This document shows, one piece after another, positions 1 to 64,000 of a DNA stretch of 64,000 bases. Numbering within the stretch: position 1 is the first letter of the stretch; every line of letters begins with the position of its first letter. The notes beneath the pieces were generated by a model. The model was not told the origin of the DNA, made no database searches, and saw nothing but the letters and a program-made list of their open reading frames with translations. The position numbers were made by a program, and so were the translations under genes. The stretch covers positions 328,329 through 392,328 of IMG/VR virus record IMGVR_UViG_3300029893_000001; one strand, given 5' to 3'.

Positions 1-566
1 TGGGCTTCTTTGCACAGCCTTAGTCCGGCGTCGAATTGATCATCTTCTGTAGCCCCGGCGGTGGTTTTGAATCCTACTAGGAAGATGTCTTTGCGGGTCT
101 CGCGAATCTTGCTGATGATCTTGGCAGCGGGGTATAGAGACATTAAGTAAGACGCACTCTTGCCGTCAGTTTGACGGGTTTGAAGTCTCGGCTGGTCCTT
201 ACCTGAGTCTGTGTTGGTATACACTATACCATCAAAGTCCATACGCGAACCGGAACTAGAGGTATCCTTGATGAATCCTTCGAAATCGCACATCGCTACA
301 GAGAAGAAAACCATCTTCGACTCAGGATCGGCTACAATCTTTTCGACGAGCTTCTCGACATCGGAGTTGGTTTCAATCTTAGAGTCAGGCGATCCCATCT
401 TAGTAAGATGGAGACAAACCTCCATACCTTCGAAGAGAGGGTTTGGCCAATAGGTGATCATTCTGGCAATTGCTCTAGCTGTCTTGCCGCCGGCTGGAGC
501 CGAAAGAGCAAGATGGGGGCGCACGTGGAATAGAGTACCGCCACCAAGTACGTGAATCTTCTTCAT
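1..566 (-). CDS. CoaB-like (phosphopantothenate-cysteine ligase / DFP C-terminal domain) protein, runs off the window edge
   Basis: Not in the ORF track; translated by hand from ATG at 566: MKKIHVLGGGTLFHVRPHLALSAPAGGKTARAIA...VAMCDF...IFLVGFKTT, matching the CoaB motifs (TxGGT..SSGxxGxAIA, AAVSDF, LVGFK). Confidence 0.7.
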   Translation of the reverse strand, partial: MKKIHVLGGGTLFHVRPHLALSAPAGGKTARAIARMITYWPNPLFEGMEVCLHLTKMGSPDSKIETNSDVEKLVEKIVADPESKMVFFSVAMCDFEGFIKDTSSSGSRMDFDGIVYTNTDSGKDQPRLQTRQTDGKSASYLMSLYPAAKIISKIRETRKDIFLVGFKTTAGATEDDQFDAGLRLCKEA

Positions 567-570
567 TCGC

Positions 571-1470
571 TTAGCTCCAGACAAAATCAGTCGAAGACCG
601 GGGGTTCCATCTTTTCACCGGAGTACACAACTGCCGGCTAATTTCCTGTAGATACGTCCTGCCGTATTTTCCGTCTTCTAAGGACTTTTCCAGATGGCGC
701 GTGGAGTCATCTCGAAAGATTTCTCTCGACGCCATCCCGGCTCCGTAAGCGAGGGCAGCCACAGTGTCGGTGTCTCCGCAAAATCCAACACTCCTGACTA
801 GGAGTGCCATCGGATCGTTAGAGGATCTTATCGCAGTTGCAGCGGCTTTGACGCAGGGAATTCCGTCAGAAGGACAGAATCCATTCCAATCGTTTCCCCA
901 CTCATACCCAGGCACGTAAGCGTCGAGGTATTCATGGAGATCTTTCTTTGGTCCTAAGCCATACCAGAAGTAGTGGTACATCAGGGCTGCGGCTGCAGCA
1001 CTGTCCCTCCCCTCCTTGGTATTGTGTGTAACTGACGCCTGCAGATGCGAAAACCAAATCACCTTTTCTGGTGTGTCATAGACTCCTGCAGGCAACGCTC
1101 GCATCGCAGCCCCAGAACGACGGCTATCTGATTTGATTCTTGCGAGGAAATCCTGCGTGTCGGCGACTGTCTTCAAGAACTCGAAGAAGTGCTTAGCGTA
1201 TGTTTCTCGCGGGTCTCTCTTGAAAATCCGAAGGAAGTTTTCCGCAATCTTCTCTTGTGAGAGACCGTATGGGCTGTGTCGATGCTGCAGTACAAGCTCC
1301 GCGATCGCGATCGACATCTGTGTGTCGTCCGTGTACTCACCAGGACCGTGGGGCCCCAATGCATGAGCGAAGAATGTTTCGCCCGTGTTGTTCTCTTCCA
1401 CAAACATACGGGGCCGGAATTCAAATCCGGCCCCGTATGCGTCCCCTACTGCAATATCAACGAGAAGCAT
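571..1470 (-). CDS. ADP-ribosylglycohydrolase (DraG/ARH family)
   Basis: Motifs GDAYG, YTDDTQM, GAAMR, VTH and GDTDT in the canonical order. Confidence 0.92.
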   Translation of the reverse strand: MLLVDIAVGDAYGAGFEFRPRMFVEENNTGETFFAHALGPHGPGEYTDDTQMSIAIAELVLQHRHSPYGLSQEKIAENFLRIFKRDPRETYAKHFFEFLKTVADTQDFLARIKSDSRRSGAAMRALPAGVYDTPEKVIWFSHLQASVTHNTKEGRDSAAAAALMYHYFWYGLGPKKDLHEYLDAYVPGYEWGNDWNGFCPSDGIPCVKAAATAIRSSNDPMALLVRSVGFCGDTDTVAALAYGAGMASREIFRDDSTRHLEKSLEDGKYGRTYLQEISRQLCTPVKRWNPRSSTDFVWS

Positions 1471-1864
1471 CGTCGTTCTCCATGAACGGTAGCTGTGTCA
1501 CTTTGCTGTCCGTAGCCCCAAGCGCACGAGCCACATCATCCGGAGAGACTCGCTTCGTTGTCGGCGGCGTTAGGCGTATACCGGGCGGCGTGACTTGGGT
1601 AGAGCGCTCGTCAAGGACTTCCCGAACAATCGCACGAATGCGGTCCCGCTCTTCCTCGGCCATCCCCTTCCTCATGAACAGGTATCCAACCAACAGAGCT
1701 ACTGATGAAACGAGCAGATAGTGAAGAAACGGAGTGACAACCTCCATGTCCTCAGAAGCCATAACTGCTGCAGTCATGAAAACCACCCCTGGCGCAAGGG
1801 CTAAAATGGCCCCGAAACTACGGATCCAAAGCCATCTTGAACGAACAGAGATGGGCCGCTTCAT
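1457..1864 (-). CDS. Hypothetical membrane protein with two TM segments
   Basis: Two hydrophobic stretches; start moved to MKRPISV, directly after the stop of ORF 1867-2079. Confidence 0.6.
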   Translation of the reverse strand: MKRPISVRSRWLWIRSFGAILALAPGVVFMTAAVMASEDMEVVTPFLHYLLVSSVALLVGYLFMRKGMAEEERDRIRAIVREVLDERSTQVTPPGIRLTPPTTKRVSPDDVARALGATDSKVTQLPFMENDDASR

Positions 1865-2083
1865 ACTCACCTCGCTGGAGGAATGCTGCTTTGTCGTTGA
1901 GTAATTTTCTTCAACAGAGACAGCAGGAACGCAATGTCCCGAGACGGAATCCTTCGCACCGTTGATTTGGTTTGCTCCCATTCTCTAATCTCGTCTGGAC
2001 TAGAGGACGGGCCGGGTCCCGTCCAATAGTATGAGATTTGTTGAACGGCCCGGCCCTCTTCAGGATTTAGTATGGACATTCGG

Positions 2084-3406
2084 TTATCGCAGGGGTCTGT
2101 TTGCGGTTTTGGGTGAAGCTTTTGTAGAACTGTGAGTTGCCGAATCTACTTTGTAGGGACGCGGACGCCGTGGTGTAATTCTAGTGGCGTCAGACTTGGG
2201 CTTCACGGTCTTTGGTTTCCAGCCGTACGACTTCGCAATCTTGAAAACGTCGGCTAGCAAAACCTTGTCGTGAAGTAGAGTCGTATCATTCGACATAAAT
2301 CCAACGGATCCACGACGATTGAAGCCTGGGATCTTGGCAGGAGGCCACTTGTTCACCTTCAGTGTCGAGTCCTCAACAAGTCTGCAGAGGATTGAGTCTG
2401 CCTGTGCTCGCTCGACCGGCGGCACTTGTATGTATTGAGCCAAGCGGCCGTTCCGAAGTAGAGCTGGTTCGATTTCGGTCTTCGGAGCGTTGGTGGTCGC
2501 GATCACTCGGATGTCAATGACATCTCCGAGAAGACCGCTAGTAAGGTTCAGCACTGATGAGATCGCTGGCATATTGTCTGCCGCTCTCGTAGTCAGTATG
2601 GAGTCTGCGTCCTCGCAGATGAGGACTGTCGGCCCTACATAAAGTGATTCATCTTCTGAGTGCATGCCTCCTTCTTCTTGAAGGCTGAGAAGCGCACTCA
2701 CTAGTGATGGATCACCTAGATTTGGAACCATGGCGGGCGGGACGAAAATGAACTTGGCAGAGGGAATCTCGTGGACCAAAGAACGAATGAGGAATGTCTT
2801 GCCGCAGCCAGGCGGTCCCTCCAAGATGGTCAAACGACCATCAGGAAATGGGGTTTGAAGGTCAGAAACCGTCTTTGTAATTGCATCACGAATTGACGGG
2901 TCGTAGTTCTCAGTCTCTAGCGGTACTGCCGCGAATCCAAGGGGATTCGGCCGAATCCCTTGCTCCGTCTGAACTAGAATGTAAACTCTGCCTCGATTTG
3001 TCTTAGCCTGACGAAGGATGTTTTCGTGAAGGAATTTGCGGAAGGTCTCAGCGAAATCATAGTCCGTTGTGACTACGTTCACGCCAAGCTGAACGCTTTC
3101 ATCCGCACTTGTGATGAAGGCCGCTCCAGTTTCCCATACGTATACTTCTTCGAAGTCATCATCCCAGACATAGAATGATTCTTCGACGCGAGCGGCTCCT
3201 TGGCTTTGGAGTAGTTCAGAAAGCTGCTGATACACTTTCTCGTGGGCTACGGGGCCTGCTGCTCCGACGCGGAGCGGAGCAGGCTCACCCTTTTCAATAG
3301 CCCGAAGAGCAAGAGCCTGTTGAGCCCACTGAAAAACCCATTCGTGGGTATCGCTTCGAACTGCAGCAGGGGTCTGGGCTCGATTCCACCAAGCTTCCTT
3401 CGACAT
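2084..3406 (-). CDS. AAA+ ATPase
   Basis: Walker A GPPGCGKT, Walker B LICEDAD, sensor IATTN, arginine finger PALLRNGR. Confidence 0.9.
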   Translation of the reverse strand: MSKEAWWNRAQTPAAVRSDTHEWVFQWAQQALALRAIEKGEPAPLRVGAAGPVAHEKVYQQLSELLQSQGAARVEESFYVWDDDFEEVYVWETGAAFITSADESVQLGVNVVTTDYDFAETFRKFLHENILRQAKTNRGRVYILVQTEQGIRPNPLGFAAVPLETENYDPSIRDAITKTVSDLQTPFPDGRLTILEGPPGCGKTFLIRSLVHEIPSAKFIFVPPAMVPNLGDPSLVSALLSLQEEGGMHSEDESLYVGPTVLICEDADSILTTRAADNMPAISSVLNLTSGLLGDVIDIRVIATTNAPKTEIEPALLRNGRLAQYIQVPPVERAQADSILCRLVEDSTLKVNKWPPAKIPGFNRRGSVGFMSNDTTLLHDKVLLADVFKIAKSYGWKPKTVKPKSDATRITPRRPRPYKVDSATHSSTKASPKTANRPLR

Positions 3407-3451
3407 TCGTTTTCCTTTAGACTAACTCAAGTGTTGTTGAGACTAGAGCCG

Positions 3452-3838
3452 CTACTGACTCAGTATGTACTGAGCCCAGTGATGGGTTGTCCTCAGCACA
3501 GACGCCATATCAACTGGCTTCTGCTCGTTGAAGGCGTCTAGAGCTGGGTCTGCCACTTGTTGGATCTCCCTCAGGGCAGTACGGGCCTCATCACGTTCCT
3601 TCACGAGCTTCTTTACAAGACTCATGAGGTTCTCAACAACTTCAGGCGCCTGCGCGAATGCCTTGGCCTCTAAGTCAGAGTCGAACCGGCCGATTGGAGT
3701 ACTGAGGTCCTCACAGACGAAGACGCAAGGATTTCCGTCTCTGTCCGCCCCAACAACCCGCTTTCCAGGATGCACCTTCGACCAAGTTTCGTCAAGCTGT
3801 TTCAAGAGGTGCTCGATTTGTCTGCTATCGGTAGCCAT
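3452..3838 (-). CDS. Hypothetical coiled-coil protein
   Basis: GAGG RBS before MATDSRQ; downstream of the promoter motif at 3929-3944. Confidence 0.6.
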   Translation of the reverse strand: MATDSRQIEHLLKQLDETWSKVHPGKRVVGADRDGNPCVFVCEDLSTPIGRFDSDLEAKAFAQAPEVVENLMSLVKKLVKERDEARTALREIQQVADPALDAFNEQKPVDMASVLRTTHHWAQYILSQ

Positions 3839-4179
3839 CAACCATTCCTCGGTTGCTGCCTTACTAAGGCAAAACGCACCTCGGATCACGAAAATCGTGG
3901 CCTGCTTAGCAGGACTTTCTCCAATTCCACTATCGTTAGGGTTCGGAGACCGAGGTGCGTCTAACTCTCATCAGATAACGTAGCGGTTTTCGAGACTCTA
4001 TTGTTGCTAGTTATCTAGAAACATGCGTCAGCATATTACCCAACGAATTCTAGGAGTTGCAACTCATCTTGCGGACCTCGCCGCAGATCGCCGCCAGCTC
4101 TCGGATATCATTCGATAAATTCATCGTATAGCAGTATCATGTATCAGTCGTTAGAAGCCATCGCGCATCAGGAAAGAAT

Positions 4180-5886
4180 ATGCATATCATCATCACGAAT
4201 AACACCCGCTCAGTAGTTAGCATCAACAGCACTCTGGGTGTTGTACAAGCTCTGAGCGTAAAGACTGCAGACCTTTCGCTCAATGAGCTTGAAAAGATTG
4301 CGCCGCGGCTACATGAATTACAGCAAGCGGGCTTGATCAGCTTCAGCGTAACTCCGACAACGAGTTCTAATGATGACTTTGCAGAAGGGGCTACGATTGC
4401 GTACTTGCAGAGCAACTTCTTTCCTACGTTTCCTGCAGTTACGCGATATGTATATGTAGCAGCCACAGGTGATGACGACACCGGTGACGGCACGAGGGAT
4501 AATCCCTGGGCGACTGTCGCTCGCGCGTTTCGTGACGCGCCGAAGATCATTCGTCAAGAATCAACTTCGGACAGTATCAACTATGTAATCCGCATCGTGG
4601 CGCCGTATGACGGCCCACTCGGGAAGATGTCCTACATTGTGCAGGAATACACGCAGATCCCGGGTAACGGTCTATTGCCGCCGAATTTCTCTATCGTTGT
4701 GCAGTCCTGGACCAACTCTGCCGATCTCGGCGGAGTGGATGATCCGCGCTATACGCTCGTGGCAGGGCCCTTGACGCCAAGTGCGGCAGTAGTGTTCGCG
4801 GGTAACAGGGCGAAGTACACGATGCCTGGTGGGACGATCACTGTGAATGACCAGTGGTCTGGCAATTTCGTGCGAATCTATCAAGGTGGCGTTGAGGTTG
4901 CGCGCGGGATCATCCTTCGCACCGTTTTGTCCACGCAAGAATTGTTGGTCCATCCGACGCAGGATTACGTCCCGGCTGTAACAGACGAAATTCGTATCGT
5001 TCAACCGAGCGTGAATCTTGGTGGCATTCCCGGTGGTGCTACGCAGACCTCTTCACAAGTCCGTGCGCTAACGGAGGGCACCTTTACCACCGTGCGTTTC
5101 GAGAACATCCGCATAATGGATAGCCTGACGGTTAGCGGTAATAGTTTCTGCATCTTCTCCGGTTGCCAACTCAATGCAAATGGAGGTGGTGGCGCGTGCA
5201 ATACGTCCGATAACGGACACGCGTTCCTGTCGCCAAGTACGCTTTCCGGGGTATCGATCGACACGACGCTCCAACCAGGATCGGTACTAGTGCGAACTGG
5301 AGGTGGTTTCTGCTGTGCAGGCAGGATCTCGCTTTCGAATGGTTGTGTTCTACTCGGCGATTATTGGCCTGGAAACTTTCCTGCTACTGGACTATTTACC
5401 ATCAACTCAACAGCGACCCTTCGTGGGAAGATTACTCTCACTGGCCGCATGGAAGGACGTGTGAACCTAAGCGGACCGAGCGTAGCGAAACCGACGCTAC
5501 TCATCCATCGAAGTGCCGGTGCGATTCTTGATGCAGGTGTCGGCGCGCAGATAGTAACGCAAGGCGTAATCGCTGTCGATGCTGGAGCAGCTCTCGGTAA
5601 CGTATTTACGATCAAAGACGCGCGAATGATGGCATTCAGTACAGCGACGCAGCTCGTGCCAGCTGATTCAGGCGTTCCTACGATGGCGTCTGGGATCCCT
5701 GTGGAAGTTCAGCGGGATGGATCTGCCCAGGTCAATACGACTTCAACGCTGGCAGGTGCTGGTGGTGTGGATGTGAAGGCAGGAGATAATGCTGGTCTTA
5801 CATGGGCAGCGCTAGCTGCTATCGTCGGACCTCCGGCCAAGCGGAGCACGGATAGCGGAAAGCAGGCTACTGTGTGGGCCCCTTGA
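4180..5886 (+). CDS. Putative virion structural / fibre-spike protein with a pectin-lyase-like beta-helix region
   Basis: YVYVAATGDDDTGDGTRDNPWATVARA motif typical of beta-helix and tail-spike proteins; Gly/Thr/Val-rich; opposite strand to its neighbours; N-terminal domain shared with 54126-54944. Confidence 0.65.
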   Translation: MHIIITNNTRSVVSINSTLGVVQALSVKTADLSLNELEKIAPRLHELQQAGLISFSVTPTTSSNDDFAEGATIAYLQSNFFPTFPAVTRYVYVAATGDDDTGDGTRDNPWATVARAFRDAPKIIRQESTSDSINYVIRIVAPYDGPLGKMSYIVQEYTQIPGNGLLPPNFSIVVQSWTNSADLGGVDDPRYTLVAGPLTPSAAVVFAGNRAKYTMPGGTITVNDQWSGNFVRIYQGGVEVARGIILRTVLSTQELLVHPTQDYVPAVTDEIRIVQPSVNLGGIPGGATQTSSQVRALTEGTFTTVRFENIRIMDSLTVSGNSFCIFSGCQLNANGGGGACNTSDNGHAFLSPSTLSGVSIDTTLQPGSVLVRTGGGFCCAGRISLSNGCVLLGDYWPGNFPATGLFTINSTATLRGKITLTGRMEGRVNLSGPSVAKPTLLIHRSAGAILDAGVGAQIVTQGVIAVDAGAALGNVFTIKDARMMAFSTATQLVPADSGVPTMASGIPVEVQRDGSAQVNTTSTLAGAGGVDVKAGDNAGLTWAALAAIVGPPAKRSTDSGKQATVWAP

Positions 5887-6379
5887 TCTCGTTAGCAGTA
5901 ATGATGTATCAATACTGGGCAGAGGTTACGAGAGAAGGTCAGGACATGAGGGGCCAGTTCACAGACTCGAACAGGTCCAGAAGGACATACAATTCGCGTT
6001 GGAGACTTTTCGTATTCTAGACGCTCTATACCACACTGAAAAGCTTCGCTACGGACCCAGGTCACCGCAAGCGGGCCAAATGCAAACGGCCCTGGGACTG
6101 TCATCCCCTCAAGAGAGACCTTCCCCGGACCGTCCTACGCGATCGCTGTCTTGGAAATGATTTAGCGGTAAGCTCCGATGGCGTCGGGACGCTTGACCAC
6201 GCTAGTGATTGATACCTGGTCTTCAGGGCCTGCTCGCCTACTCACCCACCAGTAGGCCACTTTCGCGATAATCTTACTTCGGAAAAACCGGTGCCACAGA
6301 ATCTCCCAACGAGGGGTACCTAGATTTCCGTCCGAAGACATGCCTTCATGAACTACTATCCAGTTATAGGATGTAATGC

Positions 6380-6748
6380 TCATCCAAATACCGGACCCTT
6401 GTAGTCATCGTCTCTAGACGTACCTACTGTGAATTCCTCGCCTGGGCGTACGCGACCTCGACCTACATTCACTATGTAATGGCACATAGAGACCCAGGCA
6501 ATCTCTTCTTCGACCCTGAGACGCTCAGAGTTCTTGAGCTTCTTCTCAAGCTCCCTGTAGCGCTTCAGAATAGCCTTTCTGGCATCATCAATAGCGGCTT
6601 CGCGGCTATCCCCTTCTCCCTCAATTCCTGTCTCAATCCAAGTGGCTACCCAGTTAGACCCACCACCTGCCAACTCAAGGGGAAGAGGCGAGTCAAGATG
6701 TAGCTCTGTATCTTCTAGGGTCTCCAAGTATTCACTCTGAGTCGTCAT
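6380..6748 (-). CDS. HicB-like antitoxin-fold protein
   Basis: WVATWIETGIEGEGDSREAAIDDARKAI fits the HicB N-terminal GxTxEEAxxxxxEAI pattern; no HicA recognised nearby. Confidence 0.5.
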   Translation of the reverse strand: MTTQSEYLETLEDTELHLDSPLPLELAGGGSNWVATWIETGIEGEGDSREAAIDDARKAILKRYRELEKKLKNSERLRVEEEIAWVSMCHYIVNVGRGRVRPGEEFTVGTSRDDDYKGPVFG

Positions 6749-6992
6749 CGTGTCCTCTGCTCTTTCGTATTAGCTTGCAGATCTCGGCTTCTTGTTCCGG
6801 AGTAAGGTCTAAAGGGTCCCCATCGTATTCTGGCATTTCTGGGGGAATCCAGTCCTCGGCTTCAGCCTGCAGCTTTGCTAGTTCTGGGGTGAGGACGTCA
6901 TGGAAGAAGAGCTTTTCTTCCTCCTCCACATTTTTCTTGGTCCTCTTCACTTTTGCCATTTTACAGACTATCTACGGGTCAGGGACGTAGAT

Positions 6993-7178
6993 ATGCAAGA
7001 CCACCGTCTATTACAACTCGCTCGACGCCTTGAGAGGCTTGCCGCTCTTTCTATTCTCGCCCGGAAAAAGAAGAAGCGCAAGAAGAAAAAGAAGCGCAAG
7101 GACTATGCTGGCGCTCCTGCTGACGCTCTTGACGTGACATTTGGCGGGGACGGCGGTGGTGATGGAGGCGGCGGTTAG
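6993..7178 (+). CDS. Small very basic protein (poly-Lys/Arg, Gly/Asp tail), possibly DNA-binding or virion-internal
   Basis: MQDHRLLQLARRLERLAALSILARKKKKRKKKKKRKDY...GGDGGGDGGGG; AGGGA upstream. Confidence 0.55.
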   Translation: MQDHRLLQLARRLERLAALSILARKKKKRKKKKKRKDYAGAPADALDVTFGGDGGGDGGGG

Positions 7179-7337
7179 GGCCGCAGAGAAGCCTCTTCGA
7201 GTTTCTCTAATTCACTGCGTAGCCTCTGAAGGTAGCAGTCAACGCAGAACTCTTGTGGCGTTTCGACGAACGGCGGCTGCAACTGCCTGGATCGTACCAG
7301 AGGTACTGGGTTGTGGCAATCGTAGCAAGCTACGACC

Positions 7338-7985
7338 TTAGCCGCGGAGATTCGGTAGCCCATTGATCTGGTGTAAGCTGATTACATCTGAAGACAAGAA
7401 TTGAATCTCCTTATCCCAGATCCAACGTACTTCCTTAATCTCGTCGTAGTTCATAAGGATGTCGGAAGCATAAGAGTGGACCACCGTGAGAATGCCATCT
7501 CCGATGAATCCAGGTATGTTCCATCCACGATCGGCTGCAGCCTCGATAGGATCCCACCCATAAGAGTCACATGTGCTGGAGGACAGGTGGGACAAAACGT
7601 CTACAGACATGTACTTGCGGTCTTCGGGGTCCTCAGGGAATAGTCGACTATTGCGTTCTCTGGTAGACTCTCCGCATTCAGGACAAAAGCGTGCCTCGGA
7701 CTTGACTGCTTTTTGGCAACATGGCGGAAGTATAGCTGCTTCGGAGTCAAGAGAAAATCCCTTGTGGTACTTCACAACCGCCAAATAGGCGGCTCTTAAT
7801 GAAGCAAACGAGACTTCCCACGCCTCCCAAGGCGTTGGCGCATCCGGAAATTCTACGCGCATCCCATTGTCGTTGCGCAAACTCATAACGACAGGGCTTG
7901 TCGAATTGCTCTCGACATACCCATCGTAGAACATGAAGATGTTGTACTTTGCGGGATTCAACGGTAGGTCATGAACTGATTCCAT
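7338..7985 (-). CDS. Hypothetical protein with a zinc-ribbon motif
   Basis: CC..ARFCPECG motif; in operon order. Confidence 0.55.
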   Translation of the reverse strand: MESVHDLPLNPAKYNIFMFYDGYVESNSTSPVVMSLRNDNGMRVEFPDAPTPWEAWEVSFASLRAAYLAVVKYHKGFSLDSEAAILPPCCQKAVKSEARFCPECGESTRERNSRLFPEDPEDRKYMSVDVLSHLSSSTCDSYGWDPIEAAADRGWNIPGFIGDGILTVVHSYASDILMNYDEIKEVRWIWDKEIQFLSSDVISLHQINGLPNLRG

Positions 7986-8508
7986 GACGCAAACTCCTTT
8001 CGTTCCACGCTCGAACTAGAATCGGCGTGGGATCGAGCAATTCTTCCGGCTGCGGATTTCCCTTTTTCCACCAAACAGTACTGCGAGTACCTGGAATGTA
8101 CAGTTCCAGGTGAAGCATGAATCGTGAGTGTCCCGGTATATCCGAACGCTCTTGGCCTGGCTTCAAAACAGGAACTACGTTTGCGATTTCCTGACCTACG
8201 CAAACCAAGTCTCCTGCGGATACCTTCGGAGTCACTTCTCCATAGGCGATGACACCGCTTGGCCCCTCGACAAGAATGACGTCAGTAGGAAGCCACCAAG
8301 GAGACTCAGGAGGTCCTGTGAATTGCTCAATGCACACTACCCTACCGGTTTCCATCGCTAGGACCGGTGCGTTCTCGCGCGTATAGATGTCCACTCCAGT
8401 GTGAACGTCGTGTTTCCTGACGGCCCCGAACTTCCCTTCTTTTGAAAGGAGTCTAGGGAACTCAGTCCACTCGTAAGGGAGAGGAAAACAAATCTCGGTC
8501 ATTCGCAT
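7969..8508 (-). CDS. M23 family metallopeptidase
   Basis: HTGVDIY (HxxxD) and MLHLE (HxH-like, first His replaced) motifs; start approximate. Confidence 0.8.
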   Translation of the reverse strand: MRMTEICFPLPYEWTEFPRLLSKEGKFGAVRKHDVHTGVDIYTRENAPVLAMETGRVVCIEQFTGPPESPWWLPTDVILVEGPSGVIAYGEVTPKVSAGDLVCVGQEIANVVPVLKPGQERSDIPGHSRFMLHLELYIPGTRSTVWWKKGNPQPEELLDPTPILVRAWNERSLRHGISS

Positions 8509-9691
8509 ATGATTCTCGGAATGCATCGAACGCGGCTACAGCCGGGCCCAGGAATTCTTCCTTAAGGCACAACTCATCACAGAGCATGATGTTCCGATAC
8601 CCAATATCGTACAACCATGCCAGCTCAGAGAAATCGGAGCACGCAGGCACTGGAGACCTGACTATCGACAGCAGCAGCCTCGACGCCACACAGGCTTCTG
8701 GGTCGTGCGCCAGAATCATCTTCTGTGCTGTCAGGATTTCATGGGGTCTATCCAATTCAACGTACAAATCTCCGCGAGCGGTGACTAGAGTCAAGTTGTC
8801 TCTCTTCTTGAATTCTCTGGATACGTATTCGAGTCCCTTCTTAGACTCGATCTTCAGCATCACCTCAGCATCGCGTCCGACCAGCTCAAGAAATTCGTCT
8901 ACGTCGCGCTGCGATTCGACATAAGACAGGAACCACTTCGTGAATCCAGCCTTCTTCACGCGAGCGATCTTCTCAAGCTCCGAAGGAACAAATTGGTCTC
9001 CGCCAACTACGAGGCTTGGGTGGCGGATGTGAATCGATTCGCCCTCTCTCACCATGTACTTGGGACCGCCCCTAAAGACCAGCCGGTATCCGTCATCAAC
9101 GACACGCTCTAGCAGGGCAGTGTCGGCTCCCGCCTTAAACAAGACAGGAGTAGGGGTGGTCACCGAAATGGGGTGGTTGAGACGAATCTCCAAGTGGGAT
9201 GTCTCTGGAAGAACCTCTACAATTCGTAGCTGTCGGCCCTTGATGTCGTAGAAGAGCGGAACGGTTCCTTCGTGGCGTTCGGCCTCTACAATTTTCAGCT
9301 CCTTATCCAACTCTGGCAGTGCCATCATGGCACTATTGAGCCGAATGCCAGAAAGCCTGGGGTCGTTTAGGAAGGGGCGGAAGTGGGGGAAGCTGGGCCA
9401 GAGAGTGACCAGAAGCTTGAGATCAGTGTCCATCGATTTGGCTTCTGCCCGAATTGCAAGGGAAGCTTCCTTGGAGATTCGGTGCAGACGCACCCGAAGA
9501 AACCATAGAGTCGCAACGTAAGCGATTCCTGCCAAGACCAGAGCTAGACTCCCCGCTCCCACGGCTCGCATCCATGCCTCTGGACCGGCAAAGATGATAA
9601 TGAGACACGCGGTAAGAAGAATCAGGGGTACAATGATCTGACCAGCCCTGACATACCAAGGCATGTGGAAGGTCACTTGAGAAGTTTTCAT
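8462..9691 (-). CDS. Pyruvate-kinase-like barrel protein with an N-terminal hydrophobic extension
   Basis: LLVTLWPS, IRLNSA, DIKGRQLR, KIESKKGL and ARGDL correspond to PK barrel motifs; no C-terminal allosteric domain. Confidence 0.75.
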   Translation of the reverse strand: MKTSQVTFHMPWYVRAGQIIVPLILLTACLIIIFAGPEAWMRAVGAGSLALVLAGIAYVATLWFLRVRLHRISKEASLAIRAEAKSMDTDLKLLVTLWPSFPHFRPFLNDPRLSGIRLNSAMMALPELDKELKIVEAERHEGTVPLFYDIKGRQLRIVEVLPETSHLEIRLNHPISVTTPTPVLFKAGADTALLERVVDDGYRLVFRGGPKYMVREGESIHIRHPSLVVGGDQFVPSELEKIARVKKAGFTKWFLSYVESQRDVDEFLELVGRDAEVMLKIESKKGLEYVSREFKKRDNLTLVTARGDLYVELDRPHEILTAQKMILAHDPEACVASRLLLSIVRSPVPACSDFSELAWLYDIGYRNIMLCDELCLKEEFLGPAVAAFDAFRESYANDRDLFSSPLRVD

Positions 9692-10662
9692 GCTAGAGGC
9701 TTCGTCTTCGTTCCGGTGCCAGGTCGATGCAAGGTGCTGGCGCCTTTGGCGAGAGCCTTGGTGGGCGGTGCTGCAGCATGGACTGTCTCAAGAGACTTCA
9801 TCACCGTAGCTACCTGCGCAGGCGTCTGCCGGTCATTCAACTCCTTCTTGAAGTAGTCGATCTTGCCGGTCTCTCTCGCGAAAATGCCAAAGATCACGTC
9901 TACGACGCGACCAGCTTCAGGGAGGAAGACGACACGATCTTCGCCTACCAAGCTTGCCCAAACTCGATGTTGATGGCTGTTGGTCGGGTCCGACTCTCCA
10001 CCTCCCTGGTAAGGCTTGCGGATATAGTACACAGAGTATTTCTCAGCCAACTCCGTGAAGACATCCTTTGTCGTGGCCATCTTCGGTGCAGCGGTGTGGG
10101 CATACCGCTCCGAGACGTCAGGAGAAATGGTGTCGTACGGCAACTCGTCTCCAATCATGATGAAGATTGGCTTACGAACCGCCATAGGCATCTCGACGTT
10201 TCGAGCGAAGTAAAGGGCCGCCAGTTCGTAGCTCTCCCTCCCTCCGCCTCCGCCGCCTCCTTCAATTACGAGGCTAGTTAGCCTAGCCTTCATGTCCTCA
10301 CCGTTGGCGAATTCTCCGGCCTGCATCGGATACTTGTCTGAAAACGCATCTCCGACAGCAGCGAAGCAGACTTCAGCCCCATCTCCGAAGTACTCCTTCC
10401 TCATCTCATGATCGAGGTAAGGGAGCTTCGAGAAAATAGTCGCAGGCCATTCACCCATGGACCCAGTGACATCACAGACGATCACAATGGGCGCTGGGCT
10501 ACTCGTCTTGATCGACCTTGGAAGCATGTCGATCGACGTCTTCCCTGCAGACGTGGCGGTCGCATAGCTTCGTCCGGCATAGGCGTCGTACGCCGCACGA
10601 GCGGACGCAAAGCTGTCGCCGCTAGACCATGTTGCCGGAGTGTAGTCATCACCTTCAGCCAT
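9688..10662 (-). CDS. von Willebrand factor A (vWA) domain protein
   Basis: MIDAS-like DVTGSMG, then GGGGG..ESYELA and IMIGDE; start at MAEGDDY after GGAG. Confidence 0.85.
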   Translation of the reverse strand: MAEGDDYTPATWSSGDSFASARAAYDAYAGRSYATATSAGKTSIDMLPRSIKTSSPAPIVIVCDVTGSMGEWPATIFSKLPYLDHEMRKEYFGDGAEVCFAAVGDAFSDKYPMQAGEFANGEDMKARLTSLVIEGGGGGGGRESYELAALYFARNVEMPMAVRKPIFIMIGDELPYDTISPDVSERYAHTAAPKMATTKDVFTELAEKYSVYYIRKPYQGGGESDPTNSHQHRVWASLVGEDRVVFLPEAGRVVDVIFGIFARETGKIDYFKKELNDRQTPAQVATVMKSLETVHAAAPPTKALAKGASTLHRPGTGTKTKPLA

Positions 10663-10897
10663 TTTGCTTCTCCTTGGTGGTCTTCTTGGTCCACTCAAAA
10701 ATGAGATTGACTCCCCTACTGAGGTATACCGCCTCTCCCTCGTCAAACCCCGGAGGGATCACTACGTAGGCTCGTAGTTCTGATTCCTTTGGAATCGAGA
10801 CTCCACGTTCCGAGAGAAGTTGAGCAATCTGCTCGGTTGATAGCGACACCTTACCCTTTTCGGTTTCGGTAGTCTCGATTTGGACGCTCAGTTTCAT
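10655..10897 (-). CDS. Small hypothetical protein translationally coupled to the kinase
   Basis: ATGA overlap with the kinase stop at 10894-10897. Confidence 0.55.
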   Translation of the reverse strand: MKLSVQIETTETEKGKVSLSTEQIAQLLSERGVSIPKESELRAYVVIPPGFDEGEAVYLSRGVNLIFEWTKKTTKEKQNG

Positions 10898-11922
10898 GCC
10901 GTGAAACCCGGAATTGGCTTGAGGTTTGATTGATGACGGCCGAACGAATCGACCCTCATTTGATGAAACGTCTCGATCAGATTCTCTTTCGACCAGTTTG
11001 GTCGAGAGAGGGGGTCTCTTACAATCAAACGCTTCACGAACTTGCACATGGGATCTGGAGTCGACGCTGGAACCTTGAGAGCTGACACCCCGTCGTAACT
11101 ACCGGTGAGACAATACAACATGGTCTTACCCAGGCTGTACAAGTCTGTCTCCGGAATTGGAGGCTTCCCGTCCACCATCTCCGGGGCCGAAAATAATTCG
11201 GTGTATCCCTTGGCTGCCGTCTTCCCGGTAGGACGAATGGCTGCCAGTCCGAAATCGACCAACACGGCGAGATGCTTGTGTGGCTGCACGATGACGTTCT
11301 TCGGCTTCAAATCTCCGTGCACGACGCCGTGTTGGTGAAGGTATAACAGTCCGTTCAAGAGACGCTGGGTGATCCATGCCACATTCTCTGGGTCCAAGCG
11401 TCCAGCCTTGTCAACGACCTCCTCCAGCGTTGGACCCTCAACATAGGACATGACGAGGATGATGCTCCCATCATCATGGCGAATGACATCCCTCATGGCA
11501 GGCAGTGCGTAGTGCCTCATGTCCCAAAGCGCACGAGCCTCGTCCATGAGGATAGCCTCTGATTCTGGGCCTGTCATGAAGCCCTGCTTAAGGCAGGCCG
11601 GATGCTTGAGGATGAGGTGCTCAGCTTTGTATGTAGCGCCAAAGCCGCCCTCTGCGATCTTCTCGACAACACGATAGTTGCCAATAATCGTGCCTTTCTT
11701 CGCGAGCTTCTCGAAGCGGGCGCGCTTTTGGGCGCTTACAAGGATACTGTGAGCCTCATTGATTTCCTTGGCCATGGTGTCGTCACCCCCTGACCGATCA
11801 GGATGGTACTTCACCAGCAAGGCCTTCTTGGCAGCGTCAAGAACTTCTCGCGACGCATTCACGGAGACCTGAAGGATGTCGGCCAACTCACGGAGAGTCT
11901 CCGCCTTTTCAACCAAACCCAT
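10894..11922 (-). CDS. J-domain (DnaJ) fused to a Hanks-type Ser/Thr protein kinase
   Basis: KYHPDR J-domain motif; kinase GGFG loop, HGDLKPKN, DFG, APE and DLYSLG. Confidence 0.92.
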   Translation of the reverse strand: MGLVEKAETLRELADILQVSVNASREVLDAAKKALLVKYHPDRSGGDDTMAKEINEAHSILVSAQKRARFEKLAKKGTIIGNYRVVEKIAEGGFGATYKAEHLILKHPACLKQGFMTGPESEAILMDEARALWDMRHYALPAMRDVIRHDDGSIILVMSYVEGPTLEEVVDKAGRLDPENVAWITQRLLNGLLYLHQHGVVHGDLKPKNVIVQPHKHLAVLVDFGLAAIRPTGKTAAKGYTELFSAPEMVDGKPPIPETDLYSLGKTMLYCLTGSYDGVSALKVPASTPDPMCKFVKRLIVRDPLSRPNWSKENLIETFHQMRVDSFGRHQSNLKPIPGFTA

Positions 11923-12019
11923 GGGTCACCTAGTTCTTCTGCGGGCTGGATGCGGGCTTTTCGGCGGGAAGCCCATACAGCTCTGCGATTCGATTGTGCG
12001 CCATCTAGTACCCTCCAAC

Positions 12020-12060
12020 GAGAATCGCCAGATGGTCACTCTTACCATCTGGCGATTCTC
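12020..12060 (-). terminator. Perfect 17-bp hairpin after ORF 12062-12604
   Basis: GAGAATCGCCAGATGGT-7nt-ACCATCTGGCGATTCTC. Confidence 0.6.
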
Positions 12061-12061
12061 T

Positions 12062-12604
12062 TCATGACGATTCCCTCTCTACGAGAAGGGGGCCAATGAG
12101 CCCGGTTTGTGTGTCCCAATACCTTTTTCGCTCCAAGAATCTCGAAATTGCGGGAGCAAAAGAGGAGTCCACGGGCAAGTATTCCTGTCTCATCTGAGAC
12201 ACCAGCCTTTGTAGGTGCGCCACCTGCTGAGCAGCGTAGGCTTTCCTAGCCCGCAGTGTCTCTGTCGTAAGCGAGTCCAAGAACACGCGCAAGTCTCTCC
12301 TTAGGGACTTAGGTGTCTTCAGAGGCGGAGCAGAAACTACAACAGGAGCAGGCGCCGTGGGGGTTTTCTCGGAAATGAGAATCTTCGTAATACGCTCTGC
12401 GCTTTTTCGCTTCTTTTCAGATAGATCCGGCGGTCTGTGGAGAGACTCGGCTTCAATGCCAACAATCTCCTGGAATTCAGCGAGGTCTGTGGCCAGTGTC
12501 CGAAGACGAGTTCCGTTCCTGGCATTCCATTTTGACCGCTTCCTGTGGTTTTGAGTTTTCTTGGACCCGAATTTTCTCCTAAGACCTCGGTAGGTCCGAC
12601 CCAT
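12062..12604 (-). CDS. Basic hypothetical protein
   Basis: GGAGG RBS and promoter motif 12625-12640 directly upstream. Confidence 0.65.
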   Translation of the reverse strand: MGRTYRGLRRKFGSKKTQNHRKRSKWNARNGTRLRTLATDLAEFQEIVGIEAESLHRPPDLSEKKRKSAERITKILISEKTPTAPAPVVVSAPPLKTPKSLRRDLRVFLDSLTTETLRARKAYAAQQVAHLQRLVSQMRQEYLPVDSSFAPAISRFLERKRYWDTQTGLIGPLLVERESS

Positions 12605-13275
12605 GCTTGACCTCCTCGCTACTTACTATCGGCAGGGTTCAAGGTTCATGAGTCTGCTCCTTCAACCCACCATGTGTAGTTGCAAGCCAAGCAGACGTAC
12701 TTGTAGTCTTCATATCCACCACATGACGATTCCCACATTCGACAAATGGCTTCCCTCTGCTCGCACTTTCGGCAGCAGTATTTCTCCTCTTCCGGAGGAG
12801 AAAAGGTTCCGCTTAATTCTGACATGGGTTTGTTGTGCATCAGGCACCTACCACAACAATAGGCTTATACTCAAACACCGTTAGGAAATGGTAGGCTTTC
12901 GAGTCACCAACCTGGCCTTCGTAGATCTTTTCCTCTGGCTTTAGGTCTCGACCGAAAAAGGTGCCACGAACCCTACTAATATCCGCAGCATTGGGCTTCT
13001 TGACTTTGTTCCCGTCGCGACGGTAAGCGATCACGTGATAGCTGACTTTCTTCACGTCCGAGTCTTGGATGTGAAGAGGAGACACACAGGCCAACACGTG
13101 TAGGTTTTGCCCCCGCATGTGAAATTGGTTTGTGAGTCTTCCCTCGTACTCAGTCTCCTCGCCCTGGATCCACACACGCGAATCCAGTTCATCGGGTAGA
13201 ACTCCGGCCAGTGCTTCTCCGACCCATTCGCCATCCTGTTCAGTCGCAGCGATTGATACAGTCATTTTATTCCAC

Positions 13276-13905
13276 CTACTTTCTAGGTCCCGTGCGTTCG
13301 TCATGAATTACGACAGAGCGCTCTGGCACCAAAGTTAAGATCTCGTCTGAGACGTTACGTCGGGCCTGCTGCTCGTACTTGTCTCGAAAATGTTGAGACA
13401 GGTAAATCTGATCTCGTGCAAGAAGACCAAGAAGAATACGACGCCTCCCTTCACGGAAGGTATTTTCGTCTAGAAAAGCGTACTCTCTTCGAATCTTCTG
13501 TGTGTAATCTAGGTATTCCGCCTCAGAACGTCCTAGGATCGCTAGATCGATGTCGAGGAAGTAGGAGAACAGATGAGTATGTTCCCACGTATAATCAGGA
13601 ATTTGATGATCGGATGTCGACATGATCATGTCGTACACAAGGTGAATGGGGACACTCTCTACGCCACCAGGATAAAGAAGATCCGCGCTATTACACTCGT
13701 TGACACCCGGAGGGGCTTGTGGGTCATAGACCGCGTCGTGGAACCAAATCGCAGCCTCCAACACGGAGGCCTCATCGTCAGAGACGAAAGGACGCACATC
13801 ATGCAGCTCTCGAAGACAGTGCATGATATGGTCAAGATTGTGGTAATGACGATGGGGCTCGGTGTAGAGCGTTACCAGGTGGGCTCGTTGCGCAAGCGTA
13901 AGCAT
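13276..13905 (-). CDS. HD-superfamily metal-dependent phosphohydrolase
   Basis: RHYHNLDHI, WFHDAVYDP, DIDLAIL and IRREY motifs. Confidence 0.88.
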   Translation of the reverse strand: MLTLAQRAHLVTLYTEPHRHYHNLDHIMHCLRELHDVRPFVSDDEASVLEAAIWFHDAVYDPQAPPGVNECNSADLLYPGGVESVPIHLVYDMIMSTSDHQIPDYTWEHTHLFSYFLDIDLAILGRSEAEYLDYTQKIRREYAFLDENTFREGRRRILLGLLARDQIYLSQHFRDKYEQQARRNVSDEILTLVPERSVVIHDERTGPRK

Positions 13906-14180
13906 CCTATGCTGTTTACACAGCGTGCTCACGCTTCATGCAATGCGGACATTTTAGACGGACCGTCTTAGGACGTTCGGTGAATGTTCCATCAACACCC
14001 CAGCCCCCATTTTGCAGAGCATCTAGGATATCTTGTCCTGTTTCTTGCGGGGATTCCATCGAGAAGGGCTGGACACTGTGACAGCGCGGCTCGTCGCAAC
14101 GAGCATGCATCGTGATAGACATTATTCACCTCCGTCAGTTCATTATTCACCATCCAGAATAGCGCAGAGATCACCCCCAA

Positions 14181-14405
14181 TCACTGGAGGCGTCCGACCT
14201 CTTTGCCGTCAACTGGAATTAAGATACCTTTTGGGAGGACAGGAACATCCGAGAAGGCGTTGTCTACCTCCCCTCCTTGTCCAAATCGCTCATCAATTAC
14301 TGATTCAAGCTGCTTCGGGCTGAAGCGAATGCATAAAGGATTAGGGCATTCAGCGGTAGAGAACCCTACGTATGCATCGTTCGCACCACAGGTGGGACAC
14401 TTCAT
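14181..14405 (-). CDS. Small Cys4 zinc-finger protein
   Basis: CPTCG...YVGF..AECPNPLC; module shared with 14411-14896 and 27755-28105. Confidence 0.6.
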   Translation of the reverse strand: MKCPTCGANDAYVGFSTAECPNPLCIRFSPKQLESVIDERFGQGGEVDNAFSDVPVLPKGILIPVDGKEVGRLQ

Positions 14406-14410
14406 CTTGC

Positions 14411-14896
14411 TCACCCAGAACAAAGAAATTCAAAGGTTTCGTTCTCTTCGTCGAAGAGAATAGCGGTAGTATAGAGCAATTCATAGGATGAGCCATGTAA
14501 CTCAACCTGGACCTGGTAGGTGGTCTCGTTGGACGACGTTAACGTAGCCGTGAACGGCTTGCCAGATACTGTAGCGAAGGCCCTATCACCTTTGGGCACC
14601 TCGAATCTAGTAAGGGTGATGGACTCACCTTCAACAGAGTGGCATAGCTCAACATAGAGAGGATTCGTTGTAGTCTTGATGGTTATCATCTCGACAATTT
14701 CAGGATTCTCTATGACGATTATACGGGCCTTCAATTCTTCGACATAGCGAAGGCCGGGTACTGTCTTCCCTAGACATGCGTCTTTGTGCCTCTGCGAGAA
14801 ATAGAGACAAGCGGCGTTGACGCACTCAATCGTGAAGCCTGAATTGTAGACTTCTTCCGCACTGCAAAAGGGACACTGTGCCACACTACTCTCCAC
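14411..14896 (-). CDS. Hypothetical protein with an N-terminal Cys4 zinc finger
   Basis: CPFCS...YNSGFTIECVNAAC. Confidence 0.6.
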   Translation of the reverse strand: MESSVAQCPFCSAEEVYNSGFTIECVNAACLYFSQRHKDACLGKTVPGLRYVEELKARIIVIENPEIVEMITIKTTTNPLYVELCHSVEGESITLTRFEVPKGDRAFATVSGKPFTATLTSSNETTYQVQVELHGSSYELLYTTAILFDEENETFEFLCSG

Positions 14897-15653
14897 TACC
14901 TAAGCGGTAGAATTGACCACGTTTGATCATTCGCGCCAAACGTTGGCGGTATGACTCTTCAGATTCGCTGTCTCTACGAGGAATGACTTCGCTTGCCAGA
15001 TCAACTGCCAGGCACCAAATTGAATTGGTGCAATGCGTAATTGGAGTACCTACAGTCCTAGCGTCGCGTCCTTCTCCCACCGTGCACGGTCGGCTCGATC
15101 TCGCTCTTAGCCGGCGGCCGAGGGCGGGCTGGGAGCCAAGAACGCCGTCAGGCGATCCGTGCCCGCGGTCACGGCCTCGTGGGCTCCGGCGCGGGCTCGT
15201 CGAGTGCCAACTTTGCCACCTCAAACAGCCGCGCCCATAAGGTCGCTTCGTCGCCCTTTTCCGGGCGGGGCTTCCTGACTTCCGTGCAGAATACGCAACA
15301 ACACTCTAATTCTGCAGTTGTCCAGACTAAGTCGTCGTACTTAGGCATATCCGTCCTCGATATCCCATTTACATCGGGTGCAGTACGAGTTACATCGGGT
15401 GCAGTACGAGTCTTCGGTGTGAAAAAGACCTATTCCACATTTGGTACAGTTGCGAGTAGCTTTTGCTCTGGTTGAGCATGCGATACACTGCCAATCAAAA
15501 GGCTTTGGCTCTCCCGCGTCGATTGCTGCAGCTCGAACTCGTGAACACGTACATCCGTTCGGGTCTGAAAAACATATCCGTTCCCGCCGCTTAAAAATGA
15601 GATTCGTGCGCCGCGGGATTGCACGAAACTAAAGCGTGGCTTAATGTCCATGC

Positions 15654-15845
15654 GTGCGCGGGGCGACCGCCAGCTCGCCCGACTGGGACCGCCTCTTCGA
15701 GATCGCGGCCGCCCAGGATGGGCTCTTCACGACGCGGCAGGCGGCCGAGGCCGGCTATTCGCCGCAGCTGCTCGCGCACCATCTGGGCGCCGGACGCGTG
15801 ATCGAGGAACCCTCCCGCGCGCCAGCGGTGAGCATTGGGGAGTGA
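15654..15845 (+). pseudogene. Truncated AbiEi-type (type IV TA) antitoxin N-terminal fragment
   Basis: WDRLFEIAAAQDGLFTTRQAAEAGYSPQLLAHH fits the AbiEi wHTH start; very GC-rich; frame ends after about 60 aa; preceded by TTGCAC-17nt-TAATGT. Confidence 0.7.
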
Positions 15846-16155
15846 CCCCGACGAAAAATGAAGTAGATGGACTAGGCGGGAGTTGAACGCCGCACGACGC
15901 CCAGGGTTGCCCGGAAGCATTGCCCCGAACGCCATCCCTCTAGCCCTGAACCCTTATCTGTTCTTGCGCTGGGACTTTCGGGCCATCTTCCGGCGCTTCC
16001 GGTTCTGAGCCTTCCGCTTCTGCATTTGCCTCATACGGGACGCTGTGGTTACCCCAGTTTCGTACGCCTGAACGTCAGTTGTGGTATCCTGCGCCTCTTC
16101 CGCTAGGCTGTCCTGAAGATTTGCGTTCGTGATGTTGTCGGGAACATGCATTTCA

Positions 16156-16701
16156 CTAACCTATTCGTCTAAGAGAGGGTTCGCCTAAGAGGTGAATGGC
16201 TCTTTCCACGTTTTTTCTCGTAATTCCCACCCGGGAATCGGTCTGCACGAGGAACTGCTCTCGTGGGATACGAGTGCAGCGAACGAGCCGATCCCAATCA
16301 TGCTCCTGGTCATCCAGGACCACAAACTTCTCTACCTGGTCGACAAAAGCCCACATGAAGAGGAAGTCGTAAATCTCGTCCGCACGAGTTGTTTCCTCGT
16401 ACACGCTCCCATCTTCATTCGTCGTCCACTGCAGGAGAGGCGTTGCTGCCAACACGGGGCGCAGCCCGGCCCGAGCCAGTACGACGCTCATTCTGGGGTC
16501 GGACCGGGTACTACTCGACAGTATGATATCCGCTCCCGTCTGGTCTACGATTTCGTTGACCAGCAGGACTTTGGACGGGTCGATCCACCGGACGAGATCA
16601 TCAATCGTGGACTTGAGGTCCGGGACCAAATTGTTTCTTCGCCCCCAATCGACATCGTTGAGGACGCCGTCTACATCAAGGAAGAGAAACTTGAGACTCA
16701 T
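16156..16701 (-). CDS. HAD-superfamily phosphatase (Swiss-Army-knife RNA-repair-like HAD)
   Basis: FLDVDGVLN, IILSSS, RADEI and VVLDD motifs. Confidence 0.85.
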   Translation of the reverse strand: MSLKFLFLDVDGVLNDVDWGRRNNLVPDLKSTIDDLVRWIDPSKVLLVNEIVDQTGADIILSSSTRSDPRMSVVLARAGLRPVLAATPLLQWTTNEDGSVYEETTRADEIYDFLFMWAFVDQVEKFVVLDDQEHDWDRLVRCTRIPREQFLVQTDSRVGITRKNVERAIHLLGEPSLRRIG

Positions 16702-18202
16702 GCACGTTTCCAGTCGTCCGTGCGGACCAACTCAACGATACGATATTCCGCGTCCGTTCCTGCGCGCTTCCAGCCATCCTGGGTCTTGACATACCACACG
16801 GTGCCTCTGCCTCGGTACGTTCTGACGCTAGCATGGTTTCCGATGGAAACCTCGATGCTCAGTTCCTGTTCACCGGTGCCCAGAAACCGTCGGCTCAGAA
16901 GCTGCCAATGCGCGGCCTCTGCCAACACCGCTCCACCTGCGCGGAGGATAAACCGCACCGCGAACACAGCGAGGAGAGCCACGCCGCAGACAAGCAAAAT
17001 GGCGGCGATCGTGTCAGCCACAGGAATCTGTCTCTATGTAATAGAAATTAGGGTCTGTGACGCGATGCATCTCCGGCAGAAAATCCACCAAAATTCGAGT
17101 CTGGCCGATTTGAGCCCAGTCAAAGGGTCGGTCCCGTTCGTCCACGTCCTCCACCATTTCCATGACAATGGGGTCGTAGATCAACTCCTCCCACGCTTCG
17201 AACGACATCACGACACGCTTGACGCCATCGATGCTCCCGATGAACTCGAAAGTGTCAGTGAATTCCACGGCGCGACCGGTCGCCTTGATCTGCCGTAGCT
17301 CTTCACTCCGTGCTGGCCACAAGTCCAGATCCAGCGGGCCCACCAGACTCTGGAGTTTTTGTAAGAGACTCAGATTCATCGTACGTACTTTTGGTTCAGG
17401 GCGGTAAGAAAAGAGTCTTCGAGATAAGCGTCGCGATCGGCGCAGAACTCCTCGTACTCTGGAGTTCCTTTTGCCGGCCACGGAATTTGGTCTTCGGGTA
17501 TCGGTTCTTGTGGAGTGAACGCCGGCTCCCCGGTTTTGGCGAGAACCACGTCAGTACGAAGGCAGTCACTGCACGTCAGGAACATGCCGAACGGCAGCTT
17601 CTTCTTGCAAAAGCGGAAGCACCAGGGGCACCGAGTGAAGTACCCGTTCTCCGCCGCGCGTGTTTTCCACTGATCCATCACGGAAAGCTCTCAATCAATT
17701 CTGCTTTTCCTGCTTTGATAGGATTTCGCCTACGTGCAGCTCGGGCGCTTATCTTGCGGGACCCTGTTCGGGTACTCGTTGCGAGTACTGTTCGGCGTGC
17801 CCAGACCCAGTCTTTACCAAACTTGAACCCGATCTCAGCCCCCGTGTGCATCCGGAAGGTGGATCGCTTTGACGCCGCTTTCCCCCGGACCAGTCCGAGA
17901 GTTGACGGGTTCTTTCCGCCCACGATGACTCCGACTGAGCCGTCGTGATGATGGTACGCACGAACTACTTTCATGATACACCCCAGACACACGCAGCCGC
18001 TGTTGGTGCGCTCATCTCGTCTTTACTGTGCAAGTGCTTACTTGAGGCTACGGTCGTCTTTTGCCGAGAAGTAAGCAGAACCGAGCATGTACAACACCAC
18101 AAACCCGATTATAGCAAGTGGTGTGGTAACGGCGACGTAGATTAGGGCCAGCGCGTGAATCCAGTCCATGGGTCCTCCCCACTTAAATAGGGGAGTTAGG
18201 AC

Positions 18203-18928
18203 TCAGTCCTCATCTTCGTAGCTTTCTTCCTCGGGAAACTTTCCGTAGACTTTCTTGTAAACAGCGCGGGCACGCGATTCGTTCTTGGCAGGACGGAATT
18301 CCTCATACGTATTTACAGTAGAACTGTATACGCCCTCGCCCGCGAAGGCGTCACCCTCATCGTACGTAGCGATCGTAAATGTGAGGGTAGGGTACATGAG
18401 GAGGAGCTTTTCGAAGATCGGCGCCGGGAAACTCCAAGCTGTCTGAAATTCGAACAGGAATTGGCCACCAGGGACATCATGCAAATGTACCTTGACCTCG
18501 TACGAACTCCACTTCGTTCCCCAGTGTGCCTTGTTCCACTCATACCAGTCTGTGAAACCTGTCGCGTCGTATGCCTGGGCGCTTTTCTCTCCGGCTAGAA
18601 CGGCCTGTGGCTTCTCTTTCTTGAGCCACTCAAGGAACTCTTCGCGACTGTTTATGAAGGCAGGGGCGGCACGAGGATACTCTGCCCTGAATTGCTCCCA
18701 CGAGATAGGCGATGGCTTTCTGGCCAAAAATCCAGCGTAGAGCCCCCGAAGAGCATACAAGCCCATCTGGGCGTGCGTACTCGATTCAGTTCCTTCAATC
18801 TCCGGTGGTGTTGGGATGATCTTGTTGAAGTCAAAGGGCTCATCCCCTTCGAAAAGGTCAGCCCTGAACTTGGCTACGTCTTCACTCGGTCCCGAGACGG
18901 CACATTGCGTCGTAACGTGATTCGGCAT
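18203..18928 (-). CDS. DUF1281 / YubB-ferredoxin-like family protein
   Basis: MPNHV start, FDFNKIIP, WYEWNKAHWGTKW and FQTAWSFP motifs. Confidence 0.75.
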   Translation of the reverse strand: MPNHVTTQCAVSGPSEDVAKFRADLFEGDEPFDFNKIIPTPPEIEGTESSTHAQMGLYALRGLYAGFLARKPSPISWEQFRAEYPRAAPAFINSREEFLEWLKKEKPQAVLAGEKSAQAYDATGFTDWYEWNKAHWGTKWSSYEVKVHLHDVPGGQFLFEFQTAWSFPAPIFEKLLLMYPTLTFTIATYDEGDAFAGEGVYSSTVNTYEEFRPAKNESRARAVYKKVYGKFPEEESYEDED

Positions 18929-18938
18929 TTCAGTTCTC

Positions 18939-19523
18939 CTAAACGCGGCTGCGCAGGTACGCCCAGCGCTCTTCGAACATGGATTGGAAGGCTGTTTCTA
19001 GTGGTCGGGGCTCTGTCATCACGACCTCGTAAATCTTACGGGCGGCGAGGAAGTCGTAGATTCGGCCCGACTCTACAATTTGGATCGCAAAGTCCAACAC
19101 CCGGAAAGCGTGGTAGACTCTCTCAGGATCATTGATTCGAATGCCCTTGGAGTAATCCGCTTGTGCCTTTTCTAGCGCAGAAAAGACCACCCGCTCTCGA
19201 TGGGCATCATCTTTGACCTTGAAGGTCTCGAATTCCACCAGACGCTTGAGTATGTGGGACGAAGGAGCAAATACGCACTCCAGCGAGAAGATGTTCCCGT
19301 TCCGGAGGCTGTCTTGGAACGAGGAGATTCCTCGAACGATGACATCAATTCCAGTGCCACGAGCTAAGTCGTCTCGGGTGCAGTCAGCCAAGACCACCAC
19401 GTAATCACGGTCCGATTCCGGCGTAGCCGTTCCGTACACCTGGCTCCCAACGCGAAACGCCGCGAGGACTTCCTTATCCTCACGGCGTGCAACATGAAGC
19501 ACCTGTTGGTATTCAGGTTCCAT
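18939..19523 (-). CDS. Nucleotidyltransferase (Pol-beta superfamily)
   Basis: VGSQVYGTATPESDRDYVVV (GS...DxD); start moved to MEPEYQ. Confidence 0.85.
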   Translation of the reverse strand: MEPEYQQVLHVARREDKEVLAAFRVGSQVYGTATPESDRDYVVVLADCTRDDLARGTGIDVIVRGISSFQDSLRNGNIFSLECVFAPSSHILKRLVEFETFKVKDDAHRERVVFSALEKAQADYSKGIRINDPERVYHAFRVLDFAIQIVESGRIYDFLAARKIYEVVMTEPRPLETAFQSMFEERWAYLRSRV

Positions 19524-19909
19524 TGTTCCACTCAGCCCTGCCGCCAGTGTCCTGCCAGCGCAATTGGGTCTCGAAATGGTCGTCTCCATCCCACCGAGGA
19601 GCAAATGCTGCAAACACACCTACCCGACGACCTGTTGTCTTCTGCACGTAAGGAAACAGCTCACCTCGACGGTAAGCCCAAACCCCTCCGTGAATACGCC
19701 TGAGGTGTTCGATGATTCGCCCGCCTAACCACCTACGTCTCGTCAGCACGGCGTCACCAAAAGACGAAGAATTCGAGCCAGAAGAATGATAGCCCTACCG
19801 AGAAATTTCCTTTGTCAACCCGCACCCAATGCGACCTACGCTGAGTCCACCAACGCGGGCACCACTGAACTACGAATTCACACCCAAGAAGAGCAAGTCG
19901 CATATCAAT

Positions 19910-20299
19910 TCAACGGAGGTCTCTGTATAGTTCGAGAATCGCGTTGTCGTTCATAGTGATATACTGGTCGAAGGGAAACCAGTGGATGCCACGTACGTAC
20001 TCTGGCATGAATCCAACTTGCTGGTTGTAACAGTCGACCACGACAATGGGATGTTCGTTGTCCTGAAGCTCTGAGGAAATTCCGAAGCCGGTTTCCTCTT
20101 CTTCGGAGCCGCGAGTCATGGCATTGAACACCATTCGAGCAAGGTAGGCAGGGTCATCCCACCTAGCCTTTCGCTGAAGCACGTTCTGCACGATGACTGG
20201 AAGCTCGGACCCTAACCAGTGGGTGTAGAGGAATACACCGTTCTTGGACTCGGGTATGGAACCTCGCTTCGGGAAAAACACATTTGCACGGTCGCCCAT
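19910..20299 (-). CDS. Conserved phage hypothetical protein (MGDRA...YxHWxG type)
   Basis: Strong AGGAGG RBS; promoter motif 20355-20370 upstream. Confidence 0.7.
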   Translation of the reverse strand: MGDRANVFFPKRGSIPESKNGVFLYTHWLGSELPVIVQNVLQRKARWDDPAYLARMVFNAMTRGSEEEETGFGISSELQDNEHPIVVVDCYNQQVGFMPEYVRGIHWFPFDQYITMNDNAILELYRDLR

Positions 20300-20738
20300 G
20301 ATGAACCTCCTTACAGAGATTTAGTCGCAGCCCGGCTGGAGACTACTCTTCTGTACTATCGTTAGGGTTCGACCGGCCACGGGCCTCCAGATCGTCAGCG
20401 AGAGCTGCGTAGAGGTTCTCCTCGTCGTCGGTGACCGCCCGGTTTCCAGGCCACGCATTCAGGCTCTCGGACGAGCGAGCCTGCTCTGCAGGACAGGGGT
20501 ACATCCCTCGTTGTGGGGGCTCACCCGTGAACGAGATCCTCTTATCGATTCGATCTTGCTGCAACTCCGGATGCATATCGCAATACTTGCATTTGCCTGG
20601 TGCGTGAAGGATTCGATTGTCACAGTGCGGAAATTGGGCCATCATCCTCACCTCCGTGAGACTAAGATTGGGCTGGTCTGAACTGAGTCTGCCCGTTCGA
20701 ACGCCGTTTCTGTAGACCTCTCGGTTACTCATAATCTC

Positions 20739-21164
20739 TCACACTCCCATGAAGTAGCGGGCCGGCTCGCGGCCGACGATCGGCGTTACCTTGTTCCAGA
20801 ATTCAAGCGACGCGTCGTTCCATGCAGTTCCGCGCAGGACGGCAGACGGGTAATACGATCGGGCTGCCTCTACCAGGCTTCTACCTATGCTCCGTCGTCG
20901 GCTCTTTCGGTCCACATACACGCCGATGCGTGTGACGCCCCCACGAATTTGAGGCCTGCGCGCAAGAAGAATGCCATGGACGCCGCCTCGTGGTCCCTCG
21001 ACGTAAAACATCCGAATGCTCTTCTTGTCTCCGGTCTGTTTTACATGGGCTTCATGACCTGAGAAGTCACCATTTTTCAGTCGCAGACGTTGGATCGCCT
21101 TTGCTAGGCGTTCATCCTGAAGGGCGTCAGCGAGCCATAAAGACTTCACAGAAACGGCGCTCAT
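20739..21164 (-). CDS. GNAT-family acetyltransferase
   Basis: VYVDRKSRRRSIGRSLV motif A and NDASLEFW motif B. Confidence 0.75.
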   Translation of the reverse strand: MSAVSVKSLWLADALQDERLAKAIQRLRLKNGDFSGHEAHVKQTGDKKSIRMFYVEGPRGGVHGILLARRPQIRGGVTRIGVYVDRKSRRRSIGRSLVEAARSYYPSAVLRGTAWNDASLEFWNKVTPIVGREPARYFMGV

Positions 21165-21687
21165 CGCTGAATCCTCTCTGCGAACAGAAACTTGAACCCC
21201 TCCATGGGGACGAGGTTGAACTCAGATCCACAATGGTCGCACTTCACGTTGACCGCCATGCCGCCGCGGGGCCCCACCATCAACTCTCCGGTCTCACAAT
21301 CGGGACAGTGGCCCCTGCTCTTCTCAATGAAGTGCTTTTACCACTGTGTGAGCGTGCCTGATGTAGAACGCTTTTCTCTGGGGCTGTCGAGCCGACTAAT
21401 AATGTAGAACGCTTCTTTTCCGGGGCTTTCGAGCCGAACAGAGAACGAAACCACGAAACTACGTGCATACTGCTTCTCCAGACAAGTTCAGTACCAGTAC
21501 GAGAATTGAATGGCACGCTTAAAGACGTGCAGGGTGATCCGGTGCAGGGTGATCCGGAAGCACCGGTCACCCTGCCAATCCTCTGCGGGAGCTACTTGAA
21601 AGTAGAAAAGCCGATTACTCGACCAAGTACGGAACCCATTCTCTTGCCATGATTTCATGGCTGCCACTATCGGCAGGGTTCGTCACT

Positions 21688-22218
21688 CTAAAAGTCGACC
21701 TGGCTCTGCTTGAAGCTCCAAGTGAGCCAAGCGTGCATTTCATCATGGTCCCAGATCGTCTCGTCTCGGATGAAAGCCTGCCATTCTTCAGCCGTAGCCG
21801 GGCGTATAGCCCCCTTCAACTTCTCGTCGTAGTCGTCCCCCTCAAGGTTTCGAATCCATCCTCCACTGACACTGCCACTCCAGACGTAAGTGCCGTCGAG
21901 GGGATGCTCTCCTACCATCTCTTCGGCTACATCTCTGGCAATCATGCCTTCGAGGTAATAGCTAATCGCTGTTCCCTGATAGTAGAGAATGTGCGGTACT
22001 CCGAACTGGACGATCACGAGCGCTTTGCTCGGAACAAACGGCTCCTTGTTCGTGTCTTCGTTCGTGGAAGGTGCGTTATCGAGGGAGGCGAGAAGAGTTG
22101 TCCTCTTCTCCTCACGGATTTCTTCTGCGGCCCGGTCCAAATCGAATTCAAATACACCACTCATGTTGTGCTCGACACTCCTTTCCGAACGAACAACCTC
22201 CCACGTACCCCCGTTCAA
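21688..22218 (-). CDS. Acidic hypothetical protein
   Basis: Long ORF in the dominant orientation; start uncertain. Confidence 0.55.
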   Translation of the reverse strand: MNGGTWEVVRSERSVEHNMSGVFEFDLDRAAEEIREEKRTTLLASLDNAPSTNEDTNKEPFVPSKALVIVQFGVPHILYYQGTAISYYLEGMIARDVAEEMVGEHPLDGTYVWSGSVSGGWIRNLEGDDYDEKLKGAIRPATAEEWQAFIRDETIWDHDEMHAWLTWSFKQSQVDF

Positions 22219-22290
22219 GGAGTCCTAGGGAAAGGAACTTGAAAACGGCCTCGGCCTGCGGTCTAGTACCCGCCGTGGAGGGAGCCGTCC

Positions 22291-22593
22291 ATGATCAAGG
22301 CATTGAGTCTAAACGTCGTGCGAATCGAGCTGCAAGACCGAGAGGCAGACTCCGCAATCGTCTTTACAAAGGAAGGACCTGAGGCCACGTGGCGGATGAT
22401 CGGGTATCAACAGTGGTCCGACCTATCTCGGAGACAACGCACCCTCATCATGACAGACATGATGACGAGCAGTGTCTTGGCCGTGATCGGCAAGTTCGTC
22501 GACACACGCCAAGAACGCCTCACTGTGGCTGAGACGTCACTCTCTGGCGTCGCGGAGCCAGTGACAAGTCCGCAGACGGTAGCAAGAAAATGA
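22291..22593 (+). CDS. Hypothetical protein on the plus strand
   Basis: GGAGGGAG RBS; fills the gap between minus-strand genes. Confidence 0.6.
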   Translation: MIKALSLNVVRIELQDREADSAIVFTKEGPEATWRMIGYQQWSDLSRRQRTLIMTDMMTSSVLAVIGKFVDTRQERLTVAETSLSGVAEPVTSPQTVARK

Positions 22594-22630
22594 GGTACCA
22601 CTGCGGCGGACGTCTACACTAGGAGATAAC

Positions 22631-23023
22631 TCACAGCACCTTCGAGTTGCCGACCGTCGAGTGGAAGCAGTCGGCGCCGTCAGGTGGACGGGTGAGTCGG
22701 TAGCTCGGAGGCAGCCCTAGCTCCAGTCGAATCTCCGTGAGGCGGTCCGAATAGCAGTTGAACCACCAGTACACATCATTGTGGTGGAGAAAAGTTTCGT
22801 AGGAAAACTCCACCATCGTACCCTGATATTTGCCCCATGCCTCTGTTTTAGGCTTTTCTCCGCGAACGACGGTGATGTGGGGCGGGTACTTTTGGGGTCG
22901 GCAGACATAATAGGGAGGCACCAAAGACCGCAGAAAACGGTGCAGCTCTGGGTCGACAAGAACCACCAAGCGGTAGTAGTCGTCTTTCACACAATAGTCG
23001 AGGGCCCCCAAACTAAGATGCAT
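22631..23023 (-). CDS. 2H phosphoesterase family protein
   Basis: Two HxT motifs, PHITVV and FHSTVG, about 70 aa apart. Confidence 0.8.
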   Translation of the reverse strand: MHLSLGALDYCVKDDYYRLVVLVDPELHRFLRSLVPPYYVCRPQKYPPHITVVRGEKPKTEAWGKYQGTMVEFSYETFLHHNDVYWWFNCYSDRLTEIRLELGLPPSYRLTRPPDGADCFHSTVGNSKVL

Positions 23024-26000
23024 TTACTGATCATGCTCGCCAACCAGGGCGAGCAATTCCCTTGCAAGCGTACGAGTCGCTTCACGAGAAAGCTCCGAGA
23101 TTCTTCGCACCACTCCAGGCTTTCCACTAGGCTGTGTGAACATTACCTTGCCCGTGTCTTTTACGACATGGACACCGAACACTCGTTGGCGGTCGTCCTC
23201 AATCCACAGGACGTCCCCTTCTCTACGTACCTTACACATTCAAGGCCAGCCTATGTTCTACGAATTCCCAAGGAACCAGCTCGCCTGACCAGTTTAACTT
23301 TACGACGGTCTCGGGCCAACGTCTTGTTATAGCGTCGCGAGTTGGTGCCCAGCCGCGCATAAGGCAAGCCCGTACCTCTTGAAGAGATGCATCTGCGAAG
23401 ATCTGCTTTTCGTAGCTCGTGCTACGAGCGGGTAAAATAAGACGGGCCACCTGACCACCCAGGTCAACGTAGCAGGCATTTTCTTCGTCGTACCCCCAGC
23501 CGTCACCGCTGCAAGGAACAACGACAGCATTCAATCTCAGAAGCTTTTCACGACGAACGGCTTGATGATGCGCCTTTCGTGCAAGTTTATTGAGGAGTTT
23601 GCGCCTTCGTTTTGCTGCACGTTTGGTGACCTTCATGACTCAGTCTCTTCCGTGACAATCTTCTCGTGAAGATGATCGAGAGAGTCTCTGTGGAAGGCCG
23701 AGTAGGAGTCAGGAGCATCGTGCTCACTATCCCAAATCTGCACCCAATCTCGGCGCCAACCAAATTCACTTCCTTCCCCACTAAGAAGACGATAAGCCAC
23801 TTGAAACGCTTCTAGGCGGGTAGCGTGAGAAGAGTGGAAGTCCTCCATTCCTCCGCATGGATAATAGTTGTCTCCAGAGAAGACAAAGTATCTCTTTTCA
23901 GCCATTCAGCAGCGCCTTCTTGGCGTTCCTACGGTCCGGGATACGACTGCTTTCGATGTAGGCCACAGTCAGCATACCACGAAGGAAATTGACAACGTCA
24001 TTTCTGTCGGGGGAAGCAAATGTGACGCAGCCATCACTCACATCGAGACCAGGCTTGGCCACTCCAAGTTCGCCGCTCCTATCCCACCAACCTTCGGCCT
24101 CTTCGGACCATTTCACCCTGACAGGACGTGTGCCCCACAGTCCTCCGAGGTTATACCGAGTGGCATACATGATTTTGTGCTCTGGGGTACGAACTTCTTC
24201 TTCCTCTCGGGATAGTCTCATGATGCTCTCCTACCAAACCTTGAACATTAAGCCGGGTCTGTTGTTACAATTCCGGCACACATACAGTGGATCACTGGCC
24301 GGCGCTCGACAAACCATTTGTGACTTCCACGGCCGACATCGTCTCTGGCATGATCCGCATATGGTCCAGCGACGCATCGGAGTAAGCAGCAGTATCAGTA
24401 TTAGGCGACGTCTAACGCATTGAAAGAGCCGTTGAACTCGCAGTTGCCTCCGCTGCGGCTTATCCAGCAATAGAACACTGCTTCTGTATGGACTCATTTC
24501 AGATGACTCTTATTGACGCATAGTTCGTTAGCAGCACGCAGATGAGCAATAGTATGCCCCGCGTCCTCTGTTCCATCTGCTTCTACGAGGACTGGTTCCA
24601 ATGCGTCTATCAGACGTTTTCTGGATGGAAGGCGGTCGGAAACCGCCGATGTGCCCAACAAAACTGCGATAGCCGTGTCTATTTCATCGGTGCGTATCGA
24701 TCCGGCCCACACATCCAACATGGAATCTACTTCAAGGAACTTTCCATTATGGAGCAGCCGATCAATATGCTCCAGGTAGTCCAATATCGATCTACCTTTC
24801 AGGCTTTCACCCACCGACGGAACAAAACGGACCGTGGCGTTCTCCTTGCTTTGCTCCGCAGCAATGACACGGCGTAGGCTGCCACCTAAAGTGGTGGTCT
24901 TGTACTTCTGCGATGTCCGCATCGAAACATTCCTCTTGGCACAATTCTTGATGAGGACACCCGGATGTCCATGCCTTGCAAATGACGCCGGTTACGTCGT
25001 TCTCGTCTGAATCCTGGGTCATTTTCTTCTTTTGGGTGGCTTTGACCGACGATGCCATTCTCGAACGCCTAGTGTATCTTCGAAAATGAGGCGCATCTTT
25101 TGGCCCTCAACAACGGGACCACGAATGTTCAGCTCGGTCCACGTGTGGATGTAATCAGGCTCATCCTCTCCATCGGGATGGAACTGGGCACAGCCGATGA
25201 GGTGGTACCGGCCCTCCCAATCTCTCCAATATGAATCTGTCCAATAAGTCAACCACCCCATACGCTCTGTGAGTGGACAGAAGGCACGAACGCGCGTTTT
25301 GGTTGCCATGGGTCAATTACTATCGCGAGGGTTCGCTGCCATGCGGTGACGCTGTGGCAGGGCTATGCTCGCCGCGAGCCGACGACCCAGCAAAAGCCGA
25401 TGCTGAGGTCGCTAGTTGCCATTGCAACTCGAATCGCGAAACGCTCGAATTCCTCGTCTTCTGCTGTGGTCATACGGCCACCAGCGAGATAGACTTGATT
25501 TCAGGGGAAAACATTTTGCCGTCTTTCCTCACCAAAATGCACTTGTAGCTCCCTGATTCATCGCCGGCTCTCAACAAGGCCTCGTCGAGAGCCCTGATGG
25601 TCGCCTTCAGCGTCTTGCGATGTGTCTCCGGCTCAAACCAAAATCCGGGATCCCAACTGGCGCCCGGATACCAAGAGGAAAACAGGATGTATTCTGCCCG
25701 TCCCCAGTTTGCATGTATGGGGCATTGTTCTGAGGCCATGACCCGTTGTTGATCGCTGATGAGCCCACAGGAGTGGAGCAGTGCTATTGCCTGTTCTTTG
25801 GTCATTCGCCGAGTCCTAGTTTAATGCCCAGGTGCTGCTCAACCGCCCCAAAGTAGTTAATTGGAGCGATAGTGAAATCCTCGACAGTAAGGCGACGACC
25901 GAGTCTGCTTTCCAGACACAGGAAATGAAGGTACCCTTCGCGCTCAGGACCTCGGGTGACGGATTCCCAGAGCGAGTCGAAGACCATGTACATTTCCTCG

Positions 26001-28869
26001 CACTCTAACCCGCAGTGAAGACAAAGCCTCAAGTACCAACGAGGCCTTCCCTGCTCGTCCTCACCCACGCCGAGCATCCAAGGCTTCACTACACGAATCT
26101 TTTGCACGTTCAGTTCACCTGCTCTGGAATGCACCAGTCAGCGTGGTAGTCACACCCGGAGCAAGTCACCTTGTGCCAGTCGCCTTCGACGGAAGTTACG
26201 CCACCTTGATACGCGTCGAGCTTCTTGATGAGAGCGCCGCCACAGTCGGGGCATTCTCCGCGGATAACCTTGCGACGCTCTTCATATAGACTAGCGAGGA
26301 TTTCTTCTCGCGTCATGCCGTCATTGTTGCTCATAAGAAAACGAATTCTCCACTCACAAGTGTGCCGGTGTGAGTCTCTCCGTTCAGGACCCGAACCAAG
26401 CGCCCTTGGGCATCAACGTGGTACCGCGGGATATCAGGCGAGAGGTCCAACGTGACACCGGATTTTGCTAGCGCAGGCGCCGCACGCTTCAGCGCTTCAT
26501 GGCTATCGCGAAAGCTCTTCTCTGTTTGGGAAGAGGTTACCTCTTCAACCAATTGGATCGAAATCAAACGGGGTTCGAAATACAAGCCCAAGTTTCCCCA
26601 ATCAAAATCGTCCCACCAAGGAAAATCGTCGTCTCCCTTGGTATAGATGGCTGCCTTGTTGGGATCGCGAGTTGGAGATCCGCTAGGCGTGACCATGTCT
26701 CCGAGCTTGTACGTTCTGGAGCCAAGGCCTACCGTGCTGCCTTTTACTCGGGTGCGACACACCACAACGTAGCGTTGGCCACGTTTTAGTTTCTTGATGT
26801 GCATTAGGTTGTTACCTGGACAACGAGCCATATGATTCCAGCCGATACTCCAATCATGGCAGCTGAAATGGTGAGATAGACAGCCAGGTGCCACACGTTG
26901 CGGCTTCCTGTTTTGTCCAGCAACCAATCGTAGAGGCTCATCGTCGCTTCTCCTGGATGTTGAGCTTGAACTTGATTGTCACGGGAATGTAGTCCCGAAA
27001 TACCTTTTCAAGTTGATCGACAATCCTGGCCTCGTCCCTGAGGTCCGAAAAGTAACTCGTGTGAACGATGACTGAGATTTCATCGTGCATGTCATTACAA
27101 ATGGACACTCCCCTGACACCAGGAACTGACAATGCCAAACTCTCAATGTCACGCACAGAGTTACTGAACGGAATCTTGTTCTGAAGTTGCGACACCAAAC
27201 GCGGCAAGCTGACCGCGAAGCGGGCGGCGCAATCAGGTGCCTCGACAGGCTCAATCGTCCCGCCGATACGCTCGACAACATTGAGACGGGCTGCAGTCTC
27301 GCTGTTGAGGAGAAGGTCAAGGTCCGACTTCTGCTTATTGAAGTACCCTAACGCGTCTTCTTCAATTTCTCGAAGACTTGGGCCTCTCCAGCTCCTAGTG
27401 TCTCTCAGACGCTCGTTTCTTACGTACACGAGCCATTCAGAGTCGTCTCGACACTCGTAGCAGGTTATAGTCCAGTTTCCTAGCTTACCTTTGAAATGGG
27501 AAGAAGCTCCGGAGGCCGAGGTAGAGTGCCTCTGACACTCTACCCCAAGGAATGTAATACTGGACTCTGTCTTCCTCACGCTGGAACGTACCCCTGCGAC
27601 CGAATACGGTCTGCTGTACGTAGGTCCGTTCACACAGCCCTCGATAGTACCATTCCGCTTGAGTCTAAGCCTTAGCTCAATGCTATTGGTAATAGGCTCT
27701 CGCGTAATAGTGGCAAAGTCATGACCATCTAAGAATCTACCAAACAGGGTAATCCTACCATCCCACGGGCTGGCAGCTATTCCTACGATACAAAATTGTG
27801 CCCACTTGCCGTTCCAGCCGGGACGTTCTGCAAAGTCGCGGACCTCTGCCCGAATCGAACCCGAGGCGCACACATTGCGCATCTTGGGGCTCACACCCAC
27901 AAGACTCCACTACTTTCTTGCAGGTAGCGCATTCCGCGTAATTGTACTCTGGATGGCGCTTGAGCTGCTCAGCGTAGCGACAGTTGGGGTTCGAGCAGTC
28001 GGCACTCTCCATCAATCCTGTGTACCCGCACGGACTTCCACAGGCGACGCACGTGTTCTTGTATTCCATCGCTACCTCTCTAATCCATTTGAGAAACCTT
28101 CTCAATGATCTCTACGGTTCCAAGGCCCACGAAGTCGGTGCCTGCTTCATGGTCACTCCATACCCATGTCGTTCCCAAGCCAACGAATGAAGCCAAGCAG
28201 GTCCTCGAACCCGTAGCCGGCCTTTAGCGCTTCCTCACCAAGAAAGTGGCGATTGATGTACCGAGCCATCAGGGCGCTGAAGCGATCGCTGAAAATCTGT
28301 CCGGGCTTGATCTGGTGTAGCCGAATGCTCTTCAGTTCTTCTTTAACGCGAGCGCGCAAAAGCTCGTCGTGAATCCCGGAACCCACAATCCCGGAACCCA
28401 CGCACCCCTCGTAGTAGGCGTGCAAGCCAGACATTGCATCAAACAGTTCTTCTTCGGTCAAGTTGCTTATCCTATTGGAGTGGCGTTCCCCAATCCCAAC
28501 ATTATCGCTAGGGTTCACCAGCTACGGGTACCTCTTAAAACACCCATACCCCTATTTGGGGGCTAAAATGGGAAAGGGAAATTACGGCTTGGGCCGACGC
28601 CGGTGTGCGATCTGCTCGAACTCGGCGAGCCCGACGTTTTGCACCAGATGAACCAGCTCCTGGAGAGGAACGATGCGAGCCCGCCGAGCCCGGTCATGAG
28701 TCTCCCATAGCTCCACGTAAGGAACAACGGTCCCGTCCACCGTGTAGGTCACGACACGCATGTAGTGCGCACCGTCGCGTGACTTCGACAGTACCTTATG
28801 CACCCGACCGGTGAACCCAGCACGTCGCATCCTTCGGCGTTCGAGGATGATGGAGTGAGGCGTAGCCAT
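23024..28869 (-). other. Run of about 18 small, abutting hypothetical ORFs, several Cys-rich
   Basis: Abutting or overlapping minus-strand ORFs (e.g. 23232-23636, 23633-23905, 23898-24221, 24494-24922, 25019-25309, 25470-25805, 25802-26134, 26110-26334, 26938-27900, 28582-28869); no family recognised with confidence. Confidence 0.6.
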
Positions 28870-28898
28870 GACCCGACTGTTACAGAACCCTGAGGGAT

Positions 28899-29162
28899 TT
28901 ACTCCGTCGCCACTGAACTCCTATACAAGTCGATCTTGTCCTGCAGAAACAACCAGAATTCCGGCGTGGTCCCGAGTGCCTTCGACAGCCGTAGCGCGGT
29001 CAGCGGTGTGATCGACTGATGGCCGTTGACAATTCGATTCACGGTCTCTGTCGTCATACCGATATGTTTCGCCAGCTTCCTCTGCGAAATGCCTGCAGGC
29101 TCCAAGAATTCCTTTCGCAGGACTTCACCAGGTAAAGTAGGCATTCTGTTTTTAGGAGTCAT
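28899..29162 (-). CDS. higA: HigA-family antitoxin (HTH), orphan
   Basis: PTLPGEVLRKEFLEP.GISQRKLA...IVNG..SITPLTALRLSKALGTTPEFWL.LQ is the HigA consensus; no HigB adjacent. Confidence 0.9.
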   Translation of the reverse strand: MTPKNRMPTLPGEVLRKEFLEPAGISQRKLAKHIGMTTETVNRIVNGHQSITPLTALRLSKALGTTPEFWLFLQDKIDLYRSSVATE

Positions 29163-30134
29163 GTTGCTTTTCTCACAAGGGATGGCGCAGTTGGGATTAC
29201 TACAGCTCTGTTGTATCAGTTGATTGTCTTTCTGCCCGGAGCAGTTGTAGTTCGGCTAAGTCGAGTCCTGTCATTTTTGCGATGACTTCGTCACTCGGAT
29301 CCACAGAGTCGGCGAGAATTCCAACCGCACGTCGCAGTCTCTCGTTATTCGAGAGCAGCATCCTAATGAGCGCGGTGAGCGTTCTGATATCCTTATGAAC
29401 GTCTGGGTTGGTCTTTTCCCACCGCAATTCGATCGTCTGAATTGTGTTTCGTACGATATCGCTCATTAGCTCCTACCCAAAGTGTCTTGTGCATCCTCCA
29501 CGTCTTCCTCGCTCCAACCCCACACAGGGCCGAGAGCGTCGAGAAGACGATCCACCAAGGCATCGTATGTTTTGGGAGTTCCTCGGGCCTTGCTTGCCCT
29601 CCACACGTAGGAGAGCACTATCACCATGGTGTCCCCGTGAACACGTTGCGGGTCGAGGTGGCGCAAAACGTCTTCGACGAAAGCTACGTCTCCCCGAGCG
29701 AACGCACTGTCGAGGGCTTTCGTCAAATTGATCCCTGCGCGCATGGGAGCCTTAATGCTCTCTTCGGCACAGTCTGCGACAATTTGTGATGCTTCTTTGG
29801 TGTCCATGGGTTATTCCGCGAAGAAGGCGAGGGGTGCGTTCGGGTGCTTGTTGCGTTGCTTCGTACCCATACCCTTATCCCGACAGAAAATGGAAAGGGT
29901 ATTTCCGGGATCTACTAAATCATTCTGAGTGGTCTTTGAATTCATAGGCGTCTTCATAAGGGTTTTCACAGAAGTGAAAATAGATGCCCAAGCACTCGTG
30001 ACAGAGATCTTCCTTGCGGCAGGTTTCACAGACATTGATTTGATCCGCTGGAACAGCGTCCCCGCAGTTGCCGCAAACAACTTTTGTGTCTGTTTCAGAC
30101 ATACTAGTACCTCGTTTTAACCCATACCCATATT

Positions 30135-30968
30135 TCAGGTTGATTCTGGTTTTCGCCGTTGTGCAGTCCTGACACGGTGGCAGCAGGCACAGACCAGTTC
30201 ACACTTTTGGAGTTCAGCCTTGAGAGCCTTGAGCCGACCTTGGCTAGCTAGGTCAGAAATCGAATACTGCTTCTCATACTCGGGTAGGTGATCGAAGTCC
30301 ATGGCCTCCGGCGGGAACTCCCACCCACAATCGGTGCATGGATTCGCCTTGAGCTTATCCAGAAGCCTCCTGCACTTTCGAACTTTACGTTGGCGTCGAA
30401 CCTTCGAGCACTCCTTGCAGGTACGGATTTGATCGAGTCGAATCGTAAGTGTGAATTCCCTTGTGGGCTTTACTTCACCACAGTATTGACACTCACGAAG
30501 TTCTTCAGGGTCAAATCCTTTCTCCCATTCTTCAAGCTGAGATTTCCTCTGACAGAGCTTACAGTGAACAACTGCGTCCTCAAGTAGTTTCCGAAAGCTA
30601 CGAACCGAACGTTCTAATTTTGCTGTGAGTGGCACGTCCTCTAGCTTGGCTACTAGCTTCTCTTTCGCACCACAAGAGCCGCATCTCATTTTCTTGAGCG
30701 CTGCTTTCAGAAGTTGCTTATTGCGTTCTGCGTACTTGGCGTAATAAGCGGCCCGTTCTTCTGGTGCCTTCGGTACGTACGTTGACTTCTCTTCACGTGC
30801 CGCCAACAGTCGCCGACGTTCATTGACACGCTCACGATTTTCTTTGGCCCACTTCCGCGCTTTCGCCTTGCAGCATTCCTTGCAATAGCTTTGAGGCCTC
30901 TCGTTATACACGTAGAAATCGTTGAGAGGTAAGACAGCCTCACACGCGCGGCATTGCTTTGTAGACAC
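30135..30968 (-). CDS. HNH endonuclease with N-terminal Cys repeats (probable homing endonuclease)
   Basis: CTDCG...MDFDHL...ELQKCELVCACCHRVRT; N-terminal CRAC..F..YCKEC repeats. Confidence 0.8.
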   Translation of the reverse strand: MSTKQCRACEAVLPLNDFYVYNERPQSYCKECCKAKARKWAKENRERVNERRRLLAAREEKSTYVPKAPEERAAYYAKYAERNKQLLKAALKKMRCGSCGAKEKLVAKLEDVPLTAKLERSVRSFRKLLEDAVVHCKLCQRKSQLEEWEKGFDPEELRECQYCGEVKPTREFTLTIRLDQIRTCKECSKVRRQRKVRKCRRLLDKLKANPCTDCGWEFPPEAMDFDHLPEYEKQYSISDLASQGRLKALKAELQKCELVCACCHRVRTAQRRKPEST

Positions 30969-31400
30969 TAGTTTCTTCCGAGAAAGACCCTAGTACCTAT
31001 TTACAGACCCTAGCCGTCTTTTTTTTTTCTAAACTGGGAAAGGGTTTTCCGGGACCTGGGATTTCAACTTCGCTTGTCCCAGACGAAGCGATGCTCAGTC
31101 GTCTTCCACAAGCTTCCACAAGGACTCGATCGGTTTACGTTCTCCCAACGTGCAGCGATATCTCTCACCTCCCGTGCACGTGAATTCTACGTACGGTGTG
31201 TACGAGCCCCACTGCCCCACGGTCCAGCCAACCGAGTGAATCGTTTCGACCGTCACCTCTAGCTCGCCCACCTTGTACGTCTCGCCTACCTCAAGCATGC
31301 GTCAGTCTCCTACTCTCCCCGCCCCGAGCGTCGCACGAACCCACTCCCGAACTCAAGCAGTTTCTAGGAACTCAGTCCCCTACTACCCAGTTTACCGGGT

Positions 31401-31577
31401 GCCCCAAAATCCATTTTGGATTTTGGGGCGTGAAAAACCCCCGGAGGGTTTTTCACTGGTTTTTGCAAAGCAAAAACCAACGCATTTTGCCGGGTAGGCA
31501 AAATGCGAGGCCCATTTTGCTCCGGGCAAAATGGGCGGGAGGCCGTTCGCTGGATTTTCCCCGGAGGAAAATCCAGC
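31401..31577. repeat. Tandem array of six perfect palindromes (10-13 bp arms with A/T tracts)
   Basis: 31401-31429, 31430-31456, 31457-31479, 31481-31507, 31510-31536 and 31549-31577, each checked base by base. Confidence 0.95.
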
Positions 31578-31588
31578 CCTTAACGGCC

Positions 31589-31620
31589 GACTGGCCCGGG
31601 GCTTTTGCCCCGGGCCGGTC
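31589..31620 (-). terminator. GC-rich hairpin after the lipoprotein gene, followed by GGCCGTTAA
   Basis: GACTGGCCCGGGGC-TTTT-GCCCCGGGCCGGTC. Confidence 0.7.
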
Positions 31621-31876
31621 AGTGGCAGGACACCCAGAATCCGGGCCGGACCATGACGGCCCGATTGACCCGGCGGGTGACGTGCGCCCCGTACCGATTG
31701 CACGCGGCCTGCGTTTCGGCGAGGAGCGCATCCCCGCTCGACGCTTCCGAGCGGGGCGTCGAGGAATACTCGACGCGGGCCGGCGTCGTCGCGCCGCAGC
31801 CCGAGGCGAGCAGCACGATGCAGACGAGCAGGAGCGAGAAGAGGCCAGCGCCGAGAGCCTTGATTTCGTCCATCAT
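31619..31876 (-). CDS. Putative small lipoprotein
   Basis: Hydrophobic signal ending in lipobox-like LASGC; GGAGG RBS and promoter motif 31902-31917. Confidence 0.65.
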   Translation of the reverse strand: MMDEIKALGAGLFSLLLVCIVLLASGCGATTPARVEYSSTPRSEASSGDALLAETQAACNRYGAHVTRRVNRAVMVRPGFWVSCH

Positions 31877-31981
31877 TATTCGGTCCTCCCTTGTGCCGAC
31901 TAGTATCGGGTGGGTTCGCTCCTCTTAAATGGAGAAGCCCCCGGGCATCCGCCCGGGGGCTATTCCCTTGTTGCCCGGAAA

Positions 31982-32452
31982 TCAGCCGGGCAACAAATCG
32001 TTCAGCTCGTCGAGGAAATCGTCGACCTCCCCGTCCGAAGCCTCCGCGGGATCCGGGGTCGGCTCGGGAGCCGGAGCGGGGGCCGGCGCCGCCTTCGGAG
32101 TCGCCTTCGGTGCGGCCGGAGGCGCCACCGGAGCCGCTCCGCCGAGGCTCGACAGATCCAGATCGTCGATCCCCAGGGACAGCGCCGGAGCGCTGGCCGG
32201 CGGAGGGGTGGGCGCAGCCTTCGGAGCCTCGGGAGCCTTCGCGGCGCCCTTGCCCTTGCCCTTCGGACAGCCCCGGGCGTTGTGCCCCTGCTCGCCGCAG
32301 GTGCCGCAGGTGTAGGTCGGGGCCGGAGCCGCCATCACCGCCGCCGTGGCCAGCGTCGAGATGGGAACGACCGCGAAGCCCATCGCGCTCAGCGCCCGCA
32401 CCACCTTGCCGAACTGCTCGTCGGTCATCTTGTCGGTCATCTTCTTGCTCAT
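31982..32452 (-). CDS. CCHC zinc-knuckle protein with a Pro/Ala linker and acidic C-terminal tail
   Basis: CGTCGEQGHNARGC is C-x2-C-x4-H-x4-C; own promoter (32497-32512) and hairpin (31925-31961). Confidence 0.8.
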   Translation of the reverse strand: MSKKMTDKMTDEQFGKVVRALSAMGFAVVPISTLATAAVMAAPAPTYTCGTCGEQGHNARGCPKGKGKGAAKAPEAPKAAPTPPPASAPALSLGIDDLDLSSLGGAAPVAPPAAPKATPKAAPAPAPAPEPTPDPAEASDGEVDDFLDELNDLLPG

Positions 32453-32722
32453 GATCATGATTCCTTTCCGGCGAGGCGTCCCTCGCCTCATTTCCTAGTA
32501 TCGAATGGGTTCGTTTGGCCGACTAGCGCCGCTGACGCTCCGCGTGACGCCGCGCCAACTCGGCGCGGGCCTCCTCGATCGCTAGAATCTCGTCCACGTC
32601 CAAACCGTCGTACATGGGGCAAAAACCTCCGTTCGCCGTCTAATATCGGCCGGGTTCGCCCAATTGACATTTCGAGAGTAGCTTAAACGGGCTTTGGCCC
32701 GGGTTTCCCCGGGCCGCCCGCC

Positions 32723-33139
32723 TCACGCCGCCTTCGTACGGGCGGCCAGCTTGGCGGCGACCGCCTTGCTGTACGCCGCCGCCTTCTCGTAGACCGCCGC
32801 CGCCAGGTGCAGATCGAGCCGGCCGATGCTCGACCCGAGGCACACGTGGCCCTCGGAGGGCACCCCGAGCACCAGCTTGTTCCCCTGGCCGCAGATCCAC
32901 CGCTGGAGACGCTGCCGGTTGCCGCTCGACGCCTTGGCCACGAAGACGTCGTGGACCGCGATGCGCGCCGGGCCCGGCGTCCCGTCCTCGCCGTGCATCG
33001 AGCGGAGCACGATGCCGAAGGACTTCACGCCCTCCCCGGCGGAGCCGACCTGCGCGCCGGTCGCGGCGTCCAGGTGGAAGACCAGGGCGGGGGCCAGCGG
33101 GAGATCGCGGGTGACGTCGTACGTGTTCTTCTTCGCCAT
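32723..33139 (-). CDS. Hypothetical early protein
   Basis: Own promoter (33187-33202), RBS and downstream hairpin-TTTAA; strong GC3 bias. Confidence 0.75.
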   Translation of the reverse strand: MAKKNTYDVTRDLPLAPALVFHLDAATGAQVGSAGEGVKSFGIVLRSMHGEDGTPGPARIAVHDVFVAKASSGNRQRLQRWICGQGNKLVLGVPSEGHVCLGSSIGRLDLHLAAAVYEKAAAYSKAVAAKLAARTKAA

Positions 33140-33210
33140 GATTCACCATTCTTTCTGGGGCGCCGTGCCCCGTCGTTGTACCGACTAGTATTGTCAGGGT
33201 TCGGAAAACT

Positions 33211-33344
33211 TGGCGGAGTCACATCGATGCATGGGTGGAGCCCGTGTCTCTGTGCAAGTGACTCGCTCCCGACGAGTATGTCCCTACGTGCAGCTTGCCG
33301 GTAACGTAGAGGGAGACCGCCGGGCGGCTATCATTCCTCCGCCA
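33211..33344 (-). ncRNA. Candidate small structured RNA
   Basis: Starts just after promoter 33351-33366; 8-bp terminal stem TGGCGGAG/CTCCGCCA plus internal hairpins; only a 16-codon ORF follows the RBS-like sequence. Confidence 0.4.
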
Positions 33345-34241
33345 TTCACTACTATCAGCCGGGTTCAAATCCCTCTTAAACGCGAGAAGGCCCGGGGCTT
33401 TTGCCCCGGGCCCCATCACCCGACCTTCCGAATCGGGGCGACGATGACTCGACTACGCAGCTCGCGCCGCTCTCGGAGCTTGCGGATCTGCAAATCGAGA
33501 AGCGCAATCGTGGCATCGAGCATTTCCCTTTCCTCGGGATCTTGCTCCCTCACACGCTTGCGCAGCGCCTCCGCTTTCTCACAGAGGAGTGCACGAATGA
33601 CATGATCGTTCATTATTCACCTCCCACCAACTACTATCGAGCGGGTTCAATTGCTATTCGGGAGTAGGGTCACGCGGAAATAGGAAAATGCCGACCAATT
33701 AATTTTGACCCATAAGTGGTAAAGTATGTAACCGCTCGTTCACACATTCTCACGCTTAAGTACGTATACGCTCGCAGCCATTGCGAGCTTGCTTGTACCC
33801 ACTGCGAAATAGCCTAATAAGGCATGTACGCTCGCAGCCATTGCGAGCGGGGCGGGGCGTTAAAAGGCTACGGGCCCCAGAGGGGCCCTATCTCCTCGCA
33901 GCCGTTGCGAGAAATGGTCCTAGTAGTCCATCCGTCCGCTCGGAATGGGACCCGAGCCGAGCAGGTAGGCCAGCGCCTCGACCCACGCCGCTCGTCCAGC
34001 GGCCAAGTGAGACCTCAGGACGAAAATGCTTCCCAACGCTCCGACTTGCAGATCGAGAGCAAGTCGAGCCTGGTGCTCGTGGTAGCGTGCCGAGCCGACC
34101 GCTAGAGCAGCACGAGCACACTGATCACCGAAATCTTTCTCCGTGGCCATCGTTGCCTCCTCGCCGATTATTATCAGCTGGGTTCAATTCGTGCGCGGTT
34201 AAATGCGTAACGGCTGCGAGGAATCTCGCAGCCGCTGCAAA

Positions 34242-34401
34242 CTCCCAAAGGGAAACTGGAATCCGTACTCAATCACTTGTCCGACTTCGTTGTCGGGGTG
34301 TCTTTCGGGACCACACGATTCCCGCTTCTACGCCGAAGCTCCACGAAAGATCGTATGTTTCCAGCGTCCCTTTGGGAGCCCGATTTTTCGGTGAATCGGG
34401 C
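34242..34401 (-). ncRNA. Candidate structured RNA
   Basis: Perfect 12-bp stem 34242-34253/34367-34378 enclosing several short helices, plus an 8-bp hairpin 34378-34401; intergenic. Confidence 0.5.
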
Positions 34402-34428
34402 GAACCGTTCTCGCAGCCGTTGCGAGAA

Positions 34429-34767
34429 TCAGGCGGCCGTGCCGAGCACCTTGCCCATCGACAGGAACCGGCCCTTCTCCCCGCGGAGCCTCAGGCGCAG
34501 ATCCCCGCTCTCGTGGGCGTCCCGGATCTTGTCGCCGAGGCTCACCCGCACCCCCGCCTGCTTGCCCTGCTTCCTCAGGAACTCGCGGGCCTCCTCCGCC
34601 TCCTGCTGCTGCGCCTGCTGCCGCTCCTTGAACTGGCGGCGGGACTTGGCCTCGCGCTCCTTCGCCTTGCGCTCCTCGGAATCCTGCCAGAAGCGGCGCT
34701 TCACCTCCGCCGGGTCGAGGCGGCGGGTTCCGGGGACGAGCGTGGTGCGGGTCGCGTTCGTGGTCAT
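34429..34767 (-). CDS. Basic/coiled-coil hypothetical early protein
   Basis: AGGAGG RBS, promoter 34805-34820, strong GC3 bias. Confidence 0.75.
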   Translation of the reverse strand: MTTNATRTTLVPGTRRLDPAEVKRRFWQDSEERKAKEREAKSRRQFKERQQAQQQEAEEAREFLRKQGKQAGVRVSLGDKIRDAHESGDLRLRLRGEKGRFLSMGKVLGTAA

Positions 34768-34892
34768 GATTATTCCTCCTGGGCCGGAGCCCGTTGCCCC
34801 GACTAGTATCGGCCGGGTTCGGCCGACTAGGGAATTAAACGCGCAACGGCTGCGAGATTTCTCGCAGCCGTTGCTTGTGTAGAGTCAGTGGG

Positions 34893-35075
34893 TCAGGGGA
34901 TGCTGACCTTCGCCTCGACCGTCGCGGAGTCGAGATCGATGGCCTCGCGGCACGAATCCACGTCCACGATGTCATCGTTACCCACGAGCACATCCCACAC
35001 GAGAGATTCCGCCTGCTGGGGACTCTCGGCCGTGACTTTCACCGTCACGGTCACAGTGAACTCCTGATCTTCCAT
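34893..35075 (-). CDS. Small acidic protein in a direct-repeat-flanked cassette
   Basis: Promoter 35097-35112; flanked by 19-bp direct repeats 34870-34888 and 35109-35127. Confidence 0.65.
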   Translation of the reverse strand: MEDQEFTVTVTVKVTAESPQQAESLVWDVLVGNDDIVDVDSCREAIDLDSATVEAKVSIP

Positions 35076-35123
35076 TTTGCATTTCCCTCGCTAACTATTA
35101 TCCGCAGGGTTGCTTGTGTAGAG

Positions 35124-35402
35124 TCAGCCCAGGTCGAAGGGGTACTCCGAAGTGACGTCGCCCCACAGACGATCGTCGTCGCCGTAGTAGTGGTGCGTGG
35201 CCGTCTCCGGGATCACCGGATTCTCCCGGTCGTCGTTCCTGTAGACACAGAAGCGCTCCCCCGGGCAGCAGTCGCCCAGGAAAAGCATTCCCGCTCCCAT
35301 CAGGACGATCGTCTCGGCCGGCGTTCCCTGCGGGGCCACGAAATGCACCACGGTGACGTCGCGGTCGCTTTCGTAGCGCACGGAGTAGTCGTTGACGTTC
35401 AT
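35124..35402 (-). CDS. Acidic hypothetical protein, paralog of 48301-48564
   Basis: Shared YSVR...VLxGAGxL...CVY...YxDDD pattern; promoter 35425-35440. Confidence 0.7.
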   Translation of the reverse strand: MNVNDYSVRYESDRDVTVVHFVAPQGTPAETIVLMGAGMLFLGDCCPGERFCVYRNDDRENPVIPETATHHYYGDDDRLWGDVTSEYPFDLG

Positions 35403-36404
35403 TCGGCTTTCCTCCTCAGCGACTATTATCGTCGGGGTTCACGTCCGACACGAAAAGCGCGTTAAATGAAACAACGGCTGCGAGAAATCTCGCAGCCGTT
35501 GCGTGCCTTGGGAACTTTGGAACTACAGGACCACCCATCCCCAGAAGACGGCCCAGGCGATGAAGCGGATCGGCCAGCGGGTCCAGGAGTCATTCTGCCA
35601 GAGGCAGAGCAAAATCCAAGTGACCCCGAACGCCGGCCAGAGCGTATTGAACCACGGGATCACCTGGACGATTCCGCACCAGATCCAGTACGTCAGCAGG
35701 AAGCACGTGGAAATGTTGCAGAAGAACTCCACCCAATCCGAGATTTCCATCTCGTTGTGCGGGGTGTAGATCGTCCGGCCCGTCTCGTGGTCCCTGTAGA
35801 CCTTGTACGTGGCGCGGAGCGGGCGGATGCTCGGCTGGAGCCGGCGGATATTCTTCGGGTTGGGCATGGGTCGTCTCCTCGCTGACTATTATCAACAGGG
35901 TTCTCGCAGCCGTTGCGAGAAATTAAAGTAAGATGGCCCCGGGTTTCCCCGAGGCCCTCTTTTCATCCGAGCGGCTGACTGAGAGCCACCGCACGGCGTC
36001 GAGCGTGGATCGGATTGCTCTTCCAGAAGCGAGCCCAGAAATCGCGCTCCGCTTGCTTCGCCTCGTGCTCATTCCTGTACTGCAATTGAACGAGCAGATC
36101 GGCGTATTCCCCATCCCACTTGGGGTCGTACTCCAGCGACTCACGAACGAGCTGGAATCCCTCCGTTTCGACGACCGCCTCGGCCCGGAGCGCCCGGAGT
36201 CGGTACGGGACGAATCGGAGGAGCGCCTCCCGATAGTCAGCGTCGTTTGTGATGAATCGGCTCGCCTGTCGGAGCCAGTCGGCAGCCGACTGTTGCTCTT
36301 TCATGACTCGCCGATACAGCACCTCGGAGAACGGGATGATTTCTGCCATTCAACCTCCCTTCGCCGATTATTATCAGCAGGGTTCTGTGCGGCCGTGAAT
36401 GTCC

Positions 36405-36592
36405 TTAAAGCACGAAAAGGCCCTTGCTAGGGCCCTTTCGCGGGTCATTTCGGCAAAAGCTGACCAGGCTCGGAATACCAAGGCACGTGGTCGTGTACCT
36501 TGGTTAGCCTTGCCCCTTTTCGAGTCCATTATTGGTGGCTCGCCTTACGGGTGGGAGGGTGCAGCCCGGATGGAAACGGAACGAGAACACCA
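36405..36592 (-). ncRNA. Candidate structured RNA with its own promoter and terminal hairpin
   Basis: Promoter 36596-36611; no RBS; nested stems 36477-36486/36495-36504, 36466-36470/36506-36510 and 36443-36447/36461-36465. Confidence 0.45.
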
Positions 36593-37163
36593 TTTAGTAT
36601 CGCCAGGGTTCTCGCAGCGGCTGCGAATCCCTAAATCCCGATCCAGTAGTTGTCCAGGTCGCTCAGCTTCACGCTGGTGATCTCGGGATTGTGGTCCGGC
36701 AGACGTTGCTTGGCGAGTCGACGGACGTGAACATCGAACTCCTTTTTGTCCCTCGTTCGCGTCAGGACCGTGAATCTGTCCACCGCCGACTTCCCGTCGA
36801 CTTCGTAGCACAGTTCGATGAGATACTTCATTTTCCGCCTCCTCGCCGAATATTATTGGCAGGGTTCTCGCAGTGACGGCGAGAATTTAAATTGAGAAAG
36901 GCCCCTCGCGGGGCCCGTCTCAGTCGTCGCGGAGGCACGGGGTCGGTCCCCCGCAGAATCCGCAGCGCCCCGGATTGTGGTACGCTGAGAGCACGTGATT
37001 GTTGGCCACGTGCTCCGGCTCGAAATAGTCTTCGGTTTCCCGAACTTCCATTCCTTCCGGGGCTTGCTCGTCGTCGAGGAGACGCACGGCTCGTGCCGTG
37101 GTCTTGCCGGGGTTGGCAATGTAGTAGCGGATGGTCATGCCGAATATTATCGGCAGGGTTGAA

Positions 37164-37236
37164 TCGGACCGGTGGGATTCGAACCCACAACGTCCCGGTT
37201 ATGAGCCGGGGGCTCTAACCATTGAGCTACGGTCCG
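37164..37236 (-). tRNA. tRNA with CAT anticodon (Ile2-lysidine or Met), no encoded CCA
   Basis: CGGACCG-TAGCTCAATGGTTAGAGC-CCCCGG-CTCATAA-CCGGG-ACGTT-GTGGG-TTCGAAT-CCCAC-CGGTCCG-A; full cloverleaf. Confidence 0.95.
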
Positions 37237-38702
37237 ATGGTTTTCACTAGGTTACGTTTCGCGTTACTTTGTGCGAACGATTCAGGCCCAGATCCCAGGC
37301 GCCGAATCCGGTTGCTCCGGGATCGGGATGTATTGGTTTCCCACGAATCCCGCCGCCGCGTCCAAGGCGACCACACGGGGGAATGTCACCGCAGGGTGCG
37401 GCTCATCCTCCCAATAGGCTTCCCACGCAGCCAGAGCGAGATACTGCAAGAGCAGTTTTTCCATTATTCACCTCCTCGCCGTATCCATACGGGCTTGCAC
37501 CACTTTTCTCAATGACACGAGGCCTTGGGTCGCTGTCTTCCCACAAACGTATGGGTGCAACCCATACGTTTTCGCCTTTGGTGTACACGAGAATCAACCT
37601 TGGACAAATTGATCGGGTGTTCCGCAGTTCCACACCCTCAAGGGTGTGCCCCAACGGGTCGGCTCCTCGGTCCAGTCGAAGTGGATCCGGCGGGAGTTCC
37701 CCTTCCGAATCCAGAACTTCCCCCTCGCATCCTGAGGCCGACTCCACACGTCGGCCGAGACGTTCATCGAGTCCAGGAGATCGTTGACGATTCCGTGGAA
37801 ATCCACCCAATCCTGCCACTCCAGAAAGCGAGCCTTCGGCTTCTTGCGGGGCGGGAAAGTGACGACGCACTCTCCGGGGTGATTCCCGCAGTATTCCTTC
37901 GCGGTCACGAGGCGGACGCGCTTCAGAAGGATCGTCTGGCCATCGACGCACGATTCCACGTTGAAGCGACCGTCGGCCCGCACCTTCTTTTGAAGGGCTA
38001 CGTGGATTCGCTCGACGTCGCTGCCGTCGAGCACCTTGATTGAGTACGGCATGATTATTCCTCCGTGGGTTGGTCCAGCGAGCTTTAGTATCGGGAGGGT
38101 TCTCGCCGTGGCTGCGAGAATTAAACTGGAAACGGGCCCCGGGAAAACCCCGGAGCCCGTTTTCTAGAACTCGCCCTCGTCGTCGTCCACCGCGTCGAGT
38201 GCGTCTGGACGTCCGAGGCCGCCGTCGGGCCCATGAGGGTGGTACCTCTTTTCCTTGTGGATGTCCAGAAAGAAGAGCGCCTCTTGCAGCGAACGCACCC
38301 TCTTTGGATTCTTCGTCCGCACCATTTTTGGGTTCGTCAGGGAATCCTTCGAGACCCACTCCTCGACGAGAAAGAAAACCTCCGGGCACCCATCGAGAGG
38401 AGCCGAGGGCCCGGTAATATTCTCGATGACGGTCGAGATTCGGCCTCGCTCGTCCGAGAAAATCACCGTGGTCGGCTCGAAATCGGTGAGCTTTTCGATG
38501 ATTTCACTGTAGGTGAACTTTCGCATTTGTTCCCTTCTACCGACGGTATCGGTACTCCTCGTCCACCTCTTGCTGCGTGGGCTCCCTTCCGAGCCTCTTG
38601 CGCAGATCGTCGCGGGCCGCGTTCCACTTGCGCTCGTCCTCCGCCCTTTCGAGAGCGCAGGCCGAGCATCCCATCATCATGCACATGGTCGCCTCCCTCT
38701 GA

Positions 38703-38917
38703 GAGCGAGGCTCGGAGCCGGAATCCGAGATTAGTCTGTTTTCGCCTCTTGGCCTAGCTCCGCCTCCGTGCCTAAACCTACACGGCCAGCCTCTACACTA
38801 GGTTGCAGACGAATCCAGGGTCTAGCCGCTTTTGCCTTGGATGACTAGTCCTCGGCGCTTGCACCCACGGGGGCGTCACCCCTTGGGGTATCTGGATTCC
38901 GGCTCCGAGCCTCGCTC
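38703..38917 (-). ncRNA. Candidate 215-nt structured RNA closed by a perfect 24-bp stem
   Basis: 38703-38726 is the exact reverse complement of 38894-38917; starts 17 nt after promoter 38934-38949; multi-helix interior. Confidence 0.7.
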
Positions 38918-39023
38918 CTCGCCGTCGTGGTCTACTATCAGGAGGGTTCAACTCCTCTAATTAAACAGAGAAAGGGGCCTGTGGCCCTTCTCCCTGTTTT
39001 GGAATCTCGCAGTGGCGGCGAGT

Positions 39024-41505
39024 CTAGTAGGCCCGGCTCACCACCGGAAGCCCACGCAGTTCCTCGACTATTCCCTTGAAGGCGACCTCGACCTCGCCGG
39101 TGTCGGGCAGCTCGACCGTGCGATCGATTCCGTAGAGATCCTCCAGGAACTCCCGGAATCCAGGCGTGTCGCCGCGGAACGGCTTGTTGAGAAGCCACTC
39201 CGCGAACTCTTCTCGGCGATTCCAATCCAGATCCTTGGCGACCTGCGTACCGATTGCCACCCCGAGGATACAATATCCTCGGACATCCCAACGATCGATG
39301 AACGACCTCGCGCTGCTGTCGCTCGAAAAGACTCGACACGAGTAGTGCACGTGCCAGTAGCCCCACTTCGCCGCCGGCTCGCTCTCCCTCACGTCGTCCA
39401 TGGAGGCGTAGGAACCCATTTCCGGGCCCCACCCATCCGACGACGGCATCGCCCTGACGAACGTATGGGCACTGTCGTAGCGATTTCGGATGAAGCTGCC
39501 GTCCGGCATCTTGAAGGCGTTGATCTGGTGGCAGTGCGGGTGCTTGAGATCCTCCTCCAGCGACTGCTTTGCGCTCTCGACGCTGCGCTCGCAAAAGAAC
39601 CTCCACGAGAGCACCGCGCTGATGAGCCGCTGCCAGACCTTGTGAGAAATCTTGTTGTTCATTGTTCTGCCCTCCTCGCTCTAACTATTATCGTCGTCGA
39701 CTACGATCCGATGCTCCCCATTCGCGGCGCATGCTGAATCACGTAGGAGACGCCGGTCAAAACCCAGCCAGCGGGAGTGTGGCCGTAGATGTTCACGCAG
39801 AACGTGAACACCAACACGGCGACGATGACGTACCACCTCTTGAGGGTTTCCACGATTGATTGACCTCCTCTCGCCGAACTATTATCGACGGGGTTCGCCG
39901 TCATATCGAGAACGACGAAATGCCCTCCGGGACTTACCGGAGGGCATTTCGTCAGGATTCCACGATCTTGCCGGCGTCGAGATCCACGAAACCGATGTGG
40001 ACGTACTTCCAGCCCGTGCTTCCAATGAGCGTGGGCGAATCCGGGAGACGCTCCGGAGCCTCGGCGAACGTGCAGCCCTCTCCGACGAGCAGGAACGCCA
40101 AGTGGCCGAATCCAGAGGAATCCACCGCCGCGTTTTGGTAGGCTGCCCAGCGAGTTCGCTCGCGCTGTCGAGCGCGCATTTGGCTCAGGACTTCCTCGTC
40201 GATTTGGAGATCATTGGTCGTCATCATGTCCCTCAGTACAGGTTCACGTAGACGCTATCGCCCACGATTTCCATCGCGTCCCGGACCTTTTGGGCCGCGT
40301 TCATTTCCTCGACTTCGCAGCGATCCCACGTCGCTCTCTGGTCGAGCACGTCGCGGAGAGCAGCCGGCGTGACGAGCACCACTTCGGTGTCGCCCCAGGT
40401 GAACGCGTTGGTGATGAGTTCCGAGACGATCTCGTATTCCTCTTCGGAGAGGAACTCCGAGAGCGTGATGAACTGGCACTCGAAAAGCGTCGGTCGCTTC
40501 ATGGCCTCCTTTCGGTCGCAGTCTTCGCAGTTGCCTGGACCGCGAAACTCGAAGACAGTCGGACTGATTTCCTGGCCACACGTCTTGCAATGATATTCGG
40601 CCATGTTTTTCTCCTCGCCTATTATTATCGACGGGGTTCGTGGTAACGACAAACGCAGAATAGGCCCCGAGTTTCCCCGGAGCCTATCTCTCTCACTTGT
40701 TCCTGAAGTACGTCTCGTACCCGATGTCCTTGGTGGACATCAGATTGTGCTTGAGATTCATGGACTCGCCGCTGAGCATGCGGCGCATTTCCTTCTCGCT
40801 GACGAAATCCACCCACTTCTCGTCGTGTTCGGGCCGAATCATGTGGTAGTTCTCGGGGTGAGAGCCCGTCGAATCGTAGTCGGTCCACTTCATGATCTGT
40901 TGCGTGGTCCATCCGACCGCCGGCATTCCGGTCATGTCGTAGCACCCGCGATTGACCAATTCGGTGGCCACCACTTCGTGCCCTTCGATGACCAGCTTGA
41001 CGATCGGCCAGTCCTCGGGATCGAGAACGTTGTCGCTGAGTCGGGCGTAGAGAATCGGCTTTCGCATCTTACCTCCTCGTTAAACGCGAAAAGGCCCCTT
41101 TCGGGGCCTCTGCTATTCCTCGGGAGCAAGTAGCAGCATGGTTTCGGCGGCGTGAGTCAGCGCACCCCACTGGAGTGCTTCCTCCTCGCACACCGCCTTG
41201 TACGCGCGTTGAAGTACACGCAGAAGCACACGCTGCTCGAATTGAATCCGAGCCTCGCCGATCATTTCGTCGAGGGGCGGGCCCTCGTCGTTGTAGTAGG
41301 CGATGCACGCCGGCTTCATCTGCGGGAACGTCTCGCAGTACAGCCAGTCGAGCACGCTCTTGTATTCGTCTTCCCTCGGAGGGGCGATCTTTCGCAGCGC
41401 CTTGGCGTGTTTGCTCGTGCGGAGCCACGCCTCGACCTCCGGGAAGAGGCTCGACGTGAGAGGCCCTCGAACGACGCAAACGCACACCATCTGGAGAGCA
41501 CTCAT
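39024..41505 (-). other. Early-region hypothetical ORFs
   Basis: 39024-39662, 39952-40227, 40233-40604, 40693-41067 and 41113-41505, mostly with clear GGAGG/GAGG RBS. Confidence 0.7.
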
Positions 41506-41531
41506 TATTCACCTCCTCGCCATTATTGAAT

Positions 41532-41604
41532 TGACCCCAACGGGATTTGAACCCGTGTTCTCGCCGTGAAAGGGCGGCGTCCTAGGCCACTAGACGATGG
41601 GGCC
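41532..41604 (-). tRNA. tRNA-Glu (TTC), no encoded CCA
   Basis: GGCCCCA-TC-GTCTAGTGGCCTAGGAC-G-CCGCC-CTTTCAC-GGCGA-GAAC-ACGGG-TTCAAAT-CCCGT-TGGGGTC-A; own promoter 41620-41635. Confidence 0.95.
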
Positions 41605-41882
41605 GTGTCCTCGCCGATTACTATCGGCGGGGTTCACTTCTTTCCGTGGGTGGACTCCCACCATTTCAGATACTCGTAATCCTTTCGGTCGAGCATCCGA
41701 TAATAGGACTCGGGGTCCGCGTCGAGTTGGTATTCATTCTCAGCGGCGTTTTGGTCGACGCCAGGAAATGTCTCCTCGTACCTGACTCGTCGATTTTTCT
41801 TACGCTGTTTCTGCTGTCGTCGCCGTCGCATGGGATATTATTCCTCGGGTTAACGCCGAATAGGCCCCGAAAGGCCATCGGC

Positions 41883-42830
41883 AGAAGCGAATCGCAGTGG
41901 GGAGGCCTACAGAGGCGGATAAAGGCAAACCAATACCCGGAACCCTCGGTTCCGACGGGATTCGAACCCGCATCACCGCCGCACCTGGTGCCACAGGACG
42001 CCCACTAGACAGCTCCGCGTTGGCACTCACGGAACGTTCATCGTAGGTCCCTGTAAGCCGCCCCACTGCGATTCGCTTCTTGGTTATTGTTTCCGCAGAT
42101 TCAGTTTCCTCCGCCCTGCGCTGCGGCTCAATCTGAGTGACCATGAGAAGGGAGTGCAGTATTCGTTAGCCTCGTTGGAGATAGTGTGCCCTTTGACTGC
42201 CGAGGGTGCAATAGCAATCTGCACCTAAACATAGGCCCGGCAATCTACAGACGATAGTCCAGCGAAGCACCGAACAATGCGTGTAACCTACGCGATGGTC
42301 AAACAATCGAGATGAGTACGAAAGGGAGTTAATTGGCGAGTCAAGGCGTCCTCCTAACGAGACTCTTTTGGGCCAGCTTTCGCTTTTAAGTGGCGTGGAG
42401 GTACGACACAATCTGCAACGTCCAGTAGCAGAAGCCCTGCCCTTGTACTCAGAACATTATCCAGCATATGCTGGAAGCGAATGGCTATGTTCCTTCGCCA
42501 CCCGTTCCCCTTGAGCCGCCTTTAGCGGACGCTCATTGGTCCTATCGGAAGCCTAGGCACATCTTGCCCAAGATTCCAATAGTATCAATTCAATCTCCGA
42601 GCGGTCCAGCCAGGGGGACCGATCCCTGCCACGAACTTAGCGGCGGCGCGTCATTCGTGGCTATATAGTCTCGAAGTGGTTACGACTCTTGCCCGACAAG
42701 TGTCGCAGCAATCAACTGGTCCAGGGGAAGGATTCAGTTGAGTAGGTATGCTTAGTTGCTTCTTGGCGGGTTTCCTACTAAACCCAGCCAGTCATAAGCT
42801 GTAGAACAGGAGAATCATTTCCAGTCCTCC
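41883..42830 (-). ncRNA. Candidate large (about 950 nt) structured RNA with a 3' circularly permuted tRNA-like module
   Basis: Largest gap without a credible ORF; many hairpins; 20-bp perfect stem 41883-41902/42061-42080; canonical T arm GCGGG-TTCGAAT-CCCGT at 41955-41971; 5' boundary uncertain. Confidence 0.7.
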
Positions 42831-42877
42831 GGCTGTGGGATTCATTAAACGCGAAGAGGGGCCCGAAGGCCCCTCTT

Positions 42878-43432
42878 CTATGCGTCCACCATCGCCCGAC
42901 GGCTCCAGTAGAGGATTGCCTTGGCGAAATCCTCCGCCGAATAGGTGGCCGGCGTTCCTCCGGGGAGACCCAGGAAGTTGCGGGCCATCGCCATCGGAGT
43001 CTGGGGCTCCGGCTCCTCGGTGGGGCGGGCGTTGATCGAGACGATCTCCCACTCGCATTCCGTCGAGGCGTCGTTGCCGAGAACGTCGTGCCTGTAGAGC
43101 ACGATCTCGACGACCTTCGCGGGAGCCTTCTCGCCCTTCGCACGCACCTCGATGTAGGGCTCCTCGCCCTCTCGCCGCGCCGAGAACGTCGCCCGGAGCG
43201 TCGTCTTCGGAGTGACCTCGATGACGCCACACTTGAAGTAGTGCGCCTGACTCTCGGTCATCGGGATGAGCAGAACGCCGTCGCGGTAGCCCGGCTTCGC
43301 CTCGGAGAACTGCTGCTCGACGAAAGCGATGAGCACATCCCACTTCGCATCGTGGGTGGCGATGAAGTGTGAGAAGGGGCTCTCCGGCGTCTGGCGACGC
43401 ACGAAGTCATTGATTCCGATGAGGTTACCCAT
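42878..43432 (-). CDS. DUF3228-like protein
   Basis: FVRRQ..., Y/FxARRxxExP, IVLYRHDVL, WEIVSI, EPQTPMAMARNFLG..GG..Y...ILYWS pattern; promoter 43466-43481. Confidence 0.7.
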   Translation of the reverse strand: MGNLIGINDFVRRQTPESPFSHFIATHDAKWDVLIAFVEQQFSEAKPGYRDGVLLIPMTESQAHYFKCGVIEVTPKTTLRATFSARREGEEPYIEVRAKGEKAPAKVVEIVLYRHDVLGNDASTECEWEIVSINARPTEEPEPQTPMAMARNFLGLPGGTPATYSAEDFAKAILYWSRRAMVDA

Positions 43433-44280
43433 GATTGATTCGGCCTCCCTTTGCCTCGCCAAACTACTATCGATTGGGTTCAGTCCCTCTCGATCGCGGA
43501 GAAGTCTCCCAGGTTCCACGTGGTGTGAGTGGGCTGCATGATGCCGAGAACCTGAGTTCCGTAGTTCTTCTCGTAATCCCAGGTGTTGAAGTCGCCCCGC
43601 GACTGAGCGTAGGCAGCGATGACAGCCTCTCGTGGAGAGCACGAAAACGTCTGCTCGTGGCAGGTGGCGAGGTTGAGGACAGTGGTGAACATGATTGATT
43701 TCCTCCTCTCATTAAACGCGAGAAGGGGCCCGAAGGCCCCGTTCTTAGTGACTCCAGGAGCGACGCACACCCTTCGAGAGGCGGCGAATCATTCGCTCCT
43801 CCTGAGCGATGACCTTCCTGGCGACCGGATTGAAATCGCGCAGGTCATCGCGCGTTGGGTAGATCCGGTCGATGTCCAGTCCGAATCCCCTACCGCTGTG
43901 ATGGCTGAAGAGACTTACATGACCAGGAAAAGCCATCGTCTCGATGTAGTGTCCAATCACGACTGTCGAGATCGTGACGTGCCGGGTCTTGCACCACGTG
44001 CGGTACTCCGGACGAAAGAGATCCCAGGACTTCGGGATGCGCCGTCCGTACCACCGGATGATCGGCTGCTTGAAGACGACCTTCGTGACCCTCTGGACCT
44101 GACCGTCCTTGTGGGTGATGATCTCGGTGGAGCGCCGGAGAGCGCCGGAGAATGTTGCTCATGATTGATTGCCTCCTCTGATTGATTGCCTCCTCGCTCA
44201 ACTATTATCGGCGGGGTTCAGCGTTCTCTTAAACGCGAGAAGGGGCCCGAAGGCCCCTCGTACGCAGCTCACTTAGTGAG

Positions 44281-44904
44281 CTAGTTGGTCTCCGAAGGAG
44301 GCGGCAGGACAGCCGATGGCCTTCGGGGAGACGCCCACTTTTCCGCGGCCTGTTCGATGTTGCCATCCGTCAGGGTGCCGACTTCCATCCTGATGAAGTG
44401 CATCGCCTCATTTCGGTAACGATCTGCTTCGAGCGAATCGCAGAAGACCTCGACGAGATTCTTCGCGTCGGCCAGACCGAGGCCGTGCATCTCGCGGGCC
44501 TTCTTGATGGCGGGGATCTTCCTGCCAGTGTTGTTCGGACCTCCGACCACCGCCATGAACTTCGCGGCGGGATCGAGATCCTTGACGGGGAAGGGGCACT
44601 GCTTTCCGATGTTGCCTCGGATGCGATCGTTGTCGTACTTGAGGCGACCGTTCTCCTGTCGGAGCGTCGCGATCTCTTCGCGCTGAAGAGCCACGGTCTT
44701 GTTCATGTGAGACCACTCACAGACCATCGCCGACGCATCGGCGTGGATCGACTCCAAGAGCGACGAGGCGCCGAGCACCATCGCATAGATGGGCACCAAC
44801 ACCAGGTTGAAGGGCTCGTCCTCGACCTGTTCCTTGAGACGGTCCGCGGCGTCTCGGACCATCGTCGTCAGGATCTCCAGGTTCTTCACGAACGTGTCGT
44901 ACAT
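44281..44904 (-). CDS. Protein containing a ribosomal bL12 (L7/L12) C-terminal-like domain
   Basis: RKIPAIKKAREMHGLGLADAKNLVE versus the bL12 consensus KIxVIKxVRxxTGLGLKEAKxLVE; N-terminal coiled coil. Confidence 0.75.
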   Translation of the reverse strand: MYDTFVKNLEILTTMVRDAADRLKEQVEDEPFNLVLVPIYAMVLGASSLLESIHADASAMVCEWSHMNKTVALQREEIATLRQENGRLKYDNDRIRGNIGKQCPFPVKDLDPAAKFMAVVGGPNNTGRKIPAIKKAREMHGLGLADAKNLVEVFCDSLEADRYRNEAMHFIRMEVGTLTDGNIEQAAEKWASPRRPSAVLPPPSETN

Positions 44905-44995
44905 TACCAATTCCTCCGGGCCAGAAGTTGGCACTTAGTATCGCCAGGGTCCAACCCCTTAAGCAAGAAAAGGGCGGCCCCGAAGGACCGCCAAT

Positions 44996-47900
44996 TCATC
45001 GGTACATGTTGGCTTCCTGATGGGAAGCCCAATCGTCGTTGACGATCTCGGCGAGTTTGCGAGCAACCTGCTCACCGTACTTCGAGATCCACTCTTGGAG
45101 TTGTTCCCCCGAGAGCGGCTTGATCTCGTATCCGACCATCGGGTCGGAAGCCGGAAGAGCAGGGAAAACCTGCGGCGGGTCCGAGAAGGCAAACTTGGTG
45201 GGTTGCATCGTCTCGACGACGGTGGCGATCACGAGATATTCCACTCCATCCAGAGTGAACTCGTGCTCCCTTTCGGGATAGGTGAAGCTCTTGTGATTCA
45301 CTCGCCCTCCTTCTGGTTGAGCCGACTGAGACACGTCTCGCAGATGATGACTTCGCCACGCGTCATCATGCGACCACCGCAGTCTCCCCGCGGATTGTTG
45401 TTCCAATTCACGCAGTCATCCAGAGCGTACAGGCCGGTGACTTCGACAACCTCCGGAGAGGCGTCGCGGTGGTCGTAGATGCCCAGCTCCCACCGACCGT
45501 CGGCCATCTTCTGACCGGTGGTGTTGGACCAGTTTTCTCCGACGCACCACGGCTCCGGGAGAAGTTCCTCGACCTTCGTCGGATCGTTCGGACAGATGAT
45601 GAGGCGCTCGTCGAGATTGATCTCCGTTCGATTCGCCACGTCCAGCATGGACTTGAGCCACTCCCGAGTCTGGCGTCGAGCAGGAATGGTGTTTCGTCCC
45701 CGAAGAGAAGTCTCCGAGAACAAATCCCACTTGCTCAGGTCAGCGAACTCGCTGGGGAAGACGTAGCATTGTCCCAGAGGGGTGATCAGCGCCTCCGCAT
45801 GCTTGACCAGGAAGTCGATTCCCGGATTCATCGGATCGAGATCCTTCGAGAGATCCCAAAAGGGCGCCCTCTCCGAGACGATGATGAACAGCTCGCCGGC
45901 CGGAAGGCACGTACGAATCTGTTGGATGTTGGCTCCTGAGAGGTCACCCCACCCCAGCTTCTCGCCGAGACGATTGTACCAGGATGCATTGTGGAAGAGA
46001 TCGTCCATGAGGCACTGACCCTCACGGATGATCTGTTGGAGCGGCTGTGCGCTCTCGTGGACGGACGCCTTGAACTCCTGGACCCACTGGCCGTCCCTCT
46101 GGATGGTCCGATAGTCGAACATCCCGTAGAGGAGAAGCGAGCGAACGAGGTTTGCCATGATCATTTCCTCCGGTTGTGGTCGTCGCTCTGTGTAGTATCG
46201 GCCGGGTTGACGCCCCCTCGACTACGTTCCCAATTCCCAACGGGTTCAATGTCGTAATCTACAAACACACGACTCGCAATCTCAGCAGCCTTGGTCATTC
46301 CATGAGATCGTAAGGTATCTGCAATCTTGCCTCTCATGTATGTCTGGCCCTGATGAAATCGCTTTTTCGTGAGCCTCTTTTCGACGTGTGCGTGGTGCTG
46401 CCGGTTGATCTGAAACCTTCTCCAGAGATTGCCGGAGGTATTTTTGAGGCGATCTATTTCCTCGATCAGCTCCATCACAACGAGATTGTCCGTGGCCTCA
46501 GCTTCATCCCAAAGCTGGTCGATTCTCTCGTTTGTCAGATGACTCATTGAAAATCTCCAAGGAGACCTTAAACGCGGAAAGGGGCCCCGGTTTCCCGGAG
46601 CCCCTTTCTTACGCGGCCTGAGAGACCGACGGCGCCTGCTTCCCGGGCACCGCCTTGAACTTGAGGAAGCGCGCATCGTCGAACGACTTGAACTGCTCGG
46701 CGTCGTTGAGCTTCATGCTCAGGTAGTTGAGGCGGTGCCAGTTGACGAACGCCTCGTGGTACTTCTTCTCGGCGGCGGCCCGCATCGAGGTACCCTCCGG
46801 GTAGCGGTTCATCGTCTCGCAGTGCTTGTTCGCCTCCGCGCCCCAGTAGTCACGGGCGGGCCGCAGGAAGACCATCATCACCTTGATGATGGCGCTCGCC
46901 GGCAGCACCTTGAGACGGTCGGCGATCGAAAGAACCTGCTCCTTGATGGTCATGATCAATACTCCCGGTTAGGGCGGCGTCATTGCCTCATAGTCTAGTA
47001 TCGGCAGGGTTCACTGATTCTTGGAAGTACGTTTCTCGTAGGCTGCACGTTGCTGAGGTGTCATTGCAGCCTCGGCTCTCGCCAATGCTTCTTCGAAAGA
47101 ATGGTCAGAGCGGCCCTTCTCAGTAGTAAGTCGGGCCCCACGCTTTCCGGTGCGGTGGTACCCCACCGAATATCCGTACACCTCGCCCTCTGGAGAGACC
47201 CATCCATCCGGCCCAGGCTTTTCCGTGCCTGTGAAGCGTCGCAATACGTACGCAAATCCACGAGGGCCCCATTGAAGCTGGGCTATTTCTTGTGCTTCGG
47301 CTTCAGTCATAGTGTCCAAACGAGAAATGCCCGCTGACCGCGGGCATTTCTCAGAGGCGACCCACCTTGGGCCGACGGGAGAGCACGACTCGGCGGGGTC
47401 GCCACCGACTGTTGCAGAGACAAGAGAGGGTGCAGTATCCTTCTCGCGAGAACATTTCGCTGTATCTCGCGACTCGGTTTTTGCACCCCCAGCAGCGAGG
47501 TAGCGATTTGTTTCGCAGCGCTCGCTGCCTCTCTAGAACGTTGGTGAGGTCCATGGTCAGCTCTTGGGGCGACGCACCTTCTTCGCGCGGCCCTTGATCT
47601 TGCCGAGGTCCAGCCCGATCTCGAAGTCGTCGGGCGTCATCGTGACGGTGCGGCCGGCGACGTACACGCCGTCCTCCTTCTTCGTGTCCTCCACGAAGAC
47701 GAACGTCCTCGTGCGCTTCCCCTTCACGCCCTGGTAGCGGAACGTACCACGGATCTGCTTCGGCTTCTCGCCGAACTTGAGGAGGCGCTTCTTCTCCTCA
47801 TCCGTGAGGGGCACGCCGTTGAACTTGTAGGGCTCGGTGCGAATGGGCTGGAGCATGATTATTCCTCCCGGCTGGGGTTGTCTCAACTACTATCAGCCGG

Positions 47901-50900
47901 GTTCAGCCCTTTATTAGTATTAGTCTTCGGGCCCGGACACTAAATGGGTTCTAAGGGCCTCCGGAGTTTCAGCCTCAGGCGACCAGCGGTCTTCTATCCA
48001 GTATCCTTCCTGGTGTCGACGACCGTTTATCCAAAGGTTGTAGTGGTCGTTTTGGATGTCACAGTGGCAGGTGTGAGCCGTCGAACGCAATATGCGTAGC
48101 GGATACGGCCCTTCCATCTCGAAGCGATCGGATATCACATCATACAGCCAGCGAGCCCTGACCGCCGTCTTCGGTGGCTCTCCTTTAAGGATCTCCCTTG
48201 GATGTTCAAACCGTCCGCTGAGCCATGCAACAGCTATTGCGTTGAATATTTGTTGCTTGCTGCTCAGATCAATTTCGTTGCTGGACAAGTCTGTGCTCCC
48301 TTAGAAGTCTATGTCGAAGAACTCGGTAGGCTCACTCTCCGAGAGGACAAGATCGTCGTCCCGATAGGTTTCTGAAACGTGGTCTCCCTGAGGAAGGGGC
48401 GTATTGGTGTCGTCATAAACGCACCAATCTCCCTCGCCGAGCCCTCGAATGTAGAGAATCCCAGCCCCAATTAGGACCACTTGCTGCGAAGCAAGTTCGC
48501 CTACTTCAAACTGGATGTGATCGATCTCCGCATCATCCGTTTTGTGTCGCACGCTATAGCGCATATTTGCTTGGCCCCTTAAACGAGAAAGGGCCCTTAC
48601 GGGCCCTCTCTCAGTCGTCTGTCTCGATCTCGAACTTGACTCCTCCGGATTCCATCACGAGAGTCTTCGCCCGGGCCTTCGCCCGGCCTTCCTGCCACTC
48701 CTTCTCGTAGGGGAACTCCGAGGAATCCACCCACTCTCCGGCCGCGAGGCGCTGGCAGATTGCTTCGCACTCGTTCCAGTGACAGGCGTCGTCGGCGAGC
48801 ACGGCGACTCGTGTCAGGTGTCCGACCTGCGTAGCGAACAGCACGGAAATCGGATGCAGATGCACCCAATCCGATCCCCGCTGCGGCTTCGAGACGTCCA
48901 TGATGTCTTCGCGGTGGGCCTCCTTCCACAGGAGATCCATGACCTTCGAGTAGCTGCGGAGAACCGCCCTCAGATTGCAGGCACTCTGGGCGTCGAGCGC
49001 CAACTGTGCTGCCCGCTGGATCTCCTCCTGATGGAGGATTTCCTCTTCGGTGGTGCGGCCCTTCGCGATGTCGATTTCCTTTTGGCTGACCATGATTTTC
49101 CCTGTTGGTTGATTAGTAGTCGTAGTCGAGTTCGTAGTCGTACCCGTAGTCGTCGTACCCATCCAATTCGTCTTGACGATCCAACTCCCACTCGGAATCC
49201 CAATCCGTGTAGTCGTAGCTGTCCGTCAACGACTCCTGGTAAAGGTACCAATTCTTCTCCTCGTCGTGGTCGACGAAGAAATCCTCGTAGGGAAGAATCG
49301 GCCCCAGAGAATATTCGTGCAGGCCCTCGGCAAGGGCAGCGGACTCAGAAAGCTCTGGACGTCGCATTGATTCCTCACGATTGGATTGTCATTGCCTGCT
49401 GTCTAATATCCCCAGGGTTCGACACGCCGAAGGGCCCCGGATGGGCCGCCTCGGTTAAAAGGCCTTGGCGTCAGGAGTCGCGGACCACGACTTCGTACTC
49501 CAGCTGCGGGGAATACGGGACGTCTTCCCATTCGGGAGGAATGTCTCCGAGCTTCTTGGCCAGTTCGCTTCGCGTATCAGGCTTGCGTCGCTGTAGCCGG
49601 ACGAGTGCTCGACCCTCGCCAATCCGCTTCATGGAAATACCTTCCATCCACAGGACCGCGCGAATCTGAGCAGGAAGATCTTCGTGAGTTGCCTGGAACT
49701 TATAGAAGATCGTAGTCCAGTGCTTCTCCATGATTCGCTTCATCTCTTCTTGGACGCTCAGAGATGGAGCCGTGTCGAGCAGACGAACCATCAGCCGATA
49801 TTCGCTCGACTTGCAAATCGAAACTTCCTCGATAACCGGCTGAATCCGGGTCATCGAGATGTAGTTCTGGAGATAGACGTCCCTGTAGTTTTGGGCGTCC
49901 CTTTCGGTCTGAAACAGGAGAGCCCCGCCTCCCTCCCCGTACAGGACCCGATTCTCCAACGTCTTCGATAGCTCCGTCAGCGGATGGCACAGAGCGAACA
50001 TCTTATAGCTTTCCATCACTGCCCCTCGGTCAGTAGAAGAACATTAGGTACACGTAGACGACCCCCGCCGCTACTATTGCAACGGGGGCGAAATAGTTGT
50101 CGAAGATGTACCAGAATCTCTCCATCAGACCTTCTGAAGAGTGTTCCTGAAGTCGTTGAACTTCGTGTCGGGGATTCGTCGCTTCACAATCTCCTTTCCG
50201 CTGGAGTCGAGAACGTGCAGTTCGACGACCCCATCGGAATTCCTTGCGAAGATTACGCTTTCGCCGGCCACGCCGAAGGTCATTTCGGCTGCGACAGTCT
50301 TCTTGTGTTCGTGGATCGAGACTTCGTCGTCCATGGTTCCTCCTCATTAAACGCGATTAGGGGAGCTTTGGCTCCCCTAATCTCTATTCATCGATGCTGA
50401 GGGCCTCTTCCATTTCGTCGTCCGACGAATAGCCGAGGAGCGTCTGCATGCCATCGACAGCCCACCGGAGATATTCGATCTCACCGTAGGAGTCGCCCTT
50501 CTCCAGGTCGGAGAAATCTTCCCCATAGATGTCACCGAGGTCAGCGGCGAGCCTATCGATGGCCTCTTGAGCCTCCTCGGAGAGGCCGGTGCCATCACTC
50601 ACCACACTGTGAAGGTGGAGGAGCGCGCTCCGAATCTCGACGACGGTGTTTTTCTCGTGGGCCATTATTCGCTCCTTCTGCGGCGATGACGCCGCCATCT
50701 ATACTATCGTCGGGGTTCGTGCTTGATTAAAGCGAGAATGGCGCCCTTGAGGGCGCCCCTCTCACGATCCGATTCCGAACCCGTAGTCCTCGCCGCCCCA
50801 CGTATTGTAGGGCCGAGTCATGAATCCGTTCGGATGCCTACGCTGCGGGAACAGCACCCTGACGACGTACCCGCGAGGATCTCCATCGAAGCGGACACGA

Positions 50901-53554
50901 ATCTCGTCGTTCACTTCCCGAAGGAGCGTGCGGATTTCATCCTGAAGCCGCTCGTCCTCCTGCTTTTCCCTCTCGGTGAGGCCACGATTGCAGTCGTGCT
51001 CAGCGAGCATTCGCATTCTCGACGCCTTTCGGCAGACGATCTTGCTGATCTCACTGAGACGATGCATGTCGACGTTCTTGGCGTTGTACTCGCCGAGGTG
51101 CTTTCGGAACTCGCGTTCGTTTTCGCTCATGATTGATGACCTTGGTAGTTCAGTTGAACTTCGGATGGTCCTCGTCCTGCTCTTCCTTGGGGACCTTCAC
51201 CTTGTCCTGCTTCATGACACGCCTCCTAGTCAGCCGTATTCAGTGTGTTGTCCGGGGCGGCGGGCCTGTCACTCCCGTAGTAAGGAGCCGCGTAGTAAGT
51301 CTGCGGACCCTCCCCAGACGACAGGTTGCTGGCGTCGACCAACATCGCTTCGATGGTTTCGAGCGTATCGGTGGGCAGCGTGGCGGCACGCTTCGCCAGC
51401 TTTTCGCAAAGCTCCTGTACGTGTTCCCTCAATTCGGTTGACACGTTCACGTCCCCTGATCGATGCGTTCGAGAATCTTGTCGTACATTCCGGAGGCCAT
51501 CACCTTGTTCCACCAGTCGGGTGGATAGGCGTGACCGCGGCGAAGCTTCATCACGTCGCATGCGTACCGAAGATCGGCGTACACCTTGACCTCTTCGAGC
51601 GCCCTGATCTCTTCCGGCAAAAGCGGCGTCTTCGGATCGAGCTTGCCGAGCTTCTCGGCGGTGCAATGAGCGCTCAGCCGAATGCTCCGGTAGTAGGAGA
51701 CGGTCGCGCTGTCGAGCGGTACTCCCTTGGCGGGATCGATGTTGAGGGTCTCGACCTTGAGTTCCTTCGTGAGCTTTTCCATGATCATCATTTCCCTTTC
51801 ACCAGAGATCCCAGCGAACTAGGCGAGCCTTGTATTCCTCACGAATCAAATCCAGCGTGTCGAGGAAGTGGAGAACTTCTTTTCGATAGCTGAACTTGTC
51901 CGAGTCCAACTCGATTTTGTATCGAGCTGCGTCCTCATCTCCCCGTTCGAGATAGAAGATGACCGCGTTGAGAACGGAGTGTGCCTCGTTCGGATTGTCC
52001 GCCATGAACTTCTTAATGGCTTCGACCCGAACGAGATCGTACGGCGAGACATCGGCCATCAGACTGGCTCGTCGAGAAGCTCCGACGCCTTGGCTGCCAT
52101 GCGCATCGAGAGACGCTCGCAGCGCAAGTCGCCGCCTTCGGGAGCGAAACCTCCCTTGCGACGCCACTCTCTGTAGTTCGCGAGGAACTCCTCTGCCTCT
52201 TCGAGATCGCCGTCTTCGATGGCGCTTTCAGCGCAGTCGAGTGCTGCTTGCGGGTCCATTATTCACCTCTTTCAGTCTAGAAACACGCGGTTCGGACCTG
52301 GCTCGTGATCCTCACTAGGAAAAACTTCGAACATGCGATTCGCCCATTCAATGTCCCGCACACTTCCAGTGCTGAGTGTCCACTTGAAAGGGACTCGCGA
52401 GAAGACGGTACGAATCGGATAGCGATCCAGGCCAGCGGCGGCTCTCCACCGCTCCGCGTCATGACGTGTTCGGAAGACGTATTCGGCCGTCCCGGGAGGA
52501 CGCGAACGCCAGACGATATAGCCGCGGGCCAATTCTGGTGCGTTGGATTGACGGCCCTCGCAAGTGTCGCACACTACGGTGAGCAGAAGCAACACCATTT
52601 TGTTGCCGCACTGATCGCAGTACATATCTCCCCTCCTCACGTCCTCGGAACGAGATCGAGCGCCAGATTCAGCGCCTTGAACATCCCCTCGTCGGACGGA
52701 ACCTGGTAGGTGATCGGCTCCGGCTCGACACCACCGAGCTGCTCCAGCTCCTCCCTCGTGAAGAGTCTCCGGATGGTGGCATCCCATTTGACCCAGACCT
52801 CGCCAGGCTTTTGTTCCTTTGCTGGGGGCTCGATGCTGACAAGCCACTCTCGGCCATCCGGTCCCGTGATCTCGGCGGTGATTTTGTGATAGATGATCAT
52901 TCCCATTTGCTCACCTCGCTTGCCGATTAATATCGGCAGGGTCCAAACGACGAAAGGGCCCCATTGGGACCCTTCGTCAGTTGGCATCGGGTGACGCTAC
53001 TTCTTCTCCTGCTGAAGGCGAAGCAGGTCGCCGAGCGTGGGCTGTTTGTAGCTCTTATCCCGACAGCCGCTTCGGAAGTCGTAGCGCTCTTTTCGCTCGG
53101 CCTCCTCTTTGGCTTTCTGTGTGCAGCGGCAGTGCGCTTCGTAGCGGCCATACCCGTAGGGTTCGTAGTCTACGGTGACTACTTCTCCGCACTTCGAACA
53201 CACCTTGTCGTCATCCATTGTCATGTATTTCTTTTCCACCGTGGGACCATCCAAGCCAGTAGTATGGCTCGTATCCAGGAGAGCACAAGGGTTTTGCTAC
53301 TCCTGCGACTACCTTGTGCATGTATCCAAGCCGATAGGCTTGGTGCATTTCGTCCGTCCAGGGGCGTGGGAAGTGGCGATCCGCTCGGCGGCCCACCTGA
53401 ATTCCCTCGGCACTCACGGATTCGATTTCCGGTAGGAGTGCCGCAGCCTGAGCGTCGGCGTCCGAAGGCCAGATTGCGAAGTCGCCGTTGATTTCTACGC
53501 CGTACTCGGAGCACAGACTCACGAGTGCAGCGAGGAATTCTCGTCGGTCCTTCA
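44996..53554 (-). other. Run of about 25 small early hypothetical ORFs, many acidic
   Basis: e.g. 45298-46158, 46609-46953, 47557-47856, 47920-48288, 48301-48564, 48611-49093, 49113-49367, 49471-50016, 50125-50334, 50384-50665, 50762-51130, 52059-52259, 52637-52906; punctuated by promoter motifs and hairpin-TTTAA elements. Confidence 0.7.
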
Positions 53555-54010
53555 TTAGATTCCCACCCTTTCCGCACACTCGGGACCGAAGCCAGTCCGA
53601 ATGGATTCCGGTACGGTGAGCTGTCGACCGCAGCGTCCGCAGCGTCCGGCGTGATGAAACTCGAACTCGATCGGGAAGTCCCTCTGGTCGTGGAAGAGGC
53701 GCTGGAAGAACCATTTCCAGGCCACTGCCGACGGAGCGGCCTCGCTGATTTGCCCCCTACTGGAGTGCTTGAAGCGCGGCGGGTGAGTGTGCCTTTCGAA
53801 ACCGTAGGCTGGGAAGATGGTTCCGAAGAACCGATAGTCGCTGGTATTGTCCGGGCCGTTCAGAAGGGACACCCAGAAGATGTCGCCCTTCTTCTTCTGA
53901 GTCACCTTGAACGTGTACCGGCCTTTGCTGAGCCGGTTTTCGATTGTGAAGATCGCATGCCCCCCGAGGACGAAGCGGCGAATATCAGGCTTGGAATGGA
54001 TGAGCGACAT
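53555..54010 (-). CDS. DUF6011-like zinc-finger protein
   Basis: CGRCGRQLTVPESIRTGFGPECAER; GGAGG RBS; promoter 54045-54060. Confidence 0.8.
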   Translation of the reverse strand: MSLIHSKPDIRRFVLGGHAIFTIENRLSKGRYTFKVTQKKKGDIFWVSLLNGPDNTSDYRFFGTIFPAYGFERHTHPPRFKHSSRGQISEAAPSAVAWKWFFQRLFHDQRDFPIEFEFHHAGRCGRCGRQLTVPESIRTGFGPECAERVGI

Positions 54011-54125
54011 GATGATTACCTCCCGCTGATTTTTGTCCTCGGTTAGTATCGGCAGGGTCCGGTTCAATCAAAATCTCCTGGCAGTTATTTGGGGACGTCA
54101 CTTCCCTCCACCGGAGAATATTGAT

Positions 54126-54944
54126 ATGGCTAGGGTAACAATCACCAACAACCAAAGCAGCCAGTACGTAGTCCCTGCTCCTATTAGGAAGAGGCTTACG
54201 GCGGGTGAAACCGAAATCTTTGACGGCGTGTCCCTCACCGAAATGGAACGGTCTGTTCCATTTAAGGACGCTATGGAGGCCGGCACGATTACTGTCGTGG
54301 TAGGCTCCGATCCCAGCGTCCCTGATTCGATTGAGCTTTCTCCGGTTAGCGTTCACCTTAGTGGCAAGGGTGCAAATCTCCGCACGGATGAGTTCACTAA
54401 CCCTGCGGCAGCAGATGTTGACGCCATTAAGACATCCATTGCAACTGCTGATGCACAGCAGGTGTATTCCGGTGCTGCTCTTAACGGCGCTGTCGGCTCC
54501 GATGAAATGATTCCTCCGCGTAATCCCACCGTGACCTCATCGGCTCACGCGGATGTAGATGCAGTCGCTGTTGTTTTCTCGGGCTTCGTTAGAAACGAAG
54601 CAGGAGAACTTGTGGCCCAGACATGCACTGTTACCGTCACAGACGGTGGTGGTGTCACAGACGCAGGCGATAGGCCTATGAGTATTGTGAGTTCTATCAC
54701 AGTACCAGCCATGGCCGGCACCGGCGGCTCTCTCCAGTTTGGATTTGGAGATATGCTTGGCCTGGCGGCTAAGATGAAATCTCGTGCTGGTCTCCTCGCT
54801 CCTATTCGCCAGGTAGTTGCCGGGGCGGTAGTCACTACAGGCACGTTTGCTACCCCGTCTGGAAGCGCTGTCACCGGTTACACGGCAGCGTCGGTGCCAG
54901 ACGGCACCCGCGACTACGCTCTTACGTACGAAGTCGACGCCTGA
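54126..54944 (+). CDS. Putative virion structural (decoration-type) protein
   Basis: Ala/Gly/Thr/Val-rich; plus strand; GGAG RBS; N-terminal domain shared with 4180-5886; followed by a bidirectional terminator. Confidence 0.65.
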   Translation: MARVTITNNQSSQYVVPAPIRKRLTAGETEIFDGVSLTEMERSVPFKDAMEAGTITVVVGSDPSVPDSIELSPVSVHLSGKGANLRTDEFTNPAAADVDAIKTSIATADAQQVYSGAALNGAVGSDEMIPPRNPTVTSSAHADVDAVAVVFSGFVRNEAGELVAQTCTVTVTDGGGVTDAGDRPMSIVSSITVPAMAGTGGSLQFGFGDMLGLAAKMKSRAGLLAPIRQVVAGAVVTTGTFATPSGSAVTGYTAASVPDGTRDYALTYEVDA

Positions 54945-54961
54945 TCGTAGGACAGAAAAAC

Positions 54962-54998
54962 AAAAAAAGGGCAGGCCATTTCTGGCCTGCCCTTTTTT
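54962..54998. terminator. Bidirectional intrinsic terminator between convergent genes
   Basis: A-tract-GGGCAGGCCA-TTTC-TGGCCTGCCC-T-tract. Confidence 0.9.
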
Positions 54999-55900
54999 CT
55001 TACTCTCTCGGAGTCGTGCCAGGATCGACGGCACCCCGCCCGATCATGTAGTACGACGATCGCTCTTCGGGTTCTTTGTTGAGGACCCGATCGATCGCCT
55101 CATCGATTGCAGTTCGGTTCTCTCGAATGAATTGACGAAGCTTTCGCTCGCCACCCATTTCGGACCGCCACCACCTGTAGAGACCCTCGTCGTTCCGAAC
55201 CCAGAGTTCTCGCTCTTCGTCGTTTCGCGAGCGCTTCCCCACGTTCAACACTCCTTCCATGGCGCCACGGTGAATCCGACGTCAGCCTCATCAGGGAAGC
55301 GGTCGCACATTTCCCTGTACGCCTCGCCGGCCGAATTCGCTCGGATGTAGTACCCCTGACGCGCTGAGGTATCCATCGCACCTGGAACGTTCTTACCGAT
55401 GTACGGAGCCTCACGAGTACATCGGTACATGAACGAACCGTGCTGTTCCTTCTTTTCAGGTGCCATGATTACTTCCGGGTCGGGCGGTATGGAATCGTGG
55501 TGTCCCGCGTCTCGTAGAGGCGATCCCTCTGAATCATCCTAGCGATGTACTTCTCCTCACGGTCGAATGACGGAGGAGGAAAGGCTGGAGGGAACATCTG
55601 GCCCTTGTATTCATTGTACGGCTCGGCCATCAGCACATCCCCCTGACGTGCTGGTACTTCTCGTTGACCAGCTTCCAGTACCGTCTCATGGACATGAGCT
55701 TCTTTCCAGCCCCACGATGAATGATCGTCCGATTTCCCTTCTTGTTGAGAGAGCTTCGAGCAATCACCGAAGGGCTATCCGGGTAGGTGGCAGCCCGCAC
55801 CTCCGCCTCTTCCCTGGATGGGTGGAAGGACACCAAAGGCTTTCGGCCTTCGATGTTCTTCACCGACACTCGGTAGATGTATCGTGCCATCTTGTTCTCC

Positions 55901-56617
55901 TCAGTCGCAGAAGATTTGGCCGTCGTCGCCGACGTAGAAGTACGTCTCTCCGAACTTCTTACAGGCTTCCGTGAGCTTCTTGCCCACATCTCCCAGCCCG
56001 CGGTCCCAGAATCCGACCCCGTGCCCCTGACGCGTCAACCAGAAGTCGTGCCCTGCCAGCGCCGGCCCCGTGTAGCCGTCTCGTGGCGCGTACATCTCGT
56101 ATGCCGCGGCGAGAAGCTCGGCGTTGTCTTGCTGAAACTTCTGGCAGTCGGACTTGATCTTGACCATCGATTCGGAGGCGATGTCGTGAACTCCGTAGTG
56201 GTCCTCCAGAGGATCGTCCGCGTCGTCGGAGCTGCTCCACAGAGCGGCTTCGATATACGCCTCGGTGAACTCGTCGAGTTCCTCCTGATTGCCTTCGAGA
56301 CATGCCAGGAGTGCTCGCATCACGTCTTGGCTGGCCTTGACTTCGGTAGGAAGCTCTCCGAGATTTCCACGCATCATCTCGATGAGATCGTTCGCGGATT
56401 CCTCACTGAGATCCCACTGCCACATTTCCTCGTCGCGGCCAGCTCGGACGGCACGGCCAGTCTCGGCGGAGCGTCCGTAGAACTCCGGGTGCTCCTTGAT
56501 ATTCATCCCGGTGCCCCACGAGGCCCACGAGAAGAATGCCTGCTTGATATTGATGTCGTTCGACTGGACGATGATGTTATCTCCGTCCCGACGTACCTTG
56601 ATTCGAGTGATCGACAT
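55901..56617 (-). CDS. Conserved acidic phage protein (GHDFWLTRxGHGxGFWDR type)
   Basis: Motif AGHDFWLTRQGHGVGFWDR; GGAGG RBS; promoter 56636-56651. Confidence 0.75.
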   Translation of the reverse strand: MSITRIKVRRDGDNIIVQSNDINIKQAFFSWASWGTGMNIKEHPEFYGRSAETGRAVRAGRDEEMWQWDLSEESANDLIEMMRGNLGELPTEVKASQDVMRALLACLEGNQEELDEFTEAYIEAALWSSSDDADDPLEDHYGVHDIASESMVKIKSDCQKFQQDNAELLAAAYEMYAPRDGYTGPALAGHDFWLTRQGHGVGFWDRGLGDVGKKLTEACKKFGETYFYVGDDGQIFCD

Positions 56618-56649
56618 TATTGCCTCCTCACTTTTATTATCAGCCGGGT

Positions 56650-57006
56650 TCACGCCTTGTGGATCCAGACCTCACCGAGGACCTTTCTGATCCTCACCAG
56701 GATAGAAGAGCATCCTGATGGGATGTCTTTGTCCCATCCATTCTTTCTGGCCTCGGTGGTGCTCTTGAAAACCGACAGCGACTTCAAGAGCTGTGGCATT
56801 CTCCAGTCAGGAGGGGCCGTGAAAAGAAACGTTCCCTTCTGTGGAATAGAGATAGCGGCCTCTTCGTCGGAAAGTTCCCCGATAAGAACAGTCCCAAAGT
56901 CTTGCACCTGAATCAGGGAGGTCCCCTTGAAGGCACAAGTACGAGGAAGGTAGCTCACAAAATCTGCAAGATTGATCGGAGCAACATCGAGATTCACTCT
57001 ATTCAT
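56650..57006 (-). CDS. Hypothetical protein with a possible S4-like RNA-binding motif
   Basis: QLLKSLSVFKSTTEARKNG resembles the S4 LxxxGxxxSxSEARR helix pair. Confidence 0.4.
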   Translation of the reverse strand: MNRVNLDVAPINLADFVSYLPRTCAFKGTSLIQVQDFGTVLIGELSDEEAAISIPQKGTFLFTAPPDWRMPQLLKSLSVFKSTTEARKNGWDKDIPSGCSSILVRIRKVLGEVWIHKA

Positions 57007-58013
57007 GATTAGTCCTGCCTCGTCTACAGTGCATCCACCTTGACACGTGCTGCGTAGAGAGCCACCGAAGCCTCCTCCAGCTTTTCAGCAGCAGGCTCAG
57101 TGACTTCCTTCTTCCAATTGGTTTCCCTAAGTCTACGAAGAAGATTGTTGATCTCGTCGTTGATAGCGACTAGCTCTTGGCGGTCGTGGTCCATATTAGT
57201 TCTTCTCCTCCCCGAGTGAAACGAACTCGTTTACGTATGCCTTGCGGTACACTTCCTTGACTTCCGAATCCATGATCGAAGCGTAACTCTCCGACTCACC
57301 AAGGCGCTCTTCGGCCTCAGCCTCGTCGAGAACGGCCTCCGGGTCACCATCGAGGATTGCTTCGACTTCCGTTCTTGCATCGGCCCGAGCATTCTTCTCG
57401 ACGTGTCTAAGAAACTGCTTGAATAGAGGAGTCATAGTTCCTCGTAGTGCCACTCGCGATCAGCGTGAACGTCTTGCTTGTTGAGCTTGCGGTTCCAGTA
57501 CTCCAGGAGAGGTGCAATCTTCTGGCTCGGCATTAGGAAGACAGAGCTTACTCCGCTTTGTCCGGAAACCTTTTCCGTCCATCGGTACTTGACTTCCTTG
57601 ATGAAAACGTCAGATCGGTCTCGCGAGTAATGAATGCCGGCTTCGTAGTATTGAGTGGTCATTTCGGTCTCCTACATGTCTCCCCAAAACCAATCCTTCC
57701 CGCAGTCTGGGCAACTAGTTGCCATCGGGCCGGCTGGAGTAGAGTGCTTGCATTTATTTCGAAGAGACACGTACTCCTTTTGTAGTACGCGAAGCTCCTC
57801 TTCGAGCTTATGACGTTTGTCGTCTAGCTCTTTTCTCTTTGATCTGATTTCTTCAGGAGACATGGTAGAGTCCAGGTTAAATGCGAAAGGGGGCGGGCCA
57901 CCGGCCCGCCCCCTTTCAGAGGAGTCTAGCTGCTGCGAGCAGCACACCGGAGGCAATTGCGAGGAGGGCGACGACTTGCGCCATTCGCAGCAGTAGAACC
58001 TCGTCGTTCATGA

Positions 58014-58343
58014 CTAGAACCCGACCGCCAGCTTCTCGAACAGCGGCTCCGTCAGGAAGTACGAACCGGGAGCGTTCTCGTCCTCGAACACCTCGCGGCT
58101 GTTCAGCTCGACGTTGCTCACCTTCTCCAGGAACTTCTGGATCTTCTTCTTGGGGAGCCCTGTCTCCTCGGCGATCTCCGCCGCCGAGAGCGAGTCGCCG
58201 CCGGCATCCCGAAGGCACTCGATGATGCGCTCCTTGCTGGAGAGCGTGCGGGTGATGAGTTGCGGCGCGTCCTCGCTCGCCTCGTCCGTCTCGTAGCGCT
58301 CCGGGATTTCGCTGCCGCTCGACATGTGGGAGAGATTCAGCAT
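58014..58343 (-). CDS. Winged-helix/HTH DNA-binding protein
   Basis: RIIECLRDAGGDSLSAAEIAEETGLPKKKIQKFLEK; AAGGAG RBS; promoter 58388-58403. Confidence 0.65.
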   Translation of the reverse strand: MLNLSHMSSGSEIPERYETDEASEDAPQLITRTLSSKERIIECLRDAGGDSLSAAEIAEETGLPKKKIQKFLEKVSNVELNSREVFEDENAPGSYFLTEPLFEKLAVGF

Positions 58344-59258
58344 TGATTACTTCTCCTTCGGCGACCCTTTGCCGCCTTGTGCTGACTACTATCGGCGGGG
58401 TTCACGCTTCTACGGAGAAGCGGCGCGGCGAGCGTCGTGGAGCTTCGAGAGCAGTTCCTTGAATTGCCGACGCTTGGTTTCTGGAGTGGCTCCTCCGAGC
58501 ACTTTTGTGTCCTCGTTAATGCGCTCCATATGTTCGATCAGGAGCAACAGCTCTTCTAGGGAAAGCTCTAGATAGACCATCTCACACCACTTGCGTCTTG
58601 TCGAGATCGAGTTCTGACGCTACCAGATCGTAGGTGTCGGTGGGTAGAGCGGGTCCTCCACCGTCGGCAAGAATCGCATTGACCTTATCGAAGGCTTCTT
58701 GGATTCGTCGTTCAGAGTTGGGGGCAAAGTGCTGCTCTGCTAGAGCGCAGTGGAGACACTTGCGATCGCAGGAGGCGCACACTCGACGCACGACCTTAGC
58801 AGCCTCCCGGTACCCAACGCTCCTATCCTCTCGAATCCTGTTCATCTCGGCAAGTGCCTTGGCTCTTCCGTGCTCATAGAAGAACTTACGGTCGGAAAGA
58901 AGACGATCTTCGTAATCCTTCCTTTGCCTTTCGAGCACCACTTCCCACATCTTACGATTCCTCGTGATGTAGAACATCGCGATCGCGGAGAGTATCCCCA
59001 GCAGAGCAAGCACTCCCAGGGTACTTCCAGTAACAACCTCCACCACTGTTTCCATAACGGATTCATCCTTTCAGATGAGATCTCTTTCGATTCCGTACTC
59101 GGCGACTCTGACTCCACGAATGCGTTTGGCCCTCTTCTCTAGAGCCTCTTCGAGTTCGTCGAGAATCGCCTCAGCCTTGCTCTTGCTCGGGGTCCGCAGG
59201 ATCTCCTTGATCGGATCTCCTGATTCATCGTAGGCAATGATATTGTAGGCCCACTTCA

Positions 59259-59753
59259 TCAGCCCTCGAACTCCATGAAGAAGTCGAGCACCTCATCTTC
59301 CGACGGATTGGAGAACCTGTACTCACGGGGCCAGAACTTCATCGGATCCTCGAAGCGCTTCTCCATGTTCTTGACGTGACCCAGCGCAACGCCGTGGACG
59401 TTCCGTTGTGCCGCCGTAATAGCATCGATATCAAGACGAACGATGCCCGTCTTGTATCCATATGCCCGTCCGGCCTGGACGTAGGGAGCCATCTCCCAAT
59501 TTTGCGTATGAGTATTGTCCACCACGACCAGACGCTCGCCCCTCTGGAGAGCCTCGACCGCCGTCCGGAAGCACAGCCCATGGCCGTCGGCCAGCTTCGA
59601 GGGATCGAAGCGGTACACTCCTTCGGAGTCGAGGTGGATGAAATCGGCCGAGCAGTGGACGAGCGTCGGCACGATGATCTTCAACACCTCGGTGAACGTG
59701 GACTTACCTGCTCCCGAGATTCCTCGAAGGATGATTAGACTCTGCATCTTCAT
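59259..59753 (-). CDS. P-loop kinase (AAA_33 / N4BP2-like polynucleotide kinase)
   Basis: LRGISGAGKST, CSAD, VVVDNTH and RNVHGV motifs. Confidence 0.85.
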   Translation of the reverse strand: MKMQSLIILRGISGAGKSTFTEVLKIIVPTLVHCSADFIHLDSEGVYRFDPSKLADGHGLCFRTAVEALQRGERLVVVDNTHTQNWEMAPYVQAGRAYGYKTGIVRLDIDAITAAQRNVHGVALGHVKNMEKRFEDPMKFWPREYRFSNPSEDEVLDFFMEFEG

Positions 59754-60671
59754 CGCTTTTCGCCTTCCTCGATTTCTCTGATCGATCGGATGTGGACGTG
59801 CTCGTACGTCTTTCCCCATTCCTCACGGGCCACTGACTCTGCCGACTCTCGGTCGGGAGCATCCACTTCGAGATCCGGTAGCATGTAGAAGATTCCGATA
59901 GCCCCGACTTGGCGCCCTTCGGCACGGACCTTGAACCTCATGGCTTTTCGTCTCCGCTTATTCAGCTCTGAATTACGTATCATCTGGCGCGGCACTAGGC
60001 CAACTATCAAGAAAGTCGACAAGAGACTTAAGGATCTTGTAGTCTTCCATTCCTAGTCTCTTTTCACAGAAAGTTACTAGTTGCTGGAAGGTCTTGATGC
60101 CACTAGCCTCCTTAAGCAAAGCACGTTCTTCTTGTAGTGTGATGTCCTCGTTGGTAAACATCTCACCAACTATTGGCTTGATACGCTGATTTACGTACGC
60201 CAAAACTAGCTTGTAGTTTGAACTACCCATCTTGTTCCAATTCGCTACTATCGTCTGGGTTCGTTAGCGCCGAGGCATCATCCACGGCCACGCGAAAAGG
60301 CACGTCGCGTAATCAAGAAGCGTAGGGCGCGGACCCTCAGGCGGGCTAGTGATGAATGCCGCTAGGCACCACCACAATCCAGCAGCCAGATACAGAAGAC
60401 CAAGACCAGCGAGAATCCAAAGGGGAATGAACATCAGTAACCTCCACTCCTTAAACGCAGAAAGAGCCGGGGTGGCCGACTCTTTCTACAGGACTATGAA
60501 AGTTTCTGACCGACGTGGGGACGCTCGCCCCTCACTTGCTCGACGAATGTCGGTAGGCCGGTCTTTCGCTGTGCCTTTCGTGCACATTCCTGAGCCTCGG
60601 AGAGCAGAGCCTCCCCGAAGACTCCGAGGACAATGCGACCTTCGCTGGTCACGACGTGCCAGGTTGGCTTG

Positions 60672-61028
60672 TCAGTCTCCATCCCACACACCGTCCGGTC
60701 GAAGCTGTGCCATTGCGATCAGCTGGAACAGTGGACGCTTGGCATTTCCCTCCGTGGGGCTCCAGTAGTCTTCGTCCACGTCGTCCCCGAGTTGCTCTGC
60801 TGCCCTCTGGAGAACCGGAATCGATTCCGCTCCGGTCATCCCGTAGATGGTACGGATTCCCTTCTCCCCGAACACTCGGTAGTAGTGCTTGCTGTAGTTG
60901 TAGGTGATGTTCAGCGAGGCTTCCGTCGTGCCGCCCATCGCATACGTACCACCGCGCATGTGATGGATTGTGTCGAAGTGAATCGTCTCTTTCGAGACGG
61001 GGTCCTTCAGGTCGATGTCGTAGCTCAT
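60672..61028 (-). CDS. Conserved phage hypothetical protein (MSYDI...NITYN type)
   Basis: Motif pattern and GGAGG RBS. Confidence 0.65.
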   Translation of the reverse strand: MSYDIDLKDPVSKETIHFDTIHHMRGGTYAMGGTTEASLNITYNYSKHYYRVFGEKGIRTIYGMTGAESIPVLQRAAEQLGDDVDEDYWSPTEGNAKRPLFQLIAMAQLRPDGVWDGD

Positions 61029-61357
61029 CGTCAGTCCTCCGAGATTCCGAGAGCGACTCGCTCGACTCGCGTGAGCTTTGCGATCGCCTGTTCTCGGAGC
61101 TTCTTGACGTTTACGTGAGACATCTTCATCGTGATGTCTTCGACGAGGAAGTATGACTTGGAATCATTGTCATCTTCGTCGAGCACCGCGATGGCCTTCT
61201 TCTCTCCAGCGTAGGAGCGATACCCGCCGCCCTCTTTCTGGTAGGCCATCGCTTCCGCCTTTTGGAGGAAGTACTTCGGAGTGTGGCGTCGGTCTCCGTC
61301 GGTGTCGTCCACCTGATAGACCGTGACCAGATTTGCTGTGAGTGGCATCATGATTGA

Positions 61358-61936
61358 TTAGACCTCCTCTTCTTCGTGAGCATTCCAGTTGGCGACGAAG
61401 ACTGCCACCATGGATGGCGTCCAGGTTTCCCGGAAACCCTCGCCCTTCTCAGAATGGACCCAATTCAAGAACGCGTCTTGGGATTCCGATTGGGCCACAT
61501 CCGCCGGAACCTCGACCATCCCAGTATCCCAACCGTATTCGGTCAGGAAGTAGACCTCGATCTTCTTGAAGGACGGGATGGTACGGAACTTCAGGGCGTG
61601 AGCCTTGAGGTACACGGTGTGCTCGTCGCCCCAAAGGTCTCCCCGCTCGCCGTCGTACTCGACGTCGGAGTAGTCATCCTTCCAGCGAGCCCCGACCAGA
61701 GGGAAGCCTTCCATCTCGGAGAACACCTTGACCACTTCACGATCCGGGAACGTGTGGAATTCCCGGTGGTCGTGATGCATGACCGTCCCGATGCACTTCA
61801 CGATCTTCGGGAAGTACTCGGGATTCGTGAGGCTGCGATGAGCACCGACTCGGATGCGGTATCGCTTCCCCTGGAAATCGTACTCGGCTTCGAGATCGTA
61901 GCTGACCACGAACTTCGGATTCTCGTTATCGCTCAT
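61358..61936 (-). CDS. Hypothetical early protein
   Basis: GGAGG RBS; promoter 61971-61986. Confidence 0.7.
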   Translation of the reverse strand: MSDNENPKFVVSYDLEAEYDFQGKRYRIRVGAHRSLTNPEYFPKIVKCIGTVMHHDHREFHTFPDREVVKVFSEMEGFPLVGARWKDDYSDVEYDGERGDLWGDEHTVYLKAHALKFRTIPSFKKIEVYFLTEYGWDTGMVEVPADVAQSESQDAFLNWVHSEKGEGFRETWTPSMVAVFVANWNAHEEEEV

Positions 61937-61988
61937 GATTATTCCTCCGCTGCTGCCCTGGTTTCGCTTTACTATCAGCAGGGTTCGG

Positions 61989-62453
61989 TTAGCAGTGGTC
62001 CCAATCGTATGCAACGAGTCGACCGTCTACAGTGCGACCCACTTGCCCACCATCGATTCCCCATGTCCAATCTGGTTTCTCAGACCAACCAACATGTTCG
62101 ACATATTCCATCCGGAGTACAGCGATGCCAAGTTCTTTTCCCAAACTGTCGTCGAAGTTACATCGGGCAAGGAACTCGGGCTGTTCATCCCAAGAGTTTG
62201 CCTCGTAGAAGTTGGCGTGGAAACCGGTCTCATTGAGAGGGATCTTGATTACTTCGGTAGGGCTGATGCGAAAGCAGATCCGATTTCGTCCCTCTCCAAT
62301 CTCGGGACCGAAGCGGTCTCGGGCCTTTTCTATTGCTTCTCGGCAAACGCTTCTGAGTTTGTTTTCATCCTCAACTTCGACGATGAAGGACGGCTGCCTA
62401 AGCAGATTGATATCTTTGGAAGCCTTCGTCTTAGGTACGTATTTCTTAGGCAT
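61989..62453 (-). CDS. Minimal protein-kinase-like fold protein
   Basis: IGEGRNRICF..VIKIP...N..EA...LRMEYV resembles a kinase N-lobe and hinge; the C-lobe is very short. Confidence 0.45.
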   Translation of the reverse strand: MPKKYVPKTKASKDINLLRQPSFIVEVEDENKLRSVCREAIEKARDRFGPEIGEGRNRICFRISPTEVIKIPLNETGFHANFYEANSWDEQPEFLARCNFDDSLGKELGIAVLRMEYVEHVGWSEKPDWTWGIDGGQVGRTVDGRLVAYDWDHC

Positions 62454-63865
62454 CGTGAACTGGACACTGCCTTGTGATAGGAAGGTCTGCGTCGTTGCAG
62501 TTGCAGTAATAGATTGAACCATCCTCTACGACGGCCTCATCCGGTCCAGGAATCGGGGGACATTCTGAAATCGGTTCGCTCCACCACCATCCCTTCCAGG
62601 AAGTCCCTTCAACAAGTACGTGGTCAAGCCCCCGTACAGGATGCTGCGGGCAAAATAGGGCGCCGCTGGGTAGGCTCGCCACTGTAAGCAACCCAACTAC
62701 ATCCCAATTATTAGCCCGAGTCCAGTATACCCCAGGCTGATTCGGCATCACGCGCTGCCACATAAGACCTCCTTAAACGAGCAAGGGCCCCGCAGGGCCC
62801 ATGCTCAGAACGTCGCCGAGCCCGTACACCAGGCTTCAGCAATCTCTTGGAAGGGATCACTGTCGGGGTCCAGGTTCCAGTCGACTTGCTTGGCCAACTG
62901 CGGATTGGCTTCGATGATCCTGTCGATGGTGCTGACGTCCGAGTAGTCGATCAACTCGGACTCTGCCGTGACGATCATCTCGTTCAGATCGTTACTCACT
63001 TCGTCCAGCAAACCATCGACTTCGATGTAATCGTATCCAGCGAAGTGTAGCTCGTAAGACGGAGTGAGCGAGCAGATGTGGACGTGCAGATTGCGATCGA
63101 ACACGTACACTGTCCAGATCGCAGTCGTCATCTCCTGGATGTCTTCTCTCCAGAATCCGCGACAGGGAACCTTGACCAGCCAGTAGTCCGGCGGGACCTT
63201 GCGCTCCTCGGCGACGTCTTCCATGATTAGTCCTCCCACGGATCCCGATGGCGTCGAGGCCCGTAGATGTGAGTGTAGATGATACTATTGCCCCAAGGAT
63301 CGTTGCATCACTCCTGGAAGGGGACTTCCTGCTGGAACCCCTTTCGCTCCAGCAGATCCGTCATGGCATCCGCCATCTTCTGGGCCATTTCGTAGCCCAG
63401 GAATGTCGTGCCCAGCGAATCCTTGAACGTCTTGTCGGATCCCTGCCAACGAGACACGAATGTGAGGGTCTCGTGCGCTCGTTCGCTTTCTCCCGTCGCT
63501 TCTCTCGACAGGTAGATTCGCGCACCGTAGCCAGCCGCAGCCGGTGTCGTGAAGAACAGCTTGTGCTTTCTCATTATTCATCCCTCTCGATGGAAGCGGG
63601 TGCGGAGGCTTCAGCACTCGATGAAGAATCCGCCGTGGACCGTCATGACATTCGCGAACTGCTCCTCGTAGATATCGAGGACCTTCTGCGAAGTCTCGCC
63701 GAGTTCCACCGGCCTGAGCATGGCTCGGTAGATCCGAGACAGCCTGAGCCCCTCCCGTCGGAGAAGCGTCTTGAAACTCTCCTCCGTCAGGATGTATTCC
63801 ATGTCGAGATACGTACGCATCCAGCCGTTGAGGATACGTTCACGGTCCTTGTCGAGGTTCAACAT
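62446..63865 (-). other. Hypothetical early ORFs
   Basis: 62446-62763, 62805-63224, 63308-63574 and 63611-63865 with RBS; promoter 63900-63915. Confidence 0.65.
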
Positions 63866-64000
63866 TCTGCCCTCCCGGCGCCAGCCGTTGCTACTATTTA
63901 CTATCGGCTGGGTTCGCTACTCGCTCACGTGCGATGCGATCCAACCAGGACTGGTTCTCTGGAGAGTCGATCCGGGACACAACCTTTTCGACCCACTGCT

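What the first reader, a model, noticed from the sequence alone, without database searches (positions are those of the whole stretch)
42081..42830. About 750 nt of hairpin-dense non-coding sequence: possible giant phage ncRNA
Seen: in a window where gaps are normally short, this stretch has no credible RBS-led ORF beyond an 8-codon MILLFYSL. The minus strand holds a chain of helices: TGGC-GGGTTT/AAACCC-GCCA, TCAACTG/CAGTTGA, GCCACGAA/TTCGTGGC, GGTCC/GGACC, ATCTT/AAGAT, CCGC/GCGG, TCCAGCATATGCTGGA, GC-GAAA-GC and CCGCAG/CTGCGG. It runs directly into the tRNA-like module and is bracketed by hairpin elements at about 42845 and 41850. Established: GOLLD and ROOL are several-hundred-nt phage-associated RNAs found next to tRNA genes, and GOLLD can embed tRNAs. 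Inference: a GOLLD/ROOL-like or new class of large RNA of about 950 nt. I could not match it to a known consensus by eye.
Basis: partly seen in the sequence, partly recalled or inferred. Interest (0 to 1): 0.82.

Follow-up and report, generated by a model that had tools for sequence, protein, structure and literature searches.

The report
Orphan structured non-coding RNA stretch
A 1-kb gene-free stretch of a 392-kb phage genome is predicted to fold, on the transcribed strand only, into several stable RNA domains ending in a tRNA-mimicking stem module, but it matches no known RNA family and has no relatives to test it against, so it is a candidate new phage RNA and not a proven one.

Summary
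Window 41832-42877 is a 1,046-nt gap with no coding signal in any frame, even if one stop codon were recoded. Folding beats dinucleotide shuffles on the minus strand (z -3.7 with 150 shuffles, against -1.9 on the plus strand). Three sub-domains carry the signal: 42680-42455 (z -4.9), 42311-42127 (z -4.2) and 42100-41840 (z -8.8). The stretch ties for the most structured 750 nt of the genome, but it ties with a coding region.

The GOLLD and ROOL models find nothing in the whole genome. No homologue exists in any collection searched, so no covariation test is possible. No RNA run was listed as holding the stretch. Predicted long-range helices are weak, so the fold looks like a chain of domains, not one compact RNA.

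The "tRNA-like module" is a 31-bp stem closing a T-arm plus adjacent hairpin. That is the design of Y RNAs (YrlA). The phage encodes a Ro60 protein and at least 8 YrlA-like RNAs elsewhere, but this module fails both YrlA models.

Verdict: a real, orphan, probably transcribed structured region. Its status as one large RNA and its function are unproven.

The parts
42853..42878 (-). Terminator-like GC hairpin (11 bp, UUCG loop) just after the DUF3228 stop codon. It marks the 5' boundary of the non-coding stretch.
   Evidence: Pair probability 1.00. Two further near-identical copies lie near 43725 and 44242, each with the same conserved tail CGCGTTTAA. At the 43725 copy a ribosome-binding site and ATG follow within about 20 nt, so the hairpin need not stop transcription.
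42792..42830 (-). GGAGGA followed by the 8-codon mini-ORF MILLFYSL.
   Evidence: Coordinates. The SD-to-ATG spacing resembles the real gene starts that follow the other two hairpin copies. Whether it is translated is unknown.
42681..42848 (-). 5' segment with three local hairpins, including GGGUUU/AAACCC and UCAACUG/CAGUUGA.
   Evidence: z -2.08 on the minus strand and -1.92 on the plus strand, so the signal is modest and not strand-specific. The individual hairpins have probability 0.97-0.98.
42455..42680 (-). Hairpin-cluster domain. It contains the 9-bp GCCACGAAU stem, a 9+8-bp compound hairpin at 42582-42542, and the UCCAGC-AUAU-GCUGGA palindrome.
   Evidence: z -4.92 on the minus strand (0 of 200 shuffles as good) against -2.64 on the plus strand. 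The MFE structure equals the centroid structure.
42313..42451 (-). Predicted 139-nt multi-branch domain containing the GC-GAAA-GC hairpin.
   Evidence: It folds no better than shuffles: z -1.16 on the minus strand and -1.38 on the plus strand.
42127..42311 (-). 185-nt long irregular hairpin made of about 9 stacked helices.
   Evidence: z -4.24 on the minus strand (0 of 200) against -1.47 on the plus strand (17 of 200). MFE equals centroid, and pair probabilities are 0.89-1.00. Against it: 2 of the 3 SNPs seen in a landfill variant turn predicted G-C pairs into A.C.
42093..42126 (-). CCGCAG/CUGCGG hairpin.
   Evidence: Pair probability 0.89.
41883..42080 (-). 31-bp near-perfect stem (42080-42049 pairing with 41914-41883) enclosing about 135 nt. 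The insert holds a consensus T-arm (41971-41956), an adjacent 6-7-bp hairpin (41953-41939) and a UUGGU D-loop-like stretch. This is a Y-RNA-style tRNA mimic.
   Evidence: The inverted repeat is 30 nt at 93%. z is -8.76 for 42100-41840. Folding energy is -119.8 kcal/mol on the minus strand against -96.4 on the plus strand. Rfam tRNA scores 19.2 bits (gathering score 29) and YrlA scores 16.3 bits over model positions 31-62 only (gathering score 69). Ensemble probabilities are 0.93 for the T-arm and 0.99 for the adjacent hairpin.
41855..41882 (-). Terminal hairpin between the stem module and the ribosome-binding site of ORF65.
   Evidence: Pair probability 0.97.
41634..41831 (-). ORF65, a small protein with an arginine-rich N-terminus (MRRRRQQKQRKKNRRVR...). 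It is the first gene downstream.
   Evidence: Positive codon score (0.162 per codon) and a Shine-Dalgarno site. Translation. No Pfam match. It is the only member of its protein cluster.
41532..41604 (-). tRNA-Glu(UUC), the next RNA gene downstream on the same strand.
   Evidence: ARAGORN and Rfam tRNA at 57.7 bits.

Best explanation
The 1,046-nt gap is a non-coding segment that is read on the minus strand together with its neighbours. Its RNA folds into a chain of autonomous structured domains, not one compact molecule.

Three domains are strongly and strand-specifically stable: 42680-42455, 42311-42127, and the stem module at 42080-41883. The stem module is a 31-bp duplex closing a T-arm, an adjacent hairpin and a D-loop-like stretch. 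That is the layout by which Y RNAs (YrlA) mimic tRNA.

My preferred mechanism is as follows. The long perfect duplex and the tRNA mimic are processing signals, for host RNase III and/or tRNA-processing enzymes. Cleavage there would cut the upstream structured RNA free from the ORF65-tRNA-Glu part of the transcript. This would give the upstream RNA a defined, protected 3' end, as the mascRNA element does for MALAT1. The released RNA or RNAs would belong to the unusually large RNA toolkit of this phage: 44 tRNAs, a tmRNA, Ro60 and at least 8 Y-like RNAs.

Shown: absence of coding, strand-specific excess folding, the anatomy of the stem module, and Ro60 plus a Y-RNA family in the same genome.

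Inferred: transcription, processing, existence of a discrete stable RNA, and any function.
For: Non-coding.

Orientation: all neighbouring genes and both nearby tRNAs are on the minus strand.

Excess folding on the minus strand: with much weaker plus-strand values. Energies are -119.8 against -96.4 kcal/mol for the stem module.

The upstream hairpin is a repeated intercistronic element that is followed directly by a gene start elsewhere, so read-through transcription is plausible.

Stem-module anatomy.

RNA toolkit of the phage: the Ro60/Rsr orthologue matches 2NVO over its full length at E 2.9e-21 and Pfam vWA_Ro60 at 3.7e-14. The YrlA-like paralogues show compensatory changes in 15 of 23 predicted pairs.

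Five long near-perfect inverted repeats exist in the genome, where I estimate about 0.25 would be expected by chance. Three of them lie in window 34-42 kb, near tRNA-Met and tRNA-Glu.
Against: No homologue was found anywhere: GenBank phages, IMG/VR seeds, JGI metagenome seeds, the only collinear relative G001, whose contig ends before this locus, or a second Ro60 phage. So there is no covariation or conservation evidence.

Every other assembly of the locus is 100% identical.

No RNA run was listed as holding it.

A protein-coding region reaches the same running-mean z.

One sub-domain and the 5' segment are not significantly structured.

Long-range helices have probability of only 0.25-0.33.

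2 of the 3 SNPs in the one variant break predicted G-C pairs.

No sigma-70-like promoter lies at the 5' end.

The phage encodes no RNase III.

The stem module fails the Rfam YrlA model and the phage's own Y-RNA model.
Confidence: 0.42

Rival explanations
1. A passive intergenic spacer that has accumulated independent hairpins (terminators, mRNA stabilisers, processing sites). There is no function as a unit and no discrete large RNA. Only the stem module and the hairpins at the ends matter.
For: The predicted architecture is beads on a string with weak long-range helices. Two of the five segments fold no better than shuffles. The boundary hairpin is a repeated intercistronic cassette. Other hairpin clusters exist in gaps of the same window, for example 31400-31620. 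A coding region can reach the same z.
Against: 770 nt is very long for a spacer in a genome whose called genes in this locus are mostly 3-340 nt apart. Two internal domains of 185 and 226 nt have z below -4 on the transcribed strand only, which is not expected of simple terminators.
Confidence: 0.3
2. Evolutionary debris: remains of decayed genes or of an RNA island (dead tRNA or Y-RNA genes) with no present function.
For: It is an orphan sequence in a hypervariable accessory arm whose neighbouring proteins also have no homologues. G+C is lower than in the flanks. The tRNA-like core scores below the tRNA threshold and looks like a degenerate tRNA. SNPs break predicted pairs.
Against: There is no residual coding signal in any frame. 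A 31-bp near-perfect stem and strand-specific folding are not expected to survive neutral decay.
Confidence: 0.17
3. A diverged member of the GOLLD or ROOL families.
For: Only the context fits: a phage, adjacent tRNA genes, a length of about 0.8-1 kb, and a tRNA-like element attached, as in some GOLLD loci (10.1101/2024.12.08.627333).
Against: No match to either covariance model in the locus at E<=10 or in the whole genome at E<=10.
Confidence: 0.02
4. A DNA-level element, such as a replication origin, a packaging site or a mobile element with terminal inverted repeats, and not an RNA.
For: There are many hairpins, one perfect 16-nt palindrome and a 30-nt inverted repeat. Lengths and terminal-repeat sizes resemble miniature transposons.
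Against: Folding excess is much stronger on one strand, which needs G.U pairs and so points to RNA. There are no iterons: direct repeats are 9-19 nt, mostly two copies, at chance level. GC skew shows no inflection here. The five long inverted repeats share no sequence, so they are not copies of one mobile element.
Confidence: 0.05

Closest known systems
GOLLD (RF02032) and ROOL (RF03087) large phage RNAs
   Same: Phage-encoded, several hundred nt or more, no coding capacity, next to tRNA genes, with a tRNA-like element attached. Their function is also unknown.
   Different: No sequence or structure match to either model. No evidence of the multi-pseudoknot compact architecture. No family: only a single sequence is known.
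YrlA-type bacterial and phage Y RNAs (RF02553), partners of Ro60/Rsr
   Same: Applies to the 3' module only. The 5' and 3' ends form a long stem, and the enclosed domain has a T-arm immediately followed by a hairpin and then a GG-containing D-loop-like stretch. The phage encodes Ro60 and a covarying family of YrlA-like RNAs.
   Different: The stem is a perfect 31-bp duplex. It lacks the motifs GAAUGC, GACUACAU and CCUGUC, which are invariant in the six aligned YrlA-like paralogues, and it lacks their internal loop. An extra insert of about 85 nt is present. It scores 16.3 bits against a gathering score of 69, and 12.6 bits with the phage-specific model. It lies about 240 kb from rsr, whereas published YrlA genes lie within 4 kb of it (PMC4201824).
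MALAT1/MEN-beta with mascRNA (RF01684): a tRNA-like element that defines the 3' end of a long non-coding RNA
   Same: A long non-coding RNA is followed directly by a tRNA-like acceptor/T-arm fold that could recruit RNase P or RNase Z. cmscan lists a weak mascRNA-type match here (16.3 bits).
   Different: mascRNA is a eukaryotic nuclear system. The match is far below threshold (42.5 bits). Here the ensemble prefers the hairpin arrangement over an acceptor stem. The analogy is to mechanism only.
Canonical tRNA (RF00005)
   Same: A consensus T-arm (GGUUCGAAUCC) and a possible 6-bp acceptor stem. The T-arm and 3' acceptor strand are identical to those of some bacterial tRNA-Asp genes and to the T-arm of the phage's tRNA-His.
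   Different: 19.2 bits against a gathering score of 29. There is no D stem, no 7-nt anticodon loop and no CCA. ARAGORN finds it only at a relaxed threshold, as a 90-nt oddity.

Membership tests
GOLLD (RF02032) | Match to the covariance model of the conserved 3' domain (gathering score 150 bits). | tested here: not met
   No hit at E<=10 in the locus or anywhere in the 392-kb genome.
ROOL (RF03087) | Match to the covariance model (gathering score 99.1 bits). | tested here: not met
   No hit at E<=10 in the locus or in the genome. The control genomes also gave nothing, so the tool's sensitivity for ROOL was not demonstrated.
GOLLD/ROOL | Phage or prophage location near tRNA genes. | tested here: met
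   The record is a 392-kb virus genome. tRNA-Glu lies about 280 nt downstream of the stem module, and tRNA-Met lies about 4.6 kb away.
GOLLD/ROOL | Homo-oligomeric nanocage assembly. | not testable with these tools
   This needs cryo-EM or native gels of the transcript.
YrlA Y RNA (RF02553) | Full-length match to the model, including the Ro60-binding stem. | tested here: not met
   Only model positions 31-62 match, at 16.3 bits against a gathering score of 69. Elsewhere in the genome, full-length hits reach 61.7 and 54.8 bits.
YrlA-like family of this phage (model R1) | The conserved motifs GAAUGC, GACUACAU and CCUGUC, with a covarying basal stem. | tested here: not met
   With filters off, the target matches only the T-arm plus hairpin at 12.6 bits (E 0.19), no better than the T-arms of real tRNAs. 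A motif scan finds 8 elements, none in the window.
YrlA Y RNA | Long terminal stem enclosing a T-arm, an acceptor-like hairpin and a D-arm mimic, in that order. | tested here: met
   Helix table and pair probabilities. cmscan alignment of the two adjacent hairpins. The D-like UUGGU follows the hairpin, as in the paralogues. The D-like part is weak.
YrlA Y RNA | Gene located next to rsr (within 4 kb in PMC4201824) and RNA bound by Ro60. | tested here: not met
   rsr is at genome coordinates 95509-97185 and the target is at about 370.2 kb. Binding itself is not testable here.
tRNA (RF00005) | Cloverleaf scoring above the gathering score. | tested here: not met
   19.2 bits against 29. ARAGORN finds it only with -ps80.
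tmRNA, group I and II introns, RNase P, 6S, OLE, HEARO and all other Rfam 15 families | Any match at E<=10. | tested here: not met
   cmscan of 41400-43100 on both strands lists only tRNA-type hits and chance hits. The genome has a separate canonical tmRNA.
Protein-coding gene or pseudogene | An open frame, codon bias, or a residual frame signal. | tested here: not met
   JGI calls no gene here.

The most novel reading that the evidence does not exclude
The stretch encodes a new class of about 0.8-1 kb phage structured RNA. Its 3' end is set by a Y-RNA/tRNA-mimic stem module, and it works together with the phage's Ro60/Y-RNA and tRNA machinery. It might, for example, be a scaffold, decoy or substrate in RNA quality control or translation takeover. 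That would make it a third kind of large phage RNA beside GOLLD and ROOL.
Probability: 0.2. Interest if true: 0.75.

Novelty: new variant of a known kind. Interest (0 to 1): 0.45.

Why it matters
Large structured RNAs of phages (GOLLD, ROOL) are among the least understood RNAs. Each new class near tRNA islands would widen that puzzle. Here the candidate sits in a huge phage that also carries Ro60 with an array of Y-like RNAs, 44 tRNAs and a tmRNA, so it could link large phage RNAs to RNA quality control.

The evidence is thermodynamic only and rests on a single sequence. Its practical value now is as a well-mapped target for RNA-seq, Northern blotting and structure probing, and as a seed for structure-aware searches when relatives appear.

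Tried and rejected
1. Recoding. The phage has a tRNA(CUA), but all frames contain TAA, TAG and TGA stops.

2. Decayed gene. No residual frame signal was found.

3. Known RNA families. Rfam gave nothing at gathering threshold or at E<=10. GOLLD and ROOL gave nothing genome-wide.

4. Second tmRNA, or a tRNA interrupted by an intron. ARAGORN gives only low-threshold artefacts.

5. Synteny route to homologues.
- Homologues of the DUF3228 neighbour are cellular (Patescibacteria-type contigs) with unrelated neighbours.
- The L7/L12-like protein, the 288-aa protein and the 212-aa protein have no real homologues.
- The PolA route gave one collinear relative, whose contig covers only genome positions 143-322 kb.
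- The Ro60 route gave an unrelated 33.6% G+C phage.

6. Direct DNA routes. These were blastn against GenBank phages, nhmmer within the genome and against the relative, exact seeds in IMG/VR, and exact seeds in JGI metagenomes, which gave only chance 20-mers.

7. tRNA origin or host. A seed in GTDB genomes hit only Anoxybacillus tRNA-Asp. The same T-arm is also found in the phage's own tRNA-His, so it is generic.

8. Population variation. Four other assemblies are 100% identical. One landfill contig of 235 nt carries 4 differences, 3 of them visible.

9. Expression. No RNA run was listed as holding the stretch.

10. Replication origin. GC skew shows no inflection here.

11. Phage RNase III. None was found.

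12. Long-range 9-nt and 12-nt complementarities. By my estimate they are at the number expected by chance, so I did not use them.

Full report
**Setting**

The window is the last 64 kb of a 392,328-bp IMG/VR virus record from subsurface metagenomes. ARAGORN finds 44 tRNAs in the genome, including a tRNA with anticodon CUA, plus a tmRNA. Around the finding, all credible genes lie on the minus strand.

Read on the minus strand, the layout is:
- a DUF3228 gene (43432-42878; Pfam E 5.7e-10);
- a GC hairpin (42878-42853);
- about 770 nt without genes;
- a 31-bp stem enclosing a tRNA-like core (42080-41883);
- a small hairpin (41882-41855);
- a 65-codon ORF with a Shine-Dalgarno site (41831-41634);
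- another hairpin;
- tRNA-Glu(UUC) (41604-41532).

**Is it non-coding?**

Yes.
- All six frames carry 8-21 stops, and every frame has all three stop codons, so suppression of one codon cannot open a frame.
- Every ORF of 20 aa or more inside the gap has a negative codon score and no ribosome-binding site. The flanking ORF65 scores +0.162 per codon, equal to the mean of the small called genes.
- A sliding codon score that ignores stops shows no residual frame between 42860 and 41880. Both flanking genes stand out clearly in the same scan.
- JGI's own annotation calls no gene there.
- The 8-codon MILLFYSL ORF (42818-42792) follows GGAGGA at a spacing like that of real gene starts behind the two other copies of the boundary hairpin. 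Whether it is translated is unknown.

**Is it structured beyond chance?**

For 42845-42081:
- The tool gave z -6.8 on the minus strand and -1.8 on the plus strand, with only 20 shuffles.
- My own Altschul-Erickson shuffles gave -3.3 and -2.2 with n=60, and -3.74 and -1.91 with n=150 (0 and 3 shuffles as good). I take about -3.7 as the fair value.

Native sequence in this genome folds better than shuffles everywhere (mean z -0.8 per 150-nt window), so I scanned the whole genome on the minus strand.
- The target ties for the lowest 750-nt running mean: -3.32, against a mean of -0.80 and sd of 0.66 over 2,612 positions.
- The tie is with a protein-coding region near 306.8 kb.
- About a dozen loci reach -3.0.
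- So the stretch sits at the top of the distribution, not outside it.

Cutting the stretch at its predicted domain borders is more informative (200 shuffles each):

| Segment | z, minus strand | z, plus strand |
|---|---|---|
| 42848-42681 | -2.1 | -1.9 |
| 42680-42455 | -4.9 | -2.6 |
| 42451-42313 | -1.2 | -1.4 |
| 42311-42127 | -4.2 | -1.5 |
| 42100-41840 | -8.8 | not run |

- For the stem module, folding energy is -119.8 kcal/mol on the minus strand against -96.4 on the plus strand.
- Two internal domains and the stem module are therefore strongly structured in a strand-specific way. That argues for selection at the RNA level on the transcribed strand.
- The helices that would join the 5' hairpins into one body have probabilities of only 0.25-0.33.
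- The prediction is a chain of domains, not a compact giant RNA. Pseudoknots and tertiary contacts are invisible to this method.

**Is it a known RNA?**

No.
- Rfam 15 gives only the two real tRNAs at gathering threshold in the whole window.
- At E<=10 over 41400-43100 it adds only a sub-threshold tRNA hit (19.2 bits), YrlA (16.3), mascRNA (16.3) and noise.
- The GOLLD and ROOL models find nothing in the entire genome at E<=10.

**Relatives**

None could be found.
- GenBank phages gave no blastn match.
- The adjacent proteins are either cellular-type or orphans. DUF3228's best hits are about 64% identical, sit on bacterial contigs with housekeeping neighbours, and are named Uhrbacteria or Falkowbacteria by their sources. 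The other neighbours have no homologues.
- The PolA fusion protein retrieved one true relative, G001 (62% identity). It is collinear with genome positions 143-322 kb, but its contig stops before this arm. blastn and nhmmer find nothing in it.
- Exact seeds found nothing related in IMG/VR or JGI metagenome contigs.
- Four other assemblies of the locus are 100% identical.
- One landfill run holds a 235-nt contig with four differences. Of the three that are listed, one is unpaired and two change predicted G-C pairs of the 185-nt hairpin to A.C. That is weak evidence against that helix, unless the unlisted fourth difference is compensatory.
- No RNA run was listed as holding the stretch.
- Covariation and expression, the two decisive tests, therefore remain undone.

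**The tRNA-like module, re-read**

- Its T-arm is a perfect consensus. A 6-bp acceptor pairing is possible, but there is no D stem, no 7-nt anticodon loop and no CCA.
- In the ensemble, the 3' acceptor strand pairs instead with the sequence just downstream (GGAACC/GGUUCC, probability 0.99). This gives a T-arm immediately followed by a hairpin, inside a multiloop closed by the 31-bp stem.
- That arrangement is exactly the part of the Rfam YrlA model that it matches, positions 31-62. A UUGGU stretch follows where YrlA has its D-arm mimic.

This led to a check for Ro60.
- The phage encodes a 558-aa Ro60/Rsr orthologue at genome 95509-97185.
- The genome holds a family of YrlA-like RNAs on the same strand between 97 and 127 kb. 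Rfam scores reach 61.7 bits. Six aligned paralogues share invariant GAAUGC, GACUACAU and CCUGUC motifs, with compensatory changes in 15 of 23 pairs. A motif scan finds 8 of them, and my covariance model finds further short ones.
- Phage YrlA genes next to Ro60 are known (PMC4201824).
- The target module is not a member of this family. With filters off, the phage-specific model matches only its T-arm and hairpin at 12.6 bits, no better than real tRNAs.
- Its stem is a perfect duplex without the conserved internal-loop motifs.
- It shares the design, but membership is not shown.

It is one of five long near-perfect inverted repeats in the genome (18-28 matched bp, loops of 71-167 nt). I estimate about 0.25 would be expected by chance. 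They share no sequence with one another, and all fold better on the minus strand.

**Mechanism**

The best-supported reading has four parts.
- The stretch is transcribed with its neighbours. The boundary hairpin is a repeated intercistronic element, not a strong terminator.
- It folds into autonomous domains.
- It is separated from ORF65 and tRNA-Glu by processing at the long duplex and/or the tRNA mimic.
- The phage has no RNase III of its own, so a host enzyme would have to do this.

None of these steps is shown. The rivals are a passive hairpin-rich spacer, debris of an RNA island, and a DNA-level element. They are weighed in their own sections of this report. The DNA-level reading is disfavoured by the strand asymmetry, by the lack of iterons and by a GC skew without inflection.

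**Verdict**

This is a real, non-coding, strand-specifically structured orphan stretch. It is not GOLLD or ROOL. Whether it is one large RNA, and whether it has a function, is unproven. Interest is moderate, and would be higher if transcripts or relatives are found.

Noticed in passing
Outside the window: genome G000:C1:95509-97185 (minus), locus L058:811-2487: The phage encodes a full-length Ro60/Rsr orthologue of 558 aa with TROVE and Ro60-vWA domains and a DVSGSM MIDAS-like motif. Its best solved relative is D. radiodurans Rsr (2NVO, E 2.9e-21).
   Followed up: yes
Outside the window: genome minus strand at 97217-97349, 97574-97716, 109479-109612, 117312-117457, 120201-120335, 120341-120475, 125281-125466 and 126725-126876. 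Short model hits also at 116365-116409 and 126361-126433.: An array of at least 8 YrlA-like Y RNAs is scattered through the tRNA island over about 30 kb. They share invariant GAAUGC, GACUACAU and CCUGUC motifs and a covarying basal stem. All score below Rfam's gathering score (best 61.7 of 69 bits). This many Y-RNA paralogues in one phage looks unusual.
   Followed up: partly
Outside the window: genome 97640-97713 (minus): The 'tRNA-Ile(GAU)' called by ARAGORN just upstream of rsr lies inside a full-length YrlA-like match (31.4 bits). It is probably the tRNA-mimic domain of a Y RNA, with an anticodon-arm-like insert, and not a tRNA.
   Followed up: partly
window 34242-34378 and 38703-38917; genome 2985-3099 and 125473-125633: Four further long near-perfect inverted repeats (20-24 bp stems enclosing 71-167 nt). 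They are unrelated in sequence to each other and to the target's stem, and all fold better on the minus strand. The one at 125473-125633 abuts a Y-like RNA. What they are is unexplained. They could be RNase III-type processing stems or small-RNA precursors.
   Followed up: partly
window 42853-42878, about 43720-43745 and about 44237-44262: Three copies of the same hairpin (GGGGCC-UUCG-GGCCCC core) share the conserved tail CGCGTTTAA on the minus strand. Two are followed directly by a ribosome-binding site and a gene start, so this is a repeated intercistronic cassette.
   Followed up: partly
window 31400-31620 and 34836-34881: A dense cluster of perfect 12-14-bp hairpins sits in a 683-nt gap. 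Separately, the motif AACGGCTGCGAG forms a hairpin at 34836-34881 and also forms the outer arms around the 34242-34378 stem. 150-nt windows here reach z of -6 to -7 on both strands.
   Followed up: no
window 41634-41831 (minus): ORF65, directly downstream of the stem module, begins with an arginine-rich stretch (11 of its first 17 residues are Arg or Lys). This is reminiscent of arginine-rich RNA-binding peptides. It has no homologue in any database searched.
   Followed up: no
window 42878-43432 (minus): The closest homologues of the DUF3228 gene (about 64% identity) lie on bacterial contigs next to SecDF, Clp or trigger factor genes. Where their sources name them, the names are Candidatus Uhrbacteria or Falkowbacteria. 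This may hint at gene acquisition from, or a host among, Patescibacteria.
   Followed up: partly
window 44281-44934 (minus): A 217-aa protein with a weak ribosomal L7/L12 C-terminal domain match (Pfam E 2.4e-6). It has no homologue among 5.8 billion proteins.
   Followed up: no
Outside the window: genome 105653-105726 and 130644-131041: The genome carries a tRNA with anticodon CUA (a possible amber suppressor, labelled Pyl by ARAGORN). It also carries a tmRNA with the tag ANNVVSLFGNVVANDNGTAEPLPLAA.
   Followed up: no
Outside the window: genome about 306.6-309.0 kb, compared with G001 about 12.6-12.8 kb: Relative to its only collinear relative (IMGVR_UViG_3300009702_000016), this phage has about 2.4 kb extra between tRNA-Ser and the next shared gene. 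The extra DNA carries small genes and two tRNA-Gln. One of its coding genes (306679-307395) folds as well as the target by the z-score scan.
   Followed up: partly
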